Shown piece after piece: positions 1 to 12,437 of a DNA stretch of 12,437 nucleotides. The notes under the pieces were generated by a model. That model was not told where the DNA came from and searched no databases. It worked only from the letters and a program-made list of their open reading frames with translations. Source of the stretch: a virus. Positions within the stretch are counted from its first letter, which is position 1. Every line of letters starts with the position of its first letter. The stretch lies in the UHGV virus genome UHGV-0044338. The stretch is one strand, 5' to 3'. The translations under genes and the position numbers were made by a program.

Positions 1-232
1 TGGCTGCGGCGATGAATTCAGCATTGGCCTGCTGTTCCATTTGGAAATCTTCATCGAAACCGCTTTCTGGATGCGCTCCTTCAATTCTGCAAATGGGAAT
101 ATATCCAGCAGCCTCGCGATGAATTAGTGCATCATCACCATCAAATCGGCCCTCTCCATATTCGAGCGACCACACACCACACGTTGCTTTCTCTGCTTTT
201 TCACGCAGTGCCTGATAGTCAATCTTGCTCAC
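1..232 (-). CDS. Hypothetical phage protein, N-terminal 77 codons (3' end beyond window)
   Basis: Open frame on minus strand from GTG at 232-230 to window edge, preceded by a consensus SD AAGGAGG (revcomp of 239-245) with 6-nt spacer. Begins VSKIDYQALREKAEKATCGVW. Overlaps the 3' end of the upstream methyltransferase gene by 14 nt in a different frame. Confidence 0.4.
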   Translation of the reverse strand, partial: MSKIDYQALREKAEKATCGVWSLEYGEGRFDGDDALIHREAAGYIPICRIEGAHPESGFDEDFQMEQQANAEFIAAA

Positions 233-713
233 TGGTTGCCTCCTTCATAAAAATAATCCAGTGGGTCTTGTCACCCTTTCCTGTTCGTTGACCGATAACA
301 GGCTTTCTGTCGGTCAGTGCCAATATCTGGCGAACAGGTATTTGCGTTTCATTCCATTTAAAAATCAGAACGCCGTGTGGCCACAACACCCGAAAGGCTT
401 CTTTAAACCCCTGCCGCAAATCATCACGCCAGGTATCTTTATTCAGCCGTCCATATTTCTTTCCCATCCAGGCGTTATCACCAACACGCTCAAGATGCGG
501 AGGGTCGAATACAACCATCGAAAAGGATGCGTCTGCAAATGGTAGTGCACGAAAATCAGCTATCAGGTCAGGACTGATAATCAGGCGTCGTCCATCACAT
601 AATGTGTGCTCTTCCTTTCTGATATCGCTAAATATCGCCCGGTCGTCATTCTTATCGAACCAGAACATGCGACTGCCACAGCACATGTCGAGGATTGCTG
701 CATTTCCAGTCAC
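219..713 (-). CDS. SAM-dependent methyltransferase, probably phage orphan DNA N6-adenine methyltransferase (DPPH catalytic motif)
   Basis: 164-aa ORF with N-terminal glycine-rich SAM-binding-like motif LDMCCGSR followed by VVFDPPH (motif IV-like). GTG start overlaps the stop of the upstream gene (GTGA). An rRNA/other methyltransferase cannot be excluded without a profile search. Confidence 0.6.
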   Translation of the reverse strand: MTGNAAILDMCCGSRMFWFDKNDDRAIFSDIRKEEHTLCDGRRLIISPDLIADFRALPFADASFSMVVFDPPHLERVGDNAWMGKKYGRLNKDTWRDDLRQGFKEAFRVLWPHGVLIFKWNETQIPVRQILALTDRKPVIGQRTGKGDKTHWIIFMKEATSEQD

Positions 714-1138
714 TGGCTGCCTCCTTTGCGAAGCTCTGCGGCGAACTCGTTAAGTGATATGTAGCAATCTCCAAATGTTAACGAACCGCTCGACTGCATA
801 TGTTCCATAGCCATCTCCACGCCCTGCGCCCGTACTTCAGCCAGAAAAGCATCGGTGGCTGGGGTTTTGATTTCGTTAAGCGCATCACTGAATCCACCAC
901 GCTCCATACCTAGCTCTGCTTCGTAATCGGCATCGAATGCAGCGTCTTTGCAGAACTTCTTCAGCTTTGCATTCTCCGCCGCCAGCGCATTAGCACGCAC
1001 CAGTTGCACTTCCAGTTGCGTTGCCAAATCGCTGATCAGCTTTGCCACACTGCGCATATCAACGGCACCACATTCTGCTTTCAGTTCCGAAGCCATCTCA
1101 TGCCCGGCGGCAACTAACCCTTTGATATTACTTTCCAT
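710..1138 (-). CDS. Hypothetical phage protein (coiled-coil rich)
   Basis: 142-aa ORF, ATG start with SD GAGGG upstream, stop overlapping the next gene start. No recognisable catalytic motif. Confidence 0.5.
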   Translation of the reverse strand: MESNIKGLVAAGHEMASELKAECGAVDMRSVAKLISDLATQLEVQLVRANALAAENAKLKKFCKDAAFDADYEAELGMERGGFSDALNEIKTPATDAFLAEVRAQGVEMAMEHMQSSGSLTFGDCYISLNEFAAELRKGGSQ

Positions 1139-1199
1139 CTTTACCCTCGCTTATCCACATAACTTATTGATTACATTGATAACTAAAAAGATCGTCGAT

Positions 1200-1544
1200 T
1201 CAGAACTCTTCGATGTTCCAGCCACCACCTGCTTTCTTTGGTTTAACCGTTACCCCGATGATTCGGAACGGATACTGATCTGCGGCGACTTTGGTTTTCA
1301 CCCTGGCGTCGTCGGTCCAGAAACCTTTCACTTCGTGCAGTTCCATCTCGCCGGTGGCGAGCATCACAGCAAAATCGGGCGTATAGAACGTGTTGTCAGC
1401 TAACCGCAGCTTGATACCCTCGAATCGATACCAGGCGATTTCCCCTGCACGTTTACGCTGCTCAAGGTGCTGGCAATACGCAGATTCTGTTTTGTTCATC
1501 TGGCCTGTTTTGAGCCGACCAAGAGCCTGTATCTGTTTTCTCAT
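1200..1544 (-). CDS. Putative PD-(D/E)xK-type nuclease (VRR-NUC-like) of the nin-like region
   Basis: 114-aa ORF containing YTPDF ... ELHEVKG, resembling a PD-(D/E)xK nuclease core. ATG start with AAGGGG SD. Assignment is motif-based only. Confidence 0.5.
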   Translation of the reverse strand: MRKQIQALGRLKTGQMNKTESAYCQHLEQRKRAGEIAWYRFEGIKLRLADNTFYTPDFAVMLATGEMELHEVKGFWTDDARVKTKVAADQYPFRIIGVTVKPKKAGGGWNIEEF

Positions 1545-1547
1545 GAT

Positions 1548-1624
1548 TTACCCCTTAGGTAATTAAAAACCACATAAGACATGAAATCAATAGACATTAG
1601 AACATTTTATTACCCATCAGGTAA
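1548..1624 (-). promoter_or_regulatory. Sigma70-type promoter (TTGATT-17-TTTAAT on minus strand) flanked by two TTACC-N5-GGTAA operator palindromes; drives the nuclease/nin-like genes
   Basis: Perfect palindromes TTACCccttaGGTAA (1548-1562) and TTACCcatcaGGTAA (1610-1624), centres 62 bp apart. -35 is revcomp of 1585-1590 and -10 is revcomp of 1562-1567; the -10 hexamer shares its last base with the downstream operator. Confidence 0.55.
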
Positions 1625-1633
1625 TCACGTGGG

Positions 1634-1660
1634 CGTAAAAAAATGCGCTATCGCGCTGGT
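1634..1660 (-). terminator. Possible weak intrinsic terminator after the P-like gene
   Basis: Minus-strand RNA reads GCGC-gata-GCGC followed by TTTTTTT. Only a 4-bp GC stem, so weak. Confidence 0.3.
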
Positions 1661-1661
1661 A

Positions 1662-2438
1662 TTACTTGATAAATCCTGCCGCCTTTCCCCGCCTGTATTC
1701 CTCCATCAGCCACTGCGCCGGTGTTATTCCCCCAAGGGTGGCAGCGTTAGGCATACACCCGAAACTTCGCCCTGGTGGATGGTAAACGTCTCTCCCTGTG
1801 TCCGGAGGCGTACTCATGGGTTCTGGCTTTGCCTGTATGCTGATCACCGGATCGGGTATCTGCTGTCCGGAAGCCACCTTTTTCGCCCAATCATCGAGCA
1901 ACCTGCGCGCGTGTTTCTCAACCTCAATCTCGCTAAGCTGGCGCTGATACATTGCACGGCGGGTATCACATACGACCCAGTACATAACCGGATGTCGCCA
2001 CGGGAATCTTTCGGGACCACCAGGATATAAACTTTTTTCCTTGCTGTACCGGTGAAACTCCGCCATCACATCGTCAATGGTGACGCCAAGAACCATCTTG
2101 CTGTCTTTGCACCACTTGATGAATTGCCCAGGCGACGGCCAGAACGGAGATTCACTGGCGCGGGCGTGGCGCATACCAGCGTTAACCTGTTCCATTGTTG
2201 TGATCCCATTCTCCAGAAAGGCAAGCATCCATTGCTTACGGAATTCATTAAGTTTGTTCTGCTCCCTTATGGTCGAAACGCTTGCAGGAAATGCAGCCTG
2301 TAACTGGACAAATAGTTCATTGAAAATTCTAGCAACCTGCTCCTTTTTGCCATTGCTGTCACGCCGCTCTTCATGCACAGCAACACCATGCTCACGTAAG
2401 CGATCGTACTCATTGAGAAGTTCTGGAGTTGATTTCAT
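1662..2438 (-). CDS. Replication protein P (lambda P-like DnaB helicase loader)
   Basis: 258-aa ORF closely resembling lambda P as I recall it, including the block WMLAFLENGITTMEQVNAGMRHAR and PFWPSPGQFIKWC. SD GAAGGGG upstream of ATG; 5' end overlaps the 3' end of the upstream initiator gene, as for lambda O-P. Confidence 0.85.
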   Translation of the reverse strand: MKSTPELLNEYDRLREHGVAVHEERRDSNGKKEQVARIFNELFVQLQAAFPASVSTIREQNKLNEFRKQWMLAFLENGITTMEQVNAGMRHARASESPFWPSPGQFIKWCKDSKMVLGVTIDDVMAEFHRYSKEKSLYPGGPERFPWRHPVMYWVVCDTRRAMYQRQLSEIEVEKHARRLLDDWAKKVASGQQIPDPVISIQAKPEPMSTPPDTGRDVYHPPGRSFGCMPNAATLGGITPAQWLMEEYRRGKAAGFIK

Positions 2439-3240
2439 CCCACACCCCTTCTATCCAGTCAGTGTTATTCCAGTCAAGCTCATCGCTTTTCCCGGCGTTT
2501 TTTGATTTTCCCCTGATATGATTTACGTGCCTGGCGAATTTTTGTTCCCACTGAACCTGCGTGAACACTTTGCCCTCAGCCATCAAGTAATCCCGGAATG
2601 CAGCAAGTTCAGCAGGTGTAAATTCCGGTTCCGGCAGGGCCGTTCCCCACAGCGCAGCACGCCGTCGAAAATCCGGCGACGGATGCCAGCCATCGGTCAT
2701 CGGAAATTTCCCGATGGGTTCACTCAGGCCATCCAGAAATTCAGGTTCAGCCACCTGCAACGGCATACCGTTCGCTTCACTGGTCGGAGCACCATCGCGC
2801 ACGTGCGCTATGTGTGGGGTTTTATATATATCTTCCTCTTCCTCTTCCTCTGGTAACTCCTTTTGTAACGCTGTTGGCGTTACTTTTTGCGTTACTCGTT
2901 TTCGATGCTCTGCCACTCTTCTATTCGTAAGTGCACGTTTTTTCGATGATTCTCCATTATGTCGCTCAAAGTTTGGAAGGATTAGTTTGCCGTCATGATA
3001 AGCAAGCCATCCGACGCTAATGAGGGCGTCAGCAAATCCTGTAATAAAAGCGAGTCTATCAAGTACTCCTTTTGTAACGCTGCCAGCGTTACCGTCTATT
3101 GTTTGCTGGTCAGCCCATGCCCATATACGAACCAGCTTTCCAAGAACAGCATCTGGATCAATACCCAGAATTTCTGCTATCTGAAAAATTTCAGGTTTAT
3201 CAGGAGTGATAACTTCAACCTTAATCCAGCTGCTTGCCAT
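2410..3240 (-). CDS. Replication initiator / replisome organiser with C-terminal DnaT-like (primosomal protein I) domain
   Basis: N-terminus MASSWIKVEV...LVRIWAWADQQ resembles phage replisome-organiser N-domains; acidic EEEEEED linker; C-terminus WHPSPDFRRRAALWGTALPEPEFTPAELAAFRDYLMAEGKVFTQVQWEQKFARH closely matches the E. coli DnaT C-terminal region as recalled. Start placed at ATG 3240-3238 (strong GAGGGG SD) rather than the ORF-track start at 3258. Confidence 0.8.
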   Translation of the reverse strand: MASSWIKVEVITPDKPEIFQIAEILGIDPDAVLGKLVRIWAWADQQTIDGNAGSVTKGVLDRLAFITGFADALISVGWLAYHDGKLILPNFERHNGESSKKRALTNRRVAEHRKRVTQKVTPTALQKELPEEEEEEDIYKTPHIAHVRDGAPTSEANGMPLQVAEPEFLDGLSEPIGKFPMTDGWHPSPDFRRRAALWGTALPEPEFTPAELAAFRDYLMAEGKVFTQVQWEQKFARHVNHIRGKSKNAGKSDELDWNNTDWIEGVWDEINSRTSQ

Positions 3241-3433
3241 AGGTTTCCCCTCTTGCACTCTTTAGTGCACAAGCAAATTCATTACGATGGCGGTTGGCGC
3301 TATTCATTGCACATTCAACACATGTTCCGTTCAGAACATACCTTTCAGAGAGATGGCCGTGACGGCACCGCTTTCCTGTGAAATAGCGATTTAACCCGGC
3401 TTTTGCGGCCTCCATTCTGGTTACTATCTTCAA
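3221..3433 (-). CDS. Small putative zinc-binding protein (CxxxH ... CxxC), function unknown; sits where cII lies in lambda
   Basis: 70-aa ORF with CRHGHLSERYVLNGTCVEC. The track start is TTG at 3433; an alternative ATG is at 3415-3413. Start uncertain. Confidence 0.4.
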   Translation of the reverse strand: MKIVTRMEAAKAGLNRYFTGKRCRHGHLSERYVLNGTCVECAMNSANRHRNEFACALKSARGETYGKQLD

Positions 3434-3545
3434 TTTTTCCGCCCCTTTTTGTTATTGATATTGGCTATTTTGCACAATTGGAAAATTTGATCAACCAGAT
3501 TTGGTTTTTTATTACCTTTGAGGTACGAATAGATATGAAAAGAAA

Positions 3546-3620
3546 CCCCCGGGGGGGGGGGGCGGGGGGGGGGGGGGGGGNNNNNNNNNNAAAAAAAAAA
3601 AAACCCCCGGGGGGGGGGGG
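3546..3620. other. Assembly artefact / unresolved gap (poly-C, poly-G, N10, poly-A, poly-C, poly-G)
   Basis: Mirrored homopolymer blocks around ten Ns. Not a biological repeat; true sequence here is unknown. Confidence 0.9.
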
Positions 3621-3645
3621 TTCTACAGAGGGTTGTAGCTGGATA

Positions 3646-3876
3646 TCATGAGTAGAAGAAGTATGCCAGTTCTGCTTTTGAGCGCAGCCATTGTCTTGTT
3701 TTACAGGCTTTAAAAAGCCCATTCATCAATACTTTACCTGGCATTTTGCGCTTACCTGTTAAGTGAGTCTGGATATAGTGACTCGTCGTTCCGGCTTCCT
3801 GTGCGAAGGCTTCACGCTCATCCGGAGTAAGTGCAAGCCAGTGCTTTTTGAAATCGAAATGTCCGTTATCGCTCAT
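3646..3876 (-). CDS. Cro-like HTH regulator (YdaS/Cro type), first gene of the leftward operon
   Basis: 76-aa ORF with HTH-like segment EREAFAQEAGTTSHYIQTHLTGKR, divergent from the repressor gene across an operator-rich intergenic region, same strand as the replication genes. Confidence 0.7.
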   Translation of the reverse strand: MSDNGHFDFKKHWLALTPDEREAFAQEAGTTSHYIQTHLTGKRKMPGKVLMNGLFKACKTRQWLRSKAELAYFFYS

Positions 3877-3901
3877 AGCTATTGCCTGATATTTATTTCA
3901 G

Positions 3902-3983
3902 ATAATAAATATTCACCCATAAGGTAACAAAAATCAAGGATAGTTACCCATGAGGTGCATTTACCTGTTGGGTAATATTGCTT
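3902..3983. promoter_or_regulatory. Divergent immunity control region with three operator-like sites and candidate divergent promoters
   Basis: Sites TcACCcataaGGTAA (3913-3927), TTACCcatgaGGTgc (3944-3958) and perfect TTACCtgttgGGTAA (3961-3975). Candidate leftward promoter TTGTTA-17-TATTAT (revcomp of 3925-3930 and 3902-3907) overlaps the first site. Candidate rightward -35 TTGCTT (3978-3983) lies 3 bp past the third site, but its -10 is poor. Confidence 0.55.
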
Positions 3984-4030
3984 TAAATTGAATCATCTTC
4001 TGATTCAGATATGAGGCGATTTTCCAGAAA

Positions 4031-4615
4031 ATGAAAAGTATCCAGGACGTCCGCAGGCAAAATCTCAACGACTTGATCGACCGTGAATTCAATGGTGTTC
4101 AGACGCGGATGGCAGAAAAACTTGGAACTCAGGCAAATCTGGTAAACCGCTGGGCTCTTGGCAAAAAGGTTATCGGCGACCAGGTTGCGCGAAAAATTGA
4201 AGCTGCCGCCAATAAACCCCGTAACTGGCTTGATATCGATCGCTCGCTTTCTCAGGAGGGGTTTCAGCCTGTCGGCCCAAGCGACATTGGTCAGCTGGCG
4301 GCTCACAACCTGGAACGCTGGATGAGCGAAAGCCGCGACCTTTCAACTCAGGGAAAACTTCACCGCGCATCCGGCGTCGCCCAGGTGACAATCAGCCGCC
4401 TGTTAAACAATGAGGTCAGCGTTTCCATTTCCACCCTGGAGAATGTTGCATCCGCATTCGGGCGTCACGGCTATGAATTACTGATTCACCCGCACGACCC
4501 TGCGACTATCAACTATGACCGCTCGCGCTACGCATTGTTACCCGAAACAGAGAAGGCAAAGATCGAAAGTTACATTGAATTTGTCATCAGCCAGAACGAA
4601 AAAAACAAACAATAA
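4031..4615 (+). CDS. Prophage repressor (CI-like) with two XRE-type HTH motifs and no S24/LexA-type peptidase domain
   Basis: 194-aa ORF. HTH-like segments QTRMAEKLGTQANLVNRWALGKK (N-terminal) and LHRASGVAQVTISRLLNNEVSVSISTLENVA (central). No G-S-M / Ser-Lys dyad C-terminal domain visible. Divergent from the cro-like gene and followed by a strong terminator. Confidence 0.7.
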   Translation: MKSIQDVRRQNLNDLIDREFNGVQTRMAEKLGTQANLVNRWALGKKVIGDQVARKIEAAANKPRNWLDIDRSLSQEGFQPVGPSDIGQLAAHNLERWMSESRDLSTQGKLHRASGVAQVTISRLLNNEVSVSISTLENVASAFGRHGYELLIHPHDPATINYDRSRYALLPETEKAKIESYIEFVISQNEKNKQ

Positions 4616-4636
4616 AATCATATTTTTCAGTAAGTA

Positions 4637-4661
4637 AGCCGCCTTCTGGCGGCTTTTTTAT
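4637..4661 (+). terminator. Rho-independent terminator downstream of the repressor gene
   Basis: AGCCGCC-ttct-GGCGGCT (7-bp stem) followed by TTTTTTATT. Confidence 0.8.
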
Positions 4662-4671
4662 TGCCTGTGCG

Positions 4672-4750
4672 ATTACCTAATGGGTAATTTTTTTAACTCA
4701 TATCTATTGACATCAAACCAAATACGCATAATTATTACCTCAACGGTAAC
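4672..4750 (+). promoter_or_regulatory. pL-like early promoter (TTGACA-17-AATTAT) flanked by two TTACC-N5-GGTAA operator palindromes
   Basis: Perfect consensus -35 TTGACA (4707-4712) with -10 candidate 4730-4735. Perfect palindromes ATTACCtaatgGGTAAT (4672-4688) and TTACCtcaacGGTAA (4735-4749), centres 62 bp apart; the -10 hexamer shares its last base with the downstream operator. Confidence 0.6.
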
Positions 4751-4768
4751 AGACCGAGGTAACAAGTT

Positions 4769-4921
4769 ATGCAGTGGAAAATCATCAACGGTTGGTACTG
4801 CGTTACTGCATGCGGATTCATGAGCTGGAAGTTCCGCACCTTACAGGAAGGCATCAAGTGGGCTTTCGTCAGCAAAGAAGCTCGCGATGTGGCCAACGAT
4901 AACGAGATATGGGAGGGCTGA
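4769..4921 (+). CDS. Small Trp-rich protein (50 aa), first ORF after the pL-like promoter
   Basis: ATG 4769 with SD GAGGT 8 nt upstream; MQWKIINGWYCVTACGFMSWKFRTLQEGIKWAFVSKEARDVANDNEIWEG; stop 4919-4921. Below the ORF-track size cutoff. Confidence 0.35.
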   Translation: MQWKIINGWYCVTACGFMSWKFRTLQEGIKWAFVSKEARDVANDNEIWEG

Positions 4922-4923
4922 TA

Positions 4924-5223
4924 ATGAACGTTAATCAGCAGAAAAATCTTCAAAAAATCATGCTGGCATTCGACAAGGACTACCGCCTGTCAGAACAGCT
5001 ATATGACCGACAAGTTGAACTGATTGAGAGCATCCGACTTCATCAACTGTCCTCAACTTTCGACGTTGTAACAGGCAAAGGCGTTCGTCAGGAAGTGCTG
5101 GAAGCTGCTAAAGACAGCCCTGAGTTCGAAGAACTGATGGATGCCTACCGGCGCGAGGCAATGGCGATTATCGCCCGCTGGGATCTGGCGGATCAGCTTG
5201 ATGGGCAGAGGGACGCGGCATGA
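4924..5223 (+). CDS. Hypothetical early protein (99 aa)
   Basis: ATG 4924 preceded by SD GGGAGGG with 6-nt spacer (preferred over the track start at 4909, which lies inside the preceding small ORF). Stop overlaps the start of the exonuclease gene (ATGA). Confidence 0.55.
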   Translation: MNVNQQKNLQKIMLAFDKDYRLSEQLYDRQVELIESIRLHQLSSTFDVVTGKGVRQEVLEAAKDSPEFEELMDAYRREAMAIIARWDLADQLDGQRDAA

Positions 5224-6119
5224 TGCGGAACGCTGGAATCATGGATAGAACAAAATACATCGGAGGAAGCGATGTTGCAGGGATTCTTGGAATTAGCCCA
5301 TGGCGCACCCCGCTTGAGGTTTATCTGGATAAGGTCCAGCCACGTGTCAAACCAGTAGACCCAAGCAAGCAGAAAGTTTTCACGCGTGGCCAGCGTATGG
5401 AGCCATACGTAATAGACCTGCTTTCTGAGGAAACAGGGATGGAAATCGTTCATCGCGGAAACCGCTATATCCACCGTGATTACGATTTTATTGCAGCTGA
5501 GATCGATGCAGAAGCAGCGTCAGGCGAGAACATTGAGATCAAAACAGTTAGTCCGTTCAAAGCCAAAGAATGGGGAGAAATCCAGACAGATGCAATTCCT
5601 GTGCATTACACGGCCCAGGCCATGCACGGGTTGATGGTTACAAACAAACAGGTATGCGTTTTCGGTGTGCTTATCGGTGGCGACGACTTCCGAATCTATC
5701 GGGTTGAGCGTGATGAAGAAACTATCCAGGCGATCTTAGAAAAAGAAATCGCTTTCTGGGACCGAGTGAAAAATCTTAACCCGCCGGAAGCTACCAGCGT
5801 AAGCGATGTATCGCTGATGTTTGAGAAAGATGCCGGGACAAGTATCGAGGTTGACGGAAAGGCACTCGCACTATTCAACGATCTACGAGACATGAAGTCA
5901 CGCAGAAAATCACTGGAAGAAGAAATAGCTATATCAGAAGAGAAGCTGAAGATGTACATGCAAGAGCACTCAGTCCTGACCCTGGACGGAAAGCCGCTCT
6001 GCACATGGAAATCTCAGATCAGCAACAGATTCGACCAGAAGCTATTCCAGTCAGTACACCCTGAGTTATTCGAAAAATTCAAAACAACAACGACACAACG
6101 CGTCTTCAGAATGAAGTAA
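5220..6119 (+). CDS. YqaJ-like phage recombination exonuclease (lambda Exo-type fold)
   Basis: 299-aa ORF with N-terminal YIGGSDVAGILGISPWRTPLEVY typical of YqaJ-type exonucleases, immediately upstream of RecT. Confidence 0.8.
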   Translation: MMRNAGIMDRTKYIGGSDVAGILGISPWRTPLEVYLDKVQPRVKPVDPSKQKVFTRGQRMEPYVIDLLSEETGMEIVHRGNRYIHRDYDFIAAEIDAEAASGENIEIKTVSPFKAKEWGEIQTDAIPVHYTAQAMHGLMVTNKQVCVFGVLIGGDDFRIYRVERDEETIQAILEKEIAFWDRVKNLNPPEATSVSDVSLMFEKDAGTSIEVDGKALALFNDLRDMKSRRKSLEEEIAISEEKLKMYMQEHSVLTLDGKPLCTWKSQISNRFDQKLFQSVHPELFEKFKTTTTQRVFRMK

Positions 6120-6128
6120 GGAGAAAAA

Positions 6129-7151
6129 ATGTCTATCAATGCACTTAAGGCAGCGGCTACCGGTAACCAAGTTGCACATCATAATGAGAAACCAACAACT
6201 CTGGCCGGACTTCTGGCAGACCCAAAAATAAAAGCCCAGATGGCTTTGGCACTTCCAAAGCACATGACAGCAGACCGTCTGGCGCGCATAGCAACCACAG
6301 AGATCCGAAAGGTTCCAAAACTTGCATCATGCGACCAAGCCAGCTTCCTGGGGGCAATTATGCAATGTGCCCAATTGGGTCTTGAACCAGGTGGAGCTCT
6401 TGGACACGCTTACCTGATACCGTTCGACAAACGCCAGAAAGTAAATGGAAGATGGGAAACCGTATCTACAGAAGCACAGCTGATTATCGGCTATCGCGGA
6501 ATGATTGACCTTGCCCGCCGCTCTGGGCAGATCCTGAGTATCTCGGCTCGTACCGTACATACAAACGACAAATTCAGCTACTCATACGGCCTGGAAGAAA
6601 CGCTCGAGCATTTACCTTGCGAAACAGGTGACCGCGGAGAATTAACGCACGTTTACGCCGTTGCACGACTGAAAGATGGCGGAGTCCAATTTGAAGTTAT
6701 GAGCCGGGCAGACGTTGAGAAAGTTCGTGCACTGAGCAAAGCCGGTAGCAGTGGCCCATGGGTTGATCACTTCGATGAGATGGCTAAAAAAACAGTAATT
6801 CGCCGACTGTTCAAATATCTTCCTGTTTCTATTGAGATGCAGAAGGCTGTTGTTATGGATGAGCGCGCTGAAGCTGGACTTAGCCAAGATAACGCAGCTG
6901 TTATCACTGGTGAATATTCCGTAGTTGACGATGAGCGTCAACACCTATCGCCAATTTCAGATTCAGAACGAGAAGAAGCTCGAGAATATATCATCGCGAT
7001 ACTTAATAGCCTGGATCCATCTGCTGAAGATGCAAAAACGATGTTCAAGCGCGCTGAAAATGAAATTAACACCATGGCTGAAAAGCTCGGTGATGAATAT
7101 CACCAAAAATTCATGATGACGCTTAACGATATGCGTCCAGAATTCGAGTAA
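6129..7151 (+). CDS. recT: RecT-family single-strand annealing recombinase
   Basis: 340-aa ORF with RecT-family hallmarks as recalled (e.g. LIPF ... GYRG segment), strong SD AAGGAG 6 nt before ATG, paired with an upstream exonuclease gene. Confidence 0.85.
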   Translation: MSINALKAAATGNQVAHHNEKPTTLAGLLADPKIKAQMALALPKHMTADRLARIATTEIRKVPKLASCDQASFLGAIMQCAQLGLEPGGALGHAYLIPFDKRQKVNGRWETVSTEAQLIIGYRGMIDLARRSGQILSISARTVHTNDKFSYSYGLEETLEHLPCETGDRGELTHVYAVARLKDGGVQFEVMSRADVEKVRALSKAGSSGPWVDHFDEMAKKTVIRRLFKYLPVSIEMQKAVVMDERAEAGLSQDNAAVITGEYSVVDDERQHLSPISDSEREEAREYIIAILNSLDPSAEDAKTMFKRAENEINTMAEKLGDEYHQKFMMTLNDMRPEFE

Positions 7152-7200
7152 CCACCACCGCGGCGCCACGCGCGCCGCACTGCAACCAAGAGAGGTATTT

Positions 7201-7449
7201 ATGAAAGGTGCATTAGGTAAGAAGGAACTCCTGGCGGTGGTGCCACTGTCATGGAGCACTATCGACCGCATGGAGCGCACAGGGGAATTTCCTAAGCGCT
7301 GGTATATCACTGACAAACGCTGCGCATGGAACCGTGATGAAGTTGAGCGTTGGCTTGATGAACGTCAGGCAGCAAGCCCGGCAGAGTTCCAGGGTAAAAA
7401 GCCTCCTGTTCAGCAACGTGTATATCGTCCTGTGAGCAACGCTGCATGA
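7201..7449 (+). CDS. AlpA-family HTH regulator / putative excisionase
   Basis: 82-aa ORF; LLAVVPLSWSTIDRMERTGEFPKRWYITDKRCAWNRDEVERWLDER matches the AlpA/Xis-type winged-helix pattern; SD AGAGG upstream. Confidence 0.7.
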   Translation: MKGALGKKELLAVVPLSWSTIDRMERTGEFPKRWYITDKRCAWNRDEVERWLDERQAASPAEFQGKKPPVQQRVYRPVSNAA

Positions 7450-7558
7450 GTGTGCTGCTAAGGCACTGGAGCAAATGGTCAGGATGGTACTTATTCCTGG
7501 CCTCTGTTTCAGCATGGCTTTATCTGCTGGCATTAATTTTCAGAGAGGGTTGGATTAA

Positions 7559-7858
7559 GTGAGAAAGTTAAGCCGACTTGAAAAATATCACATGAACAAG
7601 GTTTCAATGCGCAGTCCGTCAAAGATTGTCGCCGTTACTCCTGCGGCGATAGAGATCGAAAAACGCGCGATTGAAAGAGAGAAAAAAGGGCAGTTCCGCA
7701 TTGCCGCCCACCTTTGGCTTCAGTGTATGGATGTTGCTTCTGGTGATGTTGAGCGTGCAAGGATCGCGGTTCGCAGGGACCAATGTATCACAAAAGGTAA
7801 CGGCCTTCGCCGTGGCGACTATAGCGGTATAGGATGTTGCGGGGTAGTTTATGACTAA
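7559..7858 (+). CDS. Hypothetical protein; start uncertain (GTG 7559, ATG 7592 or ATG 7604)
   Basis: ORF whose stop overlaps the start of the MT-A70 methyltransferase gene by 8 nt. No recognisable motif. Confidence 0.45.
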   Translation: MRKLSRLEKYHMNKVSMRSPSKIVAVTPAAIEIEKRAIEREKKGQFRIAAHLWLQCMDVASGDVERARIAVRRDQCITKGNGLRRGDYSGIGCCGVVYD

Positions 7859-8501
7859 GAAATACACACTAATCTATGCAGATCCACCCTGGGTATACCG
7901 GGACAAAGCCGCAGATGGTAATCGCGGTGCCGGTTTTAAATATCCGGTTATGAGTGTGATGGATATCTGCCGCCTTCCTGTGTGGGATTTGGCCGATGAA
8001 AACTGTCTGTTGGCAATGTGGTGGGTGCCAACACAACCACTCGAAGCGCTAAAAGTTGTTGAAGCCTGGGGATTCCGTCTGATGACCATGAAGGGCTTCA
8101 CGTGGATAAAATGTGGTAGTCGACAACCAGATAAACTGGTTATGGGTATGGGACACATGACTCGCGCCAATAGTGAAGATTGCCTGTTTGCAGTAAAGGG
8201 AAAACTACCTCCGCGCATTAATGCAGGGATCGTTCAGTCATTTACCGCACCGCGGCTTGAGCATTCAAGAAAACCAGATGTCGTTCGTGAAAAACTTGTG
8301 CAATTGTTAGGCGATGTTTCTCGCATTGAACTGTTCGCCCGCCAGTCGTCTCATGGCTTCGATGTTTGGGGTAATCAGTGCAAAGACCCGGCGGTGCAAC
8401 TACACCCAGGATACGCGTTGGATATTGGCGGATTAACAAATGCATTCAGCAATTCTCCGCTTTCACCAACAGACAACCAAGGCCGGGAGCGTGCAGCATG
8501 A
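7851..8501 (+). CDS. MT-A70-family DNA N6-adenine methyltransferase (orphan, phage-type)
   Basis: 216-aa ORF with LIYADPPW catalytic motif near the N-terminus and the later ELFAR ... DVWGN block typical of MT-A70 enzymes. Confidence 0.8.
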
Positions 8502-9157
8502 ACCTATATCAACGCATCAATGGCGCTGACTGGTGCAATATCTTCGTCGTCGGCGATCTGCATGGGTGCTACACGCTGCTGATGAACGAACTCGACAAAG
8601 TTTCATTCGACCCGGCGCGCGATTTGCTTATTTCCGTTGGTGACCTTGTTGACCGCGGCGCTGAAAACGTCGAATGCCTAGATTTGATTACTATGCCGTG
8701 GTTCCGAGCTGTTCGTGGCAACCATGAGCAGATGATGCTGGATGCACTGGTCAACGGCGGAAATTTCGGACATTGGATGTCAAACGGCGGTGGATGGTGG
8801 CACCAACTTGATTCTGAGCAGGATGTGCAACTCAAATACCTTCTGCCAAAGATTACCAACCTCCCGATGATTATCGAACTGGTTACCGGCAATAAGAAGG
8901 TCGTCATCTGCCACGCAGACTACCCGCACAACGAATACGCATTCAATAAGCCAGTACCAGAAGAAATGGTGATATGGAATCGTGAGCGGGTTAGCGACGC
9001 GCAGGACGGTATTGTCTCGGAGATAACCGGTGCCGATTTGTTCATCTTCGGTCATACGCCAGCACATCACCCACTGGTGTATGCAAACCAGATGTACATC
9101 GACACAGGGGCAGTGTTCTGCGGAAATCTGACGCTTACCAAAGTCCAAGAAAGATAG
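8498..9157 (+). CDS. Serine/threonine protein phosphatase, lambda PPase-like (calcineurin-type metallophosphoesterase)
   Basis: Metallophosphatase motifs GDLHG, GDLVDRG and GNHE; overall resemblance to lambda ORF221 phosphatase as recalled. Start at ATG 8498 ([12 protein letters not shown]), overlapping the methyltransferase stop (ATGA); SD GGGAG upstream. Confidence 0.85.
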
Positions 9158-9159
9158 AA

Positions 9160-10332
9160 TTATTTATTACTGTCTTCCATCCACTTCTCAAACTTCGACG
9201 GGGAGAACGGAATCAGATCCGTATGCTCCCCGTTAATCCAGGAATCAATCATATCGGCCCACTGCTGCAACATGTAGGCGCGCTGTCTGGCGTATTCCGC
9301 TTTGTTATATACGGCGCGCACACCTTTCTGCTCATGTGCCAGAGCCTTTTCAATCCAGTCTGAAGGATAACCAGCCTCATGCAACAACGTACTGGCTGTA
9401 CGGCGCATATCGTGTACGGTGAAGTCCTGAATATGCTCACCATCTTCATTTATTATTTTCACCGTTCTGTCGATCAGAGAGTTCAGCGCGGCATTAGATA
9501 ATGGCTTCCGGAAGTTGTAACGACCAGGAACCAGATATTCACTTCCACCAGCGCACATCTGCAACCCGACCAATATATCCTGTGCCTGTTTAGGCAGGTA
9601 AATAACGTGCGCCCGGCTTCCCTTCATGCGGTCTGAAGGAATTGTCCATGTCCATTTTTTAAAATCTATTTCGTCCCACGTTGCATTGGTGAATTCGCCT
9701 TTACGAACCATAGTGATAAGCACCAGCTTTAAAGCCATTTTCATAGTACCCATAGCACCAATGGCATCCAGCGTGCGGAAGAACAGGCCAATTTCTTCTG
9801 GTGTCAGTGTTCGCTCTCGTGGTTTAAATATGGCGATAGACGAAGGTTTAATGTCAGCCGCAGGATTAAATAAACCATGACCACGGTCATTGGCGTGACG
9901 GTATACGCTGCTGATGATCTCCCTGGCCTGTACTGCTGTTGCACGGCCACCGCGTTCGACAATCCGGTCACACAAATCACGAACCATCGATGTGGTAATT
10001 TCAGCCATCATTTTGTTGCCAAGAACCGGAAGTATGTCACGGTCGATCACCGCCTGTTTCATTGCGCGGGTACTGTCAGCCAGGATGACGTGTTTCATAT
10101 AACTGTCGGTATGTACCGCAAACGTCTCGGCACCACGAATCTTTTTGATACCGTCACGTTTAGCCGCGGCCGGTGACTGGCCTGCTTTAAGCAGTTTCTT
10201 TGCAGCAATCAGTTCTTCCCGCGCTTCTGCCAGGCTGATACCGTCACGCCCATACTGCCCTATTACCAGTGTTTCGCGGCGACCGTTGATACGGTAGTCA
10301 TAGCGAAACGAGACCGTGCCTGACGTAAGCAC
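9160..10332 (-). CDS. Tyrosine recombinase / phage integrase (IntS/P4-like); frame as given starts at GTG 10332, but the conserved N-terminus extends upstream to GTG 10416 and is interrupted by TAA at 10396-10398
   Basis: 390-aa ORF with N-terminal arm-binding-like region (FRYDYRINGRRETL) and C-terminal catalytic region ending RAVYNKAEYARQRAYMLQQWADMID, collinear with E. coli IntS-type integrases as recalled. Upstream in-frame sequence encodes (M)LTDTK*KTLKPQDKLYKVSDRDGLYVAV. Confidence 0.85.
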   Translation of the reverse strand: MLTSGTVSFRYDYRINGRRETLVIGQYGRDGISLAEAREELIAAKKLLKAGQSPAAAKRDGIKKIRGAETFAVHTDSYMKHVILADSTRAMKQAVIDRDILPVLGNKMMAEITTSMVRDLCDRIVERGGRATAVQAREIISSVYRHANDRGHGLFNPAADIKPSSIAIFKPRERTLTPEEIGLFFRTLDAIGAMGTMKMALKLVLITMVRKGEFTNATWDEIDFKKWTWTIPSDRMKGSRAHVIYLPKQAQDILVGLQMCAGGSEYLVPGRYNFRKPLSNAALNSLIDRTVKIINEDGEHIQDFTVHDMRRTASTLLHEAGYPSDWIEKALAHEQKGVRAVYNKAEYARQRAYMLQQWADMIDSWINGEHTDLIPFSPSKFEKWMEDSNK

Positions 10333-10444
10333 AGCTACATACAGCCCGTCACGATCGGAGACCTTGTACAGTTTGTCCTGCGGCTTGAGGGTTTTTTATT
10401 TTGTATCGGTAAGCACAATTCACCCGTATAGAAACCATTTTCAT

Positions 10445-10480
10445 GACGGTATGAGAGTATACCTTTAAGGTAATACCGTC
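10445..10480. other. Nested inverted repeats in the int-guaA spacer; candidate attachment-site or recombinase-binding region
   Basis: GACGGTA (10445-10451) and TACCGTC (10474-10480) flank TATACCtttaaGGTAAT (10458-10474). No tRNA gene is present here. Confidence 0.25.
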
Positions 10481-10530
10481 ACCTGTACCGCCGAAAAATA
10501 TGGTGTAGAGTGAATAGAAATGAATACATA

Positions 10531-10560
10531 AAAACAAAAACCCTCTGTAAAAACAGAGGG
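10531..10560 (-). terminator. Rho-independent terminator of guaA (guaBA operon)
   Basis: Minus-strand RNA: CCCTCTG-ttttta-CAGAGGG followed by TTTTTGTTTTT, 50-80 nt after the guaA stop. Confidence 0.8.
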
Positions 10561-10608
10561 TTAAATTAGTATCTGAATAGGAATGAGTTGCTATGAGTTA
10601 GCTGTTAA

Positions 10609-12186
10609 TCATTCCCACTCAATAGTCGCTGGCGGCTTGCCGCTGATGTCATACACCACGCGGGAAATACCGTTCACTTCATTGATAATACGGTTGGAAA
10701 CGCGGCCGAGGAAGTCGTACGGCAGATGTGCCCAGTGTGCGGTCATAAAGTCGATGGTTTCGACAGCACGCAGAGAGACAACCCAGTCATACTTACGACC
10801 ATCGCCCATTACGCCAACGGAACGTACTGGCAGGAAGACGGTGAACGCCTGGCTGACTTTGTCGTACAGGTCCGCTTTACGCAGTTCTTCAATGAAGATG
10901 GCGTCAGCACGGCGCAGCAGGTCACAATACTCTTTCTTCACTTCTCCCAGAACACGAACGCCAAGGCCTGGTCCCGGGAACGGGTGACGGTACAACATGT
11001 CATACGGTAGGCCCAGCTCCAGACCAATCTTACGCACTTCGTCTTTGAACAGCTCTTTCAGCGGTTCAACCAGGCCCATCTTCATCTCTTTCGGCAGGCC
11101 ACCCACGTTGTGGTGAGATTTGATGACGTGTGCTTTACCGGTTGCAGAAGCAGCAGATTCGATAACGTCAGGGTAGATGGTGCCCTGCGCCAGCCACTTC
11201 ACGTCTTCCAGTTTCAGCGCTTCTTCATCGAATACTTCAACGAAAACGCGACCGATAATTTTACGTTTTGCTTCCGGATCGTTTTCGCCAGCCAGCGCTG
11301 ACAAGAAGCGATCTTCTGCCGGTACGTGAACAATGTTCAGACCAAAGTGATCGCCAAACATATCCAGAACCTGCTCTGCTTCGTTGAGACGCAGCAGGCC
11401 GTTGTCGACGAATACGCAAGTCAGGTTTTTACCGATAGCGCGGTGCAACAGCATTGCGGTAACGGAGGAATCCACGCCACCAGAGAGGCCGAGGATGACT
11501 TTATCGTCGCCCACTTGCTCGCGGATGCGGGCTACAGCGTCGTCGATAATTTTCGCTGGCGTCCACAGGGCTTCACACTGGCAGATATCACGCACAAAAC
11601 GCTCCAGCATGCGCATACCCTGGCGGGTGTGAGTCACTTCCGGGTGGAACTGTACGCCATAGAAGCGTTTTTCTTCGTTGGCCATGATGGCAAACGGGCA
11701 GCTTTCGGTGCTGGCTACGGTGACGAAGTCGGACGGGATAGCGGTAACTTTATCGCCGTGGCTCATCCAGACGTCCAGCAGCGGTTTACCATCTGCGGTC
11801 AGCGCATCTTCGATACCGCGAACCAGTGCGCTGTCGTTTACGACTTCAACCTGCGCGTAGCCAAATTCACGTTCGTTAGAGGCTTCAACGTGACCGCCCA
11901 ACTGCATTGCCATGGTCTGCATGCCATAGCAAACGCCGAATACCGGTACGCCTGCTTCAAAGACATACTGCGGCGCACGCGGGCTGTTTTCTTCGGTGGT
12001 GCTTTCCGGGCCGCCGGAAAGAATAATGCCGCTTGGATTGAAGTCACGAATTTGTGCTTCTGTCACATCCCACGCCCACAGTTCGCAGTAAACACCCAGC
12101 TCACGCACGCGGCGCGCAACTAGTTGAGTGTACTGAGAACCGAAGTCCAGAATGAGGATGCGATGCTTATGAATGTTTTCCGTCAT
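10609..12186 (-). CDS. guaA: GMP synthase (glutamine-hydrolysing)
   Basis: 525-aa ORF; N-terminal glutamine amidotransferase domain and ATP-pyrophosphatase motif SGGVDSS; matches E. coli GuaA as recalled along its full length. Confidence 0.97.
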
Positions 12187-12242
12187 TGACGCTTATTCCG
12201 AGGCAAGTGAAACAGATAATATAAATCGCCCGACATGAAGTC

Positions 12243-12345
12243 NNNNNNNNNNNNNNNNNNNNNNNNNNNNNNNNNNNNNNNNNNNNNNNNAAAAAAAAAA
12301 AAAAAAAAAAAAAAAAGAAGGGGGCGGGGGGGGGGGGGGGGGGGG
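12243..12345. other. Assembly artefact / unresolved gap (N48, poly-A, poly-G) inside the guaB-guaA intergenic region
   Basis: 48 Ns followed by long A and G homopolymers; native intergenic sequence is not represented. Confidence 0.9.
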
Positions 12346-12352
12346 AAGAGAA

Positions 12353-12437
12353 TCAGGAGCCCAGACGGTAGTTCGGGGACTCTTTAGTAATGGTCACGTC
12401 GTGAACGTGGCTTTCCTGAATGCCCGCACCGCTGATA
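12353..12437 (-). CDS. guaB: IMP dehydrogenase, C-terminal 27 codons plus stop (5' part beyond window)
   Basis: Minus-strand translation ISGAGIQESHVHDVTITKESPNYRLGS then TGA (12353-12355); matches the GuaB C-terminus as recalled; expected position upstream of guaA. Confidence 0.85.
   Translation of the reverse strand, partial: ISGAGIQESHVHDVTITKESPNYRLGS

Follow-up and report, generated by a model that had tools for sequence, protein, structure and literature searches.

TTACC-N5-GGTAA palindromes as predicted operators of the prophage's own repressor at several promoters of a phiV10/epsilon15-like prophage

Introduction

Does a short palindrome that recurs between the genes of a prophage serve as the operator of one repressor, and how many transcription units would that repressor hold? 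The question is raised by a stretch of viral DNA of 12,437 nucleotides (UHGV-0044338), hereafter the window, in which TTACC-N5-GGTAA (TTACCNNNNNGGTAA) had been noticed in pairs of the same geometry at two promoters. The window represents a Uetakevirus prophage of the phiV10/epsilon15 type, inserted at the 3′ end of guaA. It is 97-98% identical at the nucleotide level to ZX5, HEMP4, TL-2011b and phiV10, and the att core ATTGAGTGGGAATGATT, a sequence taken from the ZX5 study (PMC9782041), overlaps the end of guaA. Genome order and integration at the guaA 3′ end are those of Uetakevirus (PMC9782041). Here, we propose that the palindromes are predicted operators of the prophage's own repressor, a member of the SPC32H-Rep/epsilon15-gp38 family, a reading to which we give a probability of about 0.85.

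Results

An exact pattern search returned five perfect copies of the palindrome at the coordinates first given (Table 1). As first claimed, all five lie between ORFs, in a window of which about 10.6% is intergenic by our own tally from the ORFs. Shuffled sequence and host DNA had been proposed as controls: no perfect copy was found in 200 dinucleotide-preserving shuffles of the window, nor in 67 kb of host (E. coli) DNA. The complete 39-kb genomes of three related phages carry 8-11 perfect sites apiece, against about 0.04 expected. According to the deposited annotations, the perfect sites are intergenic in epsilon15 (11/11), in ZX5 (10/10) and, with one exception, in phiV10 (7/8), the eighth phiV10 site falling within a longer annotated start of terminase that is disputed.

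Table 1. Features of the window discussed in the text.
Feature	Position	Strand	Description
First gene behind the remote cassette	1200-1544	-	Pfam DUF1064, phrog_190; annotated Holliday-junction resolvase
Predicted proximal operator, remote pair	1548-1562	.	Perfect; starts on last T of TTTAAT
Putative promoter	1562-1590	-	TTGATT (1590-1585), 17 nt, TTTAAT (1567-1562); includes TATGTGGTT (1576-1568)
Predicted distal operator, remote pair (leftward promoter)	1610-1624	.	Perfect; upstream of resolvase gene
Terminator-like hairpin	1637-1656	-	GCGC-GAUA-GCGC then U7; past lambda-P-like replication gene; RNA fold z = -2.5
One-mismatch site	3512-3526		GGTAC; 12 nt past terminator of cro-like gene
cro-like gene, 76 aa	3646-3876	-	Divergent from repressor gene; phrog_35, transcriptional repressor
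Leftward promoter	3930-3925 / 3907-3902	-	TTGTTA / TATTAT; promoter scan
OR site nearest cro-like gene	3913-3927	.	One mismatch, TCACC; overlaps leftward promoter -35 and spacer
Middle OR site	3944-3958	.	Two mismatches, GGTGC; 17 bp from site at 3961
OR site nearest repressor gene	3961-3975	.	Perfect; overlaps TAATAT -10-like hexamer (3973-3978)
Repressor gene, 194 aa	4031-4615	+	N-terminal HTH, middle HTH-like domain, C-terminal oligomerisation region
Intrinsic terminator past repressor gene	4636-4662	+	8-bp stem, 6 GC pairs, T-run
Predicted PL distal operator	4673-4687	.	Perfect; centre about -62 from predicted start
PL-like promoter	4707-4735	+	TTGACA (4707-4712), 17 nt, AATTAT (4730-4735); 10/12 consensus matches (scan)
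Predicted PL proximal operator	4735-4749	.	Perfect; covers predicted start (about 4742, inferred)
GAGGTAA	4756-4762	+	Ribosome-binding site of first PL gene (ATG 4769); also isolated GGTAA half-site
One-mismatch site	10459-10473		ATACC; about 49 bp upstream of inferred integrase start (10410)
att core	10607-10623		Overlaps guaA end

The first reading had overlooked four near-sites: two degenerate ones (3913 and 3944) and two conserved one-mismatch ones (3512 and 10459). All four have counterparts at equal relative positions in relatives. The site at 3512 is kept in ZX5 (14207) and phiV10 (33112). The site at 10459, flanked by the integrase gene and the att core, shows its ATACC mismatch in the same orientation in ZX5, phiV10, epsilon15 and four related loci (L004, L006, L007 and L008). 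The other matches with up to two mismatches (2987, 3752 and 8871) are at chance level, 3.7 being expected.

At the rightward PL-like promoter, two sites had been described with centres 62 bp apart, one 19 bp upstream of the -35 hexamer and the other beginning on the last base of the -10. Sequence and promoter scan agree exactly with this description, the distal site ending at 4687, 19 nt from the -35, and the proximal one sharing its first base with the final T of the -10. The promoter is almost invariant among relatives, in which the proximal operator is kept at a fixed distance to the -35 and the spacing of the pair drifts from 61 to 64 bp via a T-run beside the distal operator. The GAGGTAA ribosome-binding site is also conserved in most of them.

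The mirrored pair on the minus strand, upstream of the gene first described as a nuclease, has the announced geometry to the base: 62 bp between centres, 19 nt to TTGATT, and a proximal site whose first base is the closing T of TTTAAT. The DUF1064 gene (ATG at 1544-1542) takes its Shine-Dalgarno sequence, AAGGGG, from the centre and right half of this proximal site. Hexamers with the proper spacing are present, as had been claimed for a promoter at this place, but they do not make a clean sigma-70 promoter, the -10 lacking the -11 A. Indeed, our promoter scan of the window did not call TTGATT/TTTAAT because TTTAAT has no A at position 2, and the TATGTGGTT motif of this promoter also occurs in late-gene regions. 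The remote cassette is conserved as far as epsilon15, and some relatives with the same repressor have a RuvC-like gene behind it in place of DUF1064. We regard it as a putative active promoter; its poor -10 might mean that it needs an activator, or that the sites act on read-through transcripts. The terminator-like hairpin nearby has a weak stem of just 4 bp, and the identical sequence is a putative-terminator feature in phiV10.

Together with the perfect site at 3961, the near-sites at 3913 and 3944 make the region between the divergent repressor and cro-like genes a three-site operator, OR. In 85 of 90 loci, the repressor-proximal site is found at about -70 relative to the start of the repressor gene; in the remaining 5 it falls between -66 and -71. 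The middle site has a perfect counterpart in epsilon15 (33358) and one with a single mismatch in a related locus (L005), while the TCACC mismatch of the cro-proximal site is found at about -118 in loci L004-L008 and at the corresponding position, 33388, in epsilon15. A count of two controlled operons is therefore an understatement: OR has three sites, and in the complete relatives the intergenic copies of the motif stand 5′ of most operons.

Which protein reads these sites? The 194-aa repressor has a Pfam HTH_3 match and a weak YdaS-like HTH match. It is 42% identical to epsilon15 gp38 over its full length (BLASTP, E=2e-54) and its residues 1-190 align to chain residues 2-197 of the crystallised tetrameric Rep of SPC32H (PDB 5D50_A; phmmer, E=4.1e-42). 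Its C-terminal half aligns to the Rep oligomerisation region; of the tetramer-interface residues Phe187 and Phe190 of Rep (PMC9986798), the former corresponds to Y181 and the latter to the invariant F184 in the alignment. In the N-terminal HTH segment, N36, L37, R40 and W41 are invariant in 17 homologues. No Pfam match to Peptidase_S24 was found at E<=0.01, and a lambda-type CI identity (LexA-like, with an S24 peptidase) is ruled out for this protein, which has no S24 autocleavage domain. At the sequence level the repressor thus appears to follow the Rep domain plan, in which an N-terminal DNA-binding HTH is followed by a middle domain for dimerisation and by a C-terminal segment for tetramerisation and antirepressor binding: it has two HTH-type regions, alignment through the C-terminus and no peptidase.

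The sites themselves point the same way. In the epsilon15 record (AY150271.2), seven (A)TTACC-N5-GGTAA(T) sites are annotated as "protein_bind: repressor, lysogeny"; all seven fit the pattern, and they include both PL sites and one before the nuclease gene of that phage. As only strict 17-bp palindromes were annotated, neither the OR sites nor the proximal site of the remote pair appears in the record, and the duplicated two-site design is therefore missing from it. Since the TTACC-N5-GGTAA family was already known from epsilon15 as a repressor site, the novelty implied by the original prediction is not borne out. ZX5 is 98% identical to the window in nucleotide sequence over 1400-5000, repressor gene included; when its repressor was overexpressed, free phage disappeared and the holin and endolysin transcripts fell by more than 99.9% (PMC9782041). 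Rep of SPC32H is said to bind palindromic DNA as a tetramer (PMC9638917). From the homologues and the annotation, we infer that the 194-aa repressor is the protein that binds the palindromes.

The palindromes could instead be mainly targets of the 76-aa Cro-like protein, or be shared by both regulators as in lambda, with a use at PL and at the resolvase promoter in the lytic phase. The Cro-like protein belongs to a PHROG family annotated as transcriptional repressor, and it is 76% identical to epsilon15 gp39 where the repressors are 42% identical, the half-site being the same in both phages. However, no HTH family was detected in it in Pfam, the epsilon15 record gives the sites to the repressor, and the invariance of the repressor HTH segment across the family speaks against the Cro-like protein as main binder. 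We consider this reading rather unlikely; as shared use is compatible with repressor binding, it is more an addition than a replacement.

We then considered about 150 related loci, in window-type and epsilon15-type sets, whose repressors are 42-100% identical. Where the remote pair is present, its sites are 62 bp apart, with the exception of two distant relatives where the spacing is 18 bp; the pair lies anywhere from -2279 to -2723 relative to the repressor gene, but its 62-bp spacing does not change with this distance. In loci from five other enterobacterial genera, as in the window-type and epsilon15-type sets, the PL pair is at +61/+123 from the repressor end, an OR site is at -70, and the sites of the remote pair are again 62 bp apart. 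Sites and spacing, whose conservation in related prophages had been proposed as a check, are kept across these loci.

Base-level diversity is informative too. In the PL distal operator (82 loci) pi is 0 in the half-sites and 0.16-0.50 at N5 positions 2-5; in the remote distal operator (76 loci) it is 0 in the half-sites and about 0.5 at 4/5 N5 positions. Mean pi in these hotspots (distal N5 centre and outer flank) is 0.38 against 0.05 at synonymous sites, N5 evolving about seven-fold faster, in neighbourhoods that are local diversity hotspots beside module-exchange points. The half-sites are under purifying selection. Repressor homology, epsilon15 annotation, conservation and frozen half-sites together support the claim of one repressor that uses a single operator family at two or more promoters.

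The hotspots next to module-exchange points, and the DNA methyltransferases encoded by the prophage, would also suit palindromes without regulatory function, whether chance repeats, recombination junctions or restriction-modification/methylase recognition sites. Such origins are very hard to reconcile with the absence of sites from shuffles, their intergenic placement (except for the one phiV10 site), their fixed distances to promoter hexamers, frozen half-sites next to variable bases, and their association with the repressor family across genera. Moreover, phages usually lose restriction sites and do not concentrate them at promoters. We judge this reading extremely improbable.

Finally, the distal sites might be protein roadblocks placed past weak terminators against read-through, like the "stoperators" of L5, with no partnership with the proximal site. 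The sites at 4673, 1610 and 3512 and the terminase-proximal site of ZX5 each lie 10-20 nt past a terminator hairpin, but a terminator followed by a promoter is an ordinary operon boundary. The sites are symmetric and therefore have no orientation. The distal site is exactly 19 nt from the -35 at both window promoters and, at the remote locus, keeps 62 bp to its partner across the set of about 150 loci, fixed distances that point to a promoter-tied constraint. A roadblock role for the distal sites is accordingly improbable. L5-type stoperators in the strict sense (asymmetric, oriented, inside operons) are ruled out by perfect palindromes that are intergenic, except for the one phiV10 site, and adjoin promoter-like hexamers.

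Discussion

We can propose the following scheme for the repressor as operator-binding protein. In the lysogen, it would occupy the 15-17 bp palindrome (A)TTACC-N5-GGTAA(T), its invariant N-terminal HTH segment probably reading the TTACC half-sites. The three OR sites separate the divergent repressor and cro-like genes; of these, the cro-proximal one overlaps the lytic promoter in its -35 and spacer, and the repressor-proximal one overlaps what is likely the promoter of the repressor gene. PL and a second, putative promoter before the resolvase gene, at a distance of about 2.4 kb, have the same layout: one operator covers the -10 end and predicted start and the other sits one promoter-length upstream, at about -62, so that the promoter would be bracketed by two repressor units about six helical turns apart. 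Binding to a pair may be cooperative, or a single tetramer may bridge both sites. The drift in PL spacing speaks against strict phasing or looping. A tetramer with its two dimerisation-domain pairs at a reported distance of about 100 Angstrom (PMC9986798) would also have to close a very tight loop over 62 bp.

The mechanism of repression by Rep is described as "not extensively characterized" (PMC9986798). SPC32H Rep shares its type of tetramerisation fold with Rco of the Bacillus plasmid pLS20, a tetrameric HTH repressor with a p53-like tetramerisation domain that loops DNA between operators 75 bp apart flanking its promoters (PMC9986798). This operator pair resembles the 62-bp pairs in layout. 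Rco differs in recognising multiple direct repeats, whereas the window sites are single palindromes, and has no detectable sequence relationship to Rep outside the HTH.

A classical comparison is lambda CI with its three-site OR and its OL. Like lambda, the window has a divergent repressor and cro around a three-site OR, and a repressor gene followed by a terminator and by a PL whose operators cover promoter elements. It differs in that its repressor has no LexA-like peptidase domain, and operators of its family also lie well outside the immunity region. C1 of phage P1 and gp71 of mycobacteriophage L5 are further repressors whose numerous operators are scattered along the genome. As proposed here, each acts at many transcription units rather than through a cascade from two early promoters, and P1, like the Rep family, is induced via antirepressors. 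Their sites are asymmetric, L5 stoperators are orientation-dependent inside operons, and the proteins are unrelated to Rep.

Induction through an antirepressor is a further difference of the Rep family from lambda (PMC9782041; PMC9638917). In the 12.4-kb window, neither an antirepressor gene nor a LexA box was found, a single loose match at 3886 being non-consensus. ZX5 has an antirepressor gene, examined by overexpression (PMC9782041), and the gene cluster to which this gene belongs has a consensus LexA box (CTGTATATTTATACAG) 22 bp upstream. Homologues and annotation suggest that induction would proceed via a LexA-controlled antirepressor encoded outside the window.

The closest system remains that of SPC32H Rep and epsilon15 gp38, with full-length repressor homology and identical operator half-sites; epsilon15 also has the three-site OR, the PL pair and the pair before the resolvase gene, both 62 bp apart. 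The two are not the same in every respect: the repressors are just 42% identical, window-type operator centres avoid A beside the half-site (4% vs 41-56%) and tolerate G/C at the centre, the window lacks the third PL site of epsilon15, and the gene behind the remote cassette is DUF1064 instead of RuvC-like. Altogether, the window is a good further example of a known repressor-operator system, not a new system.

Results

Nucleotide identity, gene content and the att core identify the window as part of a Uetakevirus prophage of the epsilon15/phiV10-like kind, inserted at the 3′ end of guaA. Positions 1400-5000 are 97-98% identical to the podoviruses vB_EcoP_ZX5, HEMP4, TL-2011b and phiV10. In a set of 5,426 complete E. 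coli genomes, at least 80% of this 3.6-kb region was recovered from 113, and part of it from 783. Integration into the guaA 3′ end has been demonstrated for ZX5 (PMC9782041). From guaA, the window carries the att core followed by the integrase, metallophosphatase, MT-A70 methylase, PerC-like activator, AlpA-like, RecT and YqaJ exonuclease genes, two small genes, the rightward promoter PL, the repressor gene, OR, the cro-like gene, a small gene, the DnaT-like and lambda-P-like replication genes, a second operator pair (hereafter the remote cassette) and the DUF1064 resolvase gene. The calcineurin-like metallophosphatase gene is a cargo difference: in its place, both L090, the closest complete E. 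coli prophage, and ZX5 carry a small gene that is DUF1382 or hypothetical. Between the cro-like gene and the next gene, the window shows C/G homopolymers, ten Ns and a poly-A/T stretch; as ZX5 reads CCGCCATCCGGCGGTCTTTTC, an intrinsic terminator, at this position, the run is an artefact of assembly or scaffolding, and it accounts for several spurious terminator calls.

Two HTH-type regions were recognised in the 194-aa repressor, which lacks an S24 peptidase domain. Along its entire length it shares 42% identity with gp38, the epsilon15 repressor, and it matches Rep of Salmonella phage SPC32H (PDB 5D50) with E=4e-42. A secondary source (PMC9638917) describes Rep as tetrameric, with DNA-binding domains that form pairs between dimers, and as being inactivated by a tetrameric antirepressor. 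The C-terminal fold through which Rep tetramerises is similar to the one in Rco, a repressor that loops DNA (PMC9986798). In ZX5, repressor overexpression abolished free phage and cut holin and endolysin transcripts by >99.9% (PMC9782041). The idea that phiV10, with 62% query coverage, has a different immunity type was rejected, its 194-aa repressor gene length and its sites being the same; its coverage gaps must fall elsewhere in the query.

The original prediction proposed five perfect copies of TTACCNNNNNGGTAA, all intergenic, and an exact pattern search recovered all five, each between ORFs, while 200 dinucleotide-preserving shuffles of the window gave 0 matches. A mismatch-tolerant scan added two near-sites at OR that had escaped the first reading, so that OR, which separates the divergent cro-like and repressor genes, has three operator sites. 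The remaining window matches at ≤2 mismatches are consistent with chance (3.7 expected). One of the one-mismatch sites, ATACC-N5-GGTAA, lies between the integrase gene and the att core and is conserved ~45 bp upstream of the integrase gene; the same oriented ATACC mismatch is found near the integrase in ZX5, phiV10, epsilon15 and four other-genus prophages, and it may be a weak repressor site controlling this gene. Another, located 12 nt past the cro-like gene terminator and 17 nt ahead of a TTGATC hexamer, is kept in ZX5 and phiV10 and may form a single-operator promoter for the replication genes.

Coordinates of the features discussed (window positions unless another genome is named)
Feature	Position	Strand	Remark
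TATGTGG(T/A)T copy	~1153-1161	-	between resolvase gene and next gene
Remote cassette, proximal operator	1548-1562		perfect
Remote cassette, -10-like TTTAAT	1562-1567	-	reverse complement
TATGTGGTT	1568-1576	-	inside remote cassette promoter
Remote cassette, -35-like TTGATT	1585-1590	-	reverse complement
Remote cassette, distal operator	1610-1624		perfect
Diversity hotspot	1615-1634		centre and outer flank
One-mismatch site	3512-3526		GGTAC
Homopolymer/N run	3545-3620		
cro-like gene	3646-3876	-	76 aa
OR near-site	3913-3927		TCACC
OR near-site	3944-3958		
OR operator	3961-3975		perfect
Repressor gene	4031-4615	+	194 aa
Outer flank of distal PL operator	4666-4671		six bases
Diversity hotspot	4666-4682		centre and outer flank
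PL, distal operator	4673-4687		perfect
PL, -35 TTGACA	4707-4712	+	
PL, -10 AATTAT	4730-4735	+	
PL, proximal operator	4735-4749		perfect
PerC-like activator gene	7559-7858		
Metallophosphatase gene	8378-9157		between MT-A70 methylase and integrase genes
One-mismatch site	10459-10473		ATACC
att core	10607-10623		
TATGTGG(T/A)T copies	ZX5 (L002) 2469, 16157, 16572, 22814		
TATGTGG(T/A)T copies	epsilon15 (L001) 2990, 24753		
Resolvase cassette	epsilon15 35955		TTTGTGGTT at motif position
LexA box	ZX5 2368-2383		outside window
LexA box	epsilon15 19841		outside window
LexA box	phiV10 (L003) 20822		outside window
Small terminase gene	L090 15779-16456		
Small terminase gene	phiV10 41-715		
tRNA-Arg gene	L090 13193-13269		outside window

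The paired geometry proposed for two of the promoters is exact. At PL, 19 nt separate the end of the distal operator from the -35 hexamer and 17 nt separate the two hexamers, the proximal operator beginning on the final T of the -10. The same arrangement, with the same 19 and 17 nt, is mirrored on the minus strand in the remote cassette, where the proximal operator also begins on the last T of the -10, and both pairs are spaced by 62 bp centre to centre. At OR, the promoter scan placed the cro-proximal site over the -35 and spacer of a leftward promoter (TTGTTA / TATTAT), and a search for the repressor promoter in this region gave a TAATAT -10-like hexamer with no convincing -35.

The remote cassette is not the same kind of promoter as PL. 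A clean sigma-70 promoter ahead of the resolvase gene was rejected: the scan did not call it and its -10 is devoid of the -11 A. Reading the sequences by eye, an 18-nt register offers a better -10 in epsilon15-type phages (TAAATT) but not in the window (TTAATT). The cassette also contains TATGTGGTT, which is absent from PL. The form TATGTGG(T/A)T recurs in intergenic regions only, pointing toward downstream genes, and is found ahead of the resolvase gene, the next gene, the tail-fibre gene and the gp3-like gene, and in epsilon15 also ahead of the lysis genes; it may be the mark of a second promoter class. Ahead of the cassette lies a small hairpin resembling a terminator, and the identical phiV10 sequence bears a putative-terminator feature. 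The remote cassette probably starts a separate transcription unit, of the middle or late class.

Conservation in relatives with related repressors was followed through successive scans. A scan of a genome collection gave six loci, in Superficieibacter, Ca. Erwinia, Pseudocitrobacter, Pseudescherichia, Kluyvera and one contig labelled Pseudomonas, with repressors 52-75% identical to that of the window. In the first five, the PL pair lies at +61 to +71 and +123 to +133 from the repressor end and OR sites lie at about -70 and -118, the latter being TCACC; the remote pair is spaced by 62 bp in four of the six and by 18 bp in the other two. As a first viral scan with alignment gave only near-identical repressors, a second one was queried with the epsilon15 protein. 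In the set of 90 sequences (the window, epsilon15, ZX5, phiV10, the six genome loci and 80 viral contigs), in which window-type repressors predominate, nearly all loci that cover the remote pair have it spaced by 62 bp, and it lies at -2279 to -2723 from the repressor gene. Among 80 further loci with epsilon15-type or ~65%-type repressors, the remote pair is spaced by 62 bp wherever found, and the PL pair by 61-64 bp; this variation lies entirely in the T-run directly after the distal operator, the distance from the -35 to the proximal operator being fixed. Phages with the same repressor differ in the gene that comes first behind the remote cassette, DUF1064 in some and RuvC-like in others, which indicates that the operator-promoter cassette is conserved independently of its cargo.

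The regulon exceeds two operons. Perfect sites number 11 in epsilon15, 10 in ZX5 and 8 in phiV10, against ~0.04 expected from base composition, and all those of epsilon15 and ZX5 are intergenic with respect to the deposited annotations, intergenic DNA making up ~6.6% of the epsilon15 genome by our own tally of its annotation. A comparison with 67 kb of E. coli host DNA gave no perfect site, so the refuting case set out in the original prediction, a comparable motif density in host DNA, did not arise. In ZX5, and by equivalence in epsilon15, the sites are located at PL and OR, ahead of the resolvase and small terminase genes and of the gp3-like gene that heads the structural genes, in the divergent region between the tail-fibre gene and a cluster including the antirepressor, and around the antirepressor gene; in epsilon15, they also occur upstream of the lysis genes. 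The annotated small terminase start is not the same in all records, and the longer versions, as in L090 and phiV10, engulf the two operator-like sites that are upstream of the gene in ZX5 and epsilon15; these long starts are probably over-extended. In the near-identical prophage L090, the annotation places a tRNA-Arg gene between the structural genes and the terminase region. ZX5, epsilon15 and phiV10 each have a consensus LexA box (CTGTATATTTATACAG in ZX5) immediately ahead of the gp19-like gene, and this gene heads the antirepressor-containing cluster in ZX5 and phiV10, which fits SOS induction via the antirepressor.

Per-base nucleotide diversity (pi) was computed over 82 loci with repressors at least 97% identical. 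At the distal PL operator, pi is 0 at all ten half-site bases, 0.16-0.50 at N5 positions 2-5 and 0.24-0.52 at the six bases just outside, compared with a mean of 0.051 at third codon positions of the repressor gene; the same pattern is seen at the remote distal operator. Frozen half-sites are the signature to be expected of a protein contacting them. The centre and outer flank form diversity hotspots at both distal operators: with pi up to 0.5 (mean 0.38 at PL, versus 0.05 at repressor synonymous sites), they vary ~seven-fold faster than synonymous sites while the half-sites are invariant. Counted over distinct sites, which are phylogenetically non-independent, an A next to the half-site is found in 4% of cases in window-type phages (L010-L089) versus 41-56% in epsilon15-type phages (L092-L171), and a G/C at the exact operator centre in 16% versus 0%. 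This hints that the operator centre may contribute to recognition or immunity specificity despite the universal half-site.

Discussion

Judged by repressor homology, domain plan, operator sequence and genome context, the system of the window prophage belongs to the known SPC32H-Rep/epsilon15 repressor-operator family. In the GenBank record of epsilon15, seven features are labelled "protein_bind: repressor, lysogeny", and all of them (7/7) read (A)TTACC-N5-GGTAA(T), so that the operator family was already recorded for the type phage. This annotation contains neither the OR sites nor the proximal member of the remote pair, and the duplicated 62-bp design is therefore not captured in it. The paper on the near-identical ZX5 defines no operators (PMC9782041), and full-text literature searches with the motif and Uetakevirus repressors returned no operator description for E. 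coli phages, earlier knowledge on epsilon15 and SPC32H being taken from the GenBank annotation and secondary citations. The OR and PL layout is like that of lambda, whereas lambda's autocleaving repressor is missing here; the likeness to phages P1 and L5, with their many dispersed operators, is one of logic only.

The best-supported step of the proposed mechanism is that the predicted repressor, at the proximal operators, would overlap the -10 and the predicted start and so block RNA polymerase. Bound at the cro-proximal OR site, it would likewise cover both the spacer and the -35 of the leftward promoter. Each distal operator is placed roughly six turns of the helix farther upstream (62/10.5 = 5.9), and 31 bp (~3 turns) separate the two outer-spaced OR sites; such spacings would suit cooperative binding on a single face of the DNA, or a tetramer bridging the sites. 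Strict helical phasing as a proof of looping holds at the remote pair and fails at PL, where the T-run changes; the 61-64 bp drift argues against a rigid spacing requirement. A further argument against it is that the loop would be small for a tetramer whose dimerisation-domain pairs are reported to lie ~100 Å apart (PMC9986798). Induction would be expected via the antirepressor, whose gene region is outside the window.

The PerC-like activator gene sits in the PL operon, and its product as a candidate partner of the second promoter class is speculation. A joint reading can be proposed, in which one Rep-type tetramer or tetramer pair would hold each lytic promoter clamped within a tiny loop, with the exact 62-bp bracket of +1 and -62 operators as the counterpart, on the DNA, of the unusual tetramer that Rep forms. 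One and the same half-site would serve repressors of 42-100% identity from several genera, with the operator centre and outer flank tuning affinity or immunity specificity. Finally, the remote cassette would be a member of a distinct promoter class marked by TATGTGGTT; this class may depend on the PerC-like activator, and late genes would then be under both repressor and activator. Taken together, this combination is unlikely, and we would give it roughly one chance in five.

This type of prophage is common in E. coli, and related phages such as phiV10 feature in the phage-engineering and detection literature. The operator map points to promoters predicted to be held shut by the repressor, which are targets for gel-shift, ChIP and reporter tests, and it provides a rationale for constructing derivatives that are virulent or tightly repressed. 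What this adds to the field is modest but real: a two-site 62-bp bracket, conserved family-wide at two promoters, offers a concrete DNA layout for testing the published structure of the tetramer and the role in looping that has been proposed for its tetramerisation domain.

Follow-up and report, generated by a model that had tools for sequence, protein, structure and literature searches.

In phage lambda, the nin region (P-ren-ninB...) is expressed by N-antiterminated pR transcription, and we know of no repressor-controlled promoter between P and nin. The DNA analysed here, a 12,437-nucleotide stretch of virus genome UHGV-0044338 (hereafter the window), contains a comparable block of recombination and modification genes placed, as in lambda nin, between the replication and the late genes. 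It differs from lambda in carrying a conserved operator-promoter-like-operator cassette, at positions 1548-1624, between P and the first downstream gene. This raises the question of how such a block is controlled. Our reading, to which we give a probability of about two in three, is that 1548-1624 contains a second early promoter, built on the plan of pL and locked directly by Rep, the prophage repressor; Rep binding, looping, promoter activity and promoter strength at this site are properties that we infer from the sequence.

The window belongs to an E. coli prophage of the phiV10/epsilon15 type (genus Uetakevirus), integrated beside guaA. Its positions 1150-2450 are 100% identical to E. coli AHB29 (NZ_OZ547246.1) and 96-98% identical to phages HEMP4, ZX5, TL-2011b and phiV10, and DNA of this prophage is present in 542 of 5,426 complete E. 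coli genomes (~10%). The gene order is lambda-like, with rep followed by pL and the recombination genes on the plus strand, and with the following succession on the minus strand: a cro-like gene, a DnaT-like initiator, P, a DUF1064 gene, a gene of unknown function and a methyltransferase.

4031-4615, plus strand: Rep, the cognate repressor, with two HTH domains and no peptidase domain (PDB 5D50; Pfam HTH_3).
3646-3876, minus strand: cro-like gene.
2410-3258, minus strand: DnaT-like initiator.
1662-2438, minus strand: replication protein P, upstream of the operator pair (Pfam Phage_lambda_P, E=2e-55).
1200-1544, minus strand: DUF1064 protein, a Holliday-junction-resolvase-like nuclease, first gene of the unit (Pfam PF06356).
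710-1138, minus strand: second gene of the unit (match to phrog_492, unknown function).
219-713, minus strand: DNA methyltransferase with an FDPPH motif, third gene of the unit (phrog_954, E=8e-89).

The DUF1064 protein also matches phrog_190 ('Holliday junction resolvase', E=6e-43), and the translated methyltransferase contains VVFDPPHLE. The proposed unit extends beyond the methyltransferase to a regulator gene located directly before terS. Rep matches the SPC32H Repressor (PDB 5D50) over its full length (residues 1-190, E=4e-42), and a Rep homologue is encoded in 28 out of 28 phage records holding the prophage DNA. As summarised elsewhere (PMC9638917, PMC9986798), the SPC32H repressor is a DNA-binding tetramer inactivated by an antirepressor, which is itself a tetramer (PMC9638917). 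The Rep tetramer has two pairs of DNA-binding domains.

Examination of the interval between P and the DUF1064 gene revealed two copies of the 15-bp palindrome TTACC-N5-GGTAA, to be compared with the sites of the immunity region.

1610-1624: candidate upstream Rep operator, palindrome TTACCCATCAGGTAA (minus-strand reading ATTACCTGATGGGTAAT), exact consensus match.
1548-1562: candidate downstream Rep operator, palindrome TTACCCCTTAGGTAA, exact consensus match.
3913-3975: OR, between the cro-like gene and rep, with operators at 3913-3927, 3944-3958 and 3961-3975.

The pair, which had been noticed in a preliminary description of this DNA, proves to consist of exact copies of the operators that flank the repressor gene. 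Five exact matches occur in the 12.4 kb of the window, where none is expected, and the remaining three adjoin rep (OR at 3961, OL at 4673 and 4735); across 200 dinucleotide-preserving shuffles of the window, zero exact matches were found. When two mismatches or fewer are allowed, 12 matches are obtained where 3.7 would be expected, and the remaining OR sites, at 3913 and 3944, are among those gained. The search with an N6-spaced palindrome gave nothing relevant, N5 being the right spacing. OR overlaps pR (TTGTTA-17-TATTAT, 3930-3902, minus strand). Rfam gave no structured-RNA match over the whole window. The plus-strand ORF 1581-2030, which begins between the two operators, was rejected as a gene because position 1582 of its ATG is a C in 60 of 71 relatives.

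The operator pair was found in every relative reaching the site, that is in about 100 loci from seven genera, nearly always with a 62-bp spacing. These include phages phiV10, epsilon15, BUCT554, Tyrion, SPN1S, SPC32H, PAT1, ZX5 and two Klebsiella phages, all IMG/VR loci long enough to include the site, and prophages of Superficieibacter, Erwinia dacicola, Klebsiella, Citrobacter and Scandinavium. When OL pairs and 1548-1624-type pairs are counted together (94 loci), 175 out of 180 are spaced 62 bp. Among 71 unique E. coli-group sequences, nucleotide diversity is 0-0.03 at the 20 half-site positions, and about 0.5 at the operator centres and a few linker positions, the centres reaching 0.5-0.6. 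The TTACC/GGTAA half-sites are common to all Rep homologues down to 42% identity, the range to which those of epsilon15, SPN1S, Klebsiella, Citrobacter and Scandinavium belong; such sites are absent in the case of homologues of the N-terminal domain only (Hydrogenovibrio, Thiomicrospira, Paraburkholderia).

Chance palindromes, or a recombination remnant devoid of function, would be one way to account for the pair, and only the A/T-richness of the interval speaks for it. Five exact sites against zero in the shuffles, together with half-sites that stay fixed beside highly variable centres in a pair kept by all relatives examined, leave this explanation practically no probability. The same conclusion is drawn from phage ZX5, in which the 36.6 kb examined hold 10 exact operators, where base composition predicts 0.04. 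Each of the 10 is intergenic, although only 9% of the DNA examined is non-coding (binomial P=3e-11). We consider it highly probable, on these sequence grounds, that 1548-1562 and 1610-1624 are true Rep operators.

The variability of the intergenic DNA is an observation in its own right. At unconstrained intergenic positions mean nucleotide diversity is about 0.33 (up to 0.59), compared with 0.05-0.08 at 4-fold degenerate sites of the flanking genes. Highly polymorphic positions are 1553-1556, 1595-1596, 1603, 1609, 1615-1619 and 1625-1633, and also 4664-4682 near rep; the upstream operator has 26 distinct centre pentamers among relatives. Short-term hypermutation at the operator centres was considered and rejected as the source of this excess, because sequence pairs whose flanks (916 bp) show no more than 5 differences have only 0-1.4 differing positions in the intergenic DNA.

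The DNA enclosed by the two operators and its surroundings contain the elements of a promoter, which were compared with those of pL in the same prophage.

1637-1656, minus strand: candidate weak intrinsic terminator, GCGC-GATA-GCGC followed by one A and T7, from folding and conservation.
1585-1590, minus strand: candidate -35 TTGATT, conserved in 71 E. coli-group copies.
1562-1567, minus strand: candidate -10 TTTAAT after a 17-nt spacer, conserved in the same 71 copies.
4673-4749, plus strand: pL cassette, the architectural reference, with operators at 4673-4687 and 4735-4749.
4707-4712 and 4730-4735, plus strand: pL hexamers TTGACA and AATTAT, with a 17-nt spacer.

Read along the minus strand, the P stop codon is followed by the terminator, about 9-12 variable nt, the operator at 1624-1610, 18 A/T-rich nt, TTGATT, the 17-nt spacer and TTTAAT (1567-1562), the last T of which is the first T of the operator at 1562-1548. 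The upstream operator would lie at about -69 to -55 relative to the predicted start. Besides sharing this T with the -10, the downstream operator covers the predicted start site and the Shine-Dalgarno sequence AAGGGG (1556-1551), and it stops 3 nt short of the DUF1064 ATG (1544). pL, which is preceded by the rep terminator, follows the same terminator-linker-operator-18 nt-(-35)-17 nt-(-10)-operator plan, and its pattern of variation across relatives is like that at 1548-1624. At both places the -35 begins 34 nt from the beginning of the upstream operator, a 17-nt spacer leads to the -10, the final T of the -10 opens the downstream operator, and the operators are 62 bp apart start to start, or about 5.9 helical turns. 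pL differs by its consensus -35 and by an A at position 2 of its -10, and should therefore be the stronger of the two; its downstream operator is also clear of any ribosome-binding site.

TTGATT-17-TTTAAT matches the consensus at 9 of 12 positions and was omitted by a standard promoter scan because its -10 lacks the A at position 2. Ranked with an approximate sigma-70 matrix, it is 5th among 24,810 window positions, pL being 1st and pR 2nd. An alternative -10 register is TTAATT at 18 nt. As no register of the E. coli-group sequence offers an A at position 2 of the -10, this promoter may be weak or activator-dependent.

The terminator that had been suspected after P, within 1634-1660, appears to be real but weak. 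Its stem (1656-1645) has only 4 pairs, all G-C, where at least 5 are expected of an intrinsic terminator, for which reason the terminator scan gave no call after P, and is followed by the T7 run at 1643-1637. The hairpin is predicted at -7.4 kcal/mol, whereas the arm's three other terminators reach -12 to -15, and the 48-nt stretch that holds it has a folding z-score of -2.0. In the phiV10 record the same element is labelled a putative rho-independent terminator. Such a weak terminator suggests that pR read-through probably also supplies the downstream block. Read-through might even provide most of the expression, in which case the operators would serve chiefly as a roadblock. The view of this block as an independently regulated unit is therefore likely only partly true: it has a cassette of its own, and it is probably not fully insulated from pR.

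These features also allow a promoterless explanation, in which the Rep operators and the weak terminator would act as a roadblock insulating the block against leaky pR transcription, and expression after induction would come from read-through only. The poor -10 without A at position 2, missed by the scan, fits this explanation, as do the weakness of the terminator, which makes read-through plausible, and the position of the downstream operator on the ribosome-binding site and start region. The operator pair of terS points the same way, since it overlaps the start codon and leaves little space for a classical promoter. A pure roadblock, however, would not require two sites placed 62 bp apart around conserved hexamers. 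The geometry, which copies pL base for base, and the high rank of the candidate also speak against it. In the 71 E. coli-group sequences the -35, the -10, the terminator stem, the T-run and almost the whole spacer are invariant, so that hexamers and spacing are fixed where neighbouring linker bases are free. Twelve divergent copies from seven genera agree in GCGC..GCGC+T7, in the half-sites of both operators, in TATTGA and in AATT, and 9 of these copies have TAAATT as a proper -10 at 18-nt spacing; the terminator loop varies between genera, and the stem and T7 do not. We thus regard read-through past a roadblock as unlikely to be the whole explanation, and consider that a separate operator-flanked promoter, as first proposed, is supported by hexamers in the pL register and by conservation of the cassette across genera.

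The cassette is kept behind differing upstream genes (P, a DnaT-like gene only, or others), and also where a RuvC-type resolvase replaces DUF1064, as in epsilon15, Tyrion and PAT1, the joint of the gene swap falling exactly at the downstream operator and ATG. Two comparisons of the orthologues of window 1542-1562 illustrate this: loci L004 and L090, like L006 and L101, have near-identical cassettes followed by DUF1064 in one case and a RuvC-type gene in the other. Since their sequences diverge directly past the ATG, the operator and ribosome-binding site mark a joint of mosaic recombination.

A second motif was noticed in the same intergenic DNA. ATGTGG(T/A)T precedes an A/T-rich -10 region at window 1568-1575 (minus-strand ATGTGGTT), occurs again at 1153-1160 in the intergenic DNA before the gene at 710-1138, and is found in ZX5 before the portal operon and on the tail-fibre side of the ant region. 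TGG is kept at the ATGTGGTT position in 11 of the 12 divergent cassettes. As a shared motif it was not retained, since three exact intergenic copies of ATGTGGTT in ZX5 against about one expected is not significant.

The cassette is already partly annotated, through the upstream operator in epsilon15 and the terminator in phiV10, and the present finding extends the epsilon15 annotation. The epsilon15 RefSeq record (NC_004775.2) carries a protein_bind feature 'repressor / lysogeny' at 35906-35922, in addition to three OL sites. This feature is the orthologue of the upstream operator 1610-1624 and lies before resolvase gene 43, which lends support to the proposal that the repressor controls the site directly. 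The second operator is unannotated in that record, which marks no promoter and no pL-like geometry. The epsilon15 sequence resembles the window in having GCGC..GCGC+T7, ATTACC-N5-GGTAAT, TTGAAA, TAAATT and a second TTACC-N5-GGTAA 3 nt before the ATG, with a 62-bp spacing and a consensus that the pair shares with the OL and OR of epsilon15 itself. It differs by its RuvC-type resolvase downstream, where the window has DUF1064, by a DnaT-like initiator upstream in place of P, and by a repressor (gp38) that is only 42% identical. In SPC32H, which encodes a full-length Rep homologue, the same operator pair precedes a DUF1064 gene as in the window. The SPC32H Rep/Ant work published by Kim and Ryu in 2013 and by Kim et al. 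in 2016 is said to concern the operators of the immunity region. Literature text searches for the operator sequence, whose coverage did not extend to the primary epsilon15 and SPC32H papers, returned nothing relevant, and in the ZX5 paper (PMC9782041), where transcripts were measured only for endolysin, holin, int, rep and ant, operator or start-site data are absent.

The ten exact operators of ZX5 comprise those of OR and OL and the 1548-1624-type pair; the others stand directly ahead of terS, ahead of the portal operon, and at three places in the antirepressor region.

ZX5 (L008) 13814, 16927/16945, 34147, 34527 and 35592; L002 8628/8646: exact Rep operators outside the immunity region.

At terS, directly after a terminator, the start codon is overlapped by two operators lying side by side. 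A motif made of a terminator, one or more operators and the next operon recurs four times on the leftward arm, where it follows rep, cro, P and the regulator gene that precedes terS. The antirepressor (ant) region of ZX5 holds the LexA box TACTGTATAAATATACAGT; for SPC32H, with Rep and Ant structures in PDB 5D50 and 5D4Z, Kim and Ryu reportedly placed ant under LexA control in 2013. The layout is therefore a genome-wide design of which 1548-1624 is one instance. A lock reserved for the nuclease and methyltransferase is too narrow an idea: the same cassette stands before RuvC-type genes, the unit continues past the methyltransferase, and such operators are found at every operon head of ZX5.

The distribution of these sites also bears on another role, that of auxiliary operators raising the local Rep concentration or looping to OR and OL, 2.3-3.1 kb away, and so tightening the control of pR and pL. 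Precedents are the OL-OR looping of lambda and the flanking FL/FR sites of phage 186. In keeping with such a role, Rep homologues form tetramers that can bridge two operators (PMC9638917, PMC9986798), and both sites are exact copies of the consensus. Against it stand the base-pair-precise placement of the sites around promoter-like hexamers and a ribosome-binding site, and the presence in ZX5 of equivalents at all the other operon heads, the farthest some 11-12 kb away from rep; at such distances local control fits better than help to OR and OL. A purely auxiliary role seems improbable to us, and the auxiliary role and local promoter control are not mutually exclusive.

Several further sequences of the window deserve mention. 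A near-operator with one mismatch, TTACCTTTGAGGTAC at 3512-3526, lies after the cro terminator and before a small gene preceding the replication genes; it is kept in phiV10, ZX5 and Tyrion, stands alone and has no clear promoter. Another, ATACCTTTAAGGTAA at 10459-10473, also with one mismatch, is att-proximal, ~127 bp upstream of the integrase start, and is kept in ZX5, epsilon15 and the Superficieibacter, Citrobacter and Scandinavium prophages; it may put int under Rep control, or may instead be bound by integrase or IHF. The palindrome GTAACGC-N5-GCGTTAC is found twice within the DnaT-like initiator gene, at 2865-2883 and 3074-3092, with an additional GCGTTAC at 2889-2895. By analogy with ori in lambda gene O, these repeats are candidate origin or initiator-binding sites. 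Finally, window 3540-3625 shows C and G runs, ten N and an A13 tract in place of the terminator after the cro-like gene. The 100%-identical genome has a native terminator, GACCGCC-ACCC-GGCGGTC+TTTT, at the equivalent place, and the stretch at 3540-3625 is missing from 99% of the 71 relatives, so that it looks like an assembly or masking artefact and not like biology.

If 1548-1624 is a Rep-locked early promoter, as we propose, pR transcription would reach a short, probably leaky terminator just past P. In a lysogen, Rep would occupy both operators, probably as one tetramer, the 62-bp spacing of about six helical turns placing them on the same helix face. Looping is suggested by the tetramer described for the SPC32H Rep (PMC9638917), and a 62-bp loop is tight. 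With both sites filled, RNA polymerase would be kept off the promoter between them, and pR read-through would also be stopped at the start site and ribosome-binding site. Once the LexA-controlled antirepressor strips Rep, the promoter would fire together with pL and pR, and would express the DUF1064 protein, the protein of unknown function, the DPPH methyltransferase and the remaining 'nin-like' genes up to the regulator preceding terS.

Repression from dispersed operators is known from P1 C1, from CB of N15 and PY54, and from the 'stoperators' bound by gp71 of mycobacteriophage L5. Like Rep, these repressors each act on many scattered transcription units, and the operators found in ZX5 at several operon heads beyond the immunity region recall the logic of P1 C1 without any homology. 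The families of the P1, N15 and L5 repressors are unrelated to Rep, the sites of which are symmetric 15-mers paired around promoters; L5 stoperators are asymmetric and act within transcribed regions. In a bolder view, possible and for the moment rather doubtful, the whole Uetakevirus genome would be a series of terminator-insulated cassettes, each closed by a Rep tetramer micro-looping operators 62 bp apart and all freed by one antirepressor, with no antitermination, the cassette being a portable unit and a recombination joint.

Our finding at 1548-1624 does not overturn current understanding. It concerns a prophage family present in about 10% of complete E. coli genomes and also in Salmonella, Klebsiella and Enterobacter, in which the switch works via an antirepressor and not by repressor cleavage. 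The compact cassette, a promoter enclosed by two 15-bp operators at 62-bp spacing, could be used as a tightly repressible expression module, for which the repressor and antirepressor structures are known. A map of Rep-locked promoters would indicate which genes are silent in lysogens, among them a junction nuclease, DNA methyltransferases and a late-gene regulator, and which fire together upon induction, and such promoters would explain how a lambda-like gene order works without an obvious antitermination cascade.

Follow-up and report, generated by a model that had tools for sequence, protein, structure and literature searches.

Which promoters are governed by the three related palindromes that lie between a repressor gene and a divergently oriented small helix-turn-helix (HTH) gene in a 12.4-kb stretch of viral DNA (the whole stretch analysed, hereafter the window), and does the repressor bound there activate or shut down its own gene? 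The original prediction had compared the best of these sites with OR2 of phage lambda. This analogy, in which the best site activates, is plausible but probably wrong, and it is corrected here by a map of the three sites (O1, O2 and O3) and both promoters. The full-text literature searched, to which the primary epsilon15 and SPC32H papers do not belong, contained neither a map of operators or promoters in phages of the phiV10 type nor a mapped transcription start or footprint for these phages, and the paper on phage ZX5 only speculates on promoters and operators (PMC9782041). The conservation-based map is intended as a design basis for reporter, footprinting and induction experiments.

The prophage and its repressor

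The window belongs to a phiV10-like prophage (Uetakevirus) with the integration site guaA. Its immunity region is 98% identical to those of phiV10, ZX5 and TL-2011b and is carried by 540 of 5426 complete E. coli genomes (about 10%); relatives also occur in Salmonella, Klebsiella, Enterobacter, Citrobacter and Serratia. In the annotated regions of phiV10, Tyrion, epsilon15, BUCT711, BUCT554 and SPC32H the synteny is kept, with rep divergent from a small HTH gene that is followed by replication genes, and with recombination genes and the integrase downstream of rep. Open reading frames and Pfam matches in the window include DnaT, lambda P, DUF1064 and an integrase.

The repressor, Rep, is 99.5% identical to phiV10p40 and 42% identical to SPC32H Rep over the full length. 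Full-length homology is also indicated by phmmer, which aligned residues 1-190 with PDB entry 5D50_A (E = 4.1e-42) and gave a further match to 5D4Z, the C-terminal part (E = 4.2e-20). Pfam searches detected an HTH_3 match and no S24 peptidase domain, and the residues NLVNRW in the N-terminal domain are invariant in an alignment with the Rep proteins of epsilon15 and SPC32H. As cited from Kim et al. 2016 in passages of PMC9986798, Rep has three domains, which serve DNA binding (N-terminal), dimerisation (middle) and tetramerisation together with Ant binding (C-terminal). Summaries of the same work (PMC9638917, PMC9986798) describe a tetramer that is disassembled by Ant and whose DNA-binding domains pair between different dimers. 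In the 98%-identical phage ZX5, transcripts of lytic genes decreased by more than 99.9% upon overexpression of Rep (PMC9782041). The ant locus is located outside the 12.4-kb window, and the evidence for Ant comes from the closest relative, phiV10. There, p24 is an Ant homologue (match to 5D50_E, E = 2.9e-46), preceded by a perfect LexA box, CTGTATAAATACACAG, 22 bp upstream of its start. The system is probably Rep-operator immunity of the known SPC32H/epsilon15 type.

The product of the divergent gene matches PHROG 35 (“transcriptional repressor”, E = 5.6e-13) and has no match in Pfam. Its AlphaFold model is a five-helix HTH fold (pLDDT 81.6), for which the best Foldseek matches, YdaS and 434/lambda-repressor-like domains, are weak (TM 0.56-0.62, E of at least 1). 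Sequence similarity between this protein and the DNA-binding domain of Rep was not detectable. From its position and predicted fold it may have a Cro function.

The operator cluster and its conservation

O1, O2 and O3 are a real and strongly conserved operator cluster of a phiV10/epsilon15-type prophage that is common in E. coli. The predicted cluster of one motif family (TTACC-N5-GGTAA) between the divergent repressor and “cro-like” genes was recovered at all three centres (Table 1), with spacings of 31 bp from O1 to O2 and 17 bp from O2 to O3. Allowing two mismatches, the window contains 12 matches, among them five perfect and three one-mismatch sites, compared with 3.67 +/- 1.91 in shuffled sequences; none of 200 shuffles reached 12. 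Scaling of the whole-window shuffle rate to the 154-bp spacer between rep and the cro-like gene gives about 0.045 expected matches versus the three seen (Poisson probability about 1.6e-5). The complete phiV10 genome harbors 14 sites with at most one mismatch, where 0.63 are expected. In the epsilon15 RefSeq entry, seven ATTACC-N5-GGTAAT sites with the same half-sites as the window motif are annotated as “protein_bind: repressor”. The three sites in the spacer between rep and gp39 are absent from these seven and are flagged here as missing from the reference annotation. The epsilon15 annotation and the second-hand summaries of work on Rep point to Rep as the protein that would bind the motif.

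Table 1. Positions of genes, operators and candidate promoter elements in the window
Feature	Position	Strand	Remark
cro-like gene (76 aa)	3646..3876	-	equivalent to phiV10p41 and epsilon15 gp39
rep (194-aa repressor)	4031..4615	+	homologue of Rep of Salmonella phage SPC32H
O1 TCACCCATAAGGTAA	3913-3927, centre 3920		one mismatch to TTACC-N5-GGTAA; variant half-site TCACC
O2 TTACCCATGAGGTGC	3944-3958, centre 3951		two mismatches, both in the right half; between two -35 hexamers
O3 TTACCTGTTGGGTAA	3961-3975, centre 3968		perfect match to TTACC-N5-GGTAA
Candidate -35 TTGATT, leftward promoter	3932..3937	-	inferred from conservation and PWM scan
Candidate -10 GAATAT, leftward promoter	3909..3914	-	overlaps the end of O1; predicted start near 3902
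Candidate -35 TTTACC, repressor promoter	3960..3965	+	inside the left half of O3; invariant in 18/18 loci
Candidate -10 TTAAAT, repressor promoter	3983..3988	+	17 bp after TTTACC; predicted start near 3995
TTGCTT, earlier candidate -35	3978..3983	+	probably not functional
Upstream operator pair	1548-1562 and 1610-1624		62 bp apart, both perfect
Downstream operator pair	4673-4687 and 4735-4749		62 bp apart, both perfect

The layout O1-(30/31 bp)-O2-(17 bp)-O3 is kept in 18 distinct loci with Rep proteins of 42-100% identity, from Escherichia, Salmonella, Klebsiella, Enterobacter, Citrobacter, Serratia, Raoultella, Erwinia, Superficieibacter, Scandinavium and Pluralibacter. The divergent loci were gathered by protein search and contig look-ups, since a scan of IMG/VR yielded only relatives of 99-100% identity, which are informative on polymorphism and not on divergence. 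O3 is perfect in all 18 loci. O1 is likewise present in every locus and perfect in none; 15 loci carry the variant half TCACC/GGTGA and the remaining three have different imperfect halves. The centre of O2 is invariably 17 bp from that of O3, and O2 itself is perfect in epsilon15, SPC32H and BUCT711, ends in GGTGC, GGTTC or GGTAC elsewhere and has two mismatches in 14 of the 18 loci. Among 80 near-identical phages, six of 13 variable positions fall into the unspecified 5-bp operator centres and none into half-sites or proposed promoter hexamers; the central 5 bp of O2 are polymorphic with invariant half-sites. Homologues that share only the DNA-binding domain, from Hydrogenovibrio, Thiomicrospira and Paraburkholderia (L014-L018), have neither the motif nor the layout.

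The operator pairs with 62-bp spacing that had been noticed elsewhere in the window are real. The downstream pair brackets the early rightward promoter TTGACA-17-AATTAT (4707-4735); its epsilon15 orthologue, also 62 bp apart, is annotated as “repressor” binding, and a pair of 62 or 63 bp was found in seven of eight further loci. The upstream pair brackets TTGATT-17-TTTAAT, the leftward promoter of the DUF1064 gene, and has orthologues at 62 bp in phiV10 and epsilon15. The proposed relation of 31 bp as half of 62 bp does not hold as a rule, because O1 and O2 are 30 bp apart in the epsilon15 subgroup with unchanged 62-bp pairs.

Promoters and the sign of autoregulation

In an alignment of 16 sequences, leaving aside the operators and both start codons, every invariant column except T3978 belongs to a -35 or -10 element of the candidate promoters P_cro and P_rep. 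Furthermore, a PWM scan placed both candidates, leftward and repressor, at the same alignment columns in 10 of 10 loci. For the leftward promoter, the TTG of the -35 is invariant in 16/16 aligned loci (TTGATT, TTGCTT, TTGCAA or TTGCCT), and the -10 at a distance of 17 bp, GAATAT in the window and AATAAT or AATTAT in the same columns elsewhere, always has A as its second and T as its sixth base. This assignment, including the start near 3902, is a prediction from the aligned sequences; O1 spans about -25 to -11 of the candidate. The best-scoring leftward pair of the promoter scan in the window is a different one, TTGTTA-17-TATTAT (3930->3902). It was rejected as a universal leftward promoter, as its -10 varies in relatives at critical positions (TGTTAT, GGTTAT, GATTAT, TATTAC), and it is possibly an additional or alternative promoter in a part of the phiV10 subgroup only, where it is also found in phiV10 and Tyrion. 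The earlier claim of an overlap between O1 and the candidate leftward promoter is supported under either pair, and in both it concerns the promoter core.

On the opposite strand, TTTACC-17-TTWAAT is the sole rightward sigma-70-like pair positionally conserved in all loci. Its -10 follows TTTACC at exactly 17 bp in 18/18 loci (TTAAAT, TTTAAT or TCTAAT), with T1, A4, A5 and T6 invariant and both flanks variable, and among all operators of phiV10, epsilon15 and the window, TTAAAT at 17 bp occurs only after O3. The 5′ flank of O3, which completes TTTACC, is a T in all 18 loci and departs from the usual operator flank ATTACC; T stands there in 11% of 55 other perfect operators. O3 would lie at about -34 to -20 of the predicted repressor promoter. 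This is an OR3-like, repressive position and thus predicts negative autoregulation. O2 adjoins the repressor -35 with a gap of 1 bp, its centre being at about -44. Both promoters are consensus-poor; P_rep matches at 8 of 12 positions, and the second base of its -10 is T where A is usual, a feature shared by the -10 of the E. coli trp promoter (TTAACT).

The most likely reading of these positions is that the best site, O3, covers rep's own promoter and would shut rep down rather than activate it. More broadly, we think it probable, with some reservation, that the three sites are the central immunity operator of a phiV10/epsilon15-type prophage and that Rep at O3 exerts negative autoregulation. 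The notion of graded affinity in the imperfect sites is borne out insofar as the differences in consensus match are conserved, but with consensus match as a proxy for affinity their order is opposite to that of lambda, and the weakest site is not the one on the predicted maintenance promoter, given a perfect O3 in 18/18 loci and an O1 that is never perfect.

One point against this reading is that, with a perfect operator on its maintenance promoter, synthesis of the repressor would presumably be throttled strongly, which is awkward for stable lysogeny. This would be eased by a strong P_rep or by incomplete occupancy of O3.

The competing proposal of a lambda OR2-type activator site, with Rep at O3 contacting RNA polymerase at a weak TTGCTT promoter and positive autoregulation as the outcome, is very unlikely. 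The hexamer does follow O3 directly, though after two bases (3976-3977) and not three, and a weak promoter without a good -10 might be expected if it depends on an activator. In relatives, however, the hexamer is replaced by TCGCTT, TCGGTT, TTCATT, TTCTAT or TTTCAT; the PWM scan detected no -10-like partner reaching 3 bits at 15-19 bp downstream in the window, and the hexamer aligned at the place of the -10, TGATTC, agrees with TATAAT at one of six positions. The centre of O3 would come to lie near -45, whereas the values for lambda OR2 and class II activators are about -42 and -41.5, and the conserved TTTACC-17-TTWAAT pair would be left unexplained. A decrease of repressor transcripts by 75% upon overexpression of Ant, given in the text on ZX5, would fit positive autoregulation, but this measurement is ambiguous: the figure legend names the integrase as the measured gene, contradicting the text, and a mixed infected culture was used (PMC9782041). 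The same hint of positive control could be claimed for a lambda-like dual autoregulation shifted by one site, in which P_rep is activated from O2 and, at higher occupancy, repressed from O3, and the lytic promoter is repressed from O1. The conserved hexamers indeed place O2 like OR2 and O3 like OR3, and with about three helical turns (30/31 bp) between O1 and O2 one tetramer could bridge these two and leave O3 free. Against this stands the perfect O3 in every locus next to an O2 with two mismatches in most; judged from sequence alone, O3 is the better match and should therefore be filled before or together with O2, masking any activation. In addition, the strictly fixed distance between O2 and O3 suggests joint binding, and a contact between Rep and sigma is hypothetical. 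We regard this arrangement as unlikely.

A third possibility concerns the cro-like protein, which might share or compete for the sites, for example through TCACC/GGTGN halves with a preference opposite to that of Rep. The A-to-G change from GGTAA to GGTGN (in mirror image TCACC) recurs in O1 of 15 of the 18 loci, in the phiV10-group O2 and at positions 20877 and 24692 of phiV10, and looks selected rather than like random decay; an HTH protein is encoded by the neighbouring gene. Binding is only predicted, however, for a protein that does not detectably resemble the Rep DNA-binding domain, and the palindromes at 3990-4006 and 3889-3912 are no less suitable as its candidate targets. This option appears rather unlikely to us; it is compatible with the preferred reading of O3 as a repressive site and does not exclude it.

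Several other candidates were considered and discarded. TTGAAT(3988)-16-TATGAG(4010) as P_rep is present in some phiV10-group loci only, has a -10 without the final T and would result in a leader of about 9 nt. A leaderless rep transcript could be derived from TACAAT, which precedes the ATG by 4 nt in epsilon15 and SPC32H; this hexamer is absent from the phiV10 group and thus not conserved. The two palindromes mentioned above are unique and located at the two predicted starts. An RNA-based explanation was rejected, as there is no Rfam match in the window and the leaders containing these palindromes fold no better than shuffled sequences (z = -0.48 for 3990-4006 and -0.64 for 3889-3912). For a second operator family, GAATCA-N5-TGATTC, the window and phiV10 contain one copy each, no more than expected by chance.

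Proposed mechanism and comparison with known systems

According to our model, Rep of the SPC32H type would read O1 to O3 as three 15-bp palindromes between two back-to-back promoters; it would not be cleaved on induction but inactivated by the LexA-controlled antirepressor Ant. O1 would fill the spacer and the beginning of the -10 of TTGATT-17-GAATAT, where bound Rep would block lytic transcription. By covering the -35 and the spacer of TTTACC-17-TTAAAT at O3, Rep would limit its own synthesis. O2, between the two -35 hexamers and at its fixed distance from O3, is most likely the cooperative partner of O3. Since Rep is described in the cited literature as a tetramer with two DNA-binding units, a single tetramer could hold both sites together. 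The same repressor would act on about 11 other operators across the phage, including the two promoter-bracketing 62-bp pairs. Upon SOS induction, Ant would split the Rep tetramers into weakly binding dimers, freeing all promoters. In this model we infer both the sign of autoregulation and the choice of the sites bridged by a tetramer.

More tentatively, the logic may be inverted from that of lambda. The perfect O3 would clamp Rep at a low level, and the lytic promoter would have O1, imperfect in every locus and deliberately weakened, as its only guard, kept occupied through the avidity of a tetramer that is simultaneously bound to O2/O3 or to distant operators. When Ant turns tetramers into dimers, Rep would leave this weak lytic site before the others, and the 17-bp doublet and the 62-bp pairs would represent two binding geometries of one two-headed tetramer. 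If this inverted order of affinities is functional, the system would be a contrast case, in which a bistable switch is built from an antirepressor-controlled, non-cleavable repressor and a sharp induction threshold is reached without repressor cleavage.

The closest known system is Rep-Ant of SPC32H/SPN1S and epsilon15, with which the prophage shares the homologous Rep, the half-sites, the gene order, the O1-O2-O3 layout and the 62-bp pairs, and, in phiV10, the Ant homologue with its LexA box. The phiV10 subgroup differs in a degenerate O2 (GGTGC) versus the perfect site of epsilon15 and SPC32H, and in O1, the variant half of which is on the side opposite to that in the epsilon15 group, with an O1-O2 distance of 31 versus 30 bp.

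Two-operator promoters closed by a tetrameric repressor are known from gal (OE/OI) and lac (O1/O3). The 62-bp pairs bracket a promoter in a similar way (at about -62 and +1), and Rep is likewise described as a tetramer with two DNA-binding units. The putative Rep loop would be much shorter (62 bp) than those of gal and lac and concerns the flanking pairs, not O1 to O3. The geometry of O2 and O3 resembles that of the C-protein operators of restriction-modification systems (C.AhdI, C.Esp1396I), where XRE-type HTH proteins bind two adjacent palindromes with centres about 16-18 bp apart and the promoter-proximal one overlaps the -35 and mediates autorepression. In the C-protein systems the distal site is the activating one with high affinity and the proximal site is weak, unlike the perfect proximal O3 described here, and the proteins are homologous only at the level of the HTH fold.

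Lambda OR likewise consists of three related palindromes between divergent lytic and maintenance promoters, the latter being predicted here from conservation. In both cases each outer site overlaps one of the core promoters, with the middle site adjoining the maintenance -35, as far as the predicted elements tell. The spacings are different, with 30/31 and 17 bp here versus 24 and 23 bp in lambda. The architecture of the repressor is unrelated: in place of the RecA-cleavable LexA/S24-type repressor of the lambda switch stands a homologue of SPC32H Rep without an S24 domain, a non-cleavable tetramer with trans-paired DNA-binding domains that is induced by an antirepressor. An activating operator at the maintenance -35 is most probably not formed by O3 and TTGCTT; the conserved candidate -35 is located inside O3, and it is O2 that adjoins it. 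Compared with lambda the order is reversed, the predicted maintenance promoter carrying the perfect site and the lytic promoter the imperfect O1.

Prophage setting and regulatory proteins

The region shares 98-99% identity with the Escherichia phages phiV10, vB_EcoP_ZX5, TL-2011b and phiv142-3, and 76% with Enterobacter phage Tyrion; these phages belong without exception to Uetakevirus, the epsilon15 group. The window is the end of an integrated prophage and spans the prophage-chromosome junction; the integration site reported for phage ZX5 agrees with its att core and guaA junction (PMC9782041). The immunity region is present in 540 of 5426 complete E. coli genomes. Similarity to phiV10 (L001, 4286-4350, compared with window ~3430-3486) is lost left of ~3486, a mosaic boundary within or beside the small gene following the cro-like gene. 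At 3545-3620, runs of G and C are followed by ten N and a poly-A run; they stand in place of the GC-rich hairpin of a rho-independent terminator (CCGCCGGATGGCGG) that follows the cro-like gene in phiV10, ahead of the next gene. These runs are an assembly or scaffolding artefact and not biology, and they yield spurious terminator-like matches in the scan.

Over its full length, the 194-aa protein is homologous to Rep, the repressor of Salmonella phage SPC32H (PDB 5D50_A, E = 4e-42). As Kim et al. 2016 is summarised in two later papers (PMC9638917, PMC9986798), Rep consists of an N-terminal DNA-binding, a middle dimerisation and a C-terminal tetramerisation/antirepressor-binding domain, occupies palindromic sites as a tetramer with paired DNA-binding domains from different dimers, and loses its activity when the antirepressor Ant takes the tetramer apart. 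phiV10 has an Ant homologue (5D50_E, E = 2.9e-46), its gene closely preceded by a perfect LexA box; the window does not extend to this locus. A match to PHROG 35, "transcriptional repressor", was obtained for the 76-aa protein, which is modelled as a five-helix HTH protein; its best structural matches, YdaS and 434/lambda-repressor-like domains, are weak. The label "cro-like" is reasonable from position and modelled fold, with Cro function remaining putative.

Coordinates of features in the window; promoter-relative positions refer to the predicted starts ~3902 (P_cro, leftward) and ~3995 (P_rep, rightward)
Feature	Position	Strand	Sequence	Remarks
cro-like gene	3646-3876	minus		76 aa; left border of spacer
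Spacer	3877-4030			154 bp, separating both genes
rep	4031-4615	plus		194 aa; right border of spacer
O1	3913-3927 (centre 3920)		TCACCCATAAGGTAA	1 mismatch to TTACC-N5-GGTAA; about -25 to -11 of P_cro; upstream of P_rep
O2	3944-3958 (centre 3951)		TTACCCATGAGGTGC	2 mismatches; centre about -49 of P_cro and about -44 of P_rep, 1-bp gap to its -35
O3	3961-3975 (centre 3968)		TTACCTGTTGGGTAA	perfect; upstream of P_cro; about -34 to -20 of P_rep
P_cro candidate	-35 3937->3932; -10 3914->3908	minus	TTGATT, 16-18 bp, GAATAT/AATATT/AATAAT	PWM scan, 10/10 loci
P_rep candidate	-35 3960-3965; -10 3983-3989	plus	TTTACC, 17-18 bp, TTAAAT/TAAATT/TTTAAT	PWM scan, 10/10 loci
Upstream 62-bp pair	1548-1624	minus (promoter)	TTGATT-17-TTTAAT	mirror-image; brackets predicted promoter before DUF1064 gene
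Downstream 62-bp pair	4673-4687, 4735-4749	plus (promoter)	TTGACA-17-AATTAT (4707-4735)	sites about -62 and over -10/+1 of the bracketed predicted promoter
Tyrosine integrase	9160-10332	minus
att core	10607-10623		ATTGAGTGGGAATGATT	core sequence from PMC9782041
guaA, 3' end	10609-12186	minus

Three operators in the rep/cro-like spacer

The original prediction placed three sites of one family in the spacer, spaced by 31 and 17 bp, and the motif scan recovers the same three. TTACC-N5-GGTAA with up to two mismatches matches the window 12 times (3.67 expected; none of 200 shuffles reached 12), and as this rate scaled to the spacer predicts only ~0.045 matches, three sites far exceed what chance would give. 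In the epsilon15/phiV10 phage group this motif is already known as the operator of the repressor. The epsilon15 RefSeq record holds seven "protein_bind: repressor" features of the form ATTACC-N5-GGTAAT, including a 62-bp-spaced pair downstream of rep, and the phiV10 genome contains 14 sites with at most one mismatch against 0.63 expected. Copies stand at orthologous positions in both phages before the terminase, portal, tail-fibre and lysis genes, as well as near ant and beside attP/int. None of the three sites is annotated in the rep/gp39 spacer of the epsilon15 record, probably because they depart from the strict 17-mer.

The layout was compared across 18 distinct loci with Rep proteins 42-100% identical to that of the window, from phages (phiV10, Tyrion, BUCT554, BUCT711, epsilon15, SPC32H) and from prophages of Superficieibacter, Erwinia, Klebsiella, Citrobacter, Scandinavium, Serratia, Raoultella, Pluralibacter and Escherichia. 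O3 is perfect, preceded by T (giving TTTACC) and exactly 17 bp from O2 in all 18, and the O1-O2 spacing is 31 bp in 13 and 30 bp in five. O1 is perfect in none; O2 is perfect in epsilon15, SPC32H and BUCT711 and reads GGTGC, GGTTC or GGTAC in the others. Among 80 near-identical IMG/VR relatives, no polymorphic position falls in the half-sites of O1-O3, while six of the 13 variable spacer positions lie within their unspecified 5-bp centres. This conservation, together with polymorphism that spares the half-sites, argues that the cluster is a selected, functional unit.

One change recurs in the imperfect operators, from TTACC to TCACC or, in mirror form, from GGTAA to GGTGN, as at 3913-3917 and 3954-3958 and in phiV10 (L019) at 20877 and 24692. 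Three of phiV10's six sites with a single mismatch owe it to this change, and O1 carries a variant half TCACC/GGTGA in 15 of 18 loci, the left half being affected in the phiV10 group and the right half in the epsilon15 group. Such recurrence speaks for a variant half-site that is either tolerated or recognised separately, and against random decay.

Two further one-mismatch sites were observed. The site at 10459-10473 (ATACCTTTAAGGTAA), between the integrase start codon and the att core, has orthologues in phiV10 (26870-26884) and epsilon15 (26882-26896), annotated in neither, and may serve Rep control of int expression or attP/attL architecture. The site at 3512-3526 (TTACCTTTGAGGTAC), between the terminator of the cro-like gene and the small gene that follows, is kept in phiV10 (33112), and the orthologous place in epsilon15 has no match with at most one mismatch; it may act as a roadblock or as a long-range bridging partner of O1 ~400 bp away.

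Predicted promoters and the sign of autoregulation

Promoters were predicted by phylogenetic footprinting in a 16-sequence alignment. Outside the half-sites and both start codons, invariant columns are CAA 3935-3937 (minus-strand TTG), A3909, T3910, T3913, T3960 (the extra T of TTTACC), T3978, T3983, A3986, A3987 and T3988. In a PWM scan of ten loci, only two candidates, one per direction, fall at the same alignment columns throughout (see table). Across all 18 loci, positions 2 (A) and 6 (T) of the leftward -10 never vary, and the rightward -10 reads T-[T/C]-[A/T]-A-A-T exactly 17 bp past TTTACC between variable flanks. A leftward pair that scores higher in the window, TTGTTA-17-TATTAT, is common to the window, phiV10 and Tyrion and not kept elsewhere, its -10 becoming TGTTAT, GGTTAT, GATTAT or TATTAC. 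Whichever leftward candidate is taken, O1 falls within the core promoter, as had been proposed, and very probably the cluster is a Rep operator cluster in which O1 represses the lytic promoter.

For rep, the original prediction had assumed TTGCTT (3978-3983) as -35, with O3 as an activating site like lambda OR2. Relatives read TCGCTT, TCGGTT, TTCATT, TTCTAT or TTTCAT, and 15-19 bp downstream there is no -10-like hexamer, no candidate reaching 3 bits; this proposal therefore loses ground, and O3 is more likely autorepressing. If any site occupies an OR2-like position, it would be O2. The T flanking O3 points the same way: T precedes just 11% of 55 other perfect operators, where A is preferred, so that its invariance points to some additional constraint, such as a -35 hexamer would impose. 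In phiV10, epsilon15 and the window taken together, O3 is the sole operator with TTAAAT 17 bp downstream. Positive control has one experimental hint, a weak one: according to the text of the ZX5 paper, Ant overexpression lowered repressor transcripts by 75%, but the figure legend names integrase, not repressor, and the culture was a mixed infection (PMC9782041). We lean modestly towards O3 overlying P_rep and giving negative rather than positive autoregulation.

Both predicted starts carry repeats. A perfect palindrome, GAATCA-TCTTC-TGATTC (3990-4006), unique in the window and phiV10, lies at the rep start and is kept in several relatives; in one locus (L104) its two arms have changed in a compensatory way, to AATAA/TTATT. 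As RNA, the palindrome shows no folding advantage over shuffled sequence, and the cro-like protein might bind it. The leftward start shows a perfect 9-nt inverted repeat, ATATTTATT/AATAAATAT (3889-3897, 3904-3912), and within 3886-3912 a 13-bp-spaced direct repeat C[TA]GATA[TA] at 3886 and 3899. In another locus (L105) both copies are changed together to CTGGTAT/CAGGTAA, creating Rep-like GGTA half-sites.

Repressor geometry and proposed switch

The perfect 62-bp pairs at 1548/1610 and 4673/4735 were confirmed by the motif scan, and the sequences they bracket are predicted to be good sigma-70-like promoters. phiV10 and epsilon15 share this spacing, as do most other relatives, and downstream of rep seven of eight additional loci keep a 62/63-bp pair. 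The suggestion that 31 bp is half of 62 fails as a rule, since the epsilon15 group has 30 bp between O1 and O2 and yet keeps 62. Adjacent doublets of 17-18 bp occur also at the terminase end, and given these and the conserved 62-bp pairs, Rep appears to use two geometries. A tetramer carrying two DNA-binding units fits either geometry; any assignment of bridged sites is inferred.

In the lysogen, Rep tetramers would occupy O1-O3, O1 blocking the cro-like/replication promoter, O3 limiting rep transcription, and O2, at its constant distance of 17 bp, stabilising binding as the partner of O3. After SOS cleavage of LexA, Ant would accumulate and split the tetramers into weakly binding dimers, opening all Rep-controlled promoters.

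The repressor family, the antirepressor and the operator motif are already known, and the layout is common to epsilon15 and SPC32H, in which the sites may already have been mapped experimentally. Possibly new are the explicit O1-O2-O3 map with both predicted promoters for phiV10-type phages, the absence of the three sites from the epsilon15 reference annotation, and a consensus-perfect site on the predicted maintenance promoter. In lambda this order is reversed.

Follow-up and report, generated by a model that had tools for sequence, protein, structure and literature searches.

The 194-aa protein encoded at positions 4031-4615, hereafter Rep, is most probably (at a probability of about 0.88) the lysogeny repressor of a guaA-side Uetakevirus prophage of the epsilon15/phiV10/SPC32H type, which would be induced through a LexA-controlled antirepressor (Ant) and without self-cleavage of the repressor. 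The window, i.e., the whole stretch of 12,437 nucleotides from virus genome UHGV-0044338 that was analysed, covers the integrase-side arm of a prophage that sits next to guaA. As judged from homology and prediction, Rep displays the features of SPC32H-type repressors that were tested, namely full-length homology, a three-part architecture, a position at the divergent switch and palindromic putative operators at early promoters. Its DNA binding, oligomeric state and sensitivity to Ant are carried over from a homologue with 43% identity and would apply to Rep by analogy. The Rep/Ant system itself is already known from work published between 2007 and 2016; the first-pass annotation, in which an immunity repressor devoid of an autocleavage domain was read from the DNA, is therefore a correct rediscovery, that is, an observation that was right yet already described.

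With regard to the genetic context, the genes found leftwards from the integrase gene towards rep encode a lambda-type Ser/Thr phosphatase, an MT-A70 methyltransferase, PerC-like and AlpA-like proteins, RecT and a YqaJ exonuclease, followed by two small ORFs and rep itself. On the other strand beyond rep lie the 76-aa cro-position gene, a 70-aa gene and genes for a DnaT-domain replication initiator, a lambda-P-like protein and a DUF1064 protein. The rep gene is thus transcribed divergently from the cro-position gene, with replication genes beyond, and is flanked on its other side by the YqaJ exonuclease, RecT and integrase genes, as in a divergent early switch; the cI position that had been assigned to the protein was hence borne out. 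No Pfam match was obtained for the cro-position gene. By gene-order comparison, the window is arranged like the Uetakevirus phages phiV10, epsilon15 and SPC32H, and the switch region is present in 561 of 5426 complete Escherichia coli genomes (~10%). The APEC O1 prophage was among the best whole-window matches, with 98.1-98.5% identity over ~91% of the window.

The ORF starts with ATG and has exactly the coordinates and length given in the first-pass annotation. Over its 585 nucleotides, rep differs from its phiV10 counterpart at 12, of which 11 are third codon positions; the two proteins are essentially the same, S187N being the single amino acid change. This substitution pattern indicates purifying selection and marks rep as a real gene. 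A search of 5.8 billion proteins retrieved 86 relatives at E<=1e-5; all those with a named source came from Enterobacterales, and most of the 86 are ~190-200 aa long, besides a few fragments or N-terminally extended calls. In hundreds of E. coli genomes, the RefSeq label of the protein is 'helix-turn-helix domain-containing protein'.

Comparison with characterized proteins placed Rep in the SPC32H family. In a phmmer search against the PDB, residues 1-190 aligned with residues 2-197 of chain 5D50_A (E=4.1e-42), and the C-terminal ~100 residues aligned with 5D4Z (E=4e-20). The 5D50 entry is a Rep-Ant complex from the temperate Salmonella phage SPC32H, whose repressor has been crystallised; chain A was deposited as 'Repressor' and the other chain, of 86 aa, as 'Anti-repressor protein'. 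Identity amounted to 99.5% with phiV10 p40 (YP_512295), 42-43% with epsilon15 gp38 (AAO06101) and ~43% with SPC32H Rep. In the phiV10 record, p40 is annotated as a putative repressor with 'two helix-turn-helix motifs' and similarity to epsilon15p38, and in the epsilon15 record gp38 is named 'repressor' with reference to an HHpred match to 5D50. We found no experiments on a phiV10-type repressor in the literature. As to SPC32H Rep, the literature, PMC9986798 included, describes an N-terminal DBD, an HTH-like MDD that serves to form dimers, and a C-terminal CAD for tetramer formation and Ant binding; on the structural mechanism of repression, PMC9986798 notes that it 'has not been extensively characterized'.

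The profile search proposed in the first-pass annotation recovered the two XRE-type HTH-like segments that it had recognized by eye. The Pfam HTH_3 model (PF01381, gathering threshold of 23 bits) matched the whole protein in two stretches with 38.5 bits (E=1.2e-9). When the halves were scanned separately, only residues 106-147 passed the cut-off on their own (25.8 bits), whereas residues 24-67 stayed below it (15.7 bits, E=0.015) and gave a weak YdaS/Cro-like match (E=5e-4). In line with two such segments, an AlphaFold2 model built from an alignment of 24 family members (mean pLDDT of 78) showed helical bundles at residues 4-59 and 86-151, a low-confidence linker at 73-84 and a long C-terminal helix at 172-193. 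The C-terminal tail was modelled with moderate to low confidence and without beta-strands; the CAD of SPC32H Rep reportedly contains beta-strands. Foldseek searches with this model returned 5D50 and 5D4Z as top matches, followed by generic XRE-family HTH proteins. Residues 1-85 and 86-194 showed no similarity to each other by BLASTP, and the idea that the two HTH domains stem from a recent tandem duplication was therefore rejected.

Conservation is unevenly distributed along the protein. Residues 1-72 are the best-conserved part (53% identity to SPC32H Rep), compared to 32% for residues 86-151 and 44% for residues 152-194. In particular, helix 3 of the N-terminal domain shares six of nine residues with SPC32H Rep, versus two of eight for helix 3 of the second domain. 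The motif NLVNRW in the N-terminal helix 3 was invariant in a six-sequence alignment that included the SPC32H and epsilon15 Rep proteins, and N36, R40 and W41 were invariant in the wider family. This conservation agrees with E. coli and Salmonella phages sharing one and the same operator half-site.

Such operators were sought as palindromes in the window. Five exact 15-bp copies of TTACC-N5-GGTAA were found (starting at 1548, 1610, 3961, 4673 and 4735) versus none in 200 shuffles, and 12 copies with up to two mismatches versus 3.7 +/- 1.9 expected from shuffles. The motif is strongly over-represented and located at three promoter regions, and its copies are putative Rep operators (Table 1). 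A variant with a 6-bp spacer, TTACC-N6-GGTAA, was not clearly enriched (9 versus 3.5 +/- 1.9, with 2 of 200 shuffles reaching the same count) and was rejected as an operator, the correct spacing being N5. The epsilon15 GenBank record annotates the same motif, as ATTACC-N5-GGTAAT, as repressor binding sites, and corresponding locations in phiV10, SPC32H and two E. coli prophages carry it as well. Start-to-start spacing is exactly 62 bp within the pairs 4673/4735 and 1548/1610, and such 62-bp pairs are kept in phiV10, epsilon15, SPC32H and the two E. coli prophages. Both pairs bracket a promoter-like site in the same way, with the distal operator upstream of the -35 by 19 nt (18 nt for the 17-bp version, ATTACC-N5-GGTAAT) and the proximal one overlapping the last base of the -10. 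The promoter-like site of the 1548/1610 pair was read by eye; a promoter prediction tool called nothing over 1450-1750, and the TTGATT-17-TTTAAT arrangement fails the rule of that tool for an A at position 2 of the -10. The pair with 17-bp spacing in the rep/cro intergenic region (3944 and 3961) has a matching pair in epsilon15 and SPC32H.

Table 1. Features of the 12,437-nucleotide window that are relevant to the proposed repressor circuit (positions on the window; promoters, operators and domain roles are predictions).
Feature	Position	Strand	Basis or remark
Putative distal/proximal pair: proximal operator, TTACCCCTTAGGTAA, exact	1548-1562	.	just before DUF1064 gene start
Promoter-like TTGATT-17-TTTAAT	1590->1562	-	between the 1548 and 1610 operators
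Predicted distal operator, TTACCCATCAGGTAA, exact	1610-1624	.	62 bp from proximal 1548-1562
Candidate extra operator, TTACCTTTGAGGTAC, 1 mismatch	3512-3526	.	between cro-position gene and 70-aa gene
cro-position gene, 76 aa	3646-3876	-	PHROG 35 'transcriptional repressor' E=5.6e-13; phiV10 synteny; homologue of phiV10 p41 and epsilon15 gp39
Promoter-like TTGTTA-17-TATTAT	3902-3930	-	for cro-position gene and replication operon; consensus match only
Predicted operator, TCACCCATAAGGTAA, 1 mismatch	3913-3927	.	from -35 hexamer into spacer of leftward cro-side promoter
Operator-like site, TTACCCATGAGGTGC, 2 mismatches	3944-3958	.	rep/cro intergenic region
Predicted operator, TTACCTGTTGGGTAA, exact	3961-3975	.	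rep/cro intergenic region
rep, prophage immunity repressor, 194 aa	4031-4615	+	SPC32H Rep / epsilon15 gp38 / phiV10 p40 family; homology, fold, substitution pattern
N-terminal HTH DNA-binding domain, residues 1-72 (putative reading head)	4031-4246	+	weak HTH_3 / YdaS-Cro-like; 5D50_A E=1.7e-18 from the domain alone
Second HTH_3-fold domain, residues 86-151, putative counterpart of SPC32H Rep MDD	4286-4483	+	HTH_3 25.8 bits at 106-147; 5D4Z (Rep 92-198) E=4e-20; role from PMC9986798
C-terminal tail, residues 152-194, putative counterpart of SPC32H Rep CAD	4484-4612	+	aligns with C-terminus of 5D50_A / 5D4Z; role from PMC9986798, PMC9638917
Intrinsic terminator after rep	4636-4663	+	predicted; annotated at equivalent place in phiV10
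Predicted distal operator, TTACCTAATGGGTAA, exact	4673-4687	.	19 nt upstream of -35 of early recombination-side promoter
Promoter-like TTGACA-17-AATTAT, 10/12	4707-4735	+	for operon 4769 -> exo/recT
Predicted proximal operator, TTACCTCAACGGTAA, exact	4735-4749	.	overlaps last base of -10; 62 bp from distal
Integrase	9160-10332	-	next to guaA
guaA	10609-12186	-	prophage inserted beside it

The first-pass annotation had also supposed that induction might depend on a LexA-controlled antirepressor, encoded outside the window and possibly to its left. Within the window, neither a LexA box of the form CTGT-N8-ACAG nor an antirepressor-like protein was found. In SPC32H, ant is an 86-aa gene flanked by the structural genes on one side and the tailspike gene on the other, and an ant gene of 85-86 aa adjoins the tailspike gene in all five relatives examined (APEC O1, MCJCHV-1, phiV10, epsilon15 and SPC32H), MCJCHV-1 being a second E. 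coli prophage with the same repressor and switch region. The 85-aa Ant of MCJCHV-1 is 88% identical to SPC32H Ant, and that of APEC O1, also of 85 aa, matches PDB 5D50_E with E=1.4e-46. In each of the five, an SOS box lies 21-22 nt before the ATG of ant and agrees with the consensus at 17-18 of 20 positions, as exemplified by TACTGTATAAATATACAGTT in the E. coli prophages (18/20). Furthermore, a predicted Rep operator is located 76-77 nt upstream of the ant ATG, exact in four of the genomes and with one mismatch in phiV10. In phiV10, the Bro-N protein p23, for which the record gives a partial antirepressor domain, was considered as Ant and rejected, since the true Ant homologue is its 85-aa neighbour p24. 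In APEC O1 (L005), ant occupies 9857-10114 and rep 37509-38093, which places ant ~27.4 kb to the left of rep; by this measure, ant in the UHGV-0044338 prophage would sit past the window's left end by ~23 kb. The supposed antirepressor is present in every relative examined, and its presence in this prophage is probable by extension.

Taken together with the literature on SPC32H, these data suggest the following working of the switch. As proposed from the SPC32H work and from conservation, the N-terminal HTH domain (residues ~1-72) would read TTACC half-sites, the second HTH-fold domain (~86-151) would form the dimer, and the C-terminal tail (~152-194) would serve both tetramer formation and docking of the antirepressor. 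A single tetramer, having two head pairs, would fill the two operators that lie 62 bp apart around a promoter; this spacing, about six helical turns, fits such an arrangement. In the rep/cro region, a tetramer would fill the three-site cluster, and occupancy of the operators would shut off the early operons. Upon DNA damage, cleavage of LexA would derepress the small SOS-box ant gene, and an Ant tetramer, by engaging the C-terminal domains of Rep, would split the Rep tetramer into dimers that come off the DNA, so that inactivation of Rep would be reversible and would proceed without proteolysis. These steps have their counterparts in SPC32H. PMC9638917 and PMC9986798 describe Rep bound to palindromic sites as a tetramer, in which each head pair is drawn from different dimers. 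According to PMC9638917, one Rep tetramer is enough for repression, the Ant tetramer contacts two Rep dimers, and Ant breaks up the Rep tetramer without competing for the DNA-binding surface. The path from the SOS response through LexA cleavage and Ant synthesis to induction is credited to Kim & Ryu 2013 in PMC7380047.

One suggestion of the first-pass annotation was not supported, namely that two DNA-reading heads per monomer could explain the recognition of paired half-sites. Under this proposal both HTH domains would contact DNA, and a monomer or dimer would meet the paired half-sites with two different heads. It draws on the second domain being the better HTH_3 match of the two (25.8 versus 15.7 bits) and on the conservation across the family of Q118, T120 and R123 at its helix-3 position. 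However, the operators are symmetric palindromes with a single type of half-site, TTACC, and not composite sites, and symmetric 15-bp palindromes fit identical heads contributed by different subunits. Moreover, the E. coli and Salmonella lineages have the same operator motif, and between them helix 3 of the N-terminal domain has been kept and that of the second domain has not. The middle domain of SPC32H Rep is a dimerisation module, with DNA binding given to the N-terminal domain in PMC9986798 and PMC9638917, so the second HTH is not expected to be a second reading head. We infer that a Rep tetramer accounts for the paired sites, and we regard two different heads per monomer as improbable.

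Two further alternatives concern the nature of the protein as a whole, and both fare worse. The cI position is the sole point in favour of a repressor of the lambda-cI/LexA type that would undergo RecA-stimulated self-cleavage through a cryptic protease. Against this, Rep has no autoprotease module: neither an S24 peptidase nor another autoprotease was matched at E<=1 in Pfam and NCBIfam, no peptidase appeared among the PDB sequence matches or the Foldseek fold matches, and no protease domain is on record in the 86 relatives. The protein also contains neither an Ala-Gly nor a Cys-Gly dipeptide and is devoid of cysteine; neither of the two features tested for the lambda cI/LexA class, the S24 Ser-Lys domain and the scissile bond, is found in it. 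The three domains of SPC32H Rep account for all 194 residues, and self-cleavage is effectively refuted, in agreement with the missing Ser-Lys module noted in the first-pass annotation. That Rep could instead be an antitoxin of the HigA/VapI type or some generic XRE regulator, rather than an immunity repressor, might be read from weak NCBIfam matches to HigA and HipB (E ~1e-3 to 0.1) and from a BP9 phage record that labels the protein 'antidote protein VapI'. Those matches are far below the cut-offs, though (18.7 bits versus 47.7 for HigA and 12.7 versus 79 for HipB), and no toxin gene adjoins rep, its neighbours being the cro-position gene and small phage ORFs. The location of rep at a divergent phage switch, with palindromic predicted operators over early promoters, and the deposition of the SPC32H homologue as a repressor in complex with its antirepressor likewise speak against this assignment, which we consider very unlikely indeed.

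The closest characterized counterpart is the Rep/Ant pair of SPC32H (Kim & Ryu 2013 J Virol; Kim et al. 2016 PNAS; 5D4Z, 5D50), which resembles the present case in full-length homology of the repressor, three-part layout and genome position, in TTACC-N5-GGTAA operators with 62-bp pairs, and in an ant gene whose product is 88% identical to that of a sibling prophage and whose SOS box is equally far from the ATG. It differs in that the host lineage here is E. coli, in the middle domain of Rep, which is only 32% identical, and in that the window shows no ant gene. The Gifsy-1, Gifsy-3 and Fels-2 repressors (Lemire et al. 2011) and the CI/Tum pair of coliphage 186 share the logic of an uncleavable repressor that is inactivated through binding by an SOS-controlled antirepressor, as outlined in PMC7380047. 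Unlike antirepressors that cover the DNA-binding surface, SPC32H Ant dismantles the tetramer. Lambda cI, P22 c2 and LexA have in common with Rep the genomic position, the immunity role, the HTH head and multiple operators at divergent promoters, but they carry an S24 domain and a cleavage site, in place of which Rep has the second HTH-fold domain and a short tetramerisation tail. A more distant likeness is offered by the Rco/Rap system of plasmid pLS20, where Rco combines an N-terminal HTH DBD with a C-terminal p53-like 'TetDloop' tetramerisation element and has a partner antirepressor (PMC9986798). Rco lacks a middle dimerisation domain, unlike SPC32H-type Rep, and the kinship between them was proposed from structure.

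The finding has little weight beyond annotation, where the protein deserves the label of an SPC32H-type Rep under the control of an antirepressor, and not that of a generic HTH protein. It also calls for caution, as two domains of HTH fold in a repressor do not equal two DNA-reading heads, and here the better scorer with HTH_3 is probably the dimerisation module. Extraintestinal and avian pathogenic E. coli commonly carry prophages of the epsilon15/phiV10/SPC32H type. Induction through LexA and Ant, as established in 2013-2016, is reversible and open to cross-talk, which gives it practical relevance.

Two more tentative ideas arise from the arrangement of the operators, and we consider them rather doubtful. 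The clusters flanking rep (3913-3975 and 4673-4749), whose best-matching 25-nt copies are 712 bp apart, may be bridged by Rep tetramers or higher oligomers, with the resulting loop enclosing and autoregulating rep; or the E. coli and Salmonella lineages may be cross-immune and cross-inducible across genera, since the operator half-site has been kept and Ant is 88% identical despite 43% identity in Rep. No description of rep looping or of cross-genus immunity for an SPC32H-type Rep was found in the accessible literature. As a separate observation, the integrase gene of the window carries a premature stop at codon 7, and this prophage copy may therefore fail to excise even when derepressed.

A third promoter module predicted to be controlled by Rep, the 194-aa immunity repressor, was found in the window, where TTGATT-17-TTTAAT is bracketed by two exact operators lying 62 bp apart. 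This arrangement is alike in build to that of the module around the early recombination-side promoter (4673-4749), including a common TCTATTGA before and into the -35 element, and it is kept in phiV10, epsilon15 and the Salmonella phage SPC32H. With regard to the operator-like site close to the attachment site, this could be a chance occurrence or a Rep site affecting int expression. The gene in the cro position, labelled 'hypothetical' in phiV10, epsilon15, SPC32H and RefSeq, had no Pfam match, and PHROG 35 was its sole match.

Features of the window and of related prophages
Feature	Location	Strand	Remarks
Third Rep-controlled promoter module (predicted)	window 1548-1624		between lambda-P-like and DUF1064 genes
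76-aa gene, cro position	window 3646-3876	-	PHROG 35 'transcriptional repressor', E=5.6e-13
Operator-like site ATACCTTTAAGGTAA	window 10459-10473		1 mismatch; between integrase gene and guaA
Extra Bro-N genes and ANT-domain genes ('phage antirepressor Ant')	phiV10 (L001) 19646-20230		
As above	MCJCHV-1 (L004) 36828-39988		
As above	APEC O1 prophage (L005) 10430-12164		

In a comparison of the Salmonella lineage with that of E. coli, identity was 88% for Ant, the small LexA-controlled antirepressor (SPC32H, L003 19676-19936 vs L004 40306-40563), and only 43% for Rep (six-sequence alignment A2). Because Ant is so alike and the operator half-site TTACC is common to both lineages, cross-induction and cross-immunity between the genera may be possible, as far as sequence comparison suggests, even though Rep itself has diverged. 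In the E. coli relatives, the extra Bro-N and ANT-domain genes, which SPC32H lacks, are located between the structural genes and ant/tailspike, with several Rep operators among them, and may represent additional or alternative antirepressors. As for the adjoining receptor genes, the APEC O1 prophage, a close relative, carries a K1 capsule-specific endosialidase tailspike (L005 6542-9661), phiV10 an O157-type tail fibre together with an O-acetyltransferase, and MCJCHV-1 a different fibre again, unlike either. The receptor module is swapped among these three and the Rep/Ant switch is retained.

The N-terminus of the window integrase (10333-10420, minus strand) reads VLTDTK*KTLKPQ where that of APEC O1 reads VLTDTKLKNLKPQ..., and this comparison places an in-frame stop at codon 7; the listed ORF therefore restarts at a GTG and encodes 390 aa instead of 418. 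Either the stop is a sequencing error or the integrase has been inactivated; if the latter, excision of the prophage may no longer be possible. At 3546-3622 and 12243-12346, stretches of repeated G, N, A and C/G break up sequence that is otherwise normal (for example, a G-run, 10 N, A13 and C5 followed by a G-run). Relative to APEC O1, each is an insertion and nothing else, 58 nt long at 3554-3611 and 98 nt long at 12243-12340; the flanking sequence is complete on both sides. Both have the appearance of artefacts of assembly or masking rather than of biology, and spurious terminator calls arise from these stretches as well.

Follow-up and report, generated by a model that had tools for sequence, protein, structure and literature searches.

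The early-left module of Uetakevirus phages (p36–p31 of phiV10, gp33–int of epsilon15, and its counterpart in vB_EcoP_PAS61) is the closest described system to the locus discussed here, having the same gene order and 97–98% nucleotide identity; epsilon15 differs in carrying a short gene, gp30, between the PerC and methylase genes. For one enzyme of this module, the MT-A70 methylase, relatives from Stx2 phages have been studied. M.EcoGV is listed as a homologue of the GATC methylase Dam (PMC6602927), and GATC methylase activity of the nearest studied homologue has been reported under overexpression (PMC10810198, PMC6602927). M.EcoPA8orf6770P showed weak activity on DNA; it forms a 1:1 complex with PNB-2, prefers 16S rRNA once PNB-2 is bound, and affects prophage induction in this partner-dependent arrangement (PMC10810198). 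PNB-2 binding has been proposed for approximately 27 C-terminal residues of the enzyme, and the RNA target was deduced, by the authors' own statement, from SAM-consumption assays without a mapped base (PMC10810198). The published data on the methylase homologue are in conflict, with GATC DNA on one side and 16S rRNA on the other.

Here we analysed a 12,437-nt stretch of the virus genome UHGV-0044338 (the window), in which a previous sequence-only reading had singled out three overlapping genes as a cargo block. We found that these genes close the early operon of an E. coli prophage of the common phiV10/epsilon15 type, and all three are already annotated in public genomes. Our preferred model, to which as a whole we would give a probability of roughly 60%, is that the early-left (PL-type) operon of a phiV10/epsilon15-like Uetakevirus prophage ends, on its integrase side, with the block. 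The features of the window are as follows:

219–713, minus strand: second orphan DNA methyltransferase with a DPPH motif (phrog_954, E = 7.6e-89; PADLOC MTase_II, 4.1e-74, and oMTase, 5.9e-50)
4707–4735, plus strand: candidate PL-like sigma-70 promoter, TTGACA-17-AATTAT, located 3' of the repressor terminator (4636–4655); a consensus match only
4909–5223, plus strand: phrog_856 protein (phrog_856, E = 1.9e-55)
5220–6119, plus strand: YqaJ-type exonuclease (Pfam YqaJ, E = 2.7e-23)
6129–7151, plus strand: RecT annealase (Pfam RecT, E = 4.4e-57)
7201–7449, plus strand: AlpA-family excisionase/regulator (Phage_AlpA, 24.4 bits against a cutoff of 21; phrog_66, E = 3.2e-16)
7446–7562, plus strand: 38-aa membrane peptide, MSVLLRHWSKWSGWYLFLASVSAWLYLLALIFREGWIK (phrog_17484, E = 4.7e-27 over residues 1–38 of 38)
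7559–7858, plus strand: divergent PerC-family small helical protein (Pfam PF06069, E = 6e-7; phrog_868 over residues 1–99 of 99, E = 5.7e-62)
7851–8501, plus strand: orphan MT-A70 (class beta) N6-adenine methyltransferase, 216 aa (PF05063, E = 3.8e-22 over positions 1–172 of 172)
8494–8501, plus strand: left edge of the variable cargo slot, CAGCATGA; the ATGA stop/start overlap lies within it
8498–9157, plus strand: lambda NinI-type Mn-dependent Ser/Thr/Tyr protein phosphatase, 219 aa (PDB 1G5B, E = 1.5e-100 over residues 1–217)
9160–10416, minus strand: P4-type tyrosine integrase, convergent with the phosphatase gene (Pfam Phage_integrase, Phage_int_M and Arm-DNA-bind_3)
10609–10623, no strand assigned: prophage/host junction, where the identity to PAS61 breaks off 15 nt into the guaA 3' end

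Prophage identity and integration site

The window contains the integrase end of a phiV10/epsilon15-like prophage inserted at the 3' end of guaA, and its nucleotide identity, the gene order shared with the type phages and the integration site all place it in Uetakevirus. In megablast searches, 17 Uetakevirus phage records matched positions 7450–8503 at 97–98% identity, while PAS61 and BP9, having the phosphatase version, matched across the entire block (the full 1711 nt) at 97–98%. Phage PAS61 and 143 of the 5426 complete E. coli genomes have blocks of approximately 98% identity, which are already annotated there. The gene order is common to the annotated maps of PAS61, phiV10, SPC32N, epsilon15 and one Klebsiella phage, and the Klebsiella relative is likewise flanked by a GMP synthase gene.

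The guaA open reading frame spans positions 10609–12186. Since identity to PAS61 ends 15 nt inside its 3' end, the last guaA codons and a terminator (10539–10562) are supplied by the phage. At the other side of this junction, the integrase gene has an in-frame TAA at codon 7 (10396–10398), leaving only 9160–10332 as an open frame, compared with 416 aa in intact relatives; its stop codon lies 2 nt from that of the phosphatase gene. Rfam and tRNA scans of the whole window gave no matches.

Architecture of the early-left operon

The three genes of the block start with GTG (7559–7858, 99 aa), ATG (7851–8501, 216 aa) and ATG (8498–9157, 219 aa), each preceded by a Shine-Dalgarno-like purine run 7–9 nt upstream (GCGGGG ahead of 7851, GGGAG ahead of 8498). 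All three are co-oriented and tightly packed, and their overlaps are exactly those described in the sequence-only reading: 8 nt at 7851–7858, running from the methylase ATG to the TAA (7856–7858) of the 99-aa frame, and an ATGA stop/start at 8498–8501. That reading had also placed the block between an excisionase and an integrase, which is correct, except that the 38-aa membrane-peptide gene, overlapping both the excisionase gene and the 99-aa gene by 4 nt, had been missed. The AlpA-family protein is homologous to phiV10p36 and epsilon15 gp33, and the membrane peptide to phiV10p35 and epsilon15 gp32.

The same packing continues upstream, as the gaps at consecutive junctions between 4909 and 9157 are −4, +9, +49, −4, −4, −8 and −4 nt, so that five of the seven junctions of this plus-strand operon overlap. 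Therefore, the three genes do not stand apart as a unit, and the description of the block as a co-expressed unit holds for the packing but not for the separateness, since a consensus scan revealed no promoter or terminator belonging to it. At 36 other MT-A70 loci, unrelated upstream genes likewise overlap the methylase start by 1–4 nt; overlaps of this kind are generic and do not exceed what chance would give in a phage operon. Of the 80 nearest IMG/VR contigs, nearly all keep the 8-nt overlap between the PerC stop and the methylase ATG.

Upstream of the block, 4707–4735 was the sole promoter-like match on the plus strand in a consensus scan, and the operon whose last genes form the block likely begins there, the promoter function of the site being predicted. 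No plus-strand terminator-like site was detected by the same kind of scan between this promoter and position 9157. A moron-type cassette was considered and rejected, given that the consensus scan, the only basis here, showed neither a promoter-like nor a plus-strand terminator-like site within 4740–9157. In the model that we prefer, the order would thus be repressor, promoter, phrog_856 gene, exonuclease, RecT, AlpA/Xis, 38-aa peptide, PerC-like protein, MT-A70, variable slot and convergent integrase. Upon induction or infection, one transcript would extend from approximately 4735 to 9157, with the genes translated in series; the overlapping stops and starts would represent ordinary phage packing and may give roughly matched amounts of the products.

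A second methyltransferase at 219–713 had previously been grouped with the block. The enzyme is real, as its DPPH motif and its phrog_954 and PADLOC matches attest, but the grouping does not stand, for the gene sits in the other, replication-side early operon, outside the block.

The MT-A70 methylase

Profile and PDB matches bear out the earlier family assignments of both the methylase and the lambda-PPase-like phosphatase. For the methylase, the PF05063 score is 79.5 bits against a cutoff of 23.9 and covers the whole domain; PDB matches include MTA1 (2.5e-13) and METTL3 (4e-6), and PADLOC reports its Type II MTase model, MTase_II (8.5e-77). Catalytic motif IV is present as DPPW at residues 11–14 (YADPPW, 9–14). 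The neighbours of the methylase gene are those of the PerC-like protein, the phosphatase and the integrase, and no nuclease partner was found among the open reading frames of the window, as had been claimed before; hence, the methylase is an orphan rather than part of a Type II restriction-modification system.

Residues 1–187 are 82–83% identical to M.EcoGV/M.EcoPA8orf6770P from Stx2a phages. The alignment stops at residue 187, and the last 29 residues (188–216), a variable C-terminal tail, are unrelated in sequence to the Stx-phage enzyme. Across 40 species loci, such tails are short and variable, mostly ending with AA before the overlapping start. We also considered whether the tail co-varies with the type of upstream partner and dropped the idea, as no partner-specific pattern was observed across these 40 loci. 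A phmmer search returned no PNB-2 homologue in the window, and when viral contigs were scanned with the methylase, all matches were near-identical phiV10-like contigs, which served for the slot census but added no diversity.

Judging by its homologues, the enzyme would methylate adenine at N6. Its most probable target, as the 83%-identical M.EcoGV suggests, would be GATC or a site resembling it in the replicating DNA of phage and host, and such methylation would keep the phage DNA fully modified. The prophage contains 33 GATC sites versus 45–55 expected; we dropped this depletion as a clue to specificity, considering such mild under-representation too weak.

The PerC-like protein and its occurrence beside methylases

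The 99-aa protein had been called hypothetical; the profile search that we ran places it in the PerC family (PF06069, 30.1 bits against a cutoff of 22.6, the match covering only profile positions 5–50 of 90). Its start is ambiguous, being annotated at GTG 7559 (PAS61, PHROG 868), ATG 7592 (phiV10) or ATG 7607 (an 83-aa version at NCBI). Identity to PchA of the O157 strain Sakai is 40% over 40 aa, with an hhalign probability of 94.5%. The AlphaFold2 model consists of four helices and a disordered tail (86–99). A Foldseek search with this model against the PDB gave nothing significant (the best E-value, 0.74, belonging to MIT-type three-helix bundles) and detected no DNA-binding fold, and a PDB sequence search with the protein gave no match. 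Profile searches for wider PerC relatives returned nothing beyond the families already in the alignment, which offered no stretch conserved enough for a degenerate-pattern scan of viral contigs. The possibility that the protein is a PNB-2 homologue was rejected at an hhalign probability of 0.07%.

The PerC plus MT-A70 order is conserved in Uetakeviruses of Escherichia, Salmonella, Klebsiella and Enterobacter. PerC-family genes also stand directly 5' of MT-A70 genes in prophages of Buttiauxella, Dryocola, Lonsdalea and Acerihabitans; these pairs occupy the replication/nin region, unlike the operon context of the window. The arrangement occurs both in the early-left operon of Uetakeviruses and in the replication/nin region of lambdoid phages, so at least two unrelated contexts are represented. 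Moreover, PerC-like genes precede those for Dam (PF05869), D12 (PF02086), C5 (PF00145) and PAPS-reductase/DndB-type proteins. The PerC-family gene ahead of a methylase is either short or fused to a winged helix, usually with a 4-nt overlap. In tblastn searches against isolated phages, the Acerihabitans PerC-like protein had only a marginal match in Enterobacter phage Tyrion (2 records, E = 0.01), and the Dryocola winged-helix–PerC fusion had none.

It is tempting, if somewhat far-fetched, to suppose that PerC-like proteins serve the orphan DNA-modification enzymes of phages as dedicated partners or controllers and are not virulence regulators as such. By analogy, their role may resemble that of PNB-2 for the Stx-phage MT-A70 enzyme, or that of C proteins in restriction-modification systems. 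In our preferred model, the PerC-like protein of the window would be a small helical adaptor or regulator acting on the methylase or its expression, rather than an LEE-type virulence activator. The link may, however, be one of position alone. Relatives from E. coli and Salmonella have a DUF1317 gene and/or a DndB-like gene between the PerC-like gene and the methylase gene; Yersinia prophages have MT-A70 without PerC; and a Sodalis remnant and Sakai pchA represent PerC without any methylase. With no methylase near Sakai pchA, the association is not family-wide.

The phosphatase and the variable slot

The phosphatase retains all of the active-site motifs of lambda PPase (GDLHG, GDLVDRG, GNHE, ICHAD and GHTP) and matches phrog_246 at E = 1.1e-107; its gene is 79% identical in nucleotides to ninI of HK225 and phi80. 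By these sequence criteria, it is a full-length orthologue of lambda NinI, and we would expect an active but dispensable accessory enzyme. A literature search for anti-defence functions of NinI-type phosphatases led only to unrelated enzymes, namely a mycobacteriophage phosphoesterase that acts on DNA and an ADPR-1P phosphatase of the Macro-domain type.

In the alignment, the window, phiV10 and the variant L048 are alike up to CAGCATGA and then diverge. The junction between ninE and ninI in HK225 carries the same octamer, and it is there that the similarity of HK225 to the window starts. Among the 80 nearest IMG/VR contigs, the slot is filled by DUF1382 in 49, by the phosphatase in 26, and by an 82-aa gene together with an AntA-like gene in 4; in phiV10 it holds DUF1382 and in epsilon15 a serotype-conversion gene. 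Consequently, the trio was not upheld as one cargo block: comparison of the relatives indicates that PerC and MT-A70 are conserved backbone of the genus and that the sole swappable cargo is the phosphatase, which occupies the variable slot. The slot 3' of the methylase gene would be a recombination hot spot; the phosphatase presumably derives from a lambdoid nin region, joining at the shared CAGCATGA in a way that would recreate the ATGA overlap.

Alternative explanations

The sequence-only reading saw in the trio an anti-defence cargo, with the methylase shielding DNA from restriction and the phosphatase reversing kinase-based defence signalling; the protection from restriction was an assumption of that reading. 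Such a role would suit an orphan methylase that has no nuclease in the window and matches a Type II MTase model, the presence of another orphan methylase at 219–713, a phosphatase in a hypervariable slot typical of accessory genes, a DndB-like DNA-modification gene inserted at the same place in relatives, and early expression. However, we consider it unlikely, because PerC and the methylase are conserved backbone and not cargo, the block has neither promoter nor terminator of its own in the consensus scan, and the three-gene grouping is not conserved, the phosphatase being present in just 26 of the 80 closest relatives. Furthermore, in E. coli a GATC-specific methylase would duplicate Dam of the host, PADLOC gives no match for the phosphatase, and our literature search turned up neither an anti-defence role for NinI-type enzymes nor a link between them and kinase-based defence.

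Less probable still is that the PerC-like protein and the MT-A70 enzyme compose a two-subunit RNA methyltransferase, in which the former steers the latter to 16S rRNA and thereby modulates translation and spontaneous induction. The 82–83% identity of the catalytic core to the Stx-phage enzyme and the small gene overlapping the methylase start in both phages (4 nt in P14437, 8 nt in the window) are consistent with it, as are the 1:1 complex of the Stx phage with its partner-dependent 16S rRNA preference and effect on induction (PMC10810198) and a PerC-like model combining a helical bundle with a conserved disordered tail, as expected of a protein-binding adaptor. Yet the PerC-like profile compared with the PNB-2 equivalent of P14437 yields that hhalign probability of 0.07%, the tail implicated in PNB-2 binding differs in the window, and DUF1317 or DndB genes split the pair in close relatives; the occurrence of PerC-like genes before unrelated methylase families argues against a specific subunit fit, and the RNA target itself comes from SAM-consumption assays with no base mapped. 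A similarly slim chance falls to the view that the PerC-like protein is a Pch-type transcriptional activator reprogramming host genes (lysogenic conversion), with the methylase and phosphatase as unrelated neighbours. This view draws on the Pfam family, the core motif common with PchA, the public annotation as a transcriptional activator, and the activation of LEE1 and alteration of fim and nitrate genes by PerC and PchABC (PMC5293775). Against it stand a PchA similarity of about 45 residues only, with the N-terminal 35 residues and the YSGI...GVVYD tail absent from PchA; the location in a lytic early operon without a promoter of its own, whereas pchA lies near lysis genes; the abundance of these prophages in non-LEE E. 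coli such as APEC O1, in Salmonella and in Klebsiella; and the failure to detect a DNA-binding fold. Overall, the integrase-proximal end of an early-left operon remains the reading that we favour.

Significance and comparison with known systems

Taken alone, the block matters little, as the same genes under the same family names are annotated in PAS61 and in approximately 140 complete E. coli genomes. The sole studied member of its methylase clade, though, is disputed between GATC DNA and partner-dependent 16S rRNA, the latter raising Stx prophage induction. The phiV10 clade represents a natural variant, with another upstream partner and another tail, and could help to settle what decides the substrate. 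PerC-like genes ahead of unrelated phage methylases provide a cheap and testable lead on the mechanism of PerC/Pch proteins, and the partner or controller reading, if true, would also hint at how these proteins act. Finally, the slot between the methylase and integrase genes illustrates cleanly how cassettes are exchanged at a stop/start overlap.

As in the window, M.EcoGV and M.EcoPA8orf6770P of Stx2 phages are MT-A70 enzymes with an N-terminal DPPW, encoded in a prophage early operon close to its integrase end; the upstream protein of the window, in contrast, is a PerC-family member without homology to the 118-aa PNB-2 equivalent of Stx phages. With PerC of EPEC and PchA/B/C of EHEC, it has in common the two-helix core motif KG-x-YRRAA-x-W...RR-x-C and a location on mobile elements. 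It differs from PchA in its additional 35-residue N-terminus and its C-terminus, and while Sakai pchA lies by lysis genes and IS629 with no methylase nearby, the gene of the window belongs to an early lytic operon. The window phosphatase matches lambda NinI (orf221, PDB 1G5B) over its full length with every metal-binding and catalytic motif kept, but NinI is encoded in the nin region of the early-right operon, between the replication genes and Q, whereas the phosphatase gene of this podovirus-type prophage belongs to the early-left operon and adjoins the integrase gene. Likewise, ninI of HK225 is placed between ninE and HNH/RusA, and its counterpart in the window between the methylase and integrase genes.

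Gene Organization and Transcription

The three open reading frames and their overlaps were confirmed from the sequence at the positions claimed in the sequence-only reading, whose gene list was incomplete in one respect: a gene for a 38-aa membrane peptide directly upstream had been overlooked.

Features of the window
219-713, minus strand: second orphan DNA methyltransferase (DPPH motif, motif I before motif IV), of a family unlike MT-A70
4707-4735, plus strand: candidate sigma-70-like promoter, downstream of the repressor terminator (4636-4655)
7446-7562, plus strand: 38-aa membrane-peptide gene (phrog_17484, E = 4.7e-27), sharing 4 nt with each of its neighbours, the excisionase and 99-aa genes
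7559-7858, plus strand: 99-aa reading frame, GTG start
7851-8501, plus strand: 216-aa reading frame (methylase), ATG start
8498-9157, plus strand: 219-aa reading frame (phosphatase), ATG start
10539-10562, minus strand: terminator-like hairpin for guaA, phage-supplied (region 10539-10623)
10609-12186, minus strand: guaA, at the end of the window

The stop codon of the 99-aa gene (TAA, 7856-7858) lies 8 nt past the methylase ATG at 7851, and ATGA at 8498-8501 forms the methylase/phosphatase stop/start overlap; purine-rich Shine-Dalgarno-like runs precede both starts at the usual spacing. The gaps at successive junctions of the plus-strand operon 4909-9157 are -4, +9, +49, -4, -4, -8 and -4, and the three genes are no separate unit, the whole operon being packed alike. 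At 36 further MT-A70 loci in a range of species, the methylase start is overlapped by 1-4 nt by quite unrelated upstream genes, NinB-like, replication, HNH, DnaC-like, DUF1317 and DndB-like genes among them. The overlap is therefore ordinary phage gene packing, and alone it says little on common function.

A scan of the window revealed neither a second plus-strand promoter-like site nor a plus-strand terminator-like site up to 9157, and the stops of the convergent phosphatase and integrase genes are 2 nt apart. The simplest reading is that a single early-left transcript would span the operon, ending by running into the convergent integrase gene. Of the co-expressed unit proposed earlier, co-expression within one operon thus probably stands, but the three genes as a unit of their own do not.

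Prophage Identity and Integration Site

In a megablast search of phage genomes, region 7450-8503 showed 97-98% identity to 17 records of phiV10-like phages, and the full 1711-nt block showed 98% identity to Escherichia phages vB_EcoP_PAS61 (genus Uetakevirus) and BP9. One gene order recurs in the annotated maps of PAS61, phiV10, Salmonella phages SPC32N and epsilon15, and a Klebsiella phage: repressor, small genes, exonuclease/RecT, AlpA-type excisionase and 38-aa membrane peptide, then PerC-like protein, MT-A70 methylase, one or two small variable genes and the convergent integrase. Public records of phages and E. coli already contain the genes of the block, under these names and in this arrangement. 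As read from the sequences, PAS61 identity ends 15 nt inside the guaA 3' end; therefore, the prophage is integrated at this end, and the phage-supplied att core rebuilds the last guaA codons.

Several features of the window deserve separate mention. Compared with intact 416-aa relatives, integrase codons 6-9 (10390-10402, minus strand) are one T short in a TT and carry one C extra in a CC; TAA stands at codon 7 (10396-10398), and the frame reopens only at GTG 10332 (390 aa). L045, an IMG/VR contig with a 100% identical methylase, carries this change as well. It could reflect a sequencing error in a homopolymer or, alternatively, a real inactivating mutation that would leave the prophage stranded. 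The putative repressor (4031-4615) matches HTH_3 at residues 106-147 and a YdaS-like domain at 21-61, suggesting two helix-turn-helix units, as noted for phiV10p40. Runs of C, G, N, A, C and G at 3546-3620 (poly-G, ten N, poly-A, poly-C, poly-G) break up the intergenic stretch that separates the Cro-like from the CII-like gene, and at 12243-12345, just upstream of guaA, 48 N are followed by poly-A and poly-G; both look artefactual, a product of assembly or scaffolding rather than of biology. In the prophage part (1-10540), GATC is mildly under-represented (33 observed versus 45-55 expected from di-/trinucleotide composition).

Backbone Genes and a Variable Slot

The PerC-like gene precedes the MT-A70 gene in every Uetakevirus examined; therefore, these two are backbone genes, not cargo. 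They are not adjacent in all relatives, being separated by DUF1317 and/or a DndB-like gene in Salmonella SPN1S-type phages and some E. coli relatives, by DUF1317 in Klebsiella and Enterobacter relatives, and by the short gp30 in epsilon15. The DndB-like gene (355-367 aa; Pfam PF14072, PADLOC DndB) is found in some E. coli, Salmonella and Citrobacter relatives, where its pairing with MT-A70 comes without other dnd genes.

Features in contigs of relatives
L061 2898-4001, L004 2437-3504, L013 2937-4004: DndB-like gene between the PerC-like and MT-A70 genes, with overlapping stops/starts
L048 4648-5871: third slot variant, an 82-aa gene without known family plus a 216-aa AntA/AntB-type antirepressor-like gene

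Downstream of the methylase lies a variable slot. Among the 80 closest IMG/VR contigs, it holds DUF1382 in 49, as in phiV10, the phosphatase in 26, and the 82-aa and AntA-like genes in four (one was unresolved); in epsilon15, it holds a serotype-conversion gene. The block was matched in 620 of 5426 complete E. coli genomes, and its phosphatase version in 143 of the 5426, including APEC O1. The sequence CAGCATGA (8494-8501) is common to the window, phiV10, the L048 variant and the HK225 ninE-ninI boundary, around which the four diverge on one side or the other. The point at which the cassette was exchanged is therefore precisely the stop/start overlap. On the right, the junction falls inside the final few integrase codons.

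The phosphatase matches PDB 1G5B (E = 1.5e-100) with all active-site motifs kept, so that its earlier assignment to the lambda-PPase-like family was right; judged by sequence, it is a full-length orthologue of lambda NinI. At the DNA level, its gene and the ninI genes of the lambdoid phages HK225 and phi80 are 79% identical, but in HK225 ninI comes after ninE, whereas here it follows the methylase. Overall, the earlier interpretation is partly supported: the families were correctly recognized, while the cargo label fits the phosphatase in its variable slot and not the conserved PerC-like and methylase genes.

Is the Block Anti-Defence Cargo?

The sequence-only reading tentatively regarded the three genes as anti-defence cargo. 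Two orphan methylases are indeed present: no nuclease neighbours the MT-A70 enzyme, and the gene at 219-713 is real, matching phrog_954 and the PADLOC oMTase model (it belongs to the replication-side operon, where it shares 4 nt with the next gene, 710-1138). The phosphatase in a variable slot and the DndB-like gene in relatives also speak for such a role. However, the PerC-like and methylase genes are conserved backbone, the block lacks its own promoter and terminator, and a GATC enzyme would be redundant with host Dam. Moreover, the phosphatase has no PADLOC match, and our literature search found anti-defence roles for unrelated phosphatase/phosphoesterase types only. We consider the anti-defence reading unsupported.

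The PerC-like Protein

The 99-aa protein, earlier labelled hypothetical, has a PerC-type identity: it scores 30.1 bits against Pfam PerC (PF06069; cutoff 22.6), matches PHROG 868 "transcriptional activator" full length, and is named "PerC family transcriptional regulator" by RefSeq in E. coli genomes. It is 40% identical over 40 residues to PchA of O157 Sakai (94.5% probability in profile comparison), the likeness being confined to the core motif KG-x-YRRAA-x-W ... RR-x-C; PchA has no counterpart to its N-terminal 35 residues and C-terminal YSGI...GVVYD. The AlphaFold2 model (mean pLDDT 71) has four helices, three core ones at pLDDT 83-88, and a conserved yet disordered tail (86-99). Foldseek returned no significant match for it, the best being MIT-type three-helix bundles (E = 0.74).

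A methylase-based scan with one genome per species yielded 40 loci. MT-A70 is directly preceded by a PerC-like gene, the two overlapping by 4-10 nt, in Buttiauxella (two species), Dryocola, Lonsdalea and Acerihabitans; another Acerihabitans genome has one small ORF in between. Pfam PerC scores exceeded the threshold in 4/5 tested loci with MT-A70 downstream, and in Buttiauxella and Dryocola an N-terminal winged-helix-like domain is fused to the PerC-like domain. These pairs belong to lambdoid prophages, where they occupy the replication/nin region (gene order CII-like, replication protein, PerC-like, methylase, LexA-like, RusA), an operon context unlike that of the window.

Additional homologues, of the fused as well as the short form, were followed, in some cases, by MT-A70 again, and in single cases by a C5 + D12 fusion methylase; Dam (PF05869), then C5 methylase; a PAPS-reductase + D12 protein; or PAPS-reductase, then Dam, then C5 methylase. 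Thus, PerC-like genes repeatedly stand ahead of unrelated phage DNA-modification families. In lambdoid prophages of several Enterobacterales (loci L125-L133, L137-L138, L022, L023 and L025), the PerC-like gene (74-82 aa, or 147-152 aa with the winged-helix-like domain) always follows the replication gene (PF13730/Phg_2220_C) and precedes a variable cassette of MT-A70, Dam, D12, C5 or PAPS-reductase. Two of them with the wHTH-PerC + MT-A70 pair (L129 and L130) carry, just after the lysis gene, an Acb2/Tad1-hairpin domain gene of the anti-CBASS/Thoeris sponge family (6214-6444 in both).

It is tempting to see PerC-like proteins as partners or controllers of phage methylases, an idea given worth by the partner-dependence published for a close MT-A70 homologue. 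However, MT-A70 occurs without PerC in Yersinia prophages of the same backbone, a degraded Sodalis prophage retains PerC without a methylase, and close to the canonical pchA of O157 Sakai there are lysis genes and an IS629 copy but no methylase. As the lambdoid examples have a single backbone in common, they do not count as independent events. We regard such a partnership as rather unlikely.

The Methylase and the Stx-Phage System

The MT-A70 family call was correct: PF05063 is covered entirely (E = 3.8e-22), DPPW occupies residues 11-14, the PADLOC Type II methylase model is matched (8.5e-77), and among solved structures Tetrahymena MTA1 and human METTL3 come closest. By tblastn, residues 1-187 are 82-83% identical to the methylase of Stx2a-converting phages, the M.EcoGV/M.EcoPA8orf6770P clade. 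M.EcoGV is listed as a Dam homologue with GATC specificity in REBASE-based work (PMC6602927). According to Gong, Chakraborty and Koudelka (PMC10810198), the Stx-phage enzyme is weakly active by itself, binds PNB-2, which the overlapping gene upstream encodes, in a 1:1 complex that prefers 16S rRNA, and raises spontaneous prophage induction; its last 27 residues were suggested to bind PNB-2.

In Stx phage P14437, the start of the methylase gene shares 4 nt with a gene for a 118-aa protein. This protein showed no PerC signature and no similarity to a PerC-like profile (hhalign probability 0.07%), and homology between the 99-aa protein and PNB-2 was accordingly rejected. With the core alone in common with the Stx-phage enzyme, the substrate of the window methylase can be inferred only tentatively. 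We favour DNA, probably at GATC or a similar site, because GATC is the only sequence-level specificity reported for the clade and because relatives have a DndB-like gene for DNA modification within this module. Overall, the window enzyme has its catalytic core in common with the Stx-phage system, while the partner and the proposed docking tail, unrelated to that of P14437 past residue 187, are different.

Follow-up and report, generated by a model that had tools for sequence, protein, structure and literature searches.

The closest described relatives of the prophage analysed here are the Uetakevirus phages phiV10, vB_EcoP_ZX5, vB_EcoP_PAS61 and TL-2011b, with which its integrase gene (int) and the region upstream share 98–98.7% nucleotide identity. 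phiV10 uses the same GTG start for its integrase, which is annotated as cd00801 INT_P4, and has the PerC-like, MT-A70 methyltransferase and AlpA-like neighbours that we find in our sequence. A Ser/Thr phosphatase gene adjoins int here and in PAS61, whereas a DUF1382 gene occupies that place in phiV10. The Salmonella phage epsilon15 has a 17-bp att core at the 3′ end of guaA that is identical to the one described below, and the same 17-mer forms attP/attB of phiV10, epsilon15 and vB_EcoP_ZX5 (PMC9782041). Compared with these Uetakevirus integrases, the gene studied here alone carries a TAA at codon 7 and a threonine at codon 9.

The prophage and the draft scaffold that carries it

The window, that is, the whole stretch of 12,437 nt that we analysed, corresponds to positions 1–12437 of scaffold GG774226.1 from Escherichia coli MS 185-1 (GCA_000164575.1), a 2010 Human Microbiome Project (HMP) draft assembly that is rich in gaps. 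To judge from its gene content and its junction with the host, the window covers attL and the early genes of a phiV10/epsilon15-like (Uetakevirus) prophage that is inserted at the 3′ end of guaA. Its genes encode the integrase, the phosphatase, MT-A70, PerC-like and AlpA-like proteins, RecT, YqaJ, a repressor, a DnaT-like protein and a P-like replication protein, and prophages next to guaA that share this gene order align with 92% of the window at 98.4% identity. The relatives run on into terminase and portal genes. Because our scaffold starts within the prophage, in an Ead/Ea22-like gene at window position 1, the prophage is split across scaffolds, and attR and the structural half lie outside the window. 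The features of the attachment region and the likely partner of the integrase are listed here.

10609–12186, minus strand: guaA (GMP synthase), the host gene at whose 3′ end the prophage integrates
10607–10623, minus strand: att core ATTGAGTGGGAATGATT, comprising the last guaA codons and the stop; the prophage–host junction
10539–10562, minus strand: phage-borne intrinsic terminator, now 3′ of guaA; an annotated terminator in phiV10
10444–10481, no strand assigned: inverted TGACGGTAT pair between the att core and the int start, candidate arm-type sites
10444–10452 (plus), 10473–10481 (minus), 10238–10246 (minus), 10148–10156 (minus), 9896–9904 (plus): copies of TGACGGTAT
7201–7449, plus strand: AlpA-family small DNA-binding protein, a likely excisionase partner; annotated as an AlpA regulator in relatives, phiV10 included

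The core ATTGAGTGGGAATGATT is common to the guaA 3′ end of K-12 and to phiV10 attP, and in the alignment similarity to each of them stops at the core borders. The int start at 10416 lies 191 nt downstream of the core, as expected of a Uetakevirus attL (about 190 bp) and in agreement with PMC9782041. Five copies of TGACGGTAT occur in the window where 0.03 would be expected, and phiV10 attP has the motif on its other arm too; these motifs are candidate arm-type Int binding sites, for the very domain that the stop would remove. Three of the copies fall within int itself, and two of these three encode RDGI.

The integrase is present in around 550 of 5,426 complete E. coli genomes and, among the matches listed, is located between guaA and the Ser/Thr phosphatase gene. 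In CP195580.1 (GCA_051546155.1, approximately positions 1780–2000), a prophage with the identical 418-aa integrase adjoins aroL-yaiA rather than guaA; the junction there, ...CAGGTGGGAATGATT, agrees with the att core at 12 of 17 bases, and the location is apparently a secondary attachment site. On a 37,628-nt contig from JGI metagenome 3300007747, spanin, endolysin and holin genes come after int in place of guaA; this is the circular or attP form of the phage genome and shows that phage of this type occurs free in a metagenome.

Two places in the window bear the marks of the assembly procedure.

3543–3621, no strand assigned: assembly artefact, an N run between poly-C/G/A junk, with a GC hairpin lost
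12243–12344, no strand assigned: assembly artefact, 48 N followed by poly-A/poly-G junk, between guaA and guaB

At the first of these the window reads ...CCCCCGGGGGGGGGGGGCGGGG...NNNNNNNNNNAAAAAAAAAAAAACCCCCGGGG..., where relatives have the contiguous sequence gaccgccgggtggcggtc with its 18-nt GC hairpin. At the second, window position 12242 joins 12341 directly in all eight relatives compared, making this a false gap as well. A sibling HMP assembly (IMG 648276659) breaks at both of the same places and contains the same poly-G junk. Taken from these alignments, both junk-padded gaps are pipeline artefacts. Over scaffold positions 1–19157, the differences private to MS 185-1 amount to bases 10391, 10397 and 2585, plus the junk around the two gaps. 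Position 2585, the only private base in the 19 kb outside the integrase gene, is A in MS 185-1 and C in four of four relatives, and it changes W219 to L in the DnaT-like replication protein (2410–3240, minus strand). The deposited annotation also gives longer products than calls made on identical DNA, for guaB (window 12353 onward; 503 vs 488 aa) and for the small genes at 4909–5223 and 7592–7858 (104 vs 99 and 88 vs 83 aa); these are start-codon choices of the 2010 annotation, with the sequences unchanged.

The integrase frame and its interruption

The integrase is encoded on the minus strand, with the following parts.

9160–10416, minus strand: full integrase reading frame, with 418 codons before the stop in intact relatives but a break at codon 7 in this sequence
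10414–10416, minus strand: integrase GTG start, which is the CDS start of WP_059333259.1, WP_032277130.1 and phiV10 YP_512286.1
10396–10398, minus strand: premature TAA at codon 7, TTA (Leu) in relatives; private base 10397
10390–10392, minus strand: codon 9, ACC (Thr) in place of AAC (Asn) in relatives; private base 10391, plus strand GAGG[T>G]
10330–10332, minus strand: first in-frame restart GTG, codon 29; start of the deposited 390-aa EFJ57341.1
10156–10413, minus strand: arm-type DNA-binding domain, residues 2–87; the restart product is without the first 28 residues
9292–9807, minus strand: catalytic tyrosine-recombinase domain, residues 204–375, intact (Pfam)

Read in this direction, the sequence begins GTG, CTT ACC GAT ACA AAA, meets TAA at 10398–10396, and continues AAA ACC CTC AAG CCG to the natural stop at 9162–9160, the translation being V-LTDTK-*-KTLKPQDKLYKVSDRDGLYVAV-LTSG.... 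Intact homologues are annotated over exactly 9160–10416, and 418-aa homologues starting at the same GTG are found in E. coli 214-4 and 2013C-4538 and in phage phiV10. An in-frame TGA lies two codons upstream of GTG 10416, and the solved arm domains in PDB 3JU0 and 3JTZ align from residue 2, with the pattern LTDxK[V/I][K/R][N/T]. Since both the annotated starts and the arm-domain structures begin at GTG 10416 or residue 2, with the TGA just upstream, the TAA falls inside the true gene; we therefore rejected a mis-called start upstream of the true one. By this reading the deposited sequence truly carries a stop in frame at codon 7, within a conserved N-terminus, exactly where the original prediction had placed it (plus-strand 10396–10398).

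With the two codons repaired, the protein matches PF13356 Arm-DNA-bind_3 (72.2 bits, cut-off 27), PF22022 Phage_int_M (46.3 bits) and PF00589 Phage_integrase (70.9 bits). All three matches exceed their cut-offs and together form the three-domain architecture of the P4 type (INT_P4): an arm domain, a SAM-like core-binding domain and a catalytic domain. Alignment to lambda Int (1Z19) pairs VRKGE with QRVGD, HDMRR with HELRS and LAH with LGH, placing the arginine of VRKGE, the histidine and arginine of HDMRR and the histidine of LAHE opposite lambda R212, H308, R311 and H333; the catalytic tyrosine would then be the one in AVYNK, just beyond the printed alignment. These domains identify the gene product as a tyrosine integrase of the P4/IntS type, whose N-terminus carries an arm-binding domain. 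The earlier identification as IntS-type agrees with the Pfam domains, the INT_P4 annotation of phiV10 and the alignment to 3JU0 and 3JTZ. One attribute of INT_P4, a frame uninterrupted from the conserved N-terminus, is missing from the deposited sequence and present in all relatives.

The longest open reading frame that remains is 9160–10332, encoding 390 aa from a GTG that follows the stop after 64 nt. The sequence before GTG 10332 shows nothing like a Shine-Dalgarno motif, and a sigma-70 promoter scan upstream of int returned no candidate. The Arm-DNA-bind_3 match shrinks from profile positions 1–81 (72 bits) in the repaired protein to 29–81 (41 bits) in the restart product, and the missing profile positions 1–28 confirm the forecast that a restart at GTG 10332 would cost about 28 residues. 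Scaffold GG774226.1 itself is the sole contig on which this 390-aa product (EFJ57341.1) occurs.

The two-base change and its likely origin

Intact relatives read ACA AAA TTA AAA AAC CTC (T K L K N L) at this site. On the coding strand the window departs from them at two positions six bases apart: T>A at 10397 turns TTA into TAA, and A>C at 10391 turns AAC into ACC (Asn9Thr). On the plus strand, GAGG-TTTTTT-AA-TTTT in relatives becomes GAGG-G-TTTTTT-A-TTTT in the window, the net effect being a T6 run moved by one position, which is equivalent to +G/-A on the plus strand or -T/+C at the A6 run of the coding strand. The T6-A-T4 tract of the original prediction is thus present, as G-T6-A-T4 at 10391–10402. 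The codon proposed to underlie the stop fared differently: instead of an isoleucine codon (ATA) altered by a swap of two adjacent bases, all close homologues have TTA (Leu) at codon 7, in the context TTA-AAA-AAC, so we rejected an ancestral ATA. Approximately 535 genomes of E. coli have AAA-TTA-AAA-AAC, as do at least 120 viral contigs. Because two separate substitutions six nucleotides apart on an otherwise identical background are implausible (nine clone-mates are identical over kilobases save these two bases), we also rejected independent substitutions, and changes 10391 and 10397 arose in one event.

The change is private to one assembly. Among 539 E. coli records that match a 120-nt query at the site, none carries either base (none has 0 or 1 mismatch); since no record has fewer than two mismatches, neither change occurs in this set, alone or together. 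In IMG/VR, a 34-mer containing the TAA matches a single contig. This contig is byte-identical to window 3591–12242 and therefore is the same assembly, so we rejected an independent TAA allele there; the corresponding intact 34-mer matches at least 120 contigs. JGI metagenomes contain no match to the TAA 34-mer. Neither allele turned up among GTDB species representatives, which is uninformative because the E. coli representative is presumably without the prophage. At the protein level, the repaired Leu7/Asn9 sequence is an exact match to a protein on 890 contigs, and the repaired Leu7/Thr9 sequence is absent from approximately 15 billion proteins.

A further comparison is with nine independent assemblies that otherwise match the MS 185-1 scaffold exactly over 5–19 kb, six from Logan (SRR6106432, ERR4034853, ERR10497911, ERR13652546, ERR13652547 and ERR13652759) and three from GenBank (GCA_964049385.1, GCA_052855405.1 and GCA_021702795.1). 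All nine read the intact codons, with A at plus-strand 10397 where the window has T, and each has 0–2 private SNPs over the same 19 kb. The int gene differs from that of strain 214-4 at 18 positions, 15 of them synonymous. Apart from codons 7 and 9, the integrase protein is identical to the common intact protein, with no decay, which led us to reject an old, decaying pseudogene; if the lesion is real, this lack of decay would mean that it can only be of very recent origin. As a pseudogene test, we looked for the lesion in independent data: it is repeated in none of the nine clone-mates, none of the 539 E. coli records and no other IMG/VR or JGI contig.

The reads behind the scaffold appear to have been assembled a second time. 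The W219L protein variant that results from base 2585 has one other place on record, Logan contig SRR089446_679, which is 100% identical to window 81–3510 (3,430 nt), 2585A included. Because this contig shares the private base of the scaffold, SRR089446 is very probably the MS 185-1 read set, independently assembled; base 2585, which the Logan assembly reproduces, is by the same comparison read-supported. No truncated integrase from SRR089446, an indexed run, is on record, and the 390-aa product is known from GenBank only. Of 13 contigs with the identical phosphatase, 12 encode the 418-aa integrase beside it, and the 390-aa form is confined to the GenBank scaffold; this comparison was restricted to the MT-A70 and int neighbours, and its bearing on SRR089446 is indirect.

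These results lead us to regard a base-calling or assembly error in the MS 185-1 draft, and not the genotype of the strain, as the probable source of the TAA. We favour an artefact because the change is private, has the signature of a shifted run, sits in an error-prone context and shares its window with gross artefacts, and because no truncated int is on record from the independently assembled reads. The true sequence is then probably ...ACA AAA TTA AAA AAC CTC..., encoding an ordinary intact 418-aa integrase, and we infer that the reads do not have the TAA as their majority call. A transient lag of one cycle in sequencing-by-synthesis could displace the T6 run by one position; alternatively, paired over- and under-calls in two short runs beside the homopolymer could leave the same pattern. 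The strongest systematic Illumina error motif is GG followed by a T miscalled as G (PMC3295828). Base 10391 is a T after GG read as G, and base 10397 is the first base after the T6 run, read as T, so that the site matches both error types of Meacham et al. 2011 (PMC3295828), GGT>GGG and homopolymer boundaries. However, such errors are usually strand-specific and affect a minority of reads, so an error in the consensus would need low or biased coverage, and GGT>GGG is an Illumina motif where the platform of the MS 185-1 assembly may differ. Of the three outcomes offered by the original prediction, an inactivated integrase, an N-terminally truncated one that locks the prophage in place, or a homopolymer sequencing error, the third is thus the one that we favour.

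A real change is unlikely in our assessment. It would have to be one very recent slippage and realignment at the A6 run (-T/+C) in the MS 185-1 lineage, and with it the prophage would be locked at guaA. The stop does stand in the deposited record, 1.8 kb away from the nearest gap, and private base 2585, reproduced from the reads, implies that the consensus tracks the reads elsewhere. Clone-mates with 0–2 private SNPs over 19 kb make one or two real private events unsurprising, and the sibling assembly (IMG 648276659), unlike MS 185-1, read the identical local context correctly. Another nonsense allele of the same integrase, E68* in ERR13331261 (described below), and the removal of profile positions 1–28 of the arm domain, for which a functional effect is predicted by analogy with lambda Int, also fit a real loss. 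Against this, a two-base complex mutation belongs to a rare class, none of the other data sets that we searched contains either base, gross assembly artefacts occur within 2–7 kb of the site, no truncated integrase is on record from SRR089446, and 12 of the 13 phosphatase-bearing contigs described above have the 418-aa gene.

That the stop is real and tolerated, either through a functional 390-aa restart product or through readthrough or frameshifting at AAA-TAA-A to give full-length Int, is very improbable: the in-frame GTG downstream and the intact core-binding and catalytic domains would allow it, but the N-terminus is uninterrupted in every relative, with LTDxK[LVI] conserved into solved structures, the GTG at 10332 has no Shine-Dalgarno sequence before it, TAA is an efficient terminator in E. 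coli, and an allele shared by no lineage gives no sign of selection. Programmed frameshifting or readthrough was rejected specifically, as the codon is a sense codon in relatives and a ribosome that shifted by +1 or -1 at the stop would read on in a frame that never rejoins the gene. In summary, the organism most likely does not have this stop, and the finding would be an ordinary one in either case.

Consequences and comparison with known integrases

If the stop were real, translation would end after six residues, and the sole restart at GTG 10332 would yield 390 aa in which the arm-binding domain could not fold. By analogy with lambda Int, this product could still bind and cleave core sites but would not assemble an arm-bridged intasome, and the prophage would be unable to excise or reintegrate and would remain locked at guaA. 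In a prophage that is otherwise fully intact, this would represent the very first step of domestication: it could no longer excise, while all its remaining genes would still match those of clone-mates that can be induced. Such a loss of excision, confined to one strain and to a phage family that is well known, would be ordinary and of interest only to users of that strain. The truncated EFJ57341.1 (390 aa), probably not a biological product, has spread from the HMP draft into protein databases and IMG/VR. Calls of pseudogenes or of a “locked prophage” made from such drafts should thus be checked against clone-mates or reads.

A second interrupted copy of the integrase is found in ERR13331261_1958, a Logan contig at 98.3% identity from a different strain, where GAA>TAA produces E68* at the window equivalent of 10215. 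The gene caller restarts at an internal ATG to give 312 aa, a product that is on record only from this unrelated sample. As in the window, int is interrupted in its arm domain beside guaA; unlike the two-base change in the window, E68* is a single-base change at another codon in another strain, seen at assembly level only. It may be either an independent knockout or another error.

The predicted loss of arm–core bridging draws on the established biochemistry of lambda Int without its N-domain. The C-terminal fragment of lambda Int (1Z1B, 1P7D) resembles the 390-aa restart product in that it keeps the core-binding and catalytic domains and loses arm binding. The arm domain of the present integrase, a protein known from its sequence, is Arm-DNA-bind_3 (DUF4102), P4-like as in 3JU0 and 3JTZ, whereas that of lambda Int is of another type.
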